64,000 nt of DNA, taken from Octopus vulgaris. Taxonomy: Eukaryota. Position 1 is the stretch's first letter. The number at the start of each line of letters is the position of its first letter. Shown here one piece after another: positions 1 through 64,000 of this stretch. The DNA lies in assembly GCA_951406725.2 (NCBI GenBank), contig OX597832.1:17174001-17238000 (forward strand), read 5' to 3'. The translations under genes and the position numbers were made by a program. The notes beneath the pieces were generated by a model that saw only the letters and a program-made list of their open reading frames with translations, was not told the origin of the DNA and made no database searches.

Positions 1-79
1 AAAGTGACATAAAATCATGCTTCAACAGCAACGGCAAAGGCCAAACCTACAACTAAGAAAGTGAAAGGAAGAATTGTCA

Positions 80-477
80 TCTCTCTATATATAAAGCTAA
101 AGTTGTCTGTGTCTATGTGGCAGGTTTGGTAGCATTCAACTAACACTATCTCCTCCGAGACTCTGCGGCGCAAGTTGACCAAAATTAAGAGTATTATAGA
201 AGAAGGCTTGCTCTTCCTTCCGTAGAAGAAAAATTCAAATCGGACAATGTTAACACGAAAAATTATTTACGTCAAAAAGGTGCATTTTTTTATTTGAAAA
301 TCTCTATTTTTTTACGATTTTTTGACTTCTGTTTCGTCAATTTTTTGGTGTATTTCAACCAGAAAAATGTTTACTTAAAGCGAATAACAAGCTACATAAT
401 GCAAAATTTTTACTTTACAAAATTTCCAATTCTAAAGGGTCGAAACAAACCCGAGCAACGCCGGGCGATACTGCTAG
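80..477 (+). mobile_element. Non-autonomous Helitron
   Basis: A|TC start, CTAG|T end, subterminal hairpin CCCG-AGCAACGC-CGGG just before the end, no TSD: canonical Helitron termini. Confidence 0.85.
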
Positions 478-787
478 TCTTTGATAAAGTAAGCTATACA
501 GGTTTGCTCGTCACACCAACAAAAACGTACGATCTCTAACGCGCGTGGCACACACATACACATGCATTGACCACCACCACTGCACACACACACACACACA
601 CGCTTCGCCGATGGATCAACAGCTGATGAGGAAGAGTTGGAGTTTGTAGCACGGCAAATTAAGATGACGGTCAAGAGGGAAATACAACAACGCACAGCAT
701 AACCATCGTCCAGTTACAAGAATATATAACATCAAAACTACAGACCCCATCTTCAACCCCATAGCACAATCAACCACAGCAGCCAGT

Positions 788-990
788 GGATGCGCAATAG
801 CCCAGTGGTTAGGGCAGTGGACTTTGGTCGCAAGAACGCGGTTTCGATTCCCAGACCGAGCATTGTAAGTGTTTATTGAGCAAAAACACTAAAGCTCCAC
901 GATGCTCCGGCGGGGGACGGTGGTGAACACCACTGTACTCTTTCACCACAACTTTCACTCACTCTTTCTTCCTACTTCTGCCACAAAGCA
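788..990 (+). mobile_element. tRNA-derived SINE head (third family)
   Basis: A box TAGCCCAGTGG and B box GTTTCGATTCC at tRNA-like spacing, followed by a non-tRNA body; 3' boundary uncertain. Confidence 0.6.
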
Positions 991-1261
991 GAGCAGCCAT
1001 GTTGTGACCCACTATGGTGTGGTAAACTTTCAGACCCTAGTCTAGATTGAGAATCCTTTGTACCCCAAGATGGTTCAGCTCTCCATCCGTTAAAAGCCAT
1101 CTTTTATGGAATGAGGATAACAACGTAGCTTTCACGCCCGTGCAACCGCCTGTCTACCGCGTGTGGTGGGTGGATCTTCAAGTTGCCACACGCATTCTTA
1201 GTAGCTTAGAGTAGGCTCGAATTAGAGATTATTCTTTGTGGCTGATGGCGTGAGTCCTGAT

Positions 1262-1410
1262 TGGAAGAAGAAGAAGAAGAAGAAGAAGAAGGCGGAGGAG
1301 GAGAAGAAAAAGAAGAAGGTGGAGGAGGAGGATAAGAAAAAGAAGAAGAAAAAGAAGAAGGCGGGGGAGGAGGAGGAGAAGGAGGAGGAGAAGAAGAAGA
1401 AGAAGAAGAC
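1262..1410. repeat. (GAA/GGA)n purine microsatellite
   Basis: Direct inspection; source of poly-K/E/S/F ORFs. Confidence 0.95.
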
Positions 1411-2019
1411 CACAGCAGCCTCAGGGACGTCAACAGAACTTTGAGAACACTATCACAAGAAAGCAACGATGAACCATAGTTTAACCAACAATTTGAAATG
1501 ACATTGGCTTCAACAACACTGACGCACTCCTCAGCTTCGCCGTTCACTGAAAGGAGAACACAGCCAATGGATATTATATAAAATATCAAATAGATATAAA
1601 CGGAGTGGCGTGTCAACGAAAGCTTACCATCATGTTATATGAAAGACTTCTGTTGAGCACCACACCAGAAGCCTATAAATACTTCTGACTGATATCCCCA
1701 TGTGATTTGGTTTCTTTCAAATTGATAGTTTTCTGTATATTGTTGCAGGAGATGTTTGTGGGACTCCGACTTGTGTGACGATATTGAGAGACAATTGCGT
1801 AAATGCACGTTACCTGAAGTTGGCTTGGAATCGACGCCGCTTGCTTTAGGAATATAGGACACAAAATTTAGATATGCTGCATCTAAATTTATTGCACATT
1901 TACTCCTTAACAATTACGGAGCGTATACGGTGTTGGGTGAGCCCTGATAGAAAAATTTTCTATCGGTAGGAGTTAGGTCTCGAGGGATGTGGGTAGTAAA
2001 GAAATAGGTATTTCGTCTG

Positions 2020-2074
2020 CCGTGAGTGGATTTGGTAGATGGAAACTGAAAGGAGCCCATCATATATATGTATA

Positions 2075-2115
<41 letters not shown>

Positions 2116-2520
2116 TTGTGTTTCTGTGTTTGTTCCCCCAACATCGCTTGACAACCGATGCTGGTGTGTTTGCGTCCCCGTCACGTAATGTATGTATGTG
2201 TGCGTGTGTGTGTGTGTATGTTTGTGTTTCTGTGTTTGTCCCCCCAACATCGCTTGAAAGGAGCCCGTCGTATATATGTATATGTCTGTGAGTGTGTGTG
2301 TATGTTTGTGTTTCTGTATTTGTCCTCCCAACATCGCTTGTCAACCGATGCTGGTGTGTTTGCGTCCCCGTAACTTAACGGTTCGGCAAAAGAGACCGAT
2401 AGAATAAATACTAGGCTTACAAAGAATATGCCCTGGGGACGATTTGATCGACTAAAGGCGGTGCTCCAGCATAGCCACAGTCAAATGACTGAAACAAGTA
2501 AGAGAGAGAGAGAGAGAGAG
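2020..2520 (+). mobile_element. SINE family A, 5'-truncated, with triplicated internal segment
   Basis: Matches full-length copies at 29734 and 47777; the tgtttgtgtttctg...ccaacatcgcttg block occurs three times. Confidence 0.85.
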
Positions 2521-3101
2521 CAAAGAATAAGAGTAAATAGCTATCGCAGAAATATGTTCTGGGATTGAGTTACTTCTCTTCAAGCCGGTACCTCACCCCG
2601 GCTACAGACCAAAGCGTGAATAAAAGAATAAAAGAACGAATTCCTGATATATTCTTATCTTAAATATATATATTCATATTTAAAATATGGATATCAGGAC
2701 TATTAATCATCAAATCGATATAAATCATCCCATGAGGATTCGTATATCCAAAAGTGATAAGGTATATAATTTTTTAGCCCCTGAGTATGATTGCTTCGAA
2801 CGAAAATCAATACATCAGATACTGTAACTGAAAAAAAAACGAAAAATTCTTCAAAGCAATCATCTTGAGAATTGTGCTCATGCGAGTATCTTATCACCGG
2901 CGATGTTTGCTTGCTTTATGTTCATAATCAAAATATTTCACCCTCACAAGCTCTGTACATATAAATTGGATAATGCTCCCATATTCGACCGGGAGAGATA
3001 TTTCCTGTTTATGTTTTTCTTTTCGTAGAAAGTAAAATCTTTCAACACATACATGCACACACCCTGAAACGTATGCATACGTATATACTTAAAAATGTGC
3101 A

Positions 3102-3151
<50 letters not shown>

Positions 3152-3158
3152 CGTACAC

Positions 3159-3193
<35 letters not shown>

Positions 3194-3254
3194 CATATAT
3201 ATACATACATATATATTTATACATTTATACATATATATACACACATACATTTAC

Positions 3255-3310
<56 letters not shown>

Positions 3311-3445
3311 GTATGGATATACATATGTAGGTTCTAAATAAATATATATTCACACACACACACATATGTATATGTACATATATATGTGTGGGTATGTATA
3401 TATGTATGTATAAATATATATATATATATATATATATAATACATA

Positions 3446-3519
<74 letters not shown>

Positions 3520-3739
3520 GTTAATTGCTAACATAATATAGTTATATATGTCAATCTCCGGGAGATTTAGAAATAATATTGTTTCTGCTTATGGATCAGT
3601 GGCTGTGTGTCACTTTGAAATCTATATATTCGAATCGTAAATTCGGCAGCGTCACCTAGCCAAGCAGCTACTCTGTGTCGATAAAGAGCAATTACCCCAA
3701 AACTAGTCTGCAGAGGCTGTGTTGTGCTAGACGGGGATG

Positions 3740-3782
<43 letters not shown>

Positions 3783-3896
3783 CCCGGTTCGAAAATATAA
3801 GGACAGATAATGTATCGTATAGCCAGCCTGAAACGATATTTCTTGGGGCTGATAAACAGTAACAACGTCCCTTCCAGGACAGCCAATATTATGTTA

Positions 3897-4309
3897 GCGG
3901 CGAGCTGGCAGCATCGTTAGCACGGCAGGCGAAATGCTTAGCCGTATTTCGTCTGCTGCTACGTTCTGAGTTCAAATTCTACCGAGGTTGACTTTGCCTT
4001 TCATCCTTTCGGGGTCGATTAAATAAGTACCAGTTACGCACTGGGGTCGATGTAATCGACTTAAAACCTATGTCTGTCCTTGTTTGTCCCCTCTATGTTT
4101 AGCCCCTTGTGGGTAATAAAGAAATAGGTATTTCGTCTGCCGCTACGTTCTGAGTTCAAATTCCACCGAGGTCGACATTGCCTTTCATCCTTTCGGGGTC
4201 GATTAAATAAGTACCAGTTACGCACTGGGGTCGATGTAATCGACTTAATCCGTTTGTTTGTCCTTGTTTGTCTCCTCTGTGTTTAGCCCCTTGTGGGTAG
4301 TAAGGAAAT
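3897..4309 (+). mobile_element. SINE family B dimer (head + 2 units)
   Basis: Head GGCGAGCTGGCAG, B-box-like GAGTTCAAATT, junction GAAATA|GGTATTTC at 4126; flanked by direct repeat ATATTATGTTAGC (TSD). Confidence 0.9.
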
Positions 4310-4368
4310 ACATATTATGTTAGCAATAAAATTTTACTTTTATAGAGATTTAGAAATGACACTATTTC

Positions 4369-4424
<56 letters not shown>

Positions 4425-4553
4425 CAGATATATATATATATATATATATAAGGTTTTTTAAGGTGGTTTTAGCGCCATTTGGCGTCTATTTTCAGCGTGT
4501 GGAGAGGCGTTTTTGTCAATCCTTTGTTATAATTATGTTTATAATTATCCTTT

Positions 4554-4635
<82 letters not shown>

Positions 4636-4640
4636 CATAC

Positions 4641-4885
4641 GCACGAGGGGGTGTTCATTAAAGGTGCCTCTTGACCCCACTTCCCAGGAAATAGGATAAA
4701 CAAAACCTGGCATATATATTCGTCCTTCTCTACATGCTCACCACCAGTGGTGACGCACTCTCCCATCGCTTCAGCTGTGGTAGCCTCGTCTGTAGAAGTC
4801 GGTAGGTTGCGACTGTGGCCAAGATTTTACCTTGGGAATGAGTTCATCATCATCCGAAAAGGACTTTATGGGTGGAAAGAGGTGG
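4641..4885 (-). mobile_element. Mariner-type DNA transposon remnant (transposase C-terminus and one end)
   Basis: Minus-strand peptide ECVTTGGEHVEK resembles the mariner C-terminal KC....G.Y.EK motif; ACGAGGG-like terminus at ~4643. Confidence 0.6.
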
Positions 4886-4905
4886 AAGTCATATATATAT
4901 GTGTG

Positions 4906-4956
<51 letters not shown>

Positions 4957-5029
4957 ATATGTGTCTGCCTGTGTATGTGTGTGTGTTTGTGTAGACAGGC
5001 TGCGCCGGTCAGCTAATAATTTATAGATA

Positions 5030-5365
5030 ATAGACGGTAGAAATCCTCGCTGAAAGTAACGCTTTCATCACCATGAAAGACCACAAACCGAACTTTGCCT
5101 CTAACACTAAGCGCCGCCTCCTCAACCCGTCCAAATCCGAGATTGGTCTGGCGAGCAAGTATATTTAACAAGATATCAATAAAACACTAAAAAGGGTCAC
5201 CAACCTCTCTTTGTGGCGCAGCACCGGTGAAGTGTCCACATGGTTTTATGTCAACACGGGTAGAGGCAGAGCAAAGTTCACCCAATTTAATATAGTCGAT
5301 TTTTACCTGTCTAAATCGAGAGTATCACTAACCTCTGCTTGTGGCCCAAGCCCCTTAAATACACA
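5030..5365 (+). mobile_element. Penelope-like element RT fragment (disrupted)
   Basis: Translates [39 protein letters not shown]...LWRST..V..WF...QFNIVDFY, the pattern of Penelope-like RT N-terminal motifs; in-frame stop. Confidence 0.75.
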
Positions 5366-5392
5366 CACATACACAGACATATATATACGAGC

Positions 5393-5449
<57 letters not shown>

Positions 5450-5805
5450 GGTGTGCGCGCGCGCGCGCGTGTGTGAGTGTCTATGTGTGTGTGACTTCTT
5501 TTCATCTCTTTGCATTTTAAGTGAAATTCTCGCTGAAGTACAGTCTATCTTTTATTCCTCCGGCTCCATCAATGGAAGTACTGGGCCAAGTACTGGTGTT
5601 TACGAAATCCACTAACCTGTACGTCAATATTTTTGGTCTTCAGTTTATATACTCTGGTAGTTTTTGTTTAATCCCAGGTCAACTCTGACTGAGTAGAGTC
5701 AGAATTAAAGGCCTTCCATCTGTTACCTTCAAGTCATTTTAGGGGTATGTCACAGATTTAGAATATGTAATTTGTCTTTTCTTTATTTAATGCATCTCTC
5801 TCTCA

Positions 5806-5855
<50 letters not shown>

Positions 5856-6409
5856 ATATCTATCTATCTATCTACCTATCTATTTCTAGCTGTGTAACCA
5901 TGTACCTCCTCTACAGCAAGACACCAGTTTTTGTGTCTCTGTCTCCCTGTCACACTAACTGACAAAAGATCGCCTACTCTAGTGCCACACCCAATCTCTC
6001 AAACAGAGATGGGAGAACCGTTAGCACACTGGGTAAAATGCTTGGTGGCATTTCCTCCGTCTCTACGTTCCAAGTTCAAATTCTGCCGATGTCAATTTTA
6101 ACTTTTTTCCTTTCCGAGTCGATAAAATACGAACCAGTTCCAAACTGGGGTTCATGTAATTGACTTACCCACCCCCACCTCGAACTTGTTGATCTTGGGA
6201 CAAAATTCCAACTTAGCATTACTGCCCTTCTCCATAAATTAGGAACCATTATCATTATGAACAAAAAAATATTGTAGCATAATGTAATCATAGCTCATTG
6301 TAGGAGAGCTCTCACTTCTACCCGTTTCATATCCTGGTTCTTGGGCACCTTTAATGAAGTTCACTCTTCAAGACCATCTGTAGTGCCACCTACATTTTTT
6401 TTTATTTCC

Positions 6410-6650
6410 ATCATCATCATCATTGTTCGACCGTGAACGAGACAATGGAATTTACTATGCTACGCCAGATTTCACGGTCCATCATAGCATAACGGAGGTC
6501 CTGTTGCTGGATGCCTGTATCCCTGGAGATTACATCAGGGTAGGAGAGTGTGCGCCCTCTGGTATCGCGAGTAGATGGCTTCCAGAGGAGAAGAGTAGAA
6601 ATTACCTCGTTTTCAGCTCTACAACAATGTCCAGGAAACTTGACTCACAA
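6410..6650 (-). mobile_element. RTE-type LINE 3' fragment (second copy ~24830-25060)
   Basis: Minus strand GHCCRAENEVISTLLLWKPSTRDTRGRTLSYPDVISRDTGIQQQDLRYAMMDREIWRSIV...EQ* running directly into a (TGA)n tail. Confidence 0.8.
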
Positions 6651-6703
6651 CTATTTCTTCTCTGAAAAAATAATAAAATGGAAAGATCGAGAGCGAGATC
6701 GCG

Positions 6704-6800
<97 letters not shown>

Positions 6801-6801
6801 C

Positions 6802-6838
<37 letters not shown>

Positions 6839-7499
6839 GAGACAGACAGACAGATAGACAGACAGACAGACAGAGACAGAGAATACTTATTTGTAGCTTT
6901 TCCTGGTGAGAGAAACGATAATGTGCTTAGAGGTGTGAACGAATATCATTGATGTTGGTATTAAAGTATTGAACACACCGATATATTAACGGCTGTCTTA
7001 AGTGACAACATAGAGCAATGACAATAATATTCATTTCTAATTTTAACACAAAGCCTGCAATCACATCGACCCCCCCCCCCACTACTTAACTAGTACTTAT
7101 TTTACCCATCCCTGAAGTAGGAAAGTCAAAGTCAACCGCGGCGGAATTTCACATCAGAACATGAAGACGGACGAAATGCCGCTAAGCATTTTGTCCGGCT
7201 TGCTAACTATTCTACCACCTCACCGCCTTAGCAATAATAATATAGGTTTCATATTTTGGCTCAAGACCAAGAATTTTTGGTGAAGGTGCTAGTCAATTAT
7301 ATCGACATCAGTGTTAAACTGGTACTTAATTTATCGATCTCCGAAAGGACAAACGGGAAAGACAAGCCCCTCTCCCCCTCTCTCTCTAGCTGGATAACCA
7401 TGTACCTCCTCTACAGCGAGACAACAGTTTTTGTGTCTCTGTCTCCCTGTTACACTAACTGACAAATGATCACCAGAATGTGCAGACAGATGGAATGCC

Positions 7500-7732
7500 T
7501 ATTTCTTTACTACCCACAAGGGGCTAAACACAGAGAGGACAAACAAGAACAGACAAACGGATTAAGTCGATTATATCGACCCCAGTGCGTAACTGGTACT
7601 TAATTTATCGCTCCCGAAAGGATGAAAGACAAAGTCGACCTCGGCGGAATTTGAACTCAGAACGTAACGGCAGACGAAATACCACTAAGCATTTCGCCCG
7701 GCGTGCTAACGATTCTGCCAGCTCGCCGCCTT
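7500..7732 (-). mobile_element. Full-length SINE B monomer nested in an older SINE B
   Basis: Complete head to tail; 16-bp TSD AGACAGAYGGAATGCC at 7484-7499 and 7733-7748, itself part of an older SINE B. Confidence 0.9.
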
Positions 7733-7949
7733 AGACAGACGGAATGCCGCTAAGCATTTCACCCGACATACTACAAATTCTACCAGCTCACCACTTTAGC
7801 AATAATAATAATAATATTGATCCTTTCTACTTATCATACATGTATTCAAGTGTTACACTTGAAACAATATGAGAAAATAATGTAAAAAAATTGTGAGTTA
7901 CATCTATGGAAAGAAAACGAATATATTCATTTATAGTTCTTCATTAGAT

Positions 7950-8285
7950 AAGTTAAGTTAATTTTTTTGGCTGAAAAAGCAAAAAGCAAAGCCATGTAGG
8001 GGGATATGGAGTTATGTCCAGGGGTGTTCGTGCAAAGAGTTCAGGCCATTTCTGGTCAAGAGAGACTTTGAACCGAGCGGTCGTCGGCATCTTCACTATC
8101 TCGTCCGGCAGCATATTCCACGGATCCGCAACCCGGACGTAGAAAGCCCTTCTTCTTCGATTGAGATGAAATCGTCGCAGATAGAGCTTTTCGGAGTGAC
8201 CCCGCAGCCTACTCTCTAGAGCAGTAGTGAAGAACAGCTCTTTCGAGAGGTTACACTTTTTGCTTATGATGTTGCGAGCATCATA
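7950..8285 (-). mobile_element. CR1-type LINE ORF2 3' fragment
   Basis: LRGHSEKLYLRRFHLNRRRRAFYVRVADPWNMLPDEIV...RFKVSLD matches the CR1 C-terminal RGH..KL...RV...WN.LP...FK..LD pattern. Confidence 0.8.
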
Positions 8286-8504
8286 AGCGGAAAGAGTAAC
8301 CATTTGTAGATGGTGTAAGTTATGTTATGAAATTCCCATTAGAATAACATATTCCTTCCACAGTTAGAGGTTTTAAATAGTGTAAAATTCGATCTGGTTT
8401 TTATAAGGTGAAAAATGTTGATCTTGTCTTCGAAGCGCTTTAACACACTAACGATGTTCGAGCTCGCTGAGAACTGACAAAAATATTCGATAACCCAACG
8501 GAAC

Positions 8505-8710
8505 TCTTTTACTCTTTTACTTGTTTCAGTCATTTCACTGAGGCCATGCTGGAGCACCGCCTTTAGTCGAACAAATCGACCACATGGTTTAGTCTTTGGA
8601 AGCCTAGTACTTATACTTTCGGTATTTTTTTGCTGAACCGCTAAGTTACGGGGACGTAAACACACCAGCATCGATTGTCAAGCGATGTTGGGGGGACAAA
8701 CACAGACACA

Positions 8711-8755
<45 letters not shown>

Positions 8756-8756
8756 A

Positions 8757-8802
<46 letters not shown>

Positions 8803-9040
8803 AATCCTTAACATACTTGAAAATGTTTCAGCCCGAAGGCTCCGGCCATGCTGGGGTACCATATATATATATACATATGTACGATGGGGTTCTTTTAGTT
8901 TCCATCTAACAAATCCACTGACAAGGCTTTGGTCGGCCGGCGGCTATAGTAGAAGACACTTGCCCAAGGTGCCACGCAGTGGGATTGAACCCGGAACTAT
9001 GTGGTTCGTAAGCAAGCTACTTACCAAATAGCCACTCCTA
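8505..9040 (-). mobile_element. SINE family A, near full length, ~500 bp upstream of the MPDU1 ATG
   Basis: Reverse complement of family A; carries a ~60-bp LINE-tail-like insert at ~8800-8860 inside its (TA/CA)n tract. Confidence 0.9.
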
Positions 9041-9327
9041 AGCCTTTTGCGATTGCAGCGTGGAAGAGCTGAGCCAGTTATTCCGTAGCACACAAAAATC
9101 GTTAACCTCAGTAAAACATTTAATTACAATACTGTTTGAAAATTTTCGTTGATTCGAAACAACGAATCTAAAATTTTAAACTACGGAGACGTACTTGCAT
9201 AGCGAGTGACTTGATCTGAGATCGTGTGCTGGAACGAAAACAATTGCAGCGTGGAAGGTTTAAACCATTTAAGCCATTTAAGAAACACACAAAAGCCGTT
9301 TAGATTCACTTCGACATTTAAATTTGA

Positions 9328-9380
9328 TTTGTCGAAATATTTTTTCGTCGTCTTGAGACCACGACCTGTTCACTGACAAA
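9328..9380 (-). ncRNA. Hammerhead-like motif, G3-C8 core variant, partly degenerate
   Basis: TTTGTC-A-GTGAACA-G-GTCGT(loop)ACGAC-GAAA-AAATAT-TT-C-GACAAA: helix I, core, helix II, GAAA, near-palindromic helix III. Confidence 0.5.
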
Positions 9381-9539
9381 AGCTTAAATTTTCAAGGGAG
9401 AGTACTCTTAAATAAAAAAAACGCCTATTATCTCCCGTACTTTACAGTTATATCCCTTCTTATTGTTTATTTCCCTTGGCGGGAAATATGCAAGCGAGGT
9501 AACTCTACGAACTCATTGAAATATAATCAGTTTCTCACA

Positions 9540-9636
9540 ATGGCGGGTCTTGTTGACTTCGTTATTTCTCTGATCCAATTAATCTGTCCACAGCCATGCT
9601 TTGACACATTTTTCGTGCACTATGATTTCTTTCATA
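9540..9636 (+). CDS. MPDU1: MPDU1 coding exon 1 (MAGLVDFVISLIQLICPQPCFDTFFVHYDFFH + 1 nt)
   Basis: ATG at 9540; peptide resembles the MPDU1 N-terminus (P..C(F/Y)D..FV..D..H); donor A|GTAAGT at 9637, phase 1, compatible with exon 2. Confidence 0.88.
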
Positions 9637-11847
9637 GTAAGTTAATTTATTCATCTTCATTTGAATATGTATTATTTGTTATAACCCACGCTGTTTTGAT
9701 TTCTTTTTTTCTCTCTTTACCTTATTGATTTGTAAAGCTTCCCGTTCATTAATCCACGTAAACACGAACCTATATATACATGTGCGCGCGCCCGCGAATA
9801 TTTATTTATGTTTTTTTGTTTTTGTTGTTGTTGTTTTTTTGGTTACTTTTATTCCACATCAGTTATCGATTGGAGTTCACATTGATTTTGGTGTTTTTGC
9901 GACAGAATCGCTCCGTCCAGCGGTACCGATCTTGCATCGAAACCATTTAAAAAATTACCGGCATTTTTTCCGCTCGACCTGTTTTTTTTTTTTTATTCGC
10001 TGCACAGAAACCCATCCCAAAATGGTTATCATTTCTGTTTTACCCAAATTTCCCTACGTATATTTTGTTAGGAACCAGTTGAACATTAAAGACGTGCTTA
10101 ATCCTTGCCCGGAATGAAAAAACCGTTCCTGCCGTGATCATCGCATCTTTCATTCCATGTACAAAGGTCATAACTTCATCGAGCCGGAAAAACTAAGGAG
10201 TAAAAATTGACGACGCCGGCAGGATTTGATCTCAGAATATTAAAAGCCTTAATAAGAACCATAATATTTGATGAGATCTGTGTGCAACAATAACGTCCGA
10301 ACTGAGGGAAATTTGGCTGCTATTTCTAGCAGATCGTGTGACCACATAGATAACACGATCAGAGAACGGAATTCAAAATGTACTTTTAATAATAATAATA
10401 ATAATAATAATGATAAATATAATAATGTTATTATTTAGAGTATGTATAAAATGTTGACTTGCTATAGTTTATTATATGTGAGAAGCTTTATGCCAGGTAA
10501 CATTGTAACTCAGTAAGATCATGAGATAAATTTGTCTGTGCCAGAGGTTAAAGATGCTTATAGACACAATAGGAAAAAAGCCGACACATGATAGCTGAAT
10601 AATTCAGTTGAAACAAATGACCTAGTGGGCGTTTACCTTTGTTGAAATACTATGCTTAATTTACCTACTGAGTTGTAAGCTAGTTGTAATTTAATGCATA
10701 TAAATATGCAGTGATCTTTTGAAAAGCAAATTGTTCCTATTACTTATGCATGCAATCTCTGATAAAATATATATATATATATATTCAGGTTATCAAGATT
10801 TTCATTTTATTTACTAGTTCTAGAGAACTAAACTGTCCATTAGTGCTCTCAATTCCACTGAGATTGGTGAAATATATGCTGTTCGTACCGGTGGCACGTA
10901 AAAGCACCCACTACACCTTTGGAGTGGTTGGCATTAGGAAAGGCATCCAGCTGTAGAAACTCTGCTAAATCAAGATTGGAGCCTGGTGCAGCCAACTGGT
11001 TTGCCAGTCCTCAGTCAAATCGTCCAACCCATGCTAGCATGGAAAGCGGACGTTAAACGATGACAATGATGATGATGATTTATGTTTTGCTTCAGGTGGG
11101 ACTGAACCTGGAACCATGTGGTTGGTAAGCAAGCTTCTTACCACATAGCCACTCCTACTTAAGCTATTTACCACACACCCACTCCTATAAGATATTTTTG
11201 TTAAAATTTATGTCCAATAAACTGGTTGTACTTCTACAATATACAAGATATTTTCAACAATTTTTTTGTAGAATTCTTAATAATATTTAATCATAAGAAT
11301 ATAATGGGATTTTTTTAAACATTGAATAGCAAGGCGGGTCCATCTCCATGAAATATCTATCAAAGGGGGTCCATAAGCAAAAAATTGTTTTAGGTGATCA
11401 TGCAAATTGCTAGAATCAAAGACAAAAGACCCTGAAATTACACCCTTCTGATTATTTTTATTTTCATAGTTTAGGCTGGATGAAGGGGCTACACCTATGG
11501 TTTTTGCAGGCCCTCTGAAATCAGAATGTAGTTCATCATCATCATCATAGTTTAATGTCCTCCTTCCATGCTGGCTTGGGTCGGACAGTTCGACAGGAGC
11601 TGGCCAGGCAGGAGCTTGCACGATACTTCTGTCTCTGTTTTTGGCACAATTTTTATGGCTGCGTACCCTTTTATAACACCAACCACTCTACAAAGTGGGC
11701 TGAGTGCTTTCTATGTGGCACCAGCACAGGTGAGGTCAGATTTGGTATGGTTTTTACAGCTGGATGCCTTTCCAAATGCCAACCACTTTACAGCGTCGAC
11801 TGGATGCTTTTTAAGTGCCATCAACATGCATGTATATATGTGTGTGT

Positions 11848-12110
11848 GTATTTAAGGGGCTCGGGCCACAAGCAGAGGTTAGAGACCCTTTTCGATTTAG
11901 ACGGGTAAAAATCAACTATATCAAATTGGGTACCTCTTGCTCTGTCTCAACCCTTGTTGACATTAAAATATGTGGTCACTTTGCTGGTGCTGCACCACAA
12001 GGAGAGGTTGGTGACCCTTTTTATGGTGTTATTGATATCTCGCAAAATATCTTTGCTTGCCAGACTGATCTCGGATTTGGCCGGATTGAGCAGGTGGCGC
12101 TTACTTAGTA
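11848..12110 (-). mobile_element. Penelope-like RT fragment, second copy
   Basis: LLNPAKSEISLASKDILRDIN...QFDIVDFYPS; homologous to 5110-5365 and ending at the same sequence. Confidence 0.75.
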
Positions 12111-13136
12111 ACTTTCTAAGGCAAGGAATCGTTGAGAGGGCAGGGAGCATTGGAGGAGGTTATCTTGTATTAGATGATGACCAGTTAGTGTGACAGAGAA
12201 ACAGAGAGACACAAACTAGTGTCTTGTTATAGAAGAGGTACATGGTTACCCAGCCAGAGAGAGAGAGATGTGTTAGATAAAGAAAGGACAGATTACACAT
12301 TGTAAATCTATCACATACTCCTAAAATGACTTGAAGGTAACAGATGGAAAGCTTTTAATAGTAGCTCTATCCAGTCAGAGTTGACCTGGGGTTAAACAAC
12401 AACCAGAGTGTATAAATAAATTGACAGTTGCATTAGAATGATAAAATATCTGGAATTCCTTTAGAAGTTTAACTGGCCAAATAACAGTTTCTGTTTAAGT
12501 AGGGCAACAGTTATAAATCAGAGAATGGCCAAACAATTCAAAAAATAGGCAATGTATATGTGTGTGTGTGTGTGTGTGTAAACATCATGTGGTTCTTGAA
12601 AGAGGCACAACAATGCTTCAATAATAAAGTTGTACAGTAGCTGTTGGGAAATATTAAATTTATGAAAATAATACCATTTGGTCGAATATTTTAATGTCAT
12701 GGTTACGTTATTCTGTTACAAATACCAAAACAAAGAAATCTTGCTTCTGCATATATATATATATATATTTTTATCTTATCAGCTTCTATTTTTATTGTGT
12801 AAGCGTTTCTTCTTTAAGGTCTACAACCAGAAATTAAATGATTGCCCACTAACACCTGCTGCTTGAGACACATGGATGTACTTCAGCTAACTCATAGCAA
12901 ATGTAAGGGACGTAATTGGATGGTTTGAGAAGAATGGGGTTTTTTTTTGTCATTATTGTTGTTTTGTTCTTATTTATTATTATTATTTTTTTTTTGCAAG
13001 TAGCTTACTTACCAACCATATAGTTCTGGGTTCAGCCCCTCTTGGGCAAGTGTCTTCTACTATAGCCTCGGGCCGACCTAAGCCTTGTGAGTGGATTTGG
13101 TAGACGGAAACTGAAAGAAACCCATCATAGATATAT

Positions 13137-13555
13137 ACATCATCATCATCATCGTTTACCGTCCGCTTTCCATGCTAACATGGGTTGGACGATTTGACTG
13201 AGGACTGACGAACCAGATAGCGGCACCAGGCTCGAATCTTGATCTGGCAGAGTTTCTACAGCTGGATGCCTTTCCTAATGCCAACCACTCCAAAAGTGTA
13301 GTGGGTGCTTTTACATGCTACCGGCACGGGGGCCAGTGAGGCAGCACTGGCAACGACCTCACTCAAATGTTTCTTCATGTGCCCCCAGCACAAGTGCCAG
13401 TAAAGCAACGCTGGTAACGATCACACTCGAATGATGCCTTTTACGTGCCACCAGCATGGAAGCCTGCTAGCCGCTCTGGCAACAGTCACGCTCAGATGGT
13501 GCTGTTAGTGCGCCACTAGCTGGGGCACAAGTGCCAGGAAGGCGACGCTGGTAAC
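13137..13555 (-). mobile_element. RTE-associated 3'-end repeat with (GAT)n tail, inserted into a SINE A (~13000-13745)
   Basis: Same family as 39097-39725; further copies at ~10886-11078, 16075-16255, 18574-18856, 21415-21890, 51285-51447, 55225-55533, 57850-58095. Confidence 0.8.
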
Positions 13556-14670
13556 TTATGTGTGTGTGTGTGTTTGTTCCCCCAACATTGCTTGACAACT
13601 GATGCTGGTGTGTTTATATCCCTGTAACTTAGCAGCCTGGCAAAAAAGACCAATAGAATAAGTGCTAAGCTTACAAAGAATTAGCCCTGCGGTTAATTTG
13701 CTCGACTAAAGGCCGTAGTCCAATGACTGAAACAAGCAAAAGAATTTGCTTTGATATATTTCAGTTTCTGAAACATTGTCGCCAGCATATTGCCATTGAG
13801 GAATTTCACTAATTCACTGCTTTTCTGAGAGCATGCTTTATAAATGAGTGTCTGTAACTCTTAGCAGAACAAATATCATAAGGGACCTTATCCTCGTCAT
13901 TATCACTATCATAATCATCACCATTATCATCATCATTTAATGTGCATTTTTAACTTCTTGCCTGCACTGTACCGTTCCTCTTCAACACGGCAGTTGTACA
14001 CTTGTCTCAATCATTCGTTATCTTTTTACTATCTATTTCCAGCACAGCAGATCATCATTTTATGATTGATAAACATATATAGCATCATCAACATCATCTT
14101 CATCATCATCTAGGCTGGAAGAACTGCAGTGAAGGAGCTGCTAGTTGGTTGGTCAGTTTGACATGATCTAATGATTTGAAGGACTGTTTTAAGTCCCATT
14201 GTCGGTTTTGTCATGATTTCTATGGCTAGCTACCCTCCTTAATGCCAACCATTTTACAGAGGGTACTGGATACTTATGTCTTAAAACCGACGTTAGTGAG
14301 GTTACAAATTGATACACACATACACTACAATCACACATATATCTTATCATCATCATCATCATTTAGTGTTCATTTTCCATGTTCGCATGAGCTGGATGCT
14401 TTGACTGGAGCTGGCAAGCCAGAGCACTGAACCAAGCTCTGCTATCTGTTTTAGCATAGTTTCTATGACTGGATGCCCTTCCATATGACTTTACAGACTG
14501 TACCTGGTGCTTTTTACATGACACCAACACTACTGGGGTCACCCAGAAGCTTGTGAGACAAAGACCCCTTCAAGATGATGTTTAGTTATAACAGAGGGAC
14601 AGATATTGGTGATTTGTTGTAGAGAAGATACATGACTACCTCAGTCAGAGGAATATTTTCTAACTTACGG

Positions 14671-14723
<53 letters not shown>

Positions 14724-16814
14724 TACATGCATATTTCAAAAGACACCAGAGCAGAAACAACAGAGATTGGAGTTTCAAGTCAATAGACAAGCTCACTGGA
14801 CAAAACACGAAACACCAGTGCAGAAGCAATGGAGGTTGCAGTCTTAAGCCAATTGAAAAGTTCACTTTACCATGCTGGAGCACTGCCTTTAGTTGAACAA
14901 ATCGACTTGAGCTGTAAGACAGGTATGAAATTCTGTGCAGAGAAACCCTGTTCTTCTTTGAACAAGTCAACAAGTCCGAGGGTTATCATTACCATAGAAG
15001 ACATTTTCCCTTTTTTCTTTCTCATTGTGTTTTGCTCAGCGTGTGACAAGTAATTTGTTTTTATAGAATTTCATTGAAGTGATCCTTGTACCCATTGCAA
15101 GATATCAATATATATATAAAGAGACCGAGAGAAATAGTAAAGAGATAGGACACTGTGACTCTAAAGTATGAGACAGCCTAAAAGATTCAACTCAGAGCAT
15201 GCTTCAACTAGAAAATAAATGACGTGATAGATAAGCATAGCCTTGTAGCTAAGTCACAGATATACGATGATGACATGGGACTGTAGCTAGGTTATACATA
15301 CATGATGACAGATTTTGTTATCTAAGATTCTTTTCACCATCATCATCATCATTTGAAGTCCGTTTTCCTTGCTGGCATGGGTTGGATGGTTTGACTGAAA
15401 ACTGGTAAGCCAGGGAGCTGCACCAGGTTCCGATCTGATTTGGCAAGGTTTCTATGGCTGGATGCCCTTCCTAATGCCAACCACTCTGAGAAGGTAGTGG
15501 GTGTTTGTTTATGTGCAATCGGCACAGGTGCCATTAAGCTGATACCAACATCGGCCACGACTGCAGTCTCACTTGGCTGACATGTCGACACAAGTGTGGT
15601 ATATCGCCAAAGGCCTCACTCACTTGTCTTGCCTCTTTTACTTGTGTCAGTTATTAGATTGTGGCCCTTCTGGGGCATCGCCTTAAAGAATCTTACTCGA
15701 ACAAATCAACCCCAGTATTTATTTTTTTAAAAGTCTGGTCTCCTTTTTTCAAACTGCTAAATTAGAGGGCCATAAACACATCGACACTGGTTGTTAAGTG
15801 GCTGTGTGTAGGGATAAACACAGACTCAAAGACTCATGCAACCACACCACCTCTATCTCTGAGTAAACGAGTTTAAGACCAGCTATGCTTAAAACTCTCT
15901 TAACAACTTTTACTCTGTGTGATAATTTACCGTATTTTAACATATATAAGGAACGCCCTAATTTGGGGGGCTTAAAATTTGGAAAAAGGGTTTTTGTAAA
16001 GGATTATAATACTATCCATTTATGAGAAACTGACATATTTTTTTAACCTAATTTTTGTCAAAAAAGGGTTCCTTATCATCATCATCATCATCATTTAACG
16101 TCCGTTTTCCATGCTAGCATGGGTTGGACGGTTTTGACTGAGGTCTAGTGAACCAGATGGCTGCACCAGGCTCCAGTCTTGATCTGGTAGAGTTTCTACA
16201 GCTGGATGCCCTTCCACTCCGAAAGTGTAGTGGGTGCTTTTTACGTGCCACCTGCATGTTAAAATACAGTAATATGTAAAAGGTTGAGTAGAAGCTATAA
16301 ATATGGAAGCACATACTAGAATTACAAAGTTTCAGCCATTCCGTTACCATATTTCTGTTGAATTGCATTGCCTTTGTTGCAATTAATTTTGAAAAAAATG
16401 AAGAATTTAGTAGAATAACTGCCATTTTCCAGTTGGTATTTTGAGCAAAAATTAACATGGAATTTTGGTGGCAGCTTTTAATTTCAATCACTCTGAAACA
16501 AAAGGTTTATTATAAAACTTTTAGTTTTAGTAAGGTTTGTGTAGAGCTTTCCAAATACAGTTTGCAGCAAAGATAACAAATTTAGTAAGTAAAACGCAAT
16601 ACAGGTCTCTTCTTCCATCTGGAAAGTAGCTATACACTCTCTTTACTCTATTACTTTTGACTGCGGCCATCCAAGCAATCGACGCCAGGACTTATTCTTT
16701 GTAAGCCTAGTACTTATTCTATCGGTCTCTTTTGTCAAACCGCTAAGTTACAGGGACGTAAACACACCAGCATCGGTTGTCAAGCGATGTTGTTAGGACA
16801 AACACAGACACAAA

Positions 16815-16855
<41 letters not shown>

Positions 16856-17216
16856 CATATACACGACGGGCTTCTTTCAGTTTCCGTCTACCAAATCTAC
16901 TCACAAGGTATCGGTCGGCCCAAGGCTATAGTAGAAGACACTTGCCCAAGGTGCCATGCAGTGGGACTGAACCCGGAACCATGTGGTTCGTAAGCAAGCT
17001 ACTTTATTTCATTAAGATTTGCCATAAAGGCATCACAAAGAGTAGCTTGTGGGCTGGACATATACATTGATGAGGTGAATGATGAAGCAAGGATGCTATT
17101 GATGAGAGAAGGCAGAAAACGCCCGCCGATTTTCTGCTTCTCTGAAACATTGTTCTTTTTTTTTTTTTTTTCCATGAAAAACGACAATTATTGGACTTAA
17201 TAGTCCATTACAAATA

Positions 17217-17582
17217 TTTTTATATATAAAAGTCACGTTGTGTGTCTGTCTCTTACGATTTAGATTCCTAATTACTCCCACATTTTGCGGTGCAGTTTAT
17301 AGTCGTGATTCATATCGAGCCCTTCTGGGTATTAGCGCGCGTCTGTGATGAGTCTACGATTTTAAAAATAATTTACCATCATTTTTTTCCATTTTAATGC
17401 ATTTTTTCGCTATTATATAAGGGAAGTAACTCTCTAAAAATGTCTACGATGAGTCAACGATTTAAAAAAAATTTACCATCATTTTTTTTCCATTTTTAAT
17501 GCATTTTTTGGCTATAACTCTCTAAAAATGCTTTATAGTTATTTCCCTTACAAACCCGAGCAACGCCGGGCGATACTGCTAG
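17217..17582 (+). mobile_element. Non-autonomous Helitron, second family
   Basis: Ends ACAAACCCGAGCAACGCCGGGCGATACTGCTAG|T, identical to 80-477; 5' end tatatataaaag...gttgtgtgtctgt similar; internal ~95-bp tandem duplication (~17345-17530). Confidence 0.8.
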
Positions 17583-18009
17583 TATATAATAAATTATTCA
17601 ATATGCACACAATCTATAAGATCAATCCTCCTCATCGGAGCCCCCAAGCAAATGACACGCCGCCTGCAGGAAAGCCTGCATCGGCAGGTCGAGCCCCGGA
17701 AAGAGGAAAGCAAAATCTTCCCTATTACAGGTCACCATGACCTCGAACTGCTCCTTCTGACGGTAAGCCAGCTACTTACCACACAGCCGCTCCTGAGTTT
17801 ATGTTTGATATGCAGGAGAAATGTAAATGGTAAAGCCATATGGTATATCCAATGTAAAGTATGTGTGAAAGAAATGTAGAGTGGGATCATGAGCAGATTA
17901 ACTATATAACAGATGTTATAGATGTAACTACGTAACATATGTGAAGTAGTAGACAGCAGTAAGAACATCCATGGTATTGATTGTCTATAAATTCCTAAAA
18001 GTCTCTTGA

Positions 18010-18520
18010 AAATAGATGACAGCTTCTGATACCCAGCTGATCTAATCAATAGTAAAACCATTTCAGGAGCATTGTAGCTTAGTGTGACCATGGGGTGGGA
18101 AATGATTTAGGAAACTGTTAGTTTTGCTTTCAACAAAGGGATTCTGTCTTTCTTCGAGTGAAGGGTAGATTGTATGATGCTTGTGTCCAAAGTACAATGT
18201 TACATTTTAGCAAAGCATTGGCATTGGATGAGGAAGGTATGTGAAGGTTTTGGCAAAACAGATGTAGCAAGCCTGTTTCACTGGATGTGTAAAGGAGCCA
18301 ACAGCAAAATTAGACATAAGAGAATGTAAATTCAGTGTATAAGAGAGAAGGCGGAACTGGTGTAGATATGTGATGATAGTAGAGGATAACAGAGAAATAA
18401 AGAACTGTTGAGTGATCCATGTACAAAGATCCTATGAAAAAGAGGACATGACCAAAAGTGGTGAGGGCTGATCTCAAGGGACTCATAAACATAAAGAAGA
18501 TGGTGAAGGACTGCCATCAT
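18010..18520 (+). mobile_element. Old, degenerate RTE LINE ORF fragment
   Basis: From 18152 reads LRVKGRLYDACVQSTMLH, matching the RTE post-RT K..LY...V...MLYG motif; many stops and frameshifts. Confidence 0.65.
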
Positions 18521-20657
18521 CATCAACATCATTCATATAGCTGGTTTGCATTTTATATTTTTATTCGAGCAAGGTCATTGCCTGTGTCGCTGGACTGGCT
18601 CCTGTGCAGGTGGTACGTGAAAAAACACCATTTGAGCCTGGCCGTTGCCAGTACTGCCTGACTGGCACTCATGCCGGTGGCATGTAAAAACACCCACTAC
18701 ACTCTCGGAGTGGTTGGCGTTAGGAAGGGCATCCAGCTGTAGAAACTCTGCCAGATCAAGATGGAGCCTGGTGCAGCCATCTGGTTCGCCAGCCCTCAAT
18801 CAAATCGTCCAACCCATGCTAGCATGGAAGCAGACGTTAAACGATGATGATGATGACTTTTTAGTATTTTACAGCCAGAAGTTCTTGTTATTAGCCCTGT
18901 AAGGTTTCTTTTATGACACCCAGGGACGAGCCTGATCTTAATTTATTGTGCACATGATAACCCTTTTTAATGATTTGGGAGGCAAAAAAGATTATAGCTG
19001 TAAAATGATGGCGGTTTTGGTGGTGGTCGTCGTGGAAGCACTGATGGTAGTGGTGGTGGTGGCAGCGACACTGGTGATGGTAACAGCAGTGGCAATCGAC
19101 TTCATAATTTTAAACAACAAATTATTAGTAATTAGTTAAAATACATTTATGACACTAAATAAGCTTTGTAAATTTTACATTTTAAAATTATAAAAATTAT
19201 TAAAATACGAAGGCCCCATATGTGTAGAAATTAATGCAAAAACTATTTTCTAAGAGTGATATATGTGTATCGTATAAAACTAAAATGTTATGACACCAAA
19301 CTCCAAATTAACAATAAAACAAATAATTTATATCACAAATTAGCTTCATTTAATTTTTTTTTAATTATATAACAACAATGCAGTCATTTTATAAAATTCA
19401 AAATTATAAAATCATTAAAAATCATAAAAATTATGATGTTAAGATATTTAATAATACCAAATATTAATTGCGTAATTTTAGAAAATTCGAATTCATAAAG
19501 TTGTAATTTTATGATTTGCAATCATAAAGTTTTATAATACCAACTACTAAATTAGTTCTAATTAAGGAAAAAAAATATATATATAACAATGAAACAAACC
19601 ATTTAATTAAAACAAAAAGGGAAAGAAAAAGAGCAAGTATTATAATCATATAATTTTATGAAATTTTAAATTATAAATATTATACCAAACACCAAATTAT
19701 TACCAAACACCAGTAATTATTGAAAAAAGAAAAAAAAGTTAATTTGATATAACCAAACACTAATTTAATTGTAAACTTTCATAGAGTTAAATTAAAAGTT
19801 ATATTTATGATTAACAGTACAGAGAGAGAGAGAGAGAGAGAGAATTGGTTGAATCAAATGACAGATTAATTGCTTTGAAATTTTTACTTAAGATTCCTTT
19901 AAATTGTGTGTTCAAATGGTTAACTTTGGCTTTAATTTCCTCTGAGATCAATAAAAAAAAAAAAACTAGCAGTCTAAGTATTAGAGGTTGATTTAATTAA
20001 CAGCACCTTCTTCCTCCCATATTTCTGGCTTTGTGCCAATGTTAGAAATCATTATTCATGATAAATACTTTCACAATTGATATTTTAGACTGGCAAACGC
20101 CGAGTTTAGTTAGGCTAAACTTTCATACATAGACATTCAGTGTACGTACAGTAAAAATCAATTTTGTGACATCAAATACCAATTTAGGCGTAAATTCTGA
20201 TTTAACATTCAATGTTATACTTATGAATAATACAGTAAAAATCAATTTTATGCCATCAAGTATCAATGTGGCCATTTGAGCGGAAATTGTGGTTTAACCC
20301 TTTTGACATCCATTCACTGGAAACTACTTCACGGCCATTGTTTCTTTAACCGTGTGTCCCCACCTGCTACCTCTTACTACTCCTCTGTCCTGATTCCTCA
20401 GCGCCACCAGCAGATAGCTTTTAACTGTTTCAGTTATCAGACTGTGGCCATACTGGTGTACTGTCTTTGGAGAGGGCTTGGGTTATTCTTTTAAAGCCGT
20501 GTATTTGTTCTGTCGGTCTCTTTTGAGGGATGTAAGTACACCAACACCGGTGATCAAGCAGTGGTGGTGGAACAAACACAGACACAAAGACACACACATG
20601 CACGCACACACATACACACATTGTATGTACATATATATATATATATAAGCCAATTGT

Positions 20658-20703
<46 letters not shown>

Positions 20704-21038
20704 ATATGTATAGGGTCTAGGACTAAGGTAAAAGTTTTTATTTTTCAATCACTTTCAGAATTATAACAATTAGTGGCTTGGAGTGAGTCAGATATCCTAT
20801 TCTATGGGTATCTCTTTTGTGTTTGAATGTACACTGTATTCTTCTCTCTCTCTCTCTCTCTCTCTACATATATACATATATACAATGGGCTTCTTTTAGT
20901 TTCCATTTACCAAATTCACCTACAAGGCTTTGATTAGCCTGAGGCTACAGTAGAAGATGTACCCAAGGTGCTACCTAGTGACATTTCAGAAACAAACTTC
21001 TACCCTCACAGCCATACCTGCGCCTGTAAAAAGTATTA

Positions 21039-21110
21039 AGGTCTCACCAAGATTTGAACTCAGATCTCTGGATTCAAAATGCAGAATGCTAACCATTACA
21101 CCAAGAGGCC
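21039..21110 (-). pseudogene. tRNA-Gln(TTG)-like pseudogene
   Basis: 72 nt GGCCTCTTGGTGTAATGGTTAGCATTCTGCATTTTGAATCCAGAGATCTGAGTTCAAATCTTGGTGAGACCT, close to metazoan tRNA-Gln; mismatches in acceptor (C.A, T.T) and anticodon (C.C) stems; T5 tract just downstream. Confidence 0.85.
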
Positions 21111-23067
21111 TGCTTATGATAGGGATTTTTTTTCTTTCTGTTTTTCCTTTTTATTTCTTTCTTTATTTTCCTTTTTTTTTTACCTTTCTGAAATGAAGGC
21201 AAAGCCCATGACAATTAATTGGATAGAAGGAAGCAAGGTCTCCTGAAACCAGACTAGAACTTTAGCCAAAATACTTGCAATATAACAGGTGCCACTACAA
21301 GCCTGAAAGGCAGTGGTGTTAAATCAAGTGATAGATTAAGACTACCTATACAGAAATATGGGAAGTATAGTTGGACTCTGCCAAATCTGAACTTAACTAT
21401 CATATCTGATGGCATCATCATCATCATCATCATTGTTTAATGTCCGCTTTCCATGCCAGCATGGGTTGGATGATTTCACTGAGGACTGGCAAGCTTGATG
21501 GCTGCACCAGGCTCCAGTCTGAGCTGGCAGAGTTTCTATAGCTGGATGCCATTCCTAACGCCAACCACTCCAAGAGTGTTTCGGGTGCTTTTACATACCA
21601 CCAGCGTGAGAGCCAGTCAGGCGGTATTGGCCACACTCAAATGGTGTTTTTTACATGCCACCTGCACAGGAGCCAGTCCAGCAGCTCTGGCAATGACCTC
21701 AGTCGAATGTTTTTTCTCGTGCCACCGGCACAAGTGCCAGTAAGGCAATGCTGGTAATGGTCACGCTCGAATTGTGCTTTTTATGTGCCACCAGCACAGA
21801 AACCAGTTAGCTGCTCTGGCAACGGTCACCCTCGGATGGTGCTCTTAGTGCTCCACTAGCATGGATGCCAGTCATCGAATTTGATTCCGATATCTAAGAT
21901 GCAAATTTTTTCCCAAAATATATCTCCAAACATCATCCTTTGGGTCTGTCTTTGAAGTTGGGCCTTCCATAAGCTTTAATTACTAAAACCATAATTTTTC
22001 TCACAAATATTTGTTGCTGAAACTGGGTTGCATCTAATACACCCATGCTTCTTTTTATGCCATCAAATACAATAAATAACCTAAGACTTTAATTGGTGCT
22101 CTACCAACTTGGCTCATAAATATAATTATTTCTAGCAGAGGCATCAAGGCCACATATTGGAAGGTGAGTAAAAAAAATGTAAGATGGCAAACCCTTTTGT
22201 TACCATATTTCTATTGAGAAACACTACCTCTCATGCTCATCACCATAATCATCAGCATCGTCATCCTGTGTCTGTTTTCCCAGTTGGTATGGTTGTGTGT
22301 GTATGTTTATGTGTCTGTGTTTGTCCTCTCCATGACCATCACTTGACAACCGATGTTGGTGTGTTTATGTCCCCGTAACTTAGCGGTTCGGCAAAAGGGA
22401 CCGATAGAATAAGTAATAGGCTTACAAAGAAATAAGTCCTGGGATCGATTTCTCCAACTAAAGGCGGTGTCCCAGCATGGCCACAGTCAAATGACTGAAA
22501 CAAGTAAAAGAGTAAAGTTAATTATTGTACTAAATCTAATAAATTTTTGATTATTTTCAAAAATTAATTGCAAAATGAAAATGGTGTATTTCATTAAAAA
22601 ACAGTTTTGAAAAAGATGATTAAAAAACTAACAAACAAACAAACAATTAGTGATTTTCTATAATACTTACAAAGAATGCTGCAATTATAATTTATTAAAG
22701 TAGGGCAATAGTGGAGATGGTAATTATTTAACTTAGTAATTTACATACTAGCCAATCCCTAATCGCCAGATGACTATTTGGAACAAATTTATGCAAGCCT
22801 CTGTGTGTGTGTGTGTGTGTGTGTATATGTGAGTGTGTGCATGCGGGCTTATCTGTTTGGGTATGTGTGTGTATGAATTGTGTAACGCATTATCAGACAA
22901 GAAAACGTGTAACGAGTTGTAAATTAGGCAAAGAAAAGCTGGCTTCATTGATATCCTAATTGAAACACTCTCTCTCTCTCACTATCTCTCTTTCTTCCCC
23001 CCTCATTTTTCCATGCTAACTTCATTTTCTATTGACCTTTTCTCTCACTGTGTATGTAGTATATATG

Positions 23068-23112
<45 letters not shown>

Positions 23113-23174
23113 TCATCATCATCATCATCATCGTTTATATATATATACACATGTGTGTGTGTGTGTATATATAT

Positions 23175-23210
<36 letters not shown>

Positions 23211-23498
23211 CAATAAGAAAATGGAGGGGATCAATAGGTTGTTCAACTTTTAGATATATGATGTAAATTTATTTATTTATTTATTTATTTTATTTCCTAA
23301 AATGACAATTACAAGAATATACATACATGTATAACATATTATACTTTACATTACCCTCAGCCATTTAGTACACTCTGTAATGTAATTGCAATGCAATAAA
23401 AAACACTTGTGTTTTAATAATTGGATATTCTACCAATAGTATATTGGATAGATATTATCCCTTAGTTGGTTGGATTCACAGCCTCTAACTCTCTTAGA

Positions 23499-23533
<35 letters not shown>

Positions 23534-23597
23534 AACACATATATACATATATATATATACGCATATTACACACACATAGATATGTATATCAACATAT

Positions 23598-23643
<46 letters not shown>

Positions 23644-23665
23644 TGATAGATACACAGATATATTG

Positions 23666-23707
<42 letters not shown>

Positions 23708-23796
23708 AATAATAATAAATATAAGGGAATAAAACCAAACTTACAGGGAAAAATCAGATTTAGGATTGAATCCAATTTTATAGTAAAATATTATAT

Positions 23797-24018
23797 TATA
23801 TTAAATTAGAGACAAAACCACTATTAGGCAAATCAAACAATGAAAAACTTAAGCCGATACATATGATTAATTTATATTATTTAAATATATAACAAAATTA
23901 TTTAAAAAATTATATTTTTTTAATAATTTTGTTATATATTTAAATAATATAAATTAATTATATGTATCGGCTTAAGTTTTTCATTGTTTGATTTGCCTAA
24001 TAGTGGTTTTGTCTCTAA

Positions 24019-24027
<9 letters not shown>
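23797..24027. repeat. Near-perfect palindrome (~113-bp arms, 3-nt loop)
   Basis: Arms are reverse complements with two mismatches seen; centre ~23912; embedded between (TA)n tracts. Confidence 0.93.
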
Positions 24028-24064
<37 letters not shown>

Positions 24065-25414
24065 TCATCATCATCTTTAATAAATGTCTATTTCCCATGC
24101 TGGCATGGGTTGGATGGTTTGATAGAAACTGGTAAGCCAGAGGACTACTGCACCAAGCTCTATGTGATATGGTTTGACACAGGTTTTATTTTTCAATGCC
24201 CTTCCTATACATATTAATTTCCATTATGTCCTTTATATTGTATCAAAATATTTAAGATCTAAAGTGTTAATATATGAATGCGAAAGAGATAGTTGCATAA
24301 CTGTAAACTTACTTTTGGGCCACTCTGTATGTATAGTTATAAGGGTGTTTGTTTGTTATGGCCAGTCTGAGAGTGTCTATTTGTATCATGCCTATAAAGC
24401 ACGTAGCTGTATTGGCAACTTGTCAGCATGGTTGGCCGGAGATACGTAACCTCTCTACAACTGGAGGAAGGCATATGTCAGGCTCAGTTAATTTTGTGTA
24501 CAAAAAAATTCTAGAATGGAAGTCTGCTGGCAATATATATATGGGTGAGGTGAACTTATCTCCCTTCGATCGGTTCCAGTTGCATCTGGGGCAGGTCAGT
24601 GTATAGTTGAAGGTTTTCCCTTGTTTTGACATTGCATGACAGTTTTTAAAAAGACTGTCATTATCATATAACCTGTGCCCTTCATATTCACCCTTCAACG
24701 AAAACACGACCAGCCAACAGATCTGGGTTTGCAACAGGAAAAACATCCAGAGGGCATGGAAAATTTGTCCTCACGAATTTCACTGGCTCCATGCAAGCAT
24801 GGCCAATTGGTCTTCGGAATGATAATAGTGATCATCATCATCATCATCATCATTGTTCGACCGTGATCGAGACAATGGAATTTACCATGCTTCGCCAGAC
24901 TTCACAGTCCATCATAGCATTACAGAGGTCTTGTTGCTGGATGCCTGTATCCCTGGAGATTATACATCAGGGTAGGAGAGTGTGCGCCCTCTGGTATTGC
25001 AAGTAGATGGCTTCCAGAGGAGAAGAGTAGAAATTACCTCGTTTTTAGCTCTACAACAATAGTGATGGCGACGACAGTGGTGATGATGGTGATGGTGATA
25101 GTGATGATGATGTCTTAAGTATGATGATGTAGTTGTCATTCTTGTTGAGCTGTTTATGAGCTGTGAAACCCTGTTATTCAATGCTCTATTCTGTTGAGAG
25201 AAAGAGAGAGAGGACCATGTGGTTTCAGTAAAGAGTCTCTCTGTCTGTCTCTCTCTTTATTCCTCTCTCTCTCTCTCTCTCTCTCACACACCCTCACAAA
25301 TGCACACACACATACACACATGACAATTGACAGTTGGATCAGAGAATCGTGCTCCCAGAGAGATAGACAACGACAGACTGAAATCTCTCCACCCAACACT
25401 TGTTCAAATGTAAA

Positions 25415-26184
25415 CAGTGGCGAGTTGGCAGAATCGTTAGCACACCGGGCAAAATGCGTAGCCGCATTTCGTCTGGCATTACGTTCTGAGTTCAAATTCC
25501 GCCGAGGTCGACTCAGCCTTTCATCCTTTGGGGGTCGATAAATTAAGTACCAGTTATGCACTGGAGTCGATATAACCGACTTAATCCGTTTGTCTGTCCT
25601 TGTTTGTCCCCACTATGTTTAGCCCCTTGTGGGTAGTAAAGAAATAGGTATTTCGTCTGCCGCTACGTTCTGAGTTCAAATTCCGCCGAGGTCGACTCAG
25701 CCTTTCATCCTTTGGGGGTCGATAAATTAAGTACCAGTTATGCACTGGAGTCGATATAACCGACTTAATCCGTTTGTCTGTCCTTGTTTGTCCCCACTAT
25801 GTTTAGCCCCTTGTGGGTAGTAAAGAAATAGGTATTTCGTCTGCCGCTACGTTCTGAGTTCAAATTCCGCCGAGGTCGACTCAGCCTTTCATCCTTTCGG
25901 AGTCGATAAATTAAGTACCAGTTACGCACTGGGGTCTATATAACCGACTTAATCCGTTTGTCTCCTCTATGTTTAGCCCCTTGTGGGTAGTAAACAAATA
26001 GGTATTTCGTCTCCTGCTACGTTATGAGTTCAAATTCCGCCGAGGTCGACTCAGCCTTTCATCCTTTTGGGGTCGATAAATTAAGTACCAGTTACGCACT
26101 GTAGTCGATATAACCGACTTAATCCGTTTGTCTGTCCTTGTTTGTCCCCTCTATGTTTAACCCCTTGTGGGTAGTAAAGAAATA
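25415..26184 (+). mobile_element. SINE B tetramer (one head + four ~184-bp units)
   Basis: Junctions after 25646, 25830 and 26000; single 17-bp TSD ACTTGTTCAAATGTAAA at 25398-25414 and 26185-26201. Confidence 0.93.
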
Positions 26185-27264
26185 ACTTGTTCAAATGTAA
26201 ATCCGTCGAGCCTAATGAACAGGTTATTGTGTTGTAGCCTTTTACACTCTTTTACTTTATGTTGGCGGAGTCAGCAGCAGTGGGAAAATAAGGGTCAGGG
26301 CTACACGGGAAGGGGGGGTTCTACTTTTTGTTTTTGTCTTCTTTCTTTTACTTCTTTTCTTATTCTCTTTTGTTTTCGTCTTTTTCTTCTCTTTCGTAAT
26401 ACAAAAGCAACCGCCCACCCACACCGAATAAAAACAAAAATATATCTAAAAACAAAAAAATAACAAATGGAGCAAACAATAAATAAAAAGAAACAACAAC
26501 ATGCTTATATAAGACTTCAGTCAGTGCTCTTGGAGCGTGAAACTCCTACTTTTTTGCTATCTTCGTTGATTTTTTTTTTTTCTTAAATCATTCATTACCC
26601 GGGGTGGTAATTAACAAGCAACAAGATGTCGTGTTCACTTGACGATGGTAAGTAAGCAGAATTATTAATGAATATACTTAGGAAGTGTTGTTGTTGTTGT
26701 TGTTGTCTTAGAATCCGGCTACTTCTAATCTCAGAAGATTGTTTTGATCATAAGTCATGACCTTATCTCAGGACCCCTTTCGTGGGGCAGGGGGAAAGGC
26801 ATTGAGTTTCTTGGATTACATTATCTAATACAGCCACTCTGTTTTTTATTGGGTTTTTTTTTTTTTGTATGATGTTAAGATGATGCAATTTGAGGGCGTT
26901 TTGCTACCATTTCTTGTTAGTTGAATGATCACATTGAGATTTTACCCATTGTTTTTTTTTCTTGTTGTTTATCCTTCAAATCTGCTTTGATGAAACGGAT
27001 CTATTATAAAGGCACTCCAGCCTTGACCATCTCTCCTTGGTTTTCTTTGTTTTCTTTTTCAGGGTAGGTGTTTTCTGCACTGTATCATTACATTGACCCC
27101 CATGAGCTATTTTCTTTAATAAATTGAGAATTGAATCTGTGGAAGAATTTGCTGCTATTTCTTGCAAATTTAATGAGCTCATAGTGACTCTCTCTCATTT
27201 CCTGTACCCCTATGATGTCAGATTTTGGTCAAATATTGCCATTGCTGTTGCTTCTTCTAGTCTT

Positions 27265-27309
27265 TTTACTACTACTACTACTATCACTACCATAACCAAC
27301 ACCACCACA

Positions 27310-27340
<31 letters not shown>

Positions 27341-27571
27341 TCACCATCACAATCACAAATACTACTACCACTGCCACCACCACAACCGCTACTACAGCTG
27401 CTATAATGATGATTACTACAACTATCATACCACCACCATCACTACTACTACTACTGCTACTACTACCACCACCGCCACTACTACTACTACTACTACTACC
27501 ATTCTTACTACTACTACTTTTACTACTACTGCTGCTGCTGCTACTACTAATACTACTCTTACTACTACTCT

Positions 27572-27611
<40 letters not shown>

Positions 27612-27612
27612 G
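27265..27612. repeat. (ACT/ACC)n trinucleotide tract
   Basis: Direct inspection. Confidence 0.95.
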
Positions 27613-28015
27613 TTTCAGTCATGTTCTAAATGACACACCATTGTTTCCGTACTCCTTTATACATGACTTGCTGCCTGGCATTGCCCAGTGAATAAAGCTC
27701 TGAATTGTTTGTTGCTATGTTGTTGAATGAGAATCATGGCACTTGTGCATTATATCTCTTCAATCTAACTTCTGGATGTCTTTGACTGCAACTATCCAAG
27801 AAACAGTAACCCCTTTAAATGCACGAAGAAATGTGTGCATCCGAATACATTATCAGAAAGAGTGTTGCTAATGCTTTCTGCATTAAAGCAGAACGATAAC
27901 TTTACCTCTTGGCTGTTTAAAGGAGAAAGCTTTTTGTGACACTGTTTCTGGTTCCTCAATTTAAAGCCCCATATGGCTGACCATGCTGGAATACTGGTTT
28001 CTCAAGATAAATTAA

Positions 28016-28191
28016 CCCTTTTGTTACCATATTTCTGTTGAGATGCTCTGTGTTTCTTTTAATTAATTTTAAATGTAACTAAGAAGTTAGTAAAATAACT
28101 TAGTTATCATTAGGAACATAAATTGTGACTTAGGCTTTTGAAAACAAGACATTTGTACTACAGAGCCAGAGGCGGGTTGATATCAAAAGGG
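28016..28191. mobile_element. piggyBac-type MITE
   Basis: TTAA|CCCTTTTGTTACCA ... TGATATCAAAAGGG|TTAA: 14-bp TIR with 2 mismatches, CCC terminus, TTAA TSD; related ends at ~22190 and ~28990. Confidence 0.8.
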
Positions 28192-29733
28192 TTAAAGACA
28201 TGCTGCATTGTCTGTTTTTGGGGTTTATGTGTAGTCATTGCAAAACCTGACTGTGTCAGGAACTGGGTCCACTGAACAGGTACAGCTTCATTCTGTATCT
28301 ATCTCAAAAGGCAAGATATATATATATATATATATAATCATCATCATCACTTAACGTTCATTTTCCATGCTGGGATGAACTGGACAGTTTGACTGAAAAC
28401 TGGTAAACCAGGGACCTGCACCAAGCTCCACTCTGATTTGGTGTGGTTTCTACGGCTGGATGCCCTTCCTAATGCCAACCACTCCAAGAGTGGAGTGGGT
28501 GCTTTTTATGTGCCACCAGCATGGATACCTGTTATGAAACAGTGGCACCGGCCATGACTGCAATCTCACTTTGCTTGACAGGTCTTCTTGAGCATAGTAT
28601 ATTGCCAAAGATTTCGATCACTTAGCACTGCCTCCGTGAGGCCCATAGTTCGAAGGGTGCTGTCAACATGGGTGCCATGTACACGATACTACTTATATAT
28701 ATGTGTGTGTGCATGTGTCTTTGTGTCTGTTTGTCCCTCCTGCCTCGACTTGACAACTGTTGCAGGTGTATTTACATTCCTGTAATGTAGCACTTAAGCA
28801 AAAGAAACCGACAGCATAAGTACCAGGGGCCAGGGGTCGATTCATTCTACTAAAAATATTATAAGGCAGTGACCCAGCACGGCAGCAGTTGAATGAGTGA
28901 AACAAGTAAAAGATAAAAGATAAAAGATAAAAATATTTTTGGAACATTGATTGAAACAAAGGCCATGTACTTCAACAAATAAATTGTAACAAAAGGGTTA
29001 ACCCCTCAGATATACTATGTCCATCATACTTACACAAACACACATATATGTGCATTAGAATGGTCTTGTATTATTTTGTGTATTATTTTATCCTCTTTGT
29101 ATTCAAGTATGCCATACAGGAAAACACTTTCTCGAATATCAAAAATAAAAATGAACTTTTTGGCTTCCAACAATTATTATGTCCAGAAGTTTCATAAACC
29201 CATAAACTGTTTTCATCCAAAATGATATATTGTATCAGTATTCTTTTCTTCATTTTTTTCTTCTGCTTGTTTCCATTATTTGACTGTGGCCAAGCTGGAG
29301 CATCACTTTAAAGGGTTTTAGTTGAAGAAATCAACCCCAGGACTTATTCTTTGTAAGCTTAGTACTTATTCTCTCGATCTCTTGCCAAAGTGCTAAGTTA
29401 TGGGGTCATAAACACACCGACGTCGGTTGTCAAGAGATGGCAGAAGGAACAAACATAGTCACATTATCATCATCATATAACAACTGCTTACCATGCTGGC
29501 ATGTGTTGGATAGTTTGACTTAGGACTGGCGAGCCAGGAGGCTGCACCAGGCTCCAATCTGTTTTGGCAAGGTTTCTACAGCTGGAAGCCACCTTTCCTA
29601 ATGCCAATCACTTAGAGATTGTAGTGAGTGCTTTTTAGGTGCCTCCGGTACAGGGGCCAGTCAGGCAGCACTGGCATCGATCATATTCGGATAGTGCTTT
29701 TTTATGTGTCACACACATAAATATATATATATA

Positions 29734-30133
29734 GGCGTAGGAGTGGCTGTGGTAAGTAGCTTGTTACCAACCACATGGTTCCGGGTTCAGTCACACTGCG
29801 TGGCACCTTGGGCAAGTGTCTTCTGCTATAGCCCCGGGCCGACCAAAGCCTTGTGAGTGGATTTGGTAGACAGAAACTGAAAGAAGCCCGTCGTATATAT
29901 GCATATATATATATATATATATGTGTGTGTTTGTGTGTCTGTGTTTGTCCCCCTAGCATTGCTTGACAATCGATGCTGGTGTGTCTATGTCCCCGTTACT
30001 TAGCAGTTCAGCAAAAGATACCGATAGAATAAGTACTGGGCTTATAAAAGAATAAGTCCCAGGGTCAAGTTGCTCGATTAAAGGTGGTGCTCCAGCATGG
30101 CCGCAGTCAAATGACTGAAAAGAGTAAAAGAGT
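29734..30133 (+). mobile_element. SINE family A, full length
   Basis: tRNA-like head (TGGCTGTGGTAAG; GGTTCAGTC), CCTTGGGCAAG block, internal (TA)(TG) tract, tail GCTCCAGCATGGCCGCAGTCAAATGACTGAAA. Confidence 0.9.
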
Positions 30134-31049
30134 ATATGTATATACGATGGGGTTCTTTCGGTTTCCATCTACCAAGTCCACTCACAAGGTTTTAGGTGGC
30201 CCCTGAGGCTACAGTAGAATACACTTGCCCAAGGTGCCACACAGTGGGACTGAATCCAGAACCATTTAGTTAGGAAGCAAGCTCCTTACCACACCGCCAC
30301 ACCTGTGCCTATATATTTTGAAGAAATAATTTAAACTAATTACTACAAGTGTTCAAAAGGCTGGGCTAACGATAGAATAACTAATTAATGATAGAACCTC
30401 TATACAGTTGCTCTCCCTGATAGAAATAATAGTAAAATTTCACTCAAATCACAACTCATTCTCTCTGGAAGGCAGAGGACATTGGATGAATTGGTATTAG
30501 ATATTCTTCTAACAAGATGGGATGGCCATGGTTGGAATATGTTTGGTCACAGGTCTACTCAATTAGGTCAGACCTTGAGTTAAGCAATGATTATTCAATA
30601 AATGATTCTACATCCATGTTGGATTATCTCTGTATTCATCGATTAATGTGTGTCTTCTGTGCTGGCTTGGGTTGGACGGTTTGACAGGAACTGGCCAGGC
30701 AGGAGCCTGCACCAGACCTCTGTATCTGTTTTGGCACGGTTTTTATAGTTGGATGCCCATTCTACTATTAACCAACCAATCAACTTGCAATATTAATTCT
30801 GTCATTATTTTTGATTTTGAAAGCGCTCTCCCTATCTCTATCACTATCCCCCTCTCTCTCTCTCTCTATACACATTCACATATATACACACATATACATA
30901 TATGCACACATGTATGTATGTGTGTGTGTAGCAACGAAAGAAGATACAATTTAATGGTTTTTAATGCATTATACGAGTTTAAATGCGTCTGTTTGAGAGT
31001 GGGTGCGTGTGTAAGAGAGAGAGGGAAAGAAAGAAAGAAAGAAAGAAAG

Positions 31050-31290
31050 AAAGTCAGAAAACAACACAGCTCCCATGACTTTTGGAAACATTTTATCACG
31101 CTCAGAGTTGCTGAAGCATGGAACAAACTGCCTGCGTCAGTTGTTGACTGCCATGACACTGCATCCTTTAAGGCCCTCATACTTTCCGAAATCCGCCGAA
31201 ACTACACCTGATATACATACACTTTAGATGAGTTGTAGTGCACCTGAGCACTGTACACAATGTTTTTATCATTATTATTATTATTATTAT
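31050..31290 (+). mobile_element. CR1/L2-group LINE 3' end (second copy ~40655-40985 on -)
   Basis: VRKQHSSHDFWKHFITLRVAEAWNKLPASVVDCHDTASFK...*, short UTR ending GTGCACCTGAGCACTGTA and (TTA)n. Confidence 0.8.
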
Positions 31291-31879
31291 TTGCGAAGAA
31301 CTGTTAAATCGCAAATCGTTAGTTATCAAAGAGTTACTTCCCTTTTGTCAGAGTTGTTTCCCCTGGCTTTCGAGCGGTTTTTCAAGTAAACCATTGCTTA
31401 GGTTATTCGTGTGTTCTCGTTTTCTCTGTTTTGTCTTTTTTGTCATCGTTTTCGTGTTGTAGTTTTTTACGGCCACACAAAACTGCCTTTGTTGAATGAT
31501 AATGTTTCGTGCTTTCATTCCTTTGGGTTATACATTCAAATCCTTCTTTAAGCAATATTTTCCTCATGAATATGTTTAGAAATAACAAACAGCACCCAGG
31601 TTTCTGGCCCTGGTCCAGTAACTATGGTTACATGACAATTTTAATAGCTATGATTTTATATACATTTCTTCTTTACGTTTTTCCTGTATGTGCTGGATCT
31701 GTTCTCTGCTGGATCTATCTATGTCCGGTTCTAGCAACGTATCTGTTTCTCTCGTGTTACAGATTGCTGGCATTATGCTCAACTTTTCATCATTTCTGAA
31801 GGATGGGAGGCAGTGATTCATCTCCCATGATATTTCGTATGGTGTAACAGTGCTGATTCTATGAGCAAGCAGAAGAGAG

Positions 31880-32195
31880 GGGGAGGGAGAAAAGTATAAC
31901 GTAACAGTGAGAGAGAGATGAGAAAAATATAAAGTAACACAGGGAGAGAGGGAGATAGAGAGAGATGAGAAAAGTATAAAGTAACAGAGAGAGAGAGACA
32001 GAAAGGAGAAAAATATAAAGTAACAGAGAGAGAGAGATGAGAAAGGTATAAAAGTAACAGAGAGAGAGAGAGATGAGAAAAATATAAAGTAACAGAGAGA
32101 GAGAGAAAGATGAGAAAAGTATAAAAGTAACAGAGAGAGAGAGAGAGAGAGAGAAAGATGAGAAAAGTATAATGTAATAGAGAGAGAGAGATGTT
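31880..32195. repeat. GA-rich minisatellite, ~33-40 bp unit (GAGATGAGAAAANTATAAAGTAACAGAGAGA)
   Basis: About 8 degenerate tandem copies, ~350 bp upstream of exon 2. Confidence 0.85.
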
Positions 32196-32549
32196 AAGAA
32201 ACTGAGGGAGAACATGGCCATGAGATAAATACAGATTGAGAAAGTGAGAGCATGAGAAAAACACATAGAAAGAAAAAAGAAAGAAAGAAAGAATGGAAGG
32301 AAGAAAGAAAGACAGACAGACAGAATGAAAGATAGAGTGGAAGACATAGAAGCATAAAGCTTGAGCTCTTCGTTTACTTTCAAGTATTTATTAAGCAACT
32401 CTGGAGGGATTTGATCTCAGTGGGTCGAGAGCCAAATGAAATACCACAAGGCATTATTCTGTCCAAGGTTGTAAATGCCTCTACCAATTTACCATCCAAA
32501 AATGATTCTAATGGTGTTAATTATTATCTTCTCTTTCTCTCAATTACAG

Positions 32550-32615
32550 TTGACTGCATAAAGCTGACCGTCAGTAAAATATTCAGCTATGGTATCATCA
32601 TTGGTTCCGTGTTAG
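32550..32615 (+). CDS. MPDU1: MPDU1 coding exon 2 ((I)DCIKLTVSKIFSYGIIIGSVL)
   Basis: Pyrimidine tract + TTACAG acceptor, 66 nt, donor G|GTGAGT; matches the MPDU1 C.K...SK.LG.GI..GS segment; phases fit both neighbours. Confidence 0.92.
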
Positions 32616-34603
32616 GTGAGTATCAATGTTATTCTTTTATCATTTGACTTCTATCACCAGGCAGCCAGCCAGCAGAATCATTAGCAATCCAGATGAAATG
32701 CTTAGCAGTATTTCATGTGTGTATCTATATGTATATATATATATATTTCTTTACTATCCACAAGGGGCTAAGCACAGAGAGGACAAACAAGGACAGACAA
32801 ACGGATTAAGTCGATTGCATCGACGCCAGTGTGTAACTGGTACTTAATTTATCGACCCCGAAAGGATGAAAGGCAAAGTCGACCTTGGCGGAATTTGAAC
32901 TCAGAACGTAACGGCAGACTAAATACGGTTATGCATTTCGCCCGGCGTGCTAACGTTTCTGCCAGCTCGCATATATATTTCATACCTGCCCTCTATAACA
33001 TCTTGTTTTCTTTTCTTCTGTTTTTTATTTTCTTTAGTTGGATTAGTAGAATGTTGAACAAAATGTTTGACAGTATATCTCCTGGCTCTTCATTTTCTGA
33101 GTTCAAATCCTTTTATTGCTCCAGGGGTTTTTCATACTGGTTTCAAATGTTGGCTCAGGGCCAGCAGGTCTGTAAGAGAGTCTAAATTGATTACATCAAC
33201 TCCAGTGTTCAAATAGTAATCATTTTGTTGATCCTGGAAGGATAAAAAGCAAAGTCTACCTTGGCAGAGTTTACTCTCAGAATGTGCTGGCAGACCAAAT
33301 GCTACAAAGCATTTTGCTCAGCATCAACCCCAGTGTGCAACTGGTACTCCTTTTATTGACCATTCATAGAAAGGATGAAAGGCAAAGTCAACCTCGGCAG
33401 AATTTGCACTCAGAACGTGCAGAGTGACCCTATGCCACAAAGCATTTAGTCTGGTATGCTAAGGATTCTGCCAGCTTGCTGCCTCCTCTGGGGTTTTTAG
33501 ATTATCAATCGACACACTTCCCTTAAATATCCTTATCTATTCTAGGCACAAGGCCCGGAATTTGGGGGGAAGGGGAGGGGGCCAGTTGATCAGCTCCACC
33601 CCAGTATGCAACTGGTACTTGATTTTTGAATCCCGAAAGGATGAAAAGCAAAGTTGACCTCGGCAGAATTTGAACTCAGATCATAAAGTCAGATGAAATA
33701 CCTATTTCTTTATTACCCTCAAGGGGCTAAACACAGAGGGGACAAACAAGGACAGACATAGGTATTAAGTCGATTACATCGACCCCAGTGCGTAACTGGT
33801 ACTTAATTTATCGACCCCGAAAGGATGAAAGGCAAAGTTGACCTCGGCGGAATTTGAACTCACAACGTAACGCAGACGAAATACCGCTAAGCATTTCACC
33901 CAGTGTGCTAACGTTTCTGCCAGCTCACCTCCTTCCTCTTCCCTCAAATATGTTTTCTACTCTAAGCATAAGGCTCGAAATATTATTATTGTTGTTGTCG
34001 TTGTTGTCCTTGCTGATGCTGTTGATGCTAACTGTTGTATTTGATATTTTATTAAAGGCAGCAAGCTGGCTGAATTGTTGGCACACTGGACAAAGTGTTT
34101 GGCAGCATTTTGTCCTTCTTTATATCCTGGGTTCAAATTCCACTGAGGTTAACTCTGAAGGATTAAATCCCAGTTGTATACTGGGGTCAATGTAATTGAC
34201 ATGCCCACTCTCACATGAATTTCAGACCTTGTACCTGTCATAGAAATTAGTTTATTAAAGTATTTGATTTTAATTTATTTAAACTTTTTCATATCCTTTA
34301 CTCCTTTTTTTTTTTTTCTTGCTTATCTGTGCCATGCATGTATTCATGAGCACACATGCATGATGTGTGTGTTCATATACAGGTGTTGCCAAATGGAGAA
34401 GCTTTTTGCTTCTGAATAATGAGTTATTGAGTAGAGATGTTGCTTGGATATTAAGATTACAAATACCTGTGCAATACTCTGGTAGATTTGTATACTCAGT
34501 CATCAAACCTGACATGATATTCTATCAGGAATGAGATATAAAAAGATCAAAATATGTGCAAGGGCTGGAAAGGTATGAAGCAATCATTCTTCTTATTGGT
34601 AGA

Positions 34604-34783
34604 CAGAAATTTCCACTTTTTTTTTCTTATTTTTATTGTCCTAAAATTTTCGTTGCGTCTTGCAACCTTTTCAATAATTTTGACTCTTTTCAATAGTTTT
34701 GACCCTTAAAACTATTGAAAAGGTTGCAAGACACAACGAAAATTTTAAGACAATAAAAATAAGAAAAAAAAAAGTGGAAATTT
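34604..34783. repeat. Inverted duplication carrying a U3-A8 hammerhead-like motif on each arm
   Basis: Arms ~34604-34680 and ~34708-34783 are reverse complements; motif at 34638-34684 (-) and 34708-34751 (+). Confidence 0.8.
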
Positions 34784-36530
34784 TACCGATGTGTGTTTTA
34801 CATAATAAGGCACAAAAAAGAAAATGACTCTCCCCAGACACAACAACCTATGGTGTTGTCCCTATAAAACTACATGGAAAACTGTATATGCTTATCACCG
34901 AAGTCACAAGGGGATGCATTGATGGCTTTTTGGTGGAAAAGGAAAGATTGGTATTTGATTTAAGACTTTAATGGCAACGATGATCTCTCTCACTCATTTA
35001 CTACCCCTTCTCTCATTTTTGCTTTTCTTTTCTTGGTTAATAATTATCACATGAATAGATAATTACACAAACGTTAACATTTGCTTACGTGGCTCCACCT
35101 GAGAAAGACATCTGACAGACCATGAACTGTAAACCAGTCTTTTTTAATTAACACATGCTCTGATACACAAATTGATAGCTTATACACTTCAGCTGACCTA
35201 AATGCCTAACTACACTGAGATAACATTGGGGCCTCTGTGTGGTTGTTTGACTTCGCTAGAAACGGCAGCAAAAACTCCCTCAATACACACACAGTCTTAA
35301 AAATAAATATTGTATAGGATTATATAGTCTTAGGTTTTCACATAGGAAAAAAGACAGGATAATTATGTTTGGTGTACCTTTATTACTGATTGATAAAGGT
35401 ATGACCAGAAACCTGGGCCAAATGCTGTACCCTTTTCTTTCTTCCAGATTTTGTGGTCATCCCTTTTCTTTAGAAATCATTATTATTGCTGTGATTAGGC
35501 AGCAAGCTGGCAAAATTGTGAGCTTGCCTGACCAAATATCTGGTAGCGTTTTGCCAGTCTTTACATTCTGAGTTCTAATTCTGCCAAGGTTGACTTTACC
35601 TTTCTTCCTTTTGGGGTTGATGAAATTAGTACTGGTTAAGCATTGAAGCCAATATAATCAACAACCCCTTTCCCTAAAATTTCAGGCCTTGAACTTATTG
35701 TAGAAAGCATTATTATTATTATTGAGTGAGAGAACAGTGTATGCCATCAAAGTGACACTGGGGTAAAATATAGGAAGCCCAGTATACCCAGCTAAGGGAA
35801 CTGGAAGAATGTGTAGTGAAGTTTTGGCACACCTTGGCTACTTGACAGAGAGAGAGCTTCAGAGAGAACATTGAGAGACAGCAGACATGTCAGATGGATG
35901 GTGAACAGACACAGACAGCTGCTGACCCAAGCCAACATCAACCACAATAAATGGCCTGCAATGGCAACACAATGACCAGCAGCTAACTTTTTGACCACTA
36001 TTTACAATTATAGCAAGGACAATAACATTCAAATTTTCTCAGAACAAAGTCCATTGTAGTGTTACTCATTTTCAGTTAAGTGAACTTAAGCAATGTGAAG
36101 TGAAGTGTTGTGCTCACCCACCCTTTCTGTGATTTGAAACCATCATATTGAGGTCATGAGTGCAACACCCTAACCACTAGACCATATACCTTTACTCATA
36201 TAATAGTTATGAATTCATACATTTATGAATTTCAGTTGCAAGATTCCTGATGTGAAACCATGTATTTAAACATTTTTGGGGGTCAAATAAGAATGGACTG
36301 CATGGAGCAGGAGGATACATGTGGACAGAAAAAGGTGCTGAAGAAGTCACAGATTTTTGACGAAAGATTTCCAGACAATGGACATAAGATAAAATAAGAA
36401 CAATAATAAACAAGTGAAGAACGAATGTGTAATGTGTGTGTTTATTTTACAAGAAAAAAATGACCATCCTGAAATAAAACAGTTATGAATCCCTCTGTTT
36501 AATATGCTGTTTCATTTTGCTTTCTTTCAG

Positions 36531-36663
36531 TGAAACTACCTCAGATTATCAAGATCGTCAACTCCAAGAGCGGTAGAGGAATTAATTTATTTAGTGTCAC
36601 CATGGAGCTAGGAGCCATAAGTGCTTCTGTCTCTTATGGATATGCTTCAAAATTCCCATTCAG
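36531..36663 (+). CDS. MPDU1: MPDU1 coding exon 3 ((V)KLPQIIKIVNSKSGRGINLFSVTMELGAISASVSYGYASKFPF)
   Basis: TTTCTTTCAG acceptor, 133 nt, AG|GTAAGC donor; carries the PQ-loop signature KLPQ..KI...KS..G. Absent from the ORF track; translated by hand. Confidence 0.95.
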
Positions 36664-38199
36664 GTAAGCTGGAGTTTGATTCAGAACATTTCCATCCAGT
36701 ATCCACACACACACACACACACACATAGGCGCAGACGTGGCTGTGTGGTAAGAAGCTTGCTTCCCAACCACACCTCGTGACACCTCGGGCTGGTGTCTTC
36801 AACTATAGCCTCAAGTGAGTGGATTTGGTAGACAGAAACTGTATTTGTGTATATGTGTGTATCTTTGTATCTGTATTTGTTCCCACACCATCACTTGACA
36901 ACCGATGTTGGTGTGTTTGTGTCCCCATAACTTAGCAGTTCGGCAAAGGAGACTGATAGAATAAGTACTAGGCTTACAACGAATAAGTCCTGGGGTCAGT
37001 TTCTCCAACTAAAAGACCCTCTAAGGCAGTGCTCCAGCAGCGCCACGGTCAAATGACTGAAACATGTAAATTAATAAAAGAAAGAAAACCGCTCATGTAG
37101 GATTCTTATAGTATTTTCTTGTTGATGCATTAAACTCTGCACATGTGCCATCATGTGGCACCTTGGGCAAGTGTCTTCTGCCACAGCCCTATGTTGATGA
37201 AAGCCTTGTGAGTGGATTTGGCCGACAGAAGCTGAGAGCCGCTTGTCAGTTGTGAATATGTATATGTATGTACGTGTGTGCATATGTGTGTGTATGCGTT
37301 TGTTTGTTTTTTGCCACTTTTATAACCACCATTGGTTTGTTTATATCCCCATTGCTTAGCAGTTTAGCAAAAGGGACCGATAGAATGAATGACCACGGTG
37401 TTACGTAGGGCCTCCAACTGTGAAAGCTGTGCCAAAACAGTCACAGAAGTTTGATGCGGGCAGACATTAAGATGATGATGATGATGACGTTTATAACTAG
37501 CACCACTACTTCTACTACTATTACTACTACTACAACTACTACTATGAAAACTAATCACTCTACATTTTCCATCCCCATCTCATCAATATACCCTACCCCA
37601 ACAACATCCACCATCACCACCATCAACATCCACCACCAACATCACCTCCACCAACATCACCACCACCACCACCACCATCCATGCTACCAAAGCAACCACT
37701 ACCACCATCACAATCTTTGCCACCACTATTACTACACCTCTCTCCTCCCCCCACCCCAACACATCCTCACCACATTAGTACCCTCTGCCCCCCCCCCCCA
37801 ACTATAACCACCACCACCACCACCACCACTACCACTACTACTACCAATATCTCACAACCATCTCTACCACCACCACCACCACCACCACCATCACTACTAC
37901 CAATTATGCTAGTATCTGAAATGCTCCACCACCACCCAACTCTTGAAAGCCACATCAATACTGTCTACACGGGGGGGGGGCGACACCCACCCACCCACCC
38001 CCGGTCCCCCCCCGCACGCCTGCTCCCCCTCCCCTCTCAACACTAATTTGTCCCTCCTGCTAACCTTCACCCACAACCCATGTCATTCCTCACCCCTTCC
38101 CATCACTCCTTGCTATTCATGTGAACATTTAATCAAATCTTGGTAACCCACCCCCACCTTCTAACCATTTACCTAAAACCACCCACTCCAGTGAGAATG

Positions 38200-38236
<37 letters not shown>

Positions 38237-38524
38237 TGCACACACATGCATATTTGTGTGTATGCATGTGTGTGTTTGTATATATATATATACATATATA
38301 TATACATACAAACATACATATATGTATACATATACATACATACATACATCATCATCATCATCATCAACACACACACACATATATATGAAGCATTTGTGAA
38401 CACTGACTCATTCACACATATACACACGTTTGTATATCACTTGCACACACACACACACACACACATACATATATAGACTTGCTCTCAAACATACAGACAT
38501 GCGTATGTGGTACCTTTACCTATG

Positions 38525-38555
<31 letters not shown>

Positions 38556-39096
38556 ATAAACATGTACAAACTTATTGTGTTCGTCACATGCACACACACA
38601 GACACACATGCATAGGCACACACTCAAATACATATACAGCCATTCAAACTGGATTTCACACATACACACATCTACACACACACTCACACACATACACACA
38701 CACTCACACACATACACACACACACACACACGTGCATATACGTACATAGACTTACTCTCAAACGTATGGACACACATATATGTTGCACTCACATACACAC
38801 ACAGGCACCCAAGCAAACACGCTTACCCAGTCTCTCTGCTGCACACACACACACAGAAGCACACACTCAAATACATATACAGCCATGTAGTCTGAATATC
38901 ACACATACACACATCTACACACACACACACACACACATATATGTACATAGACTCGCTCTCAAACATACGGACACACATATATGTTGCATTCACATATGCA
39001 CACAGACACCCAAGCTAACACACTTACGCAGTCTCTCTGCCACACACACACACATGCTCTCAGTCACTCAGTCATGCATACTCCAAAATTCTACAG

Positions 39097-39725
39097 TCAT
39101 CATCATCATCATCATCATCGTTTAATGTCTGCTTTCCATGCTAGCATGGGTTGGACGGACTGAGGTCTAGCGAACCAGATGGCTGCACCAGGCTCCAATC
39201 TGATCTGGCAGAGTTTCTACTGCTTGATGCCCTTCCTAACGCCAACCACTCCGAGAGTGTAGTGGGTGCTTTTACATGACACTGGCACGAGGGCCAATTA
39301 GGCAGTACTGGCAATGGCCACGCTCAAATGGTGCTTTTTATGTGCCACTTGCGCAGGAGCCAGTCCAGTGGCACTGGCAACGACCTCGATCAAATGTTTT
39401 TTTCACATGCCACCAGCACAAGTGCCAGTAAGGCGATGCAGGTAATGATCACATTCAAATGGTGCCTTTTATGTGCCACTGGCACGGAAGCCAGTTTGTT
39501 GCTCTGGCAACGATCACACTTGGATGGTACTCTTAGTGCTCCACTAGCATAGATGCCGGTCATCGAATTTGATTTTGATTTTGATTTCACTTGCTTCAAC
39601 AAGTCTTCGCAAGCAGAGTTTAGTGTCCAATGAAAGAAAGGTATGCATGAGTGGGCTGGTTACACCCCTAGCATAGGCTATGAGGTTATGGTCTCACTTG
39701 GCTTGCCGAATCTTCTCAAGCACAT
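39097..39725 (-). mobile_element. Longest copy of the RTE-associated 3' repeat: ORF end, 3' UTR with ~70-bp subrepeats, (GAT)n tail
   Basis: Minus strand begins VLEKIRQAK*; four to five subrepeats of GTGCTTTTAYRTGCCAC..GCAC..GCCAG..CTGGCAACGA (plus-strand reading); GGCGTTAGGAAGGGCATC block near the tail. Confidence 0.7.
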
Positions 39726-41084
39726 ACTCACCATTTTCTAACTGTGCCCTTTCTATGTCTCATCGGCTGAGACTTTGCTTATGTCTGCAATCCACTTTCT
39801 CACTTCAACCTACTTGATACAGGTTATTGTATTACTAAGCTACTATGATGATTGTTGTGGTTATTTCATCTCAAGTCAGCTTTGATCGAGCATTGTTATG
39901 CTCAGAGACATTCCTGCTATGACCACCTCATCTTGACTTGTCGTTGCTTTGGGCCTTCCACTCTTGGTAGTCATAGTGGTGCCACTGTGACTCAAAGCAT
40001 GGGCCTATCATAAACATTTCTTGTAGGCTTTGCAGAATCCACCCTGCTATCCAGATCTGATCATAGCTGATTTCTTGCAAGAGTGAGGCAGAGACAAAGA
40101 GAGAGAGAGAGAGAAAGAAAGAAACAGAAAGAAGCTGAGAGTGAAAGAGAATGGCAAACCTATTGCTCTTTTGTTTGCTTAGAAATGACGAAAGGATCAA
40201 AGGCAGATTTGATTTTGGTGGGTTTAGAACTCTGAACGCAGTTTTGGAATGACTAGCACAATGCAATTTATTAAGAGCTTTAATGAATCAGTTAATTTGG
40301 TGCTTTGCTCATCTCATCTATCTTTGTCAGAATCATAGAAATTTTGAATAAGAATATGTGGTTGTATTTAATAATGAGCTCAGATTCATTACAATTTGTT
40401 TGTAAAACTGCAAAAGAAACGACTGAATGAAGCAGAAAGTTGGGTAAAGAAAGACAGCAGTAAAAGCCAGAAGTGAATGCACAGGACATAGAATAGAACA
40501 GAGAAAGAGAGAAAAGTAAACTGCAAAAGAGTCATAAAGAGGGGGAGAGGATTTGTGGGGACATTAGAAGTAATTTTGGTGAATTTCAGCACAAGAATTT
40601 TTGAAACATGCAGTATCCTGATGGCTAGCAACCAACACAGTTTGTTAATTCCATGCTTTAATAATAATAATAATGAAATTATTGAATACAGTGCTCAGTT
40701 GCACGTATAAAGCATTTGCAGTAACGTACAAGTGTCTGGGAAGTGAACAGTGTACGAGTCAGATACATGCTTGCGTGTGTATGGAGGGGAGAAAATTAGG
40801 TGTAATGTTGGCGAATCTCAGGAAGCATGGAAGTTTTGAAGGATGCAGTGCTCCGACAACTAACAACTGATGCCGGCAGTTTGTTCCATACTTCAGCAAC
40901 TCTTAGTGTGAAAAAAATGTTTCCGAAAGTCCTGGGAGCTGTGCTGCTTTCTGACTTTGTAAATTTGTCCACGGGTCAATTCTGAGTATGAAAAAGTGTT
41001 TCAGAAAATCATAGAAGTGCCCTCTTGCTTTTTTTTTTTTCGTTTTTTTTTGTTTTGTGTTCTGGTTTATGAATTTTGTAACCC

Positions 41085-41305
41085 TTAATGTAGTTCTCAG
41101 GGAGATTCAGTGTAATGCAGCATGTGACAAGGTGAGCCCTTCAAACTGCCAGTACAACTCATTTTTGCCAGCTGAGTGGGCTGGAGTAACATGAAATAGA
41201 AAGTGCCTTGCTCAAGGATACAGTGTGCCACCGGAAACAAACTCACAACCTTATGATCATGGGCCAAATACCCTAACTTCTGAGCCACATGCCCTCTAAA
41301 TGCCC
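41085..41305 (-). mobile_element. Degenerate tRNA-SINE (fourth family)
   Basis: Minus strand: tRNA-like head, CCTTGAGCAAGGCAC, CCACTCAGCTGGCAAAAATGAGT; weaker copy ~36060-36195. Confidence 0.6.
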
Positions 41306-42009
41306 TGTTTCTCTCCGGTAACCAAAACCACAATATTACTTTCATGAGAACAAAACCCCCTAAATTCAGAGTTAAGTAAAATCACTGTCGTCCATACATA
41401 CAGGCTTGTCCTTCATAAGTGTCAGTGCCATGTAAAGGCACCTGTGCCAGTGGCACATACAAAGCACCCAAAACATTCTGTAAAGTGGTTGGCGTTAGGA
41501 TAGGCATGCAGCCATGGAGACCATGCCCACAACAGACAGTTGGAGTTTGGACAGCTACCCGGCTGGTGAGCTCCATGTCAAACCATCCAACCGATGCTAG
41601 CATGGAAAATGGATGTTAAATGATGGTGATGATGGTGATGAGGATGATGTGTTTGTGGTGAATATTTTGCTTTGGGTATCAATACTACCTCTTTCAATCT
41701 ATTTTTTATAAGCCCACTGGCCTTTTGCGACATGGTTACCTATTTTGACTCTATATTTTGACTCCCATGTTTAGCTAATCTTATTTAAGTATTTTTATCA
41801 TTGTTTAGCCTCAGGGTGGCCCTGACTGAACATGTCCCATAATCATAAACAATCCAACCATGACCATCCCATTGTATTCCTATGTGCGGTGATTGAACTT
41901 AGGAGCTCATTATGCAGTGTGTCCTTTTCTAATGATATTGGGATCTTATTTGAGGAATATTTGGTTGCTATGTTTTAAAACTAGTTTGTATGCGTCTTCT
42001 TGGTTTCTT

Positions 42010-42308
42010 AATGGTGATGATGACGATGATGATGATAGCAACAATGATGATGGCAATATCGATAATGAAAATGAGGAGGAGCATGGCAATAAGGATAATG
42101 ATGATAATAACAAGGTTGTTGTTGATGATGATGATGACGACGACAACGATAATAATGATGATGAAAGCAGTGATGGTGATGTTGATGATGATGGTGTTGA
42201 TGATGATGGTGATGGTGATATTGATGATGATGATGATGATGATGATATTGATAATGATGATGATGATGATGATGATATTGATGATGATGATGGTGTTGAT
42301 GATGATGT

Positions 42309-42345
<37 letters not shown>

Positions 42346-42379
42346 ATTGATAATGATGATCTTGATGATGATATAGTGG

Positions 42380-42419
<40 letters not shown>

Positions 42420-42710
42420 AGTGAAAATGACAGCATTGATAACGGCGAAGACAAAAGACAATGACACTGAATTAGTGTGGATGACGCAATCAGTGAAATG
42501 AAGAGGAGGAGGAGGAAGAAGAAGAGGGAAAGGAGTCGAGTGGTGGTGATGGTGGTGTCAGTGGTTTTGATGCTTGTTGTCATGATGATGATGATGATGA
42601 AAGATGATTATGATGATGACAATTGTGATGTTGATGATGATTATGATTATGATGATGATGATGATGATGGCAATTGTGATGATGATGATGATGAAAACGA
42701 TGATGACACA
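42010..42710. repeat. (GAT)n-dominated trinucleotide tract
   Basis: Direct inspection; source of poly-D/M/H/S ORFs. Confidence 0.95.
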
Positions 42711-43309
42711 GTTGTCTTTCAAGGTGTTCTTATTGGTTCATCCCATTACATGCCCCACGGATGACAACACTAATGTAGTAGTAATAGTAGTAGTGGTGGC
42801 GGTGGTGGTGGTGGTGGTGGTGGTAGTTGAGGAAAGTCATTCGGTTTTTATTTTGGTTTTTTTTTTACATATTTTGTTTGTGTGTTTGTTGTACTTTGCG
42901 TCTGTTTTTCTTGGTATTTCATCTCATTGTTGTCCTTTCTGCAGACTCACTGTTGACTGTTTTTTTGTTGTTGTTGTTGATGTTGTTCTAATCAGCTTGT
43001 TTCTGCACACACACACACACACACTTATACTAATCTATGTGTGTGTGTGTGTGTGTGTATGTATATATATATATAGATATATACATATATATATATAGGT
43101 TATGTACGGGAAGTGTTTACGTACTCATGTTCAGGTATGTGCATGTATACGTCTACCTAGACCGAGGTAAGATAGATGTGTGTATATGTGTATATATATA
43201 TGCATGTAAGTATATGAGTGTTGTGTGCATGCATGCATCTGAAGACGTCTGTCTGCAGAATCTTCTGTACATAATGCTCGTATGCTGTGGCAGTTGACAA
43301 TGGAATACC

Positions 43310-43775
43310 TTTCTTCTTCTTCTTCTTCTTCTTCTTCTTCTTCTTCTTCTTCTTCTTCTTCTTCTTCTTCTCCTCCTTCTTCTTTTTCTACTTCTCTTTC
43401 TCCTTCTTCTTTTTCTTCTTCTCCTTCTCCTCCTCCTCCTTCTTCCACTTCTCCTTCCACTTCTTCTTTTTCTTCTTCTCCTCCTCCTCCTTCTCCTCCT
43501 TCTTTTAATTCTTTTTCCCCCTTCTACTTCTTCTATTTCCTCCTCCTCCACTTCTTTTCTTCTTCGTCGTCGTCCTCCCCCTCCACTTCTTCCTCTCCCT
43601 CCTCTGCTTCTTCCTCCTCCCCCTCTTTGACTTCTCCTTCCTCTTCTTCCTCCACTTCTTCCAATTTTTCTTTTTTCACTTTTTTTCCTCTTCATCTTCC
43701 TCCCCCTCTGTTTCTTCCACCTCACCTGCCACTTATTTTCTTCTTCTTCTTCTTCTTCTTCTTCTTCTTCTTCCA
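43310..43775. repeat. (CTT/CCT)n polypyrimidine tract
   Basis: Direct inspection. Confidence 0.95.
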
Positions 43776-45863
43776 CGTCCCTCCAGTAGAGAGTGGGTGC
43801 CACTACATTAAATTGGGTGGCAAGCAAGGTAACGGTCGGGTGCAATACGGAGCTGGGGGAGGAGGTGGTGGCACAGCGAGATGAAAACGCTCCCGGGGTG
43901 GCGTTGGCGGGCAGCAAAGCTAGAAGGGGCGGGGGAGAGGCAGTGGTGGTGGTCGTGGAGGGGAGACACAATTTTTGTTTGTTTTCTTTTTGTTTGTTTG
44001 TTTATGTGTTTGTTTCCATTTAACGTCAGTCATTGCTACACATTGATTCTGTCGGTATTCCTTTTAATTTCCTGTCAACTCTCTGGTGACATCTCCACCT
44101 CCAGCACCATCCCCGCATCACACACCCTCTCACACATACTCATACACACACACATACACACACACACACACACATGCATTTGTGTAACACTATCGGAGTA
44201 GGTTTGTACGTATCTCCTTATGTGTGTATGTGTATGTATGTATACATGTATGTGGATGTACGTTTATTCCTGCTTATTTATATGTGGATATAAATGTATT
44301 TATGTAATTATGTATGTGTATATGTTATATGTATGTTTGTGTGTGTGCACACGTGTATAAATGTGCAAATATATATGTTGTATGCATGTGTATGTTTTCG
44401 CGTATGTCCTTGTATGTGTGTCTATGTGCATGTATATATGATTTTACAGTTTTCTACATTTGTGTTTTCGCATGAATATGTGTGTGTGTGTGTCTGTGTG
44501 TGTGCGTGCGAGTGAATTTGTACCCAGTCATCCATCATTTTATATCTCTTTTCTTATAAATACTTTCAAAGTCATAAACACACTCATACTTACACACACA
44601 CACCTTTATGTGTGTATGTGCATGTGTATCTGTGTATTTATATGTGCGTACATGTGTTTTATTATTATTATTATTGTGTGAGAGAGCAGCACACACCATC
44701 AATGTGAATGTGGGACACAAATATACAAAACCCAGTACACCCGTCACAACTACCTGTCTGACAAGGGTACACCAGGTACACACAGCACAACCATATGTGC
44801 ATGACATGGTGATCTAATATTGAGACAAACAGTGCATAACTTTGCGGGTGAGTCCCAGTTAGAATTTTCTTCAGGCTGAGAAGTCCATCTAGCTCAGAAG
44901 GCCACTGAATAAGGTTTATTTCAGGATGATGAATGAAACACCTATGTTTCCAGAGGTGAATAATTCAAACCCCAAAGAATTCATCTCAATACATGGCTAC
45001 GATGTTCCCCCACTACTTCTGCTCATGATCAGAGATGCCCATATCGTTAGCCACCAAGAGCCATGCTCAGTTGGTTAAGGTCAAGCAGCTGACAAGCAAA
45101 TCTGTGGAACTGAGCGGAATATTTGCTGTAGCCAAGACAAGTCATGTGCATGATAATACTTCCAGTCAGTAAAGACCAGAAGACACGAGAGCCACTGCTT
45201 GGTATTGCATCAGGGCATTTTGTGGTTGTTGTTATTGCTCTTGTCTTTGTTGCGGCTGCTGCTGTTGTTGTTGTTAAGCAACAAGATGGGTTAGGGTGAT
45301 TAGGTGATGGTTTAGGGCTTAGGGGCAGGAGACCCCAGACCTTGGAAAAAAAAAAAAACTTTGGTTGTCTTGTAGTCGAGGGCTCTTCGTTGACACCCGA
45401 CACCACTGGGAGGTGACCCTTGAAGTTGCTGGAAATGGAGATCTCCAGGTCCAAATTCTTGAACGGTTGTTGCTGCTGTTGTTCTTAAGGCAAGCTGGCA
45501 GAGTTGTTAGCACACTGGACTGGAATGCTTAGTGGCTATTTTGTTCATCTCTACATTCTAAATTCAAATTCTGCCATAGTTGACTTCACCTTTTATTCTT
45601 TTTTGAGGTCAAAGAAATAAATACTAGTTGAGCACTGGGGTCGATGAAATAATTTTGCAGCCTTCCCCCAAAACTTCAGGCCATGTGCCTAGAGAAGAAA
45701 GGATTATCATTCTTACCTCCACTTTAGTGAAGGCAGAGGTATTGTTTTCAGTTGTGTCTGTTTGGTTGTCCATGGACAAGATATCTCAAGAACCGCTGGA
45801 GGTCTTGGTATTGTCCCCCTCATTCTTTGCACTCGTGACGAATAAATGAAATCAGTATTATTA

Positions 45864-45897
<34 letters not shown>

Positions 45898-46742
45898 CAT
45901 CATATAAATATGATGAGCTTCTTTCAGTTTCCATTTACCAGATCCATTTATGTGCCTTTGATTGGCCTCAGGCTATAGTAAGGAGACATTTGCCCAAGGT
46001 TTCATATAGTCAGACTATCGAAGAACATCATAACAAAAAAGAACTTTCTTTTCTCAGTACAAGGCTGTCAGTTTTGAGGGAGAGCACAGAATCAAGGCCA
46101 TTGCCCACAGTGCTTGACAGCCAACTGCTTTAAATGAAACAAACTAGGTGAAGGCGAAAAAATTTTAAATACCATATTTAAATGCATATGACATATATTT
46201 TTAGAACAAAATCTCCTCAAAGAATCGCTTTTGATCCTGTAGGTAAAGTTAGGCCTGCCCTAAGCTAATTTTGTCCCTGACATTCACGTTTTCCTGAATA
46301 TGTGCTGCTCAAATTGGGGGTGTAGTTAATATGTCTGTTTAGAAGTATGGATATATTTATTTTCACTGGTATAGGCACAAGGCCTGAAACTTGGAGGAGG
46401 TGGGGTAGTTGATTTCAGCGACTTGTGTTGATTTTATCAAGTCAGAAAGGATAAAAAGTGAAGTTGACTTCAGTGGGATTTGAACTCAGAGCATAAAAAC
46501 AGACGAAATGCCACGTTAGTAATAATAATAATAATAATGGAGGAGGAGGATTTTAAATTTTGACACAAGGCCAGTTAGTTCGTGGGGTTGAGAAATGATC
46601 GATTACATGGGCCCATCGCCCTTGGAAGTATGAAAGGCAAAGTCGACCCCGGTTGAATTTGAACTCAGAACGTACAAACAGATGAAATGTGACCAAGCGT
46701 TCTGTCCGACGTGCTAGCGATTCCGCCAGCTTGCTTATTAAT

Positions 46743-47312
46743 TATTTCTTCATTGCCCACAGGGGGCAAAACATAGAGGGGACAAACAAGGACAGACAAA
46801 TGGATTAAGTCGATTACATCTACCCCAGTACGTAACTGATACTTATTTAATCGACCCCGAAAGGATGAAAGGCAAAGTCGACCTCGGCGGAATTTGAACT
46901 CAGAACGTAGCGGCAGACGAAATACCTATTTCTTTATTACCCACAAGGGGCTAAATACAGAGGGGACAAACAAGGACAGACATAAGTATTAAGTCGATTT
47001 TATCAACCCCGAAAGGTTGAAAGGCAAAGTCGACCTCGGCAGAATTTGAACTCAGAACGTAGCAACAGACGAAATATCTATTTCTTTATTACTCACAAGG
47101 GGCTAAACACAGAGGGGACAAACAAGGACAGACATAAGTATTAAGTCGATTTTTATGGACCCCAGTGCGTAACTGGTACTTTATTTATCGACCCCGAAAT
47201 GATGAAAGGCAAAGTCGACCTCGGCGGAATTTGAACTCAGTACGTAACGGCAGGCAAAATACTGTTACGCATTTCGCCCGACGTGCTAACCATTCTGCCA
47301 GCTCGCCGCCCT
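46743..47312 (-). mobile_element. SINE B trimer
   Basis: Head at ~47312, junctions at ~47078 and 46926; TSD AGCTTGCTTATTAAT on both sides. Confidence 0.9.
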
Positions 47313-47776
47313 CAGCTTGCTTATTAATGCCATCAAATACGGTTATTTTGAGGTTACAGATGTAAGGGGAACAACTCTTGACTGTCTTATTTTCCACAGC
47401 CGGGAAAGTAATATTTTTTATGAAGTAAAGTCAACAGAACAAAAAAAATAAAATCACACAAAATAAAATAAATATTGCAAAAATGTCTGTTCTGGAACTT
47501 GCTGCAAATTGTTTATGTAGACCAATCGTTTATTTCAATGTTTATGTTTTTCATAAGAAATTTCCTTTGATGATAACTGCCCTTGGTTTGTTTTTTTAAT
47601 TTAACCCTATTCATGACTGACTGTTTCTGAAACCGGCTTGGCTCTTATATTACTAAATCACTAATTTTGCTGTGTTTATATTTAATATTGGATATTTAAT
47701 ATTGGAAAGGTCACCTCCTTTACTAGACTTTTCCAAAATTTCTGATTATTTTTTAATTATTTGGGGGAAAAAAAAA

Positions 47777-48190
47777 GGCGCAGGAGTGGCTGTGTGGTAA
47801 GTAGCTTTTTTACCAACCACATAGTTCCGGGTTCAGTCCCACCACTGCGTGGCACCTTGGGCAAGTGTCTTCTACTATAGCCTCAGGCCGACCAAAGCCT
47901 TATGAGTGGATTTGGTAGACGGAAACTGAAAGAAGCCTGTCATATATATATATATATGCGTGTGTGTGTGTACGTGTATGTTTGTGTGTCTGTGTTTGTC
48001 CCCCTAGCATTGCTTGCCAACCGATGCTGGTGTGTTTATGTCCCCGTCACTTAGCGGTTCAGCAAAAGAGACTGATAGAATAAGTACTAAGCTTAAAAAG
48101 AATAAGCCGTGGGGTCGAGTTGCTTGATTAAAGGTGGTGCTCCAGCATCGCCACAGTCAAATGACTGAAACAAGTAAAAGAATAAAAGAG
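47777..48190 (+). mobile_element. SINE family A, full length
   Basis: GGCGCAGGAGTGGCTGTGTGGTAAG head to CAGTCAAATGACTGAAACAAGTAAAAGA tail. Confidence 0.92.
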
Positions 48191-48224
48191 AGAGAGTTTA
48201 TTACTCCCTGATTATAAATATATG

Positions 48225-48575
48225 AAGCCCAGTGTACTCATCATTGCAATCAAGATGTAGGACAAGATACTGCGATAGCCTGGGCTTCAGAGGTCCACAG
48301 CTTTTCAATATCCTCCCGAAGGACCTGAGAGACCTGCATGGAGTGGATGCAGATGTCTTTAAAATAAAGCTGGACCTCTTCCTGTCAGGTGTCCCAGATG
48401 AACCAACTTCACCGCAGGAGGTGCAGATGAGGGCAGCTGCATCGAACTCTCTCATGGACCAAATGTCAATCGCTAAAAAGCATTCGTGAAGTAAAATCAT
48501 GTAGCGACACCGGATGGTGGTGCCCCAGCATGGCCACAGCTCGTTGAGCTGAAACTAGATGAGATGAAATGAAAT
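48225..48575 (+). mobile_element. CR1/L2-group LINE 3' fragment, candidate partner of SINE A
   Basis: RTRYCDSLGFRGPQLFNILPKDLRDLHGVDADVFKIKLDLFLSGVPDEP...; 3' UTR homologous to the SINE A tail. Confidence 0.85.
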
Positions 48576-49130
48576 ATGCACGACAGAATTAAAGTGGTTA
48601 CAATGTGAGGGTACATATTTGTAATACTAGAATATGGATGTGTATATATATTCTTTTATTCTTTTACTTGTTTCGGTCGTTGGACTGCGGCCATGCTGGA
48701 GCAGTGCCTTAAAGGGTTTTCATCGAAGAATTCGACCCCAGGACTTATTGTTTGTAAACCTTGTACTTATTCTATTTTTCACTTTTGCTGAACTGGTAAG
48801 TTAGAGGGATGTAAACACCCCAACACCAGTTGTAAAGTGGTGATAGGGATATTCAAGAGGACCTCTAGGGATAATCAATGAACCCCTACCATCCATAATC
48901 ACCCTGAGTACCAGGGACAAGAGCCTAATGATGATGATGATGATGATGATATTTATGCATTCACATTTTGGCTCAAGGCCATCAACTTTGGGGTTGTGGC
49001 CAAGTCAATTACATCAACTCTAGTCCTCAACTGGTATTTATTTTATTGACCCCAAAAGGATGAAAAGCAAAGTCAACCTCGCTGCTAAGCATTTTGCTCA
49101 TCATGCAAACAATTTTGCCTGCTTACTGCC

Positions 49131-49184
<54 letters not shown>

Positions 49185-49188
<4 letters not shown>

Positions 49189-49360
49189 CAGGCTTATCAT
49201 CCCTACAGGAAGTGCAAAAATCGTGTTAACTGGAACGGCTCATGTACTAAGAAGAGCCTTATCGCTGTGAAAGCAACATCCATTCATGAATTTATTTATT
49301 TATTAATTTTTTAGATAAATTTCACCTGTGAATTTGCCCGTGTAATCTGGGAATGCATAC
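49185..49360 (+). mobile_element. R4/Dong-like non-LTR element 3' end in (TAA)n
   Basis: IPGLSSLQEVQK/IVLTGTAHVLRRALSL* (one frameshift) resembles the QK...LGTA.ILR C-terminus of R4-clade elements; (TAA)n on both sides. Confidence 0.65.
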
Positions 49361-49384
49361 AATAATAATAATAATAATAATAAT

Positions 49385-49977
49385 GTATCCTGATGCAGTA
49401 CCAGGCAGTGGTTCCATGCCCTGATGCAGTACCAGGTAGTGGCTCTCATGGCTGCTGATCTTAACTGATTGGAAGTGTTATCATGTACATTGTTTTGTCT
49501 TGGTATAAAAGATGGGCTACAGCAAATAATCTGCTCAATACCACAGATTTGCTTGTCATTTGTTTGACCTCAACCAGTTGACTATGTCCTGCCCCTTAAT
49601 GGCTGAATATATGTGCATCTCTGATCATGAGCAGAAGTTGTGGGAGAGCATCATAGCCGTGTATTGAACGGAATTCTTGGAGGTTTGGATAATTCACCTT
49701 TCGAAACATGGGTGTTTCGTTCAACATCCTTAAACAACCCTTATTCAGGGACCTTTTGAGCAGGATGAGCTATTCGACCGGAAGAAAATTCTAACTGGGC
49801 CCCACCTGCAAGGTCATGTGCTGTTTATCTTGATATGAGATCATCATGTCACGGACATGTGGTTGCGATGCATGTGCCTGGTGTACCCTTATCAGACGGC
49901 TAGTCATGATGGGTATACTGGGCTTCGTATATTTTACCCCAGTGTCACTTTGATGGCATGCACTGCTCTCTCACTCA
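49385..49977. mobile_element. Unclassified ~590-bp interspersed repeat flanked by (TAA)n
   Basis: Inverted homolog at ~44677-45220 and a short piece at ~35722-35790; all abut (TAA/TTA)n at the same end. Confidence 0.75.
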
Positions 49978-50477
49978 ATAATAATAATAATAATAATAAT
50001 AACTTTAATAGTTGATGTTGCATGCCCTTTTGACCTACGAATAAGCAAGTAGGAAAACGAAAAAATAGATAAATACAATGTGTGAGTGTGTGTGTGTGTG
50101 TGATTCATATATGGATTTGGATAAATACAAAATAGCCCAGTTATGGAGAACGAAGAAGATGAAGATAGTGCCAATTATTGTTGGGTCCTTGGGAGCAGTA
50201 TCAGAAGGTATCAAGAGGAATATAAGGGTTATTGGACTAGCGTAACCAGCAGAACTGTTACAAAAGGTTTGCTGCCTTGCACGGCCAGAATAGTCAGGTA
50301 AGTATTAGATAGTGGAACGGATAGCATGGTACACTAGGCTGCAGGTAGTAAGCCCACTACGCATGCAAGACTCCAAGATCTCCAACAAAACCTGTCATAA
50401 AGGGAAAATAATAATAATAATAATTTCTTGTCTTTGGGTTTCTTTTATATCTGTTGTTATATTTTCTGTCTTTGCAG

Positions 50478-50682
50478 TTCTTATGGAGAATCAATCTTCT
50501 TGGCAGTGCAGACACTTATTGTTGGGATGCTGGTGCTAAGTTACCAGCAGAAGAGCTTACACGTGTTGCTGTACCTAGGGACCTACTGCACTATAATGAG
50601 TGTATTGCTCTCGTCAATGATGCCATATGCGTTTCTGAAATTCTTGCAGACGTCCATTATTCCTGTCATCACATTCAGCAAG
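50478..50682 (+). CDS. MPDU1: MPDU1 coding exon 4 ((S)SYGESIFLAVQTLIVGMLVLSYQQK...LQTSIIPVITFSK)
   Basis: TTTGCAG acceptor, 205 nt, AAG|GTAAGC donor; lies in ORF 50428..50823; continues FPFSS(Y/W)GE..FL..QT. Confidence 0.95.
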
Positions 50683-50998
50683 GTAAGCATAACATACATG
50701 TATGTGCATTTGAGTGTGTGCATGTGTGCGTGTGCATGTGTGTGTGTGTGTGTGTGTGTAATTCATATATGGTTTTGGATGTGGGTATGGGTTTATGTGG
50801 ATGCAAGATGGATGAATGGATAAGAAGTTCACTTAACAACGATGAGATCTCGGGTTCAATTCTGTTGAGAGACATCTTGGGCTGGTGTTATTTACCATTG
50901 CTTTGAGTGGAATCAAGCCTTCCAGGTGAAACTGAACCAACAGAAACGATGTGACTACCATTGGATTACATTAAAGATACCTTCTCCTCGCTCATCTG

Positions 50999-51165
50999 CA
51001 GGGCTGGCCCGAGGGTTGCTTGCATCCCGGGCAAGCTGAACTTCAGTGTGTATGAGCTGACAGTTGTGGAAATTTCCTTGTCTTTGTCACGCCCTCCTTG
51101 GCACCCTTCTAACACAAGGCACCCTGGGTGACTACCCAAGTTGCCGGTGCCTTGAGCCGGCCCTG
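50999..51165. mobile_element. hAT-type MITE
   Basis: TIR CAGGGCTGGCCCGAGG / CCTTGAGCCGGCCCTG; 8-bp TSD CTCATCTG / CTCATCAG. Confidence 0.8.
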
Positions 51166-51589
51166 CTCATCAGCCATCCTCCCTTGGTGGAGTATTCAAA
51201 TTGAATTCAATTTGAAAACTCCACCAGAATGGACGAAAGTGCTAATATATGATATATGATGTATAAAAACATGTAATATATACACTCACGGAGTGGTTGG
51301 CGTTAGGAAGGGCATCCAGCTGTAGAAACATTGCCAGTTTAGACTGGAGCCTGGTGCAGCCTTCTGGCTTCCCAGAACCCCGGTCGAACCGTCCAACCCA
51401 TGCTAGCATGGAGAACGGACGTTAAACGACGATGATGATGATGATGATATAAATAAATATCTGTAAATATAAAACCATCTGAATTTCTGAGTACCTCATT
51501 TCTTCTAATATACATATACATATATATATATACACATATATAACACACACTCGCACCTTCATATATATAATATATTTATGATAGGTGTC

Positions 51590-52450
51590 CATATTATTGT
51601 TGTTATTATTTGAGATATTGATTATCATGGTGGTGGATGTGATGGTACATATGGTATTACCATTGTTGTTGTTTGTGATGATGATGAGGACGATGATGAT
51701 GATGGTTGTTTTTGTATTATTGATGGCATTACCACTGGTGTTATTGTTGCTGATGATGGTGGTGGTGGTGGTGTGTGATGGATATTCTTTGAAGTGTTGG
51801 TAATGATGATGTTGATGATGATGATGAGGAGGAGGGGGAGGAAGAGGAGGATTTGCAGCAGCACTGTTGGTGGTTGTGATAGTGTGGGTATTACTGCTGT
51901 TGTTGTCTGAGTTTGTGGTGGTTTTGTAATGACGACAATGATGACTTGTAGTATAGGTAGAGATAGTGGAGATGGAGATGGTGGTGTTAGAGGTGGTGAT
52001 GGTGAGGATGTTGGCGTCAGCGATGGTGAAGGTGGTGGGTAGTGGTGGTGGTGATGTTGTTGTTGGTGGTGGTGATGTTATTGGTGGTGGTGGTATTGTT
52101 GGTAGTGGTGGTGGTATTGGTGGTGGTGTTGGTGGTGGGTAGTGGTGGTGATGTTGCTAGCACTGGTGGTTGTGGTGGTGGTATTGTTCGTGTGGTGGTG
52201 ATGTTGTTGTTGTTGTTGGTGGTGGTGGTGATGTTGCTAGCACTGGTGGTTGTGGTGGTGGTATTGTTGGTGGTGTTGGTGGTGGTGGTGATCTTGCTAG
52301 CATTGGTGGTGGTGTTGGTCGTGTTAGTGATATTTTTAACGGCGATGATAGTGGTGGTGATGATGATGGTGGTAGTGTTGGTAGTCATGATGGCGGCGGT
52401 GATGGTGTGGGGATGGTGGTGGTTGTGGTGGTGGTGGTGGTCGCCGTAGT
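51590..52450. repeat. (GGT/GAT/GTT)n low-complexity tract with an internal duplication
   Basis: Direct inspection; GTGATGTTGCTAGCACTGGTGGTTGTGG repeated at ~52148 and ~52228. Confidence 0.92.
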
Positions 52451-54413
52451 CATTGTGGCTGCTGTAGTATTACTGTTGTTATTCCTTTGATTAGGACTTA
52501 TTGTATGTTTTTTTTTTCTTTGTCATATATATATATTTTTTCTTCAATTTTTATTTTTATTTACCCCCGCCAACACACACACACCACCCTCCTGCCACCC
52601 TTCTTCTTCCTCTAAAACTGTTCCATTTCTTGCTGTTGTTGTTTCTGCTGTTGTTGTCTCTTCAGTATGTACCTTGCACAAGTTTCTCAATGTTTACTTC
52701 ACAAAGGAATCTCCAATCACATTTCATTCACTACTTTGACAGTTGCTTTTGTTGTCTGCTGTTGTGTGTGTATGTGAGTGTTGGTTTGTCTGTGTGTATG
52801 TGTGCATGTGTATATATATATATGTATGTGCACACACAGATATATATATACACACACACTCCCACACAAACACATATATACATATTTGTATATATATATA
52901 TATATATATATGCGTGTGTGTGTGTGGTGTATGTGTGCAAATGTGTACACACATGCATATATATGTATATATATGTTTATATGCTCACATACACACATAT
53001 AGGCACATATATATGTGTGTGGGTGTCTGTCTGTGTGTGTATGTATGTATATACATATGTTTATACACATATATACATATGCATGCCTCCATGTAAAAAC
53101 ATACATGCATGCATGTTTATATATGCACATACATGTGTTTGTATATGCATATATGTGTGTGTGTGTATATATATCTACATACATGAATATATATAAACAT
53201 ATATATGTGTGTGTGTATGTATATGTATATATTATTTTAGAAAATGCATGTTTACTATGGACGTCCAGTAAGACATGCACAAACTGGCCTGAGTTAACCG
53301 TGGCATACCTACACAAATGTGCCTCAGAAAATTTCTTTCTTCATAACTTTCTGAAAAATAGATATTTTTTTTATGGAATTTTCTACAAATACACCTCAGC
53401 TCATGTAGATTCTGATTATTCCAAAATATTTTGTGAATAAAATTTTTGTGCCAAAAGATGCCTTCTGTATGTATGTCTGCTGCTATCCCACCAATTTTTA
53501 TTTCCATACTAATTTCCATCTTAATCGTAATCTACTCACTCTGAAAGGTGTTGGTAGAAATTTTCATTTAAAAATACCTTTCTTTTCCAAAAGTTATAAG
53601 AAACTAAACAGACTTGTGTAAATTTTCTGGAACTCCTCATCCACTGAAAACATATTTTCGCAACAAATTCAAATATAATGGAAAGTATACCTTCTGAATT
53701 ATATTTGTAGAAAATTTCATTTAAATTACCATTTTTTCTGGTCGTTATGGGGAAACCAAGTTGGTTGGCTGTGTGATAAGAAGCTTGCTTCCCAACTGCA
53801 TGGTACCAGGTTCAGTCCCTCTGCATGGCACCTTGGGCAAGTATCTTCAACTATAAGCCTTGGGCTGAGACCAAAACCTTGTGAATGGATTTGGTATATG
53901 GAAACTGAAAGAAACCCATTTTGTGTGTTTGTGTTTGTGTATATGTTTATGTGTCTGTGTTTGTCCTCCCCACCACCATCGCTTGACACAATGTTGGTGT
54001 GTTTACGTCCCCATAATGTAATAGTTCGGCAAAAGAGACCGACAGAATAAGTACTAAGCTTACAAAGAATAAGTCCTGGAGTCAATTCGGTCAACTAGAG
54101 GCAGTGCTCCAGTATGTCCACAGTCAAATGACTGAATCAACCAAAAGAATAAAAGAATAAAAAAGTGCATATTTCTGTATGCATATCTGTTGCTTTCACC
54201 CTTTAGTAAGTAAGCATTTATGTGGGACATATACCAAGATAAACAATGCCATATATATATTATGCAAAAAATTCTTATATACACATGCTGACATAGAACC
54301 AATGTTGAACTCTTTATTCGCAATATTACCGAATCTGGAACTTAACTATGGTCTGTCTATAGCACTTATTCAACATTACCTGACACCTTTAGGTCTCAAT
54401 GACACCATTATCT

Positions 54414-54464
<51 letters not shown>

Positions 54465-54959
54465 GTATGTATGTGCAAAATGGTATGATTCTAATATTTT
54501 GAGCCTGCTGGCCTCATCTCAAGGCCCTGTTTTTTCCTCTTCCCTTCTTTTATTTTATGTATTTGTATTCGGTCTGATGAAGCTCCATGTACTAGCTCTC
54601 GAATGTGCTATAAAGTTGATGACTATGAATTTTGGAATTTTCTTTGTAGGCACCGACTGACATTGGCAGCCAAAATGGCCATAAGTAATGTTAAGTTTTG
54701 TATTAAAAAATAATTAACCGATGTTGGTCATTTTCTTTGTTGATGAAAAGTTTTCTCCATTCTTCGCTTATTTTAATTTTGATTCTTGATAAACTCTTAT
54801 TTATTTTGTTATTACCTGTAACCTATAAGCATAGTGTGCTTGCATACCCATGCCCAGGGTTAACATAGGTAATTGATACTGGTAGTATGGATATTCTTAT
54901 CCCTTAGATGGTTATTCCAACTGCTAACTCTACTTACTTTCTATATATATATATATAAT

Positions 54960-55012
<53 letters not shown>

Positions 55013-55592
55013 ATGTATTTATATATATGCAATGAAAAGGAGAAGATAAGGAAAATTCTTTAACACATCTTTAATTATTGACTCTTCACCAAACCCATTT
55101 TATGGTATAATCATCATGAAGCTTGTATTTTCTACACCTGAAGAATTCCAGCTTTGTCCGGAAACCCAGCAGTGTTGATAGCCCAGTATTTGGGTCAAGT
55201 GTTTCCCTGGAAATATCCTAACTCTACACGTCACCTGACTTTAGGTCGTTACCAGTGCTGCTGGACTGGCTCCTGTGCAGATGACACGTAAAAAACACCA
55301 TTTGAGTGTGGCTGTTGCCAATACTGCCTGACTGGCCCTCGTGCCAGTGACACATAAAAGCACCCACTACACTCAGAGTGGTTGGCATTAGGAAGGGCAT
55401 CCAGCTGTAGAAACTCTGCCAGATCAGATTGGAGCCTGATGCAGCCATCTGGTTTGCCAGTCCTCAGTCAAATCATCCAACCCATGCTAGCATGGAGAAC
55501 GGACGTTAAACGGTGATGATGATGATGATGATGATATATATGCATACATACATATATGCATTGAAAGACAAACACAAAGTTTGATATATATC

Positions 55593-55632
<40 letters not shown>

Positions 55633-56004
55633 CAAATGCAAGCTCACTGTCACAGTTTGGTACAAGCATGTAAACAGCCTCTTAGAAATGCGTTATACAC
55701 AAACCTATGTCTGCATATTTTGTAATGTATAGAAAATATCTTCACTCCCAGACACATCTATATACAAAAAAGGTGTAAGTATGGTGCCTGTGGCAAGAGC
55801 CATATGTATACATATACCACATGTATACATATACATGAATATAGCCCCACATAAAAAAGTATATATATACATACATATGCATGATTGTTAATGTGTATAC
55901 AAGTGTACTTGTATATTTGCACAAATACATTCAATGTCCCATAAGTAAAGCAGTATTTAAGCACTTTTTATGTTTGACTATTTGATACAAATTATGAGAC
56001 ATAT

Positions 56005-56066
<62 letters not shown>

Positions 56067-56601
56067 AGCGAGGCAGAGGTATGTAGAATGTTTATGAGTT
56101 ATGTAATGTGCCGTTTTGTCTGCTGAGTGTGTGTGTGCACATGTGAGTGTGTGTGTGAGTAAATAGCAAGATATGCTGTATGTGCGTTTATGTTGCGGAT
56201 GTGTTTACGTGTGAATGCGTCTGGCGAATTTGGTACACGTACGTACGCATGTTACATATACGCATGTATATCATGAATATATGTCTGGGATGTGGGGTGT
56301 GCGGTGGCAGTGATGGTGGTGGTGTTGGTGGCGATGGCAGCGGGGCACTGGCGTTGACGATGGTGATCGTTTGGTGGTGGAGGTGGTGGTGGTGGTGGTT
56401 GTGGTTGTAGTGGTGGTATATGTATTTAACAAGAATGCGTATGCAGTCTGTAAATATAAAGCAGTAAAGTGTGTATGTGTATGTGCTTGCTTTTGTGTAC
56501 ATGTGTGTATTATGAATATCTCTGAGTTAAGTGTCAATATTCATCCGTTCATGTGTATGTATGACTTTATGTGTGTGTGTGTATATATATATGTATATAC
56601 A

Positions 56602-56640
<39 letters not shown>

Positions 56641-56668
56641 CTATTTAATAAATACATATAGAACTATA

Positions 56669-56736
<68 letters not shown>

Positions 56737-56762
56737 AACATATATATCTATACATACATATA

Positions 56763-56794
<32 letters not shown>

Positions 56795-57122
56795 GCCTCT
56801 ATGTATACGTGCATGTGTGTGTATGAAGTCGGTACAGTGCGCGTATATCTACGTATGCAACGCTGTCTGCCGGTGCAAACATCCTTCGCACCACCACCGC
56901 TACCACCAACATCACAGCTACCACCACCATCACCACTATCACCATCGCCACTACCGCCACCACCATTGTTGCCAATTAGCAACAGTGAAGGAATGGTGCC
57001 ACATGGGATGTGCTGCCTGAAATGCACACATACACCTGCCAATCATCTTTTCCTGTTGGTCGGTGCTTGCACTGTGCATCACCTGTCTTTTCCTTTTGTT
57101 GTTCTTCATAATGGCAGCGTTG

Positions 57123-57162
<40 letters not shown>

Positions 57163-57179
57163 CATTATTATTATTATTA

Positions 57180-57211
<32 letters not shown>

Positions 57212-58092
57212 GTTGTTGTTATTGTTCATGTTTGTCAGTGGCGATGTTTTCTTTTTTTTTTTGTTTTTGCGTTATCTTTTTTCTTCTGGATGTTGGTCTT
57301 GTTCATGTTGTTGATGTTCTCGTTGCTGTTGTTGTTGTTGTTGTTGTTGTTGCTGTTTTTCTTTTCTTGTTTATGTCGTAATTTTGTTTTTTTTTCTTTT
57401 TTTACAAAATGTTGAATAAAACAAATGTTCTTATTTGCATCAGGCCGTGGTGTGGTGGTGGGGGGGAGGTGGTGGCGTGTTGCAGTGGGTGTGTGGGCAG
57501 AGGGCTGGGGCAGTGGTGTATCTGTATATGTATGTATATGTGTACATACATATGTGTGTATGTGTACATATCTATGTGTGTGTGCATATCTGTGTTTTTG
57601 TGTGTGTGTTTGTGCTTGTGTATCTGTGTGTGCATGTGCGTGTGATATCTATAGTTTTAGTGTCTGTGTATACATATATTTTGTTATGTAGTGTATATAT
57701 GACATTTTATACATACATGCAAACAATATTCATGCATATTTCATGCTCATACGCTACAGCTATTCACACATATACACATATATCTATTGGAATAGAATAC
57801 ATGGTATAGGTATGTAATTAATAAATATATAAGTACGTGTATATCAACATCATCATCATCATCATCATCATCATTTAGCGTCCGCTTTCCATGCTAGCAT
57901 ATGTTGGACGGTTCAACTGGGGTCTGGGAAGCCAGAAGGCTGCACCAGGCCCAGTCTGATCTGGCAATGTTTCTACGGCTGGATGCCCTTCCTAAAGCCA
58001 ACCACTCCATGAGTGTAGTGGGTGCTTTTTATGTGCCAGATGAGGCTGGCAAACGGCCACGATTGGATGGTGCTTTTTACGTGCCACCGGCA

Positions 58093-58132
<40 letters not shown>

Positions 58133-58169
58133 ATATATATAATGTATATATATATATATGTATATATTT

Positions 58170-58231
<62 letters not shown>

Positions 58232-58659
58232 ATATATATACACACACTCATATTCACACCCACACATTCGCATAAATACACACGCACACATGCTTAAACA
58301 CATACACACTCACACATACACACACACACTAGTATCTAATGAGCTTAAATTCAAATATGCTTTCGCTTGTAAAGTCATGCATACAATCAAAAACACATAT
58401 ATCTATCTCTTTCCGTCTACCTCATATTCACACCGACATCATCATCATCAACATTTAACATCTGTTTTCCATGCTGGTATGAGTTGGATGGCTTGACAGA
58501 AACTGGTATGATCAGGGGCCATACCGGGGTCCAGTAAAAAAGTAAAACCTGTTGTCCTTTCCTCATTACAGACTGTAGCCTTGTTCTTCCTAAAAAAAAC
58601 ACTCAACACCCTACGTAGGTTTCTTATTTTGGTAATGTTGTTTCTTTTTGTTCTTTCAG

Positions 58660-58905
58660 TTACTTCAAGCCTTCGAAAACTACAAAAACCAGAGCACAGG
58701 ACAGCTATCTGCTATTACTATATTCCTGTTGTTTGCTGGGGCTTTAGCTAGGATCTTCACATCAATGCAGGAAACCGGTGACAGTCTGTTAATGACAACA
58801 TTTATTGTGTCCGCCTCTCTCAACGGTCTGATAGCATTCCAGTTGCTTTATTACTGGAATTCTACAAACGCCATCAACGCAAAATCAAAGCCGAAGACTT
58901 CCTAA
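58660..58905 (+). CDS. MPDU1: MPDU1 last coding exon ([41 protein letters not shown]...YYWN...KSKPKTS*)
   Basis: TTCTTTCAG acceptor, phase 0; diagnostic [25 protein letters not shown] motif; stop TAA ends at 58905. Joined CDS 747 nt = 248 aa. Confidence 0.97.
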
Positions 58906-59294
58906 GGATTCAGAAAGAATTATGACTAATAATAATTATAATAATAATAATAATAATAATAACAATAATAATAATAATAACAACAACAGCAATAACAATG
59001 ATTATGGTTTCAAGTTTTGGCACAAGGCCTGCAAGTTTTGCGTAGGGAGTAAATTGTTTACATCAACCCCAGCGCTCATCTTATTTTATTGAACCAGACA
59101 CAACAGATCATTACTATTATTATAAAAGAAATGACGTACATTTGCCATTTAAATATGGCTAACCCCTAAGGGTGGATGCTACTGTAGTTTGTAGCCCCAG
59201 GAGGACACCTCCTCCAGCTGGCCATAGACACACTTTATGTGCCCTATCAGTGTTTGCAAAGGGAAGCCATCCTTCCCGTCTTCAACTTATGATA

Positions 59295-59339
59295 CACACG
59301 GACTCGAGTTTCTGGGTATTGACCCGTCATCGGCGTGTG
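59295..59339 (-). ncRNA. Minimal type I hammerhead ribozyme motif (Penelope-type), antisense to the probable MPDU1 3' UTR
   Basis: CACACG-CCGATGA-CGGGT-CAAT-ACCCA-GAAA-CTCGAG-TC-CGTGTG: perfect 6-bp helix I, CxGAnGA core, helix II, GAAA, palindromic helix III, GUC cleavage triplet. Confidence 0.8.
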
Positions 59340-60410
59340 ATAATCACAGTTGTCGATGAGAAGTAGGTTCCCTTCACAAACACTGTTTACACTTTTTTTT
59401 TTGTAAAAGAAATCTTATCATTATTAAGAGTGAAAACTGGCAGAATCATTAACGTGCCATGTGAAATGCTTTGTTGCATGTCATCCATCTCTATGTTCTG
59501 AGTTCAAATTTCACCAGGGTTGACTTTTGCCTTTCATCCTTTCAGGTTCATTAAATTAAGTACCAGTTGAGTACTGGGGTTAATCCAATCAACTTGCACC
59601 TTCCTCCAAAGACTGCTGGCCTTGTGCCTATATCTGAAGCCATTATATTATTATAATTATTATTATTATAGTTTGTTTTTAATCAATTAAATTTAATAAA
59701 AAAAGATATAATGTAACAAAATATGATGGTGGTGCTCCAGCATGACTAGAACCCAGTGCTGAGAGCCAGTTACAAAATAACAAATCATTCCATACAGTTG
59801 ATCAGGTTTCAATGTAAAGCAGAATTTGTTTTTACTTCATGTTATTTATTTTTAATTTTTTTTCCTATCCGTTCACAGAATGAGAGGCACATTAGATTAA
59901 AAATATATATCTGAATGTATGAGATGATTGTTAATGAGATTATAATTACTTCACACTGATTAACATCATCTTTAAAGACAAAATGTCCATTTTATTTTAC
60001 AATATTTACATCTATGTCACATTGCCATCGGTTTAATCTTTGATTACACATTTGTTGTTTATGTATTAATATACGCACTGTAAAACTGGATCCCATCATC
60101 TGGGCTTGTCCATAATAGATCTTAGTTTCAATGTGCCTCTGGTACCAAGTAATACATATCTAAGACTATGGCATTTAGCAATAAAATCCGCAATGACCAC
60201 AGAATCAGCACATTTGAAATATAGTGTAGGTGTAAATATTAACAAAAAAAAATGTTTTATTTCTAAATATAAAGATAATTAATCCGTAAAAAGATAAATA
60301 TAATCATAGACGAATTGTTGTTCTTTGTGGGGGGATTTGTTGTTTCTTAAATTTTTTTTTTTTTTCTGTGTGTGTGTTTCTTTTCTATACTAAATCACTC
60401 CGAATCATTA

Positions 60411-60570
60411 AATAAATGCCAAAAAGAAATATATATATATAAATTATATATTTAAACAAATTTCGAATAAAATAAAAAATAGCAAACATTTCCTTTCCAC
60501 TAGTATTGAATTTTGTTTTTTATATTTTTACTTGTGTTTATTTGTATTATTGTTGTTGTTGTTCTTGTTT
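60411..60570 (+). promoter_or_regulatory. Candidate MPDU1 polyadenylation region
   Basis: AATAAA at 60411, 60466 and 60471 followed by a T/GT-rich tract (~60510-60570). Other AATAAA occur near 59695 and 60179, so the site used is uncertain. Confidence 0.4.
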
Positions 60571-61140
60571 CACTCCTGGACAGCCGAGATCAAGCAGACA
60601 TATGATCGGACATATTACAACTCTACTGTTGTGACCACCTGAAATGACGATGATGATGATGATCATCATCATCACAATTATTATCATTTAATATCGACTT
60701 TTCCATGATTGCTTGAGTTGGAATTATTTTTCTTGGGGCAGATTTTCAATGACCAGATGCCCTTCCTGTCACCAACTCTCGCCTGTTTCTGAGCAAATAT
60801 TATCCAATAGCTAGCCATGTTTTGTTCAGAGAACAGGTAGCAAACAATCTTACTATAAGATGATGATGATGCACACAAACACACCTGCACATGTCAGGCT
60901 TCTTTCAGTTTCCATCTACCAAATCTATTCACAAGGCTTCGCTCAGCCAAGGACAGTGATAGAAGACATATGCTGTGAATGTCATGTAATGGATTTGAAC
61001 CCAACTCTACATCGTTGAGAATAAACTTCTTAACACTGATACTTGCTTCCCAATCAGATCCAAGCTTATATATACCTATATATAAATCTAGATACTTGTC
61101 GTTTCTGATGAACTTCCTCCACACACAAACATACTAACAC

Positions 61141-61745
61141 AGGCAGAGGTGTGGCTGTTTGGTAAGAAGGCAACAAGCTGGCAGAAACATTAGCAAGCTG
61201 GGTGAAATGCTTTGTGGTATTTCGTCCAGCACTGCGTTCTGAGTTCCAATTCTGCTAAGGTTGACTTTGCCCTTCATCTTTTTGGGGTTGATAAATTAAG
61301 TACCAGTTATGCACTGGGGTCAATGTAATCGACTTAATCCCTTTGTCTATCCTTCTTTGTCCCCTCTATGTTTAGCCCCTTGTGGGCAATAAAAAATAAC
61401 AAGCTAGCTTCCCAACCATGGTTCCTGGTTCAGTACCACTGTGTGGCACCTTGGGCATGTGTCTTCTACTATAGCCTCAGGCCAGCCAAAGCCTTGTGGA
61501 TGGGTTTGGTACAGAAATTGAAAGAAGCTCATCGTATGCATACATATGTATATATTTGTGTGTGTGTCTGTTTGTCGTCCCCCCAACACCACCTGACTGG
61601 TGTTGGTGTGTTTGGTTTGGCAAAGAGACCGATAGAATAAGTACTTGGCTTTAGAAAATAAGTCCTGGTGTCAATTTGACTAAAAACCATACAAGGCGGT
61701 GCTCCAGCATGGCCGCACTCAGTTCACTGAAACAAATGAAAAAAA
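61141..61745 (+). mobile_element. SINE A interrupted by a SINE B (~61169-61398)
   Basis: SINE A head breaks after GGTAAGAAG and resumes at CTAGCTTCCCAACC after a complete SINE B. Confidence 0.8.
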
Positions 61746-62075
61746 TGAATACCCAGATTATAATAATGGAAATAAATTCGTCATTCAGCACAGTTTTCCC
61801 ACTAAAAGTCAAACCCAAGGGAGATTAACAATTAAAACGTATCATCCAAGAGTAGCACCCCTTGATTTCTTGTTTCCTTTACAAGACTTTCTTGTAAACT
61901 CCCATGGATTTTCGTCTTTTCATCCAAACTGGAAATGAACGCCATTCCTCCATGTGATTGGCTTGAAAACTTGCTACGGTATTTTCTCAACATGAAACCA
62001 CAGGTAGCCTTAATGCACAAAGAAATTTTATCCACAAATGCGGAGTTAAGCACTTATGCTCATTGTTCAATATTT

Positions 62076-62110
<35 letters not shown>

Positions 62111-62111
62111 A

Positions 62112-62625
62112 TTTAAATATGCAGAAAATGGGGAAAACATTTGATTAGTAAACAAAACTTGACCAACATCGGTTAATTATTTTTTGATACAAAGCATAAT
62201 ATCTCTTACGGCAGTTTCGGCTGCCAATGTCAGTCGGTGCTTACAAAGAAAATTCCGAAAATAGTATTCGTCATTTTATAGTTCATTCAAATGTACCAGA
62301 AAGATGACAGATATTATTTTCGGAATTTTCTTCGTAAGCACGGACTGACATTGGCAGCTGAAACGGCCGTAAGAAATGTTAAGTTTTGTATTAGAAAATA
62401 ATTAACCGATGTTGGTGAAGGTTTGTTTGCTAATCAAAAGTTTTCCCCATTTTCTGTTTATTTAAATTTGATTCCTGATAAACTTTTGTTTATTCTGTTA
62501 TTACGTGTAACATGTGAGCTTGCATACACATGAACAGGAATAACATAGGTAAATGATATCGGTAGCAATAACGGATAATCTTATCCCTTAGACGGTTATT
62601 TCAAGCGTTAACCGTGCTTACCTTA
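62112..62625. mobile_element. Probable Penelope-like terminal repeat with inverted partial duplication (homolog ~54560-54940)
   Basis: ~62112-62285 is the reverse complement of ~62310-62470; bounded by (TA)n; contains GAAACGGCCGTA, a helix III-like palindrome. Confidence 0.6.
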
Positions 62626-62639
62626 TATATATATCATCA

Positions 62640-63300
62640 TATACTGAGAACCTTCTGAACTAGAGAGAAGGAAACCATGGTGTTCCTCTGCAGGACATTC
62701 GTCCTCAGTCGTCTGGACTACAGCTTCCAGCTATGGTCATCCCATAGTATGAAATTAACAGCGGAACTTGAAGCAATCCAGCAAAGCTTCACAAGAAAGA
62801 CTGTCCCATTGCAACACCTCTGCTACTGAGAAAGGCTGAAGCAGCTAAGACTCTAGTACCTGGAGCGAAGGTGGGAGAAGTATGCAGTAATATACATCTG
62901 GAAGGGACTGTGCCAAAATTTTGGCATTGGAAGCTACACAAATGCCAGGACGGATCGTCACTACACAGTGCCAAAGATCCCAGCATTGCGTCGCGCTTCA
63001 GGACCAGTTACCGCAACAGCCTGGGTTTCAGGAGCCCACAGCTTTTTAATATTCTCCCAAACGCCTAAGGGACCTACACAAAGCGGATTTAGGTGTTTTC
63101 ATATCAAAACTGGATCTCTTCCTGACGAGAGTCCCAGATTAACCTGCCTCGCAGCTGGAGGCGCAATGAGTGTAGCGACATCAAATTCCCTTATTCACCA
63201 AAGTGCCATATGTCAGAGGAAGGACTCCAAAATAGCAGTGTAGCAAAACGGCAGTGCCCCAGCATGGCCAAAACTTTGAGCTGAAAATGGTAAAACAATT
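62640..63300 (+). mobile_element. CR1/L2-group LINE 3' fragment, related to 48225-48575
   Basis: FVLSRLDYSFQLWS...ELEAIQQSFTRK and RTSYRNSLGFRSPQLFNILP; frameshifted; tail GTGCCCCAGCATGGCCA...GAGCTGAAA then long (TA)n. Confidence 0.85.
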
Positions 63301-63303
63301 AAG

Positions 63304-63487
<184 letters not shown>

Positions 63488-63535
63488 TCGCCATGATAGA
63501 TCGCTAGCCACTACACATTCTTTATTTTCTCTCCC

Positions 63536-63577
63536 TGTTTCTTTCTGTGGAAGAGCGTGGGGTCGAAACGTAAAAGA
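63536..63577 (+). ncRNA. Degenerate minimal hammerhead-like motif in a (TA)n-flanked repeat (~63490-63675)
   Basis: TCTTT-CTGTGGA-A-GAG(CGTGGG)GTC-GAAA-CG-TA-AAAGA; A6 replaced by U and helix II weak. Confidence 0.4.
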
Positions 63578-63672
63578 CTTTTTCACTTCCCGAGCGTTAT
63601 ACTAATACATCTGTTTGTTGTCTACACTACCTGTCTTCGTCTTTTGTTTTTGGGGGGAATTCTCCCCACCCC

Positions 63673-63744
<72 letters not shown>

Positions 63745-64000
63745 TTTAGATTTAGATGAATTAAGTACTTAAGTTGAGACACCAGGATTTAGTACGATAT
63801 AATCCATACACTTTCAAAGTAAGGTGATTAAAATCAAAATAAGCAACAGGATATCCAGTTGAACAATGCAACTATTACATCAATTTAAATGCAGAGCAAT
63901 CCTCAGCTGCATAAATACATAGAATTAAATTAAATTAAAACAGATGGACATATTGGTATAATTTTACCTAAAACCTCCAAGAAGGTAAGGAGATAGACAA

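Follow-up and report, generated by a model that had tools for sequence, protein, structure and literature searches.

Short interspersed elements (SINEs) are generally taken to insert almost at random, subject to loose preferences of the endonuclease. The LINEs Utopia, Keno and Tx1L are protein-guided and target small-RNA-like or other mobile sequences; in Alu replacement by gene conversion, a rare event, a young copy overwrites an old one and adds no unit; and prime editing, an engineered system, combines a nick with a primer-binding site and a homologous flap.

Published sources describe four systems that come closer to the case presented here. The tRNA-derived octopus SINEs OK, OR1 and OR2 (Ohshima and Okada 1994) are cited in PMC4758252, PMC4824008 and PMC3531059, and the available text of these three papers makes no mention of self-targeting; a SINE/LINE wave in octopus at a distance of 0.065 has been dated to 18 million years (PMC13282606). 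R1 and R2 use a fixed bottom-strand site, and target sequence that is co-transcribed with the element allows the cDNA to anneal upstream, giving precise junctions free of target site duplications (TSDs); TSD junctions arise when this upstream annealing fails, and tandem R1 arrays exist (PMC2718515). In SINEs mobilised by RTE, L2 and CR1, the 3' end of the RNA has an overlap with the target, and the first letters of the TSD correlate with it (PMC6007223). SINE-derived satellites of squamates (PMC10702118) and tandem SINEs of the blood clam (PMC11481361) have been attributed mainly to unequal recombination, and their leading units are often 3'-truncated.

The window analysed here is a stretch of 64,000 nt of Octopus vulgaris DNA (contig OX597832.1, positions 17,174,001 to 17,238,000) that contains copies of an element termed SINE B. 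We distinguish B, the young subfamily (tail …GTAGTAAAGAAATA), Bg, an older subfamily (tail …GCAATAAAGAAATA), and Y, a sister family that has nt 1-168 in common with B and carries another tail; all three labels come from this analysis. A preliminary description of the window had reported a full SINE B within an older relative, flanked by a 16-bp TSD and with its 3' end at a fixed point in the loop of the head hairpin, and both statements were borne out by the following features:

7500 to 7732, minus strand: full-length young SINE B of 233 nt, with tRNA-type head, A/B-box-like motifs and tail end AAAGAAATA, placed at nt 50 of an older copy
7733 to 7748, minus strand: 5' copy of the 16-bp TSD, corresponding to host nt 50-65
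7484 to 7499, minus strand: 3' copy of the TSD, with one mismatch to the 5' copy and a short host remainder next to it
approximately 7749 to 7797, minus strand: head of the older host, still in place and 79% identical

The host is an older, 3'-truncated copy of the family, and its nt 50, which lies at the loop edge of a strong hairpin in the predicted structure, directly adjoins the SINE B 3' end. Eight further junctions had been reported (2006, 4126, 25646, 25830, 26000, 33702, 46926 and 47078), and all were found at these positions, with the variant AAACAAATA at 26000 and the reading GATATTTC at 47078; the earlier observation on 7484 to 7800 and on the junctions is confirmed as real. The related features of the window are:

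1988 to 2023, plus strand: 36-nt junction fragment (tail and nt 50-66) inside another repeat, the sole content of the junction at 2006
3897 to 4310, plus strand: head and two units with the junction at 4126/4127, a 13-bp outer TSD and no inner TSD
25419 to 26184, plus strand: four-unit array with a 17-bp outer TSD, its units having private letters at nt 101, 102 and 163 in common
32744 to 32970, minus strand: B monomer with its own site altered (C at nt 50), unhit
33530 to 33934, minus strand: young B unit followed, from nt 50 on, by an older Y-family body with Y tail (about 18% diverged), with an outer TSD of about 14 bp and no resident head
46743 to 47310, minus strand: three-unit array with a last unit of the older subfamily (GCAAT-type) and a 16-bp outer TSD, located at the start of another old copy

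Four arrays of the window consist of a head and complete unit followed by units that run from nt 50 on, with TSDs on the outside only.

In size, copy number and TSDs, SINE B is like a tRNA-derived SINE: it is 233 nt long (less than 1 kb), interspersed, and present in more than 100 copies, with 59,934 exact tails in the 2.8-Gb genome that was searched, and its TSDs are variable (11-19 bp in 23 of 24 cases, among young non-self insertions for which a TSD was called). The B-box-like motif of its head matches a tRNA-like gene of the window, and neither Rfam (one chance hit) nor ARAGORN returned a tRNA match for the head itself. ARAGORN called a tRNA-Gln-like gene at 21038-21111 (minus strand), which may be a tRNA-derived repeat head. 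Two partial searches for a partner LINE, among 60 tail matches with altered flank and in the ORFs examined, found no LINE-like sequence upstream; by impression, the segment at about 8050-8300 resembles the 3' part of a minus-strand LINE. At the first Y-tail match, the body that carries the Y tail is SINE-like but of another type, which suggests that families exchange tails. Another locus holds Y nt 125-168, tail and TSD as a tandem repeat of 101 nt, a small SINE-derived satellite.

The exact 23-mer junction occurs 29,914 times genome-wide and not once in reversed form as a control, far above chance, the comparison that the preliminary description had asked for. Directly after the exact young 24-nt tail, GGYATTTC follows in 23,075 of the 59,934 genomic occurrences (38.5%), while 61 of 103 exact-tail ends in the first 3.7 Mb of C1 and the window continue at family nt 50, one more reads as nt 50 and one lies at nt 54; the nt-50 share therefore varies with region and with the mismatches tolerated. 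Loci were also selected by the host target followed by a new head, a pattern with 72 matches, a few of them neighbouring duplicates, of which 30 loci were examined and 29 were distinct. Although chosen only by this other end, 26 of the 29 also have the 3' end of the insert at nt 50 or 51, and about ten duplicate letters private to their host. These loci support the proposal of targeted insertion at a single nucleotide of resident copies of the family. The samples come mostly from a single chromosome, and the pooled set includes 30 loci picked by exact junction, which inflates the match over nt 50-58 in hit hosts. The feature is real and massive, and we regard self-targeting of SINE B as close to certain. 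SINE homing to a single nucleotide of its own family, as a variant of target-primed retroposition, appears to be new; no report of it was found in literature, mostly outside subscription journals, on SINEs of octopus, on self-insertion, on nested and tandem SINEs and on target specificity. As a separate observation, several non-self B insertions (C1 239487, 266869, 343659 and 473819) lie in another recurrent repeat just past a T-run, a possible second hotspot.

The hosts are diverse and old. Outside loci L251-L310, the upstream and downstream members of junctions were B-B in 69 cases, B-Y in 44, B-Bg in 22, B-truncated in 14 and B-other in nine, and Bg was upstream in nine. Rare variants number 2.95 per unit in Y bodies of arrays, 3.10 in free Y copies and 1.76 in first units, and among 81 Y-family last units no pair has three or more rare variants in common. 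Descent of all junctions from one multimeric master, which the preliminary description had named as the refuting case, is therefore ruled out, because these Y bodies arose independently and match free Y copies in age. In a sample drawn by Y tail only (93 matches), a unit is present at nt 50 in 26, at nt 17 in five and elsewhere in two, a head of their own is found in 30, 5' truncation in 23 and no aligned body in seven (by eye, three matches of the last two groups also carry a B junction); about half of the head-bearing Y copies thus have a unit at nt 50 (26 vs 30 with own head). The further expectation that the 3'-most unit is the most diverged was upheld for arrays, with the last unit more diverged than the first in 17 vs 3 of 23 (p = 0.0017), but not for B-B dimers, where this age polarity is absent (11 vs 8).

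Two other signs concern the age of the hosts. At the CpG across the cut, unhit Y monomers have CA to TG in a ratio of 17:4, compared with 141:121 at CpGs elsewhere (p = 0.02), and the ratio over all heads is 52:19 (p = 0.0007); the CA excess destroys G50, and linked Y subfamily markers are absent in the unhit Y copies. Outer TSDs, callable in only 36 of 58 Y arrays, have 36 mismatches in 360 positions of a fixed 10-nt window, compared with 23 of 190 in Y monomers and 13 of 250 in B (p = 0.034); the difference is weaker by a local-alignment measure (48/596 vs 25/425, p = 0.22), and TSDs of arrays that end in Bg units are not clearly older (7/100 vs 9/110 in Bg monomers). Taken with the independent Y conversions, this survivor signal at the CpG and the age of the outer TSDs suggest that the hosts predate the inserted unit.

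The fate of the resident head departs from the preliminary description, which had joined the cDNA to the resident head to give one head plus n units and no inner TSD. Arrays of this form exist, but in most of them the head is young and probably not the resident one. Over nt 7-48, divergence is 0.07-0.08 in Y-ended arrays (n = 58), similar to B monomers (0.07-0.09) and below Y monomers (0.11-0.15), and the B-only letter G45 occurs in 15 of 58 Y-ended array heads vs 0 of 45 Y monomers. The resident head and inner TSD are kept in only 4 of 180 arrays, the remainder having a young head. Young B-like heads with B-only letters mean that joining to a retained head is not the usual outcome, and a hidden TSD with the resident head kept is ruled out for most arrays by first units that are B-like over nt 7-66. 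The new copy is likely to overwrite the front end of the old one and, judged by head age only, replacement of the whole head would have taken place in nearly all events. At L034 and L035, the head plus TSD segment (nt 1-65) is found twice ahead of a full copy, which resembles a target-site triplication.

The reading that we prefer, with a probability of roughly 0.6, is that an RNA extension targets nt 50 and that cDNA replaces the head. A source copy that had once landed at nt 50 would be transcribed through into its host, and its RNA would acquire a 3' extension matching every relative. Such a B RNA would continue past AAAGAAAUA into GGUAUUU… and pair with the nicked target strand at nt 50, the bottom-strand nick being made by the endonuclease of a putative partner LINE with a loose xxTAT preference, and the annealed extension would prime target-primed reverse transcription. 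On reaching nt 1, the cDNA would end in sequence with homology to the 49 nt lying upstream of the nick and could displace them as a flap, adding 184 nt and a new head, without an inner TSD and with the old outer TSD of the host retained. In about 2% of cases an ordinary second-strand cut would instead leave a TSD of 10-18 bp, as at 7500. Each dimer could yield more extended RNA, a positive feedback, and dimers could later expand by unequal exchange.

Alternatively, dimers might be pre-formed as RNA or cDNA, through read-through from many TSD-nested loci or through jumps of the reverse transcriptase between two family RNAs, from nt 50 of the first to the tail of the second, and be inserted whole at fresh sites, in which case true genomic targeting would be confined to the 2% TSD class. 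Young heads, the absent inner TSD and dimers whose units share no variants (53 of 62) would all be explained in this way, and the explanation gains from two arrays that end in a truncated unit (at nt 75 and nt 78) directly flanked by the TSD and from some nested loci with two units between host-specific TSDs (e.g., L041). However, it would need very many old source loci, given the lack of sibling pairs among the 81 Y bodies, and old transcripts would have to have regenerated about half of the Y copies that bear a head; it predicts neither the A50 excess in unhit Y monomers nor outer TSDs of Y-like age, and headless nt-50 copies are rare. We consider pre-formed dimers unlikely as the general explanation. 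The rarity of headless nt-50 copies also disfavours cleavage of the RNA at the loop as a source of headless templates.

The choice of site follows the tail. Bg, which has the same GAAATA end as B and an older GCAATA tail, is at nt 50 in 709 of 22,395 cases, twelve times less often than young B, and the Y tail is found there in two matches at one place only, compared with 8,353 Y tails overall. Bg has a self-target of its own at nt 17, with 2,730 exact junctions genome-wide and the resident head absent in the cases seen (e.g., L131 and L161); among the first 100 of these junctions, the tails were GCAATA in 67, GCAGTA in 20, GTAATA in eight and young GTAGTA in five. The host reads AGAAA at nt 17, matching the AGAAA tail repeat of the older subfamily. 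Genomic targets outside the family start with GG in 13 of 24 B but only 2 of 22 Bg insertions (p = 0.0015), and the xxTAT core is common to both. Sites that are specific to the tail (B at nt 50, Bg at nt 17, Y almost absent from nt 50) would fit an RNA extension annealing to the primer strand, over a loose endonuclease preference. The pairing suggested in the preliminary description, between GAAAUA and TATTTC, is contradicted by Bg, which ends in GAAATA too, and GAAAUA could not anneal to the primer strand, both being of the same sense. When RNA-templated letters were looked for directly in the 3' TSD copy, the outcome was null (4 vs 4), and an apparent correction of 3' TSD copies toward GGTAT failed at this stricter test.

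The site might instead be set by the endonuclease of a then-active LINE (with a T|GGTATT preference) or by DNA structure, such as a hairpin or cruciform or Pol III occupancy, with the RNA tail having no guiding role. The xxTAT core of all subfamilies, the T found just before the cut in 15 of the 24 young non-self insertions and the position of the cut at the predicted loop edge are in keeping with this. The subfamilies also differ in age, so each may have relied on another enzyme, and a partner enzyme that changed over time is a possible cause of the site difference. Yet the near absence of the Y tail from nt 50 and the use of nt 17 by the older subfamily both speak for a role of the tail. Headless starts and foreign tails at nt 50 are rare, with 145 matches to a pattern that covers about one-sixth of the possible flanks, and no tail of another abundant element recurs among the 100 matches listed. 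Hairpin-arm mutations are not enriched in unhit copies, and the nicking of the hairpin that had been put forward finds no positive evidence, the 5' arm being no more mutated in unhit Y copies. Enzyme or structure as the sole determinant appears to us quite improbable.

A linked variant of the hairpin may bear on susceptibility. G45 and C50 occur together in 49 of 227 B/Bg heads (window example at 25419-25470), and nt 45 and nt 50 pair in the predicted hairpin, so that G45/C50 would keep the stem and remove the first target base. C50 is present in 2 of 95 downstream units vs 47 of 171 heads, a contrast partly inflated by the 30 loci picked by exact junction. The linked G45/C50 pair is thus a possible immunity allele.

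DNA-level exchange contributes to the longer arrays. In arrays of at least three units, inner neighbours have rare variants in common in 21 of 34 pairs, compared with about 7% at random, and the sharing is often mosaic, the 5' part coming from the downstream unit and the 3' part from the upstream unit, as unequal exchange would produce. The four-unit array at 25419-26184, in which private letters common to the units make local duplication likely, belongs to this kind. One array on C1 (about 4,676,260-4,678,120) has at least ten units of 184-187 nt with a Y body last. Internal T-run termination was considered as the origin of truncated last units and set aside as merely suggestive: 4 of 22 end at nt 102-109, none of the four with a TSD. 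Arrays of three or more units grew partly by DNA-level duplication, probably through gene conversion or crossover, and the same processes could in principle have spread dimers from existing dimers, without site-specific reverse transcription. The mosaic sharing, hit Y bodies in which B letters are slightly in excess at nt 63 and nt 65 (p of about 0.08) and one dimer with five private letters in common over nt 59-116 would be consistent with such spread. However, TSD-flanked insertions occur at the same nt 50, non-self TSD insertions have GGTAT-like targets, and Y-type sequence begins by nt 63 in most of the hit Y bodies, which places the switch at the junction. As the origin of the dimers, ectopic exchange is therefore unlikely, and we give it very little weight.

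Under the preferred reading of RNA extension and head replacement, SINE B would carry its own guide, the read-through RNA supplying both primer-binding site and homologous flap, in a natural, prime-editor-like homing to the family that has taken about half of the sister-family heads, alongside an immune variant that preserves the hairpin (U45-G50 to G45-C50); we consider the odds of this fuller picture about even. Roughly 40% or more of some 60,000 insertions of one subfamily lie at a single nucleotide of related copies, and another subfamily likewise has a site of its own within the family. Should the RNA tail be what directs insertion, the result would amount to RNA-programmed target choice by an ordinary LINE machine. 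It would also offer young SINEs a route to overwrite the promoter-bearing heads of rival families and to seed SINE-derived satellites, and age and subfamily estimates from such composite copies would mix two dates.

Like Alu replacement, insertion of SINE B would overwrite an old copy with a young one, but Alu replacement adds no unit; like Utopia, Keno and Tx1L, SINE B is aimed at small-RNA-like or other mobile sequences, but those LINEs are protein-guided; and the proposed mechanism has the nick, primer-binding site and flap of prime editing, which is engineered. Unlike a fixed Alu-like dimer, the SINE B dimers do not come from one or a few dimeric masters, their last units being of four types, star-like and older. 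Local duplication with private variants common to the units, as in satellites, is found in many arrays of at least three units but not in most dimers. Young B shares the use of one target nucleotide with site-specific non-LTR retrotransposons, but an endonuclease of its own does not set the site, because 233 nt is too short to encode one and the site varies with the tail subfamily.

Among the published systems, OK, OR1 and OR2, as described, resemble SINE B in their tRNA-type head, central domain and very high copy number. The distance of 0.065 of the octopus wave is similar to the divergence of B, if the present genome belongs to that group (PMC13282606). Microhomology in RTE-, L2- and CR1-mobilised SINEs extends over one to several bases at dispersed sites, whereas about 40% of SINE B insertions are at one nucleotide of itself (PMC6007223). 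The squamate and blood clam tandems have the leading head, repeated partial units and outer TSD of the B arrays, which differ in their complete first unit, constant junction, hosts with other tails and TSD-marked insertions (PMC10702118, PMC11481361). [quoted passage not shown] The separate steps each have precedent, in 3' microhomology, in R1/R2 cDNA annealing and in SINE tandems.
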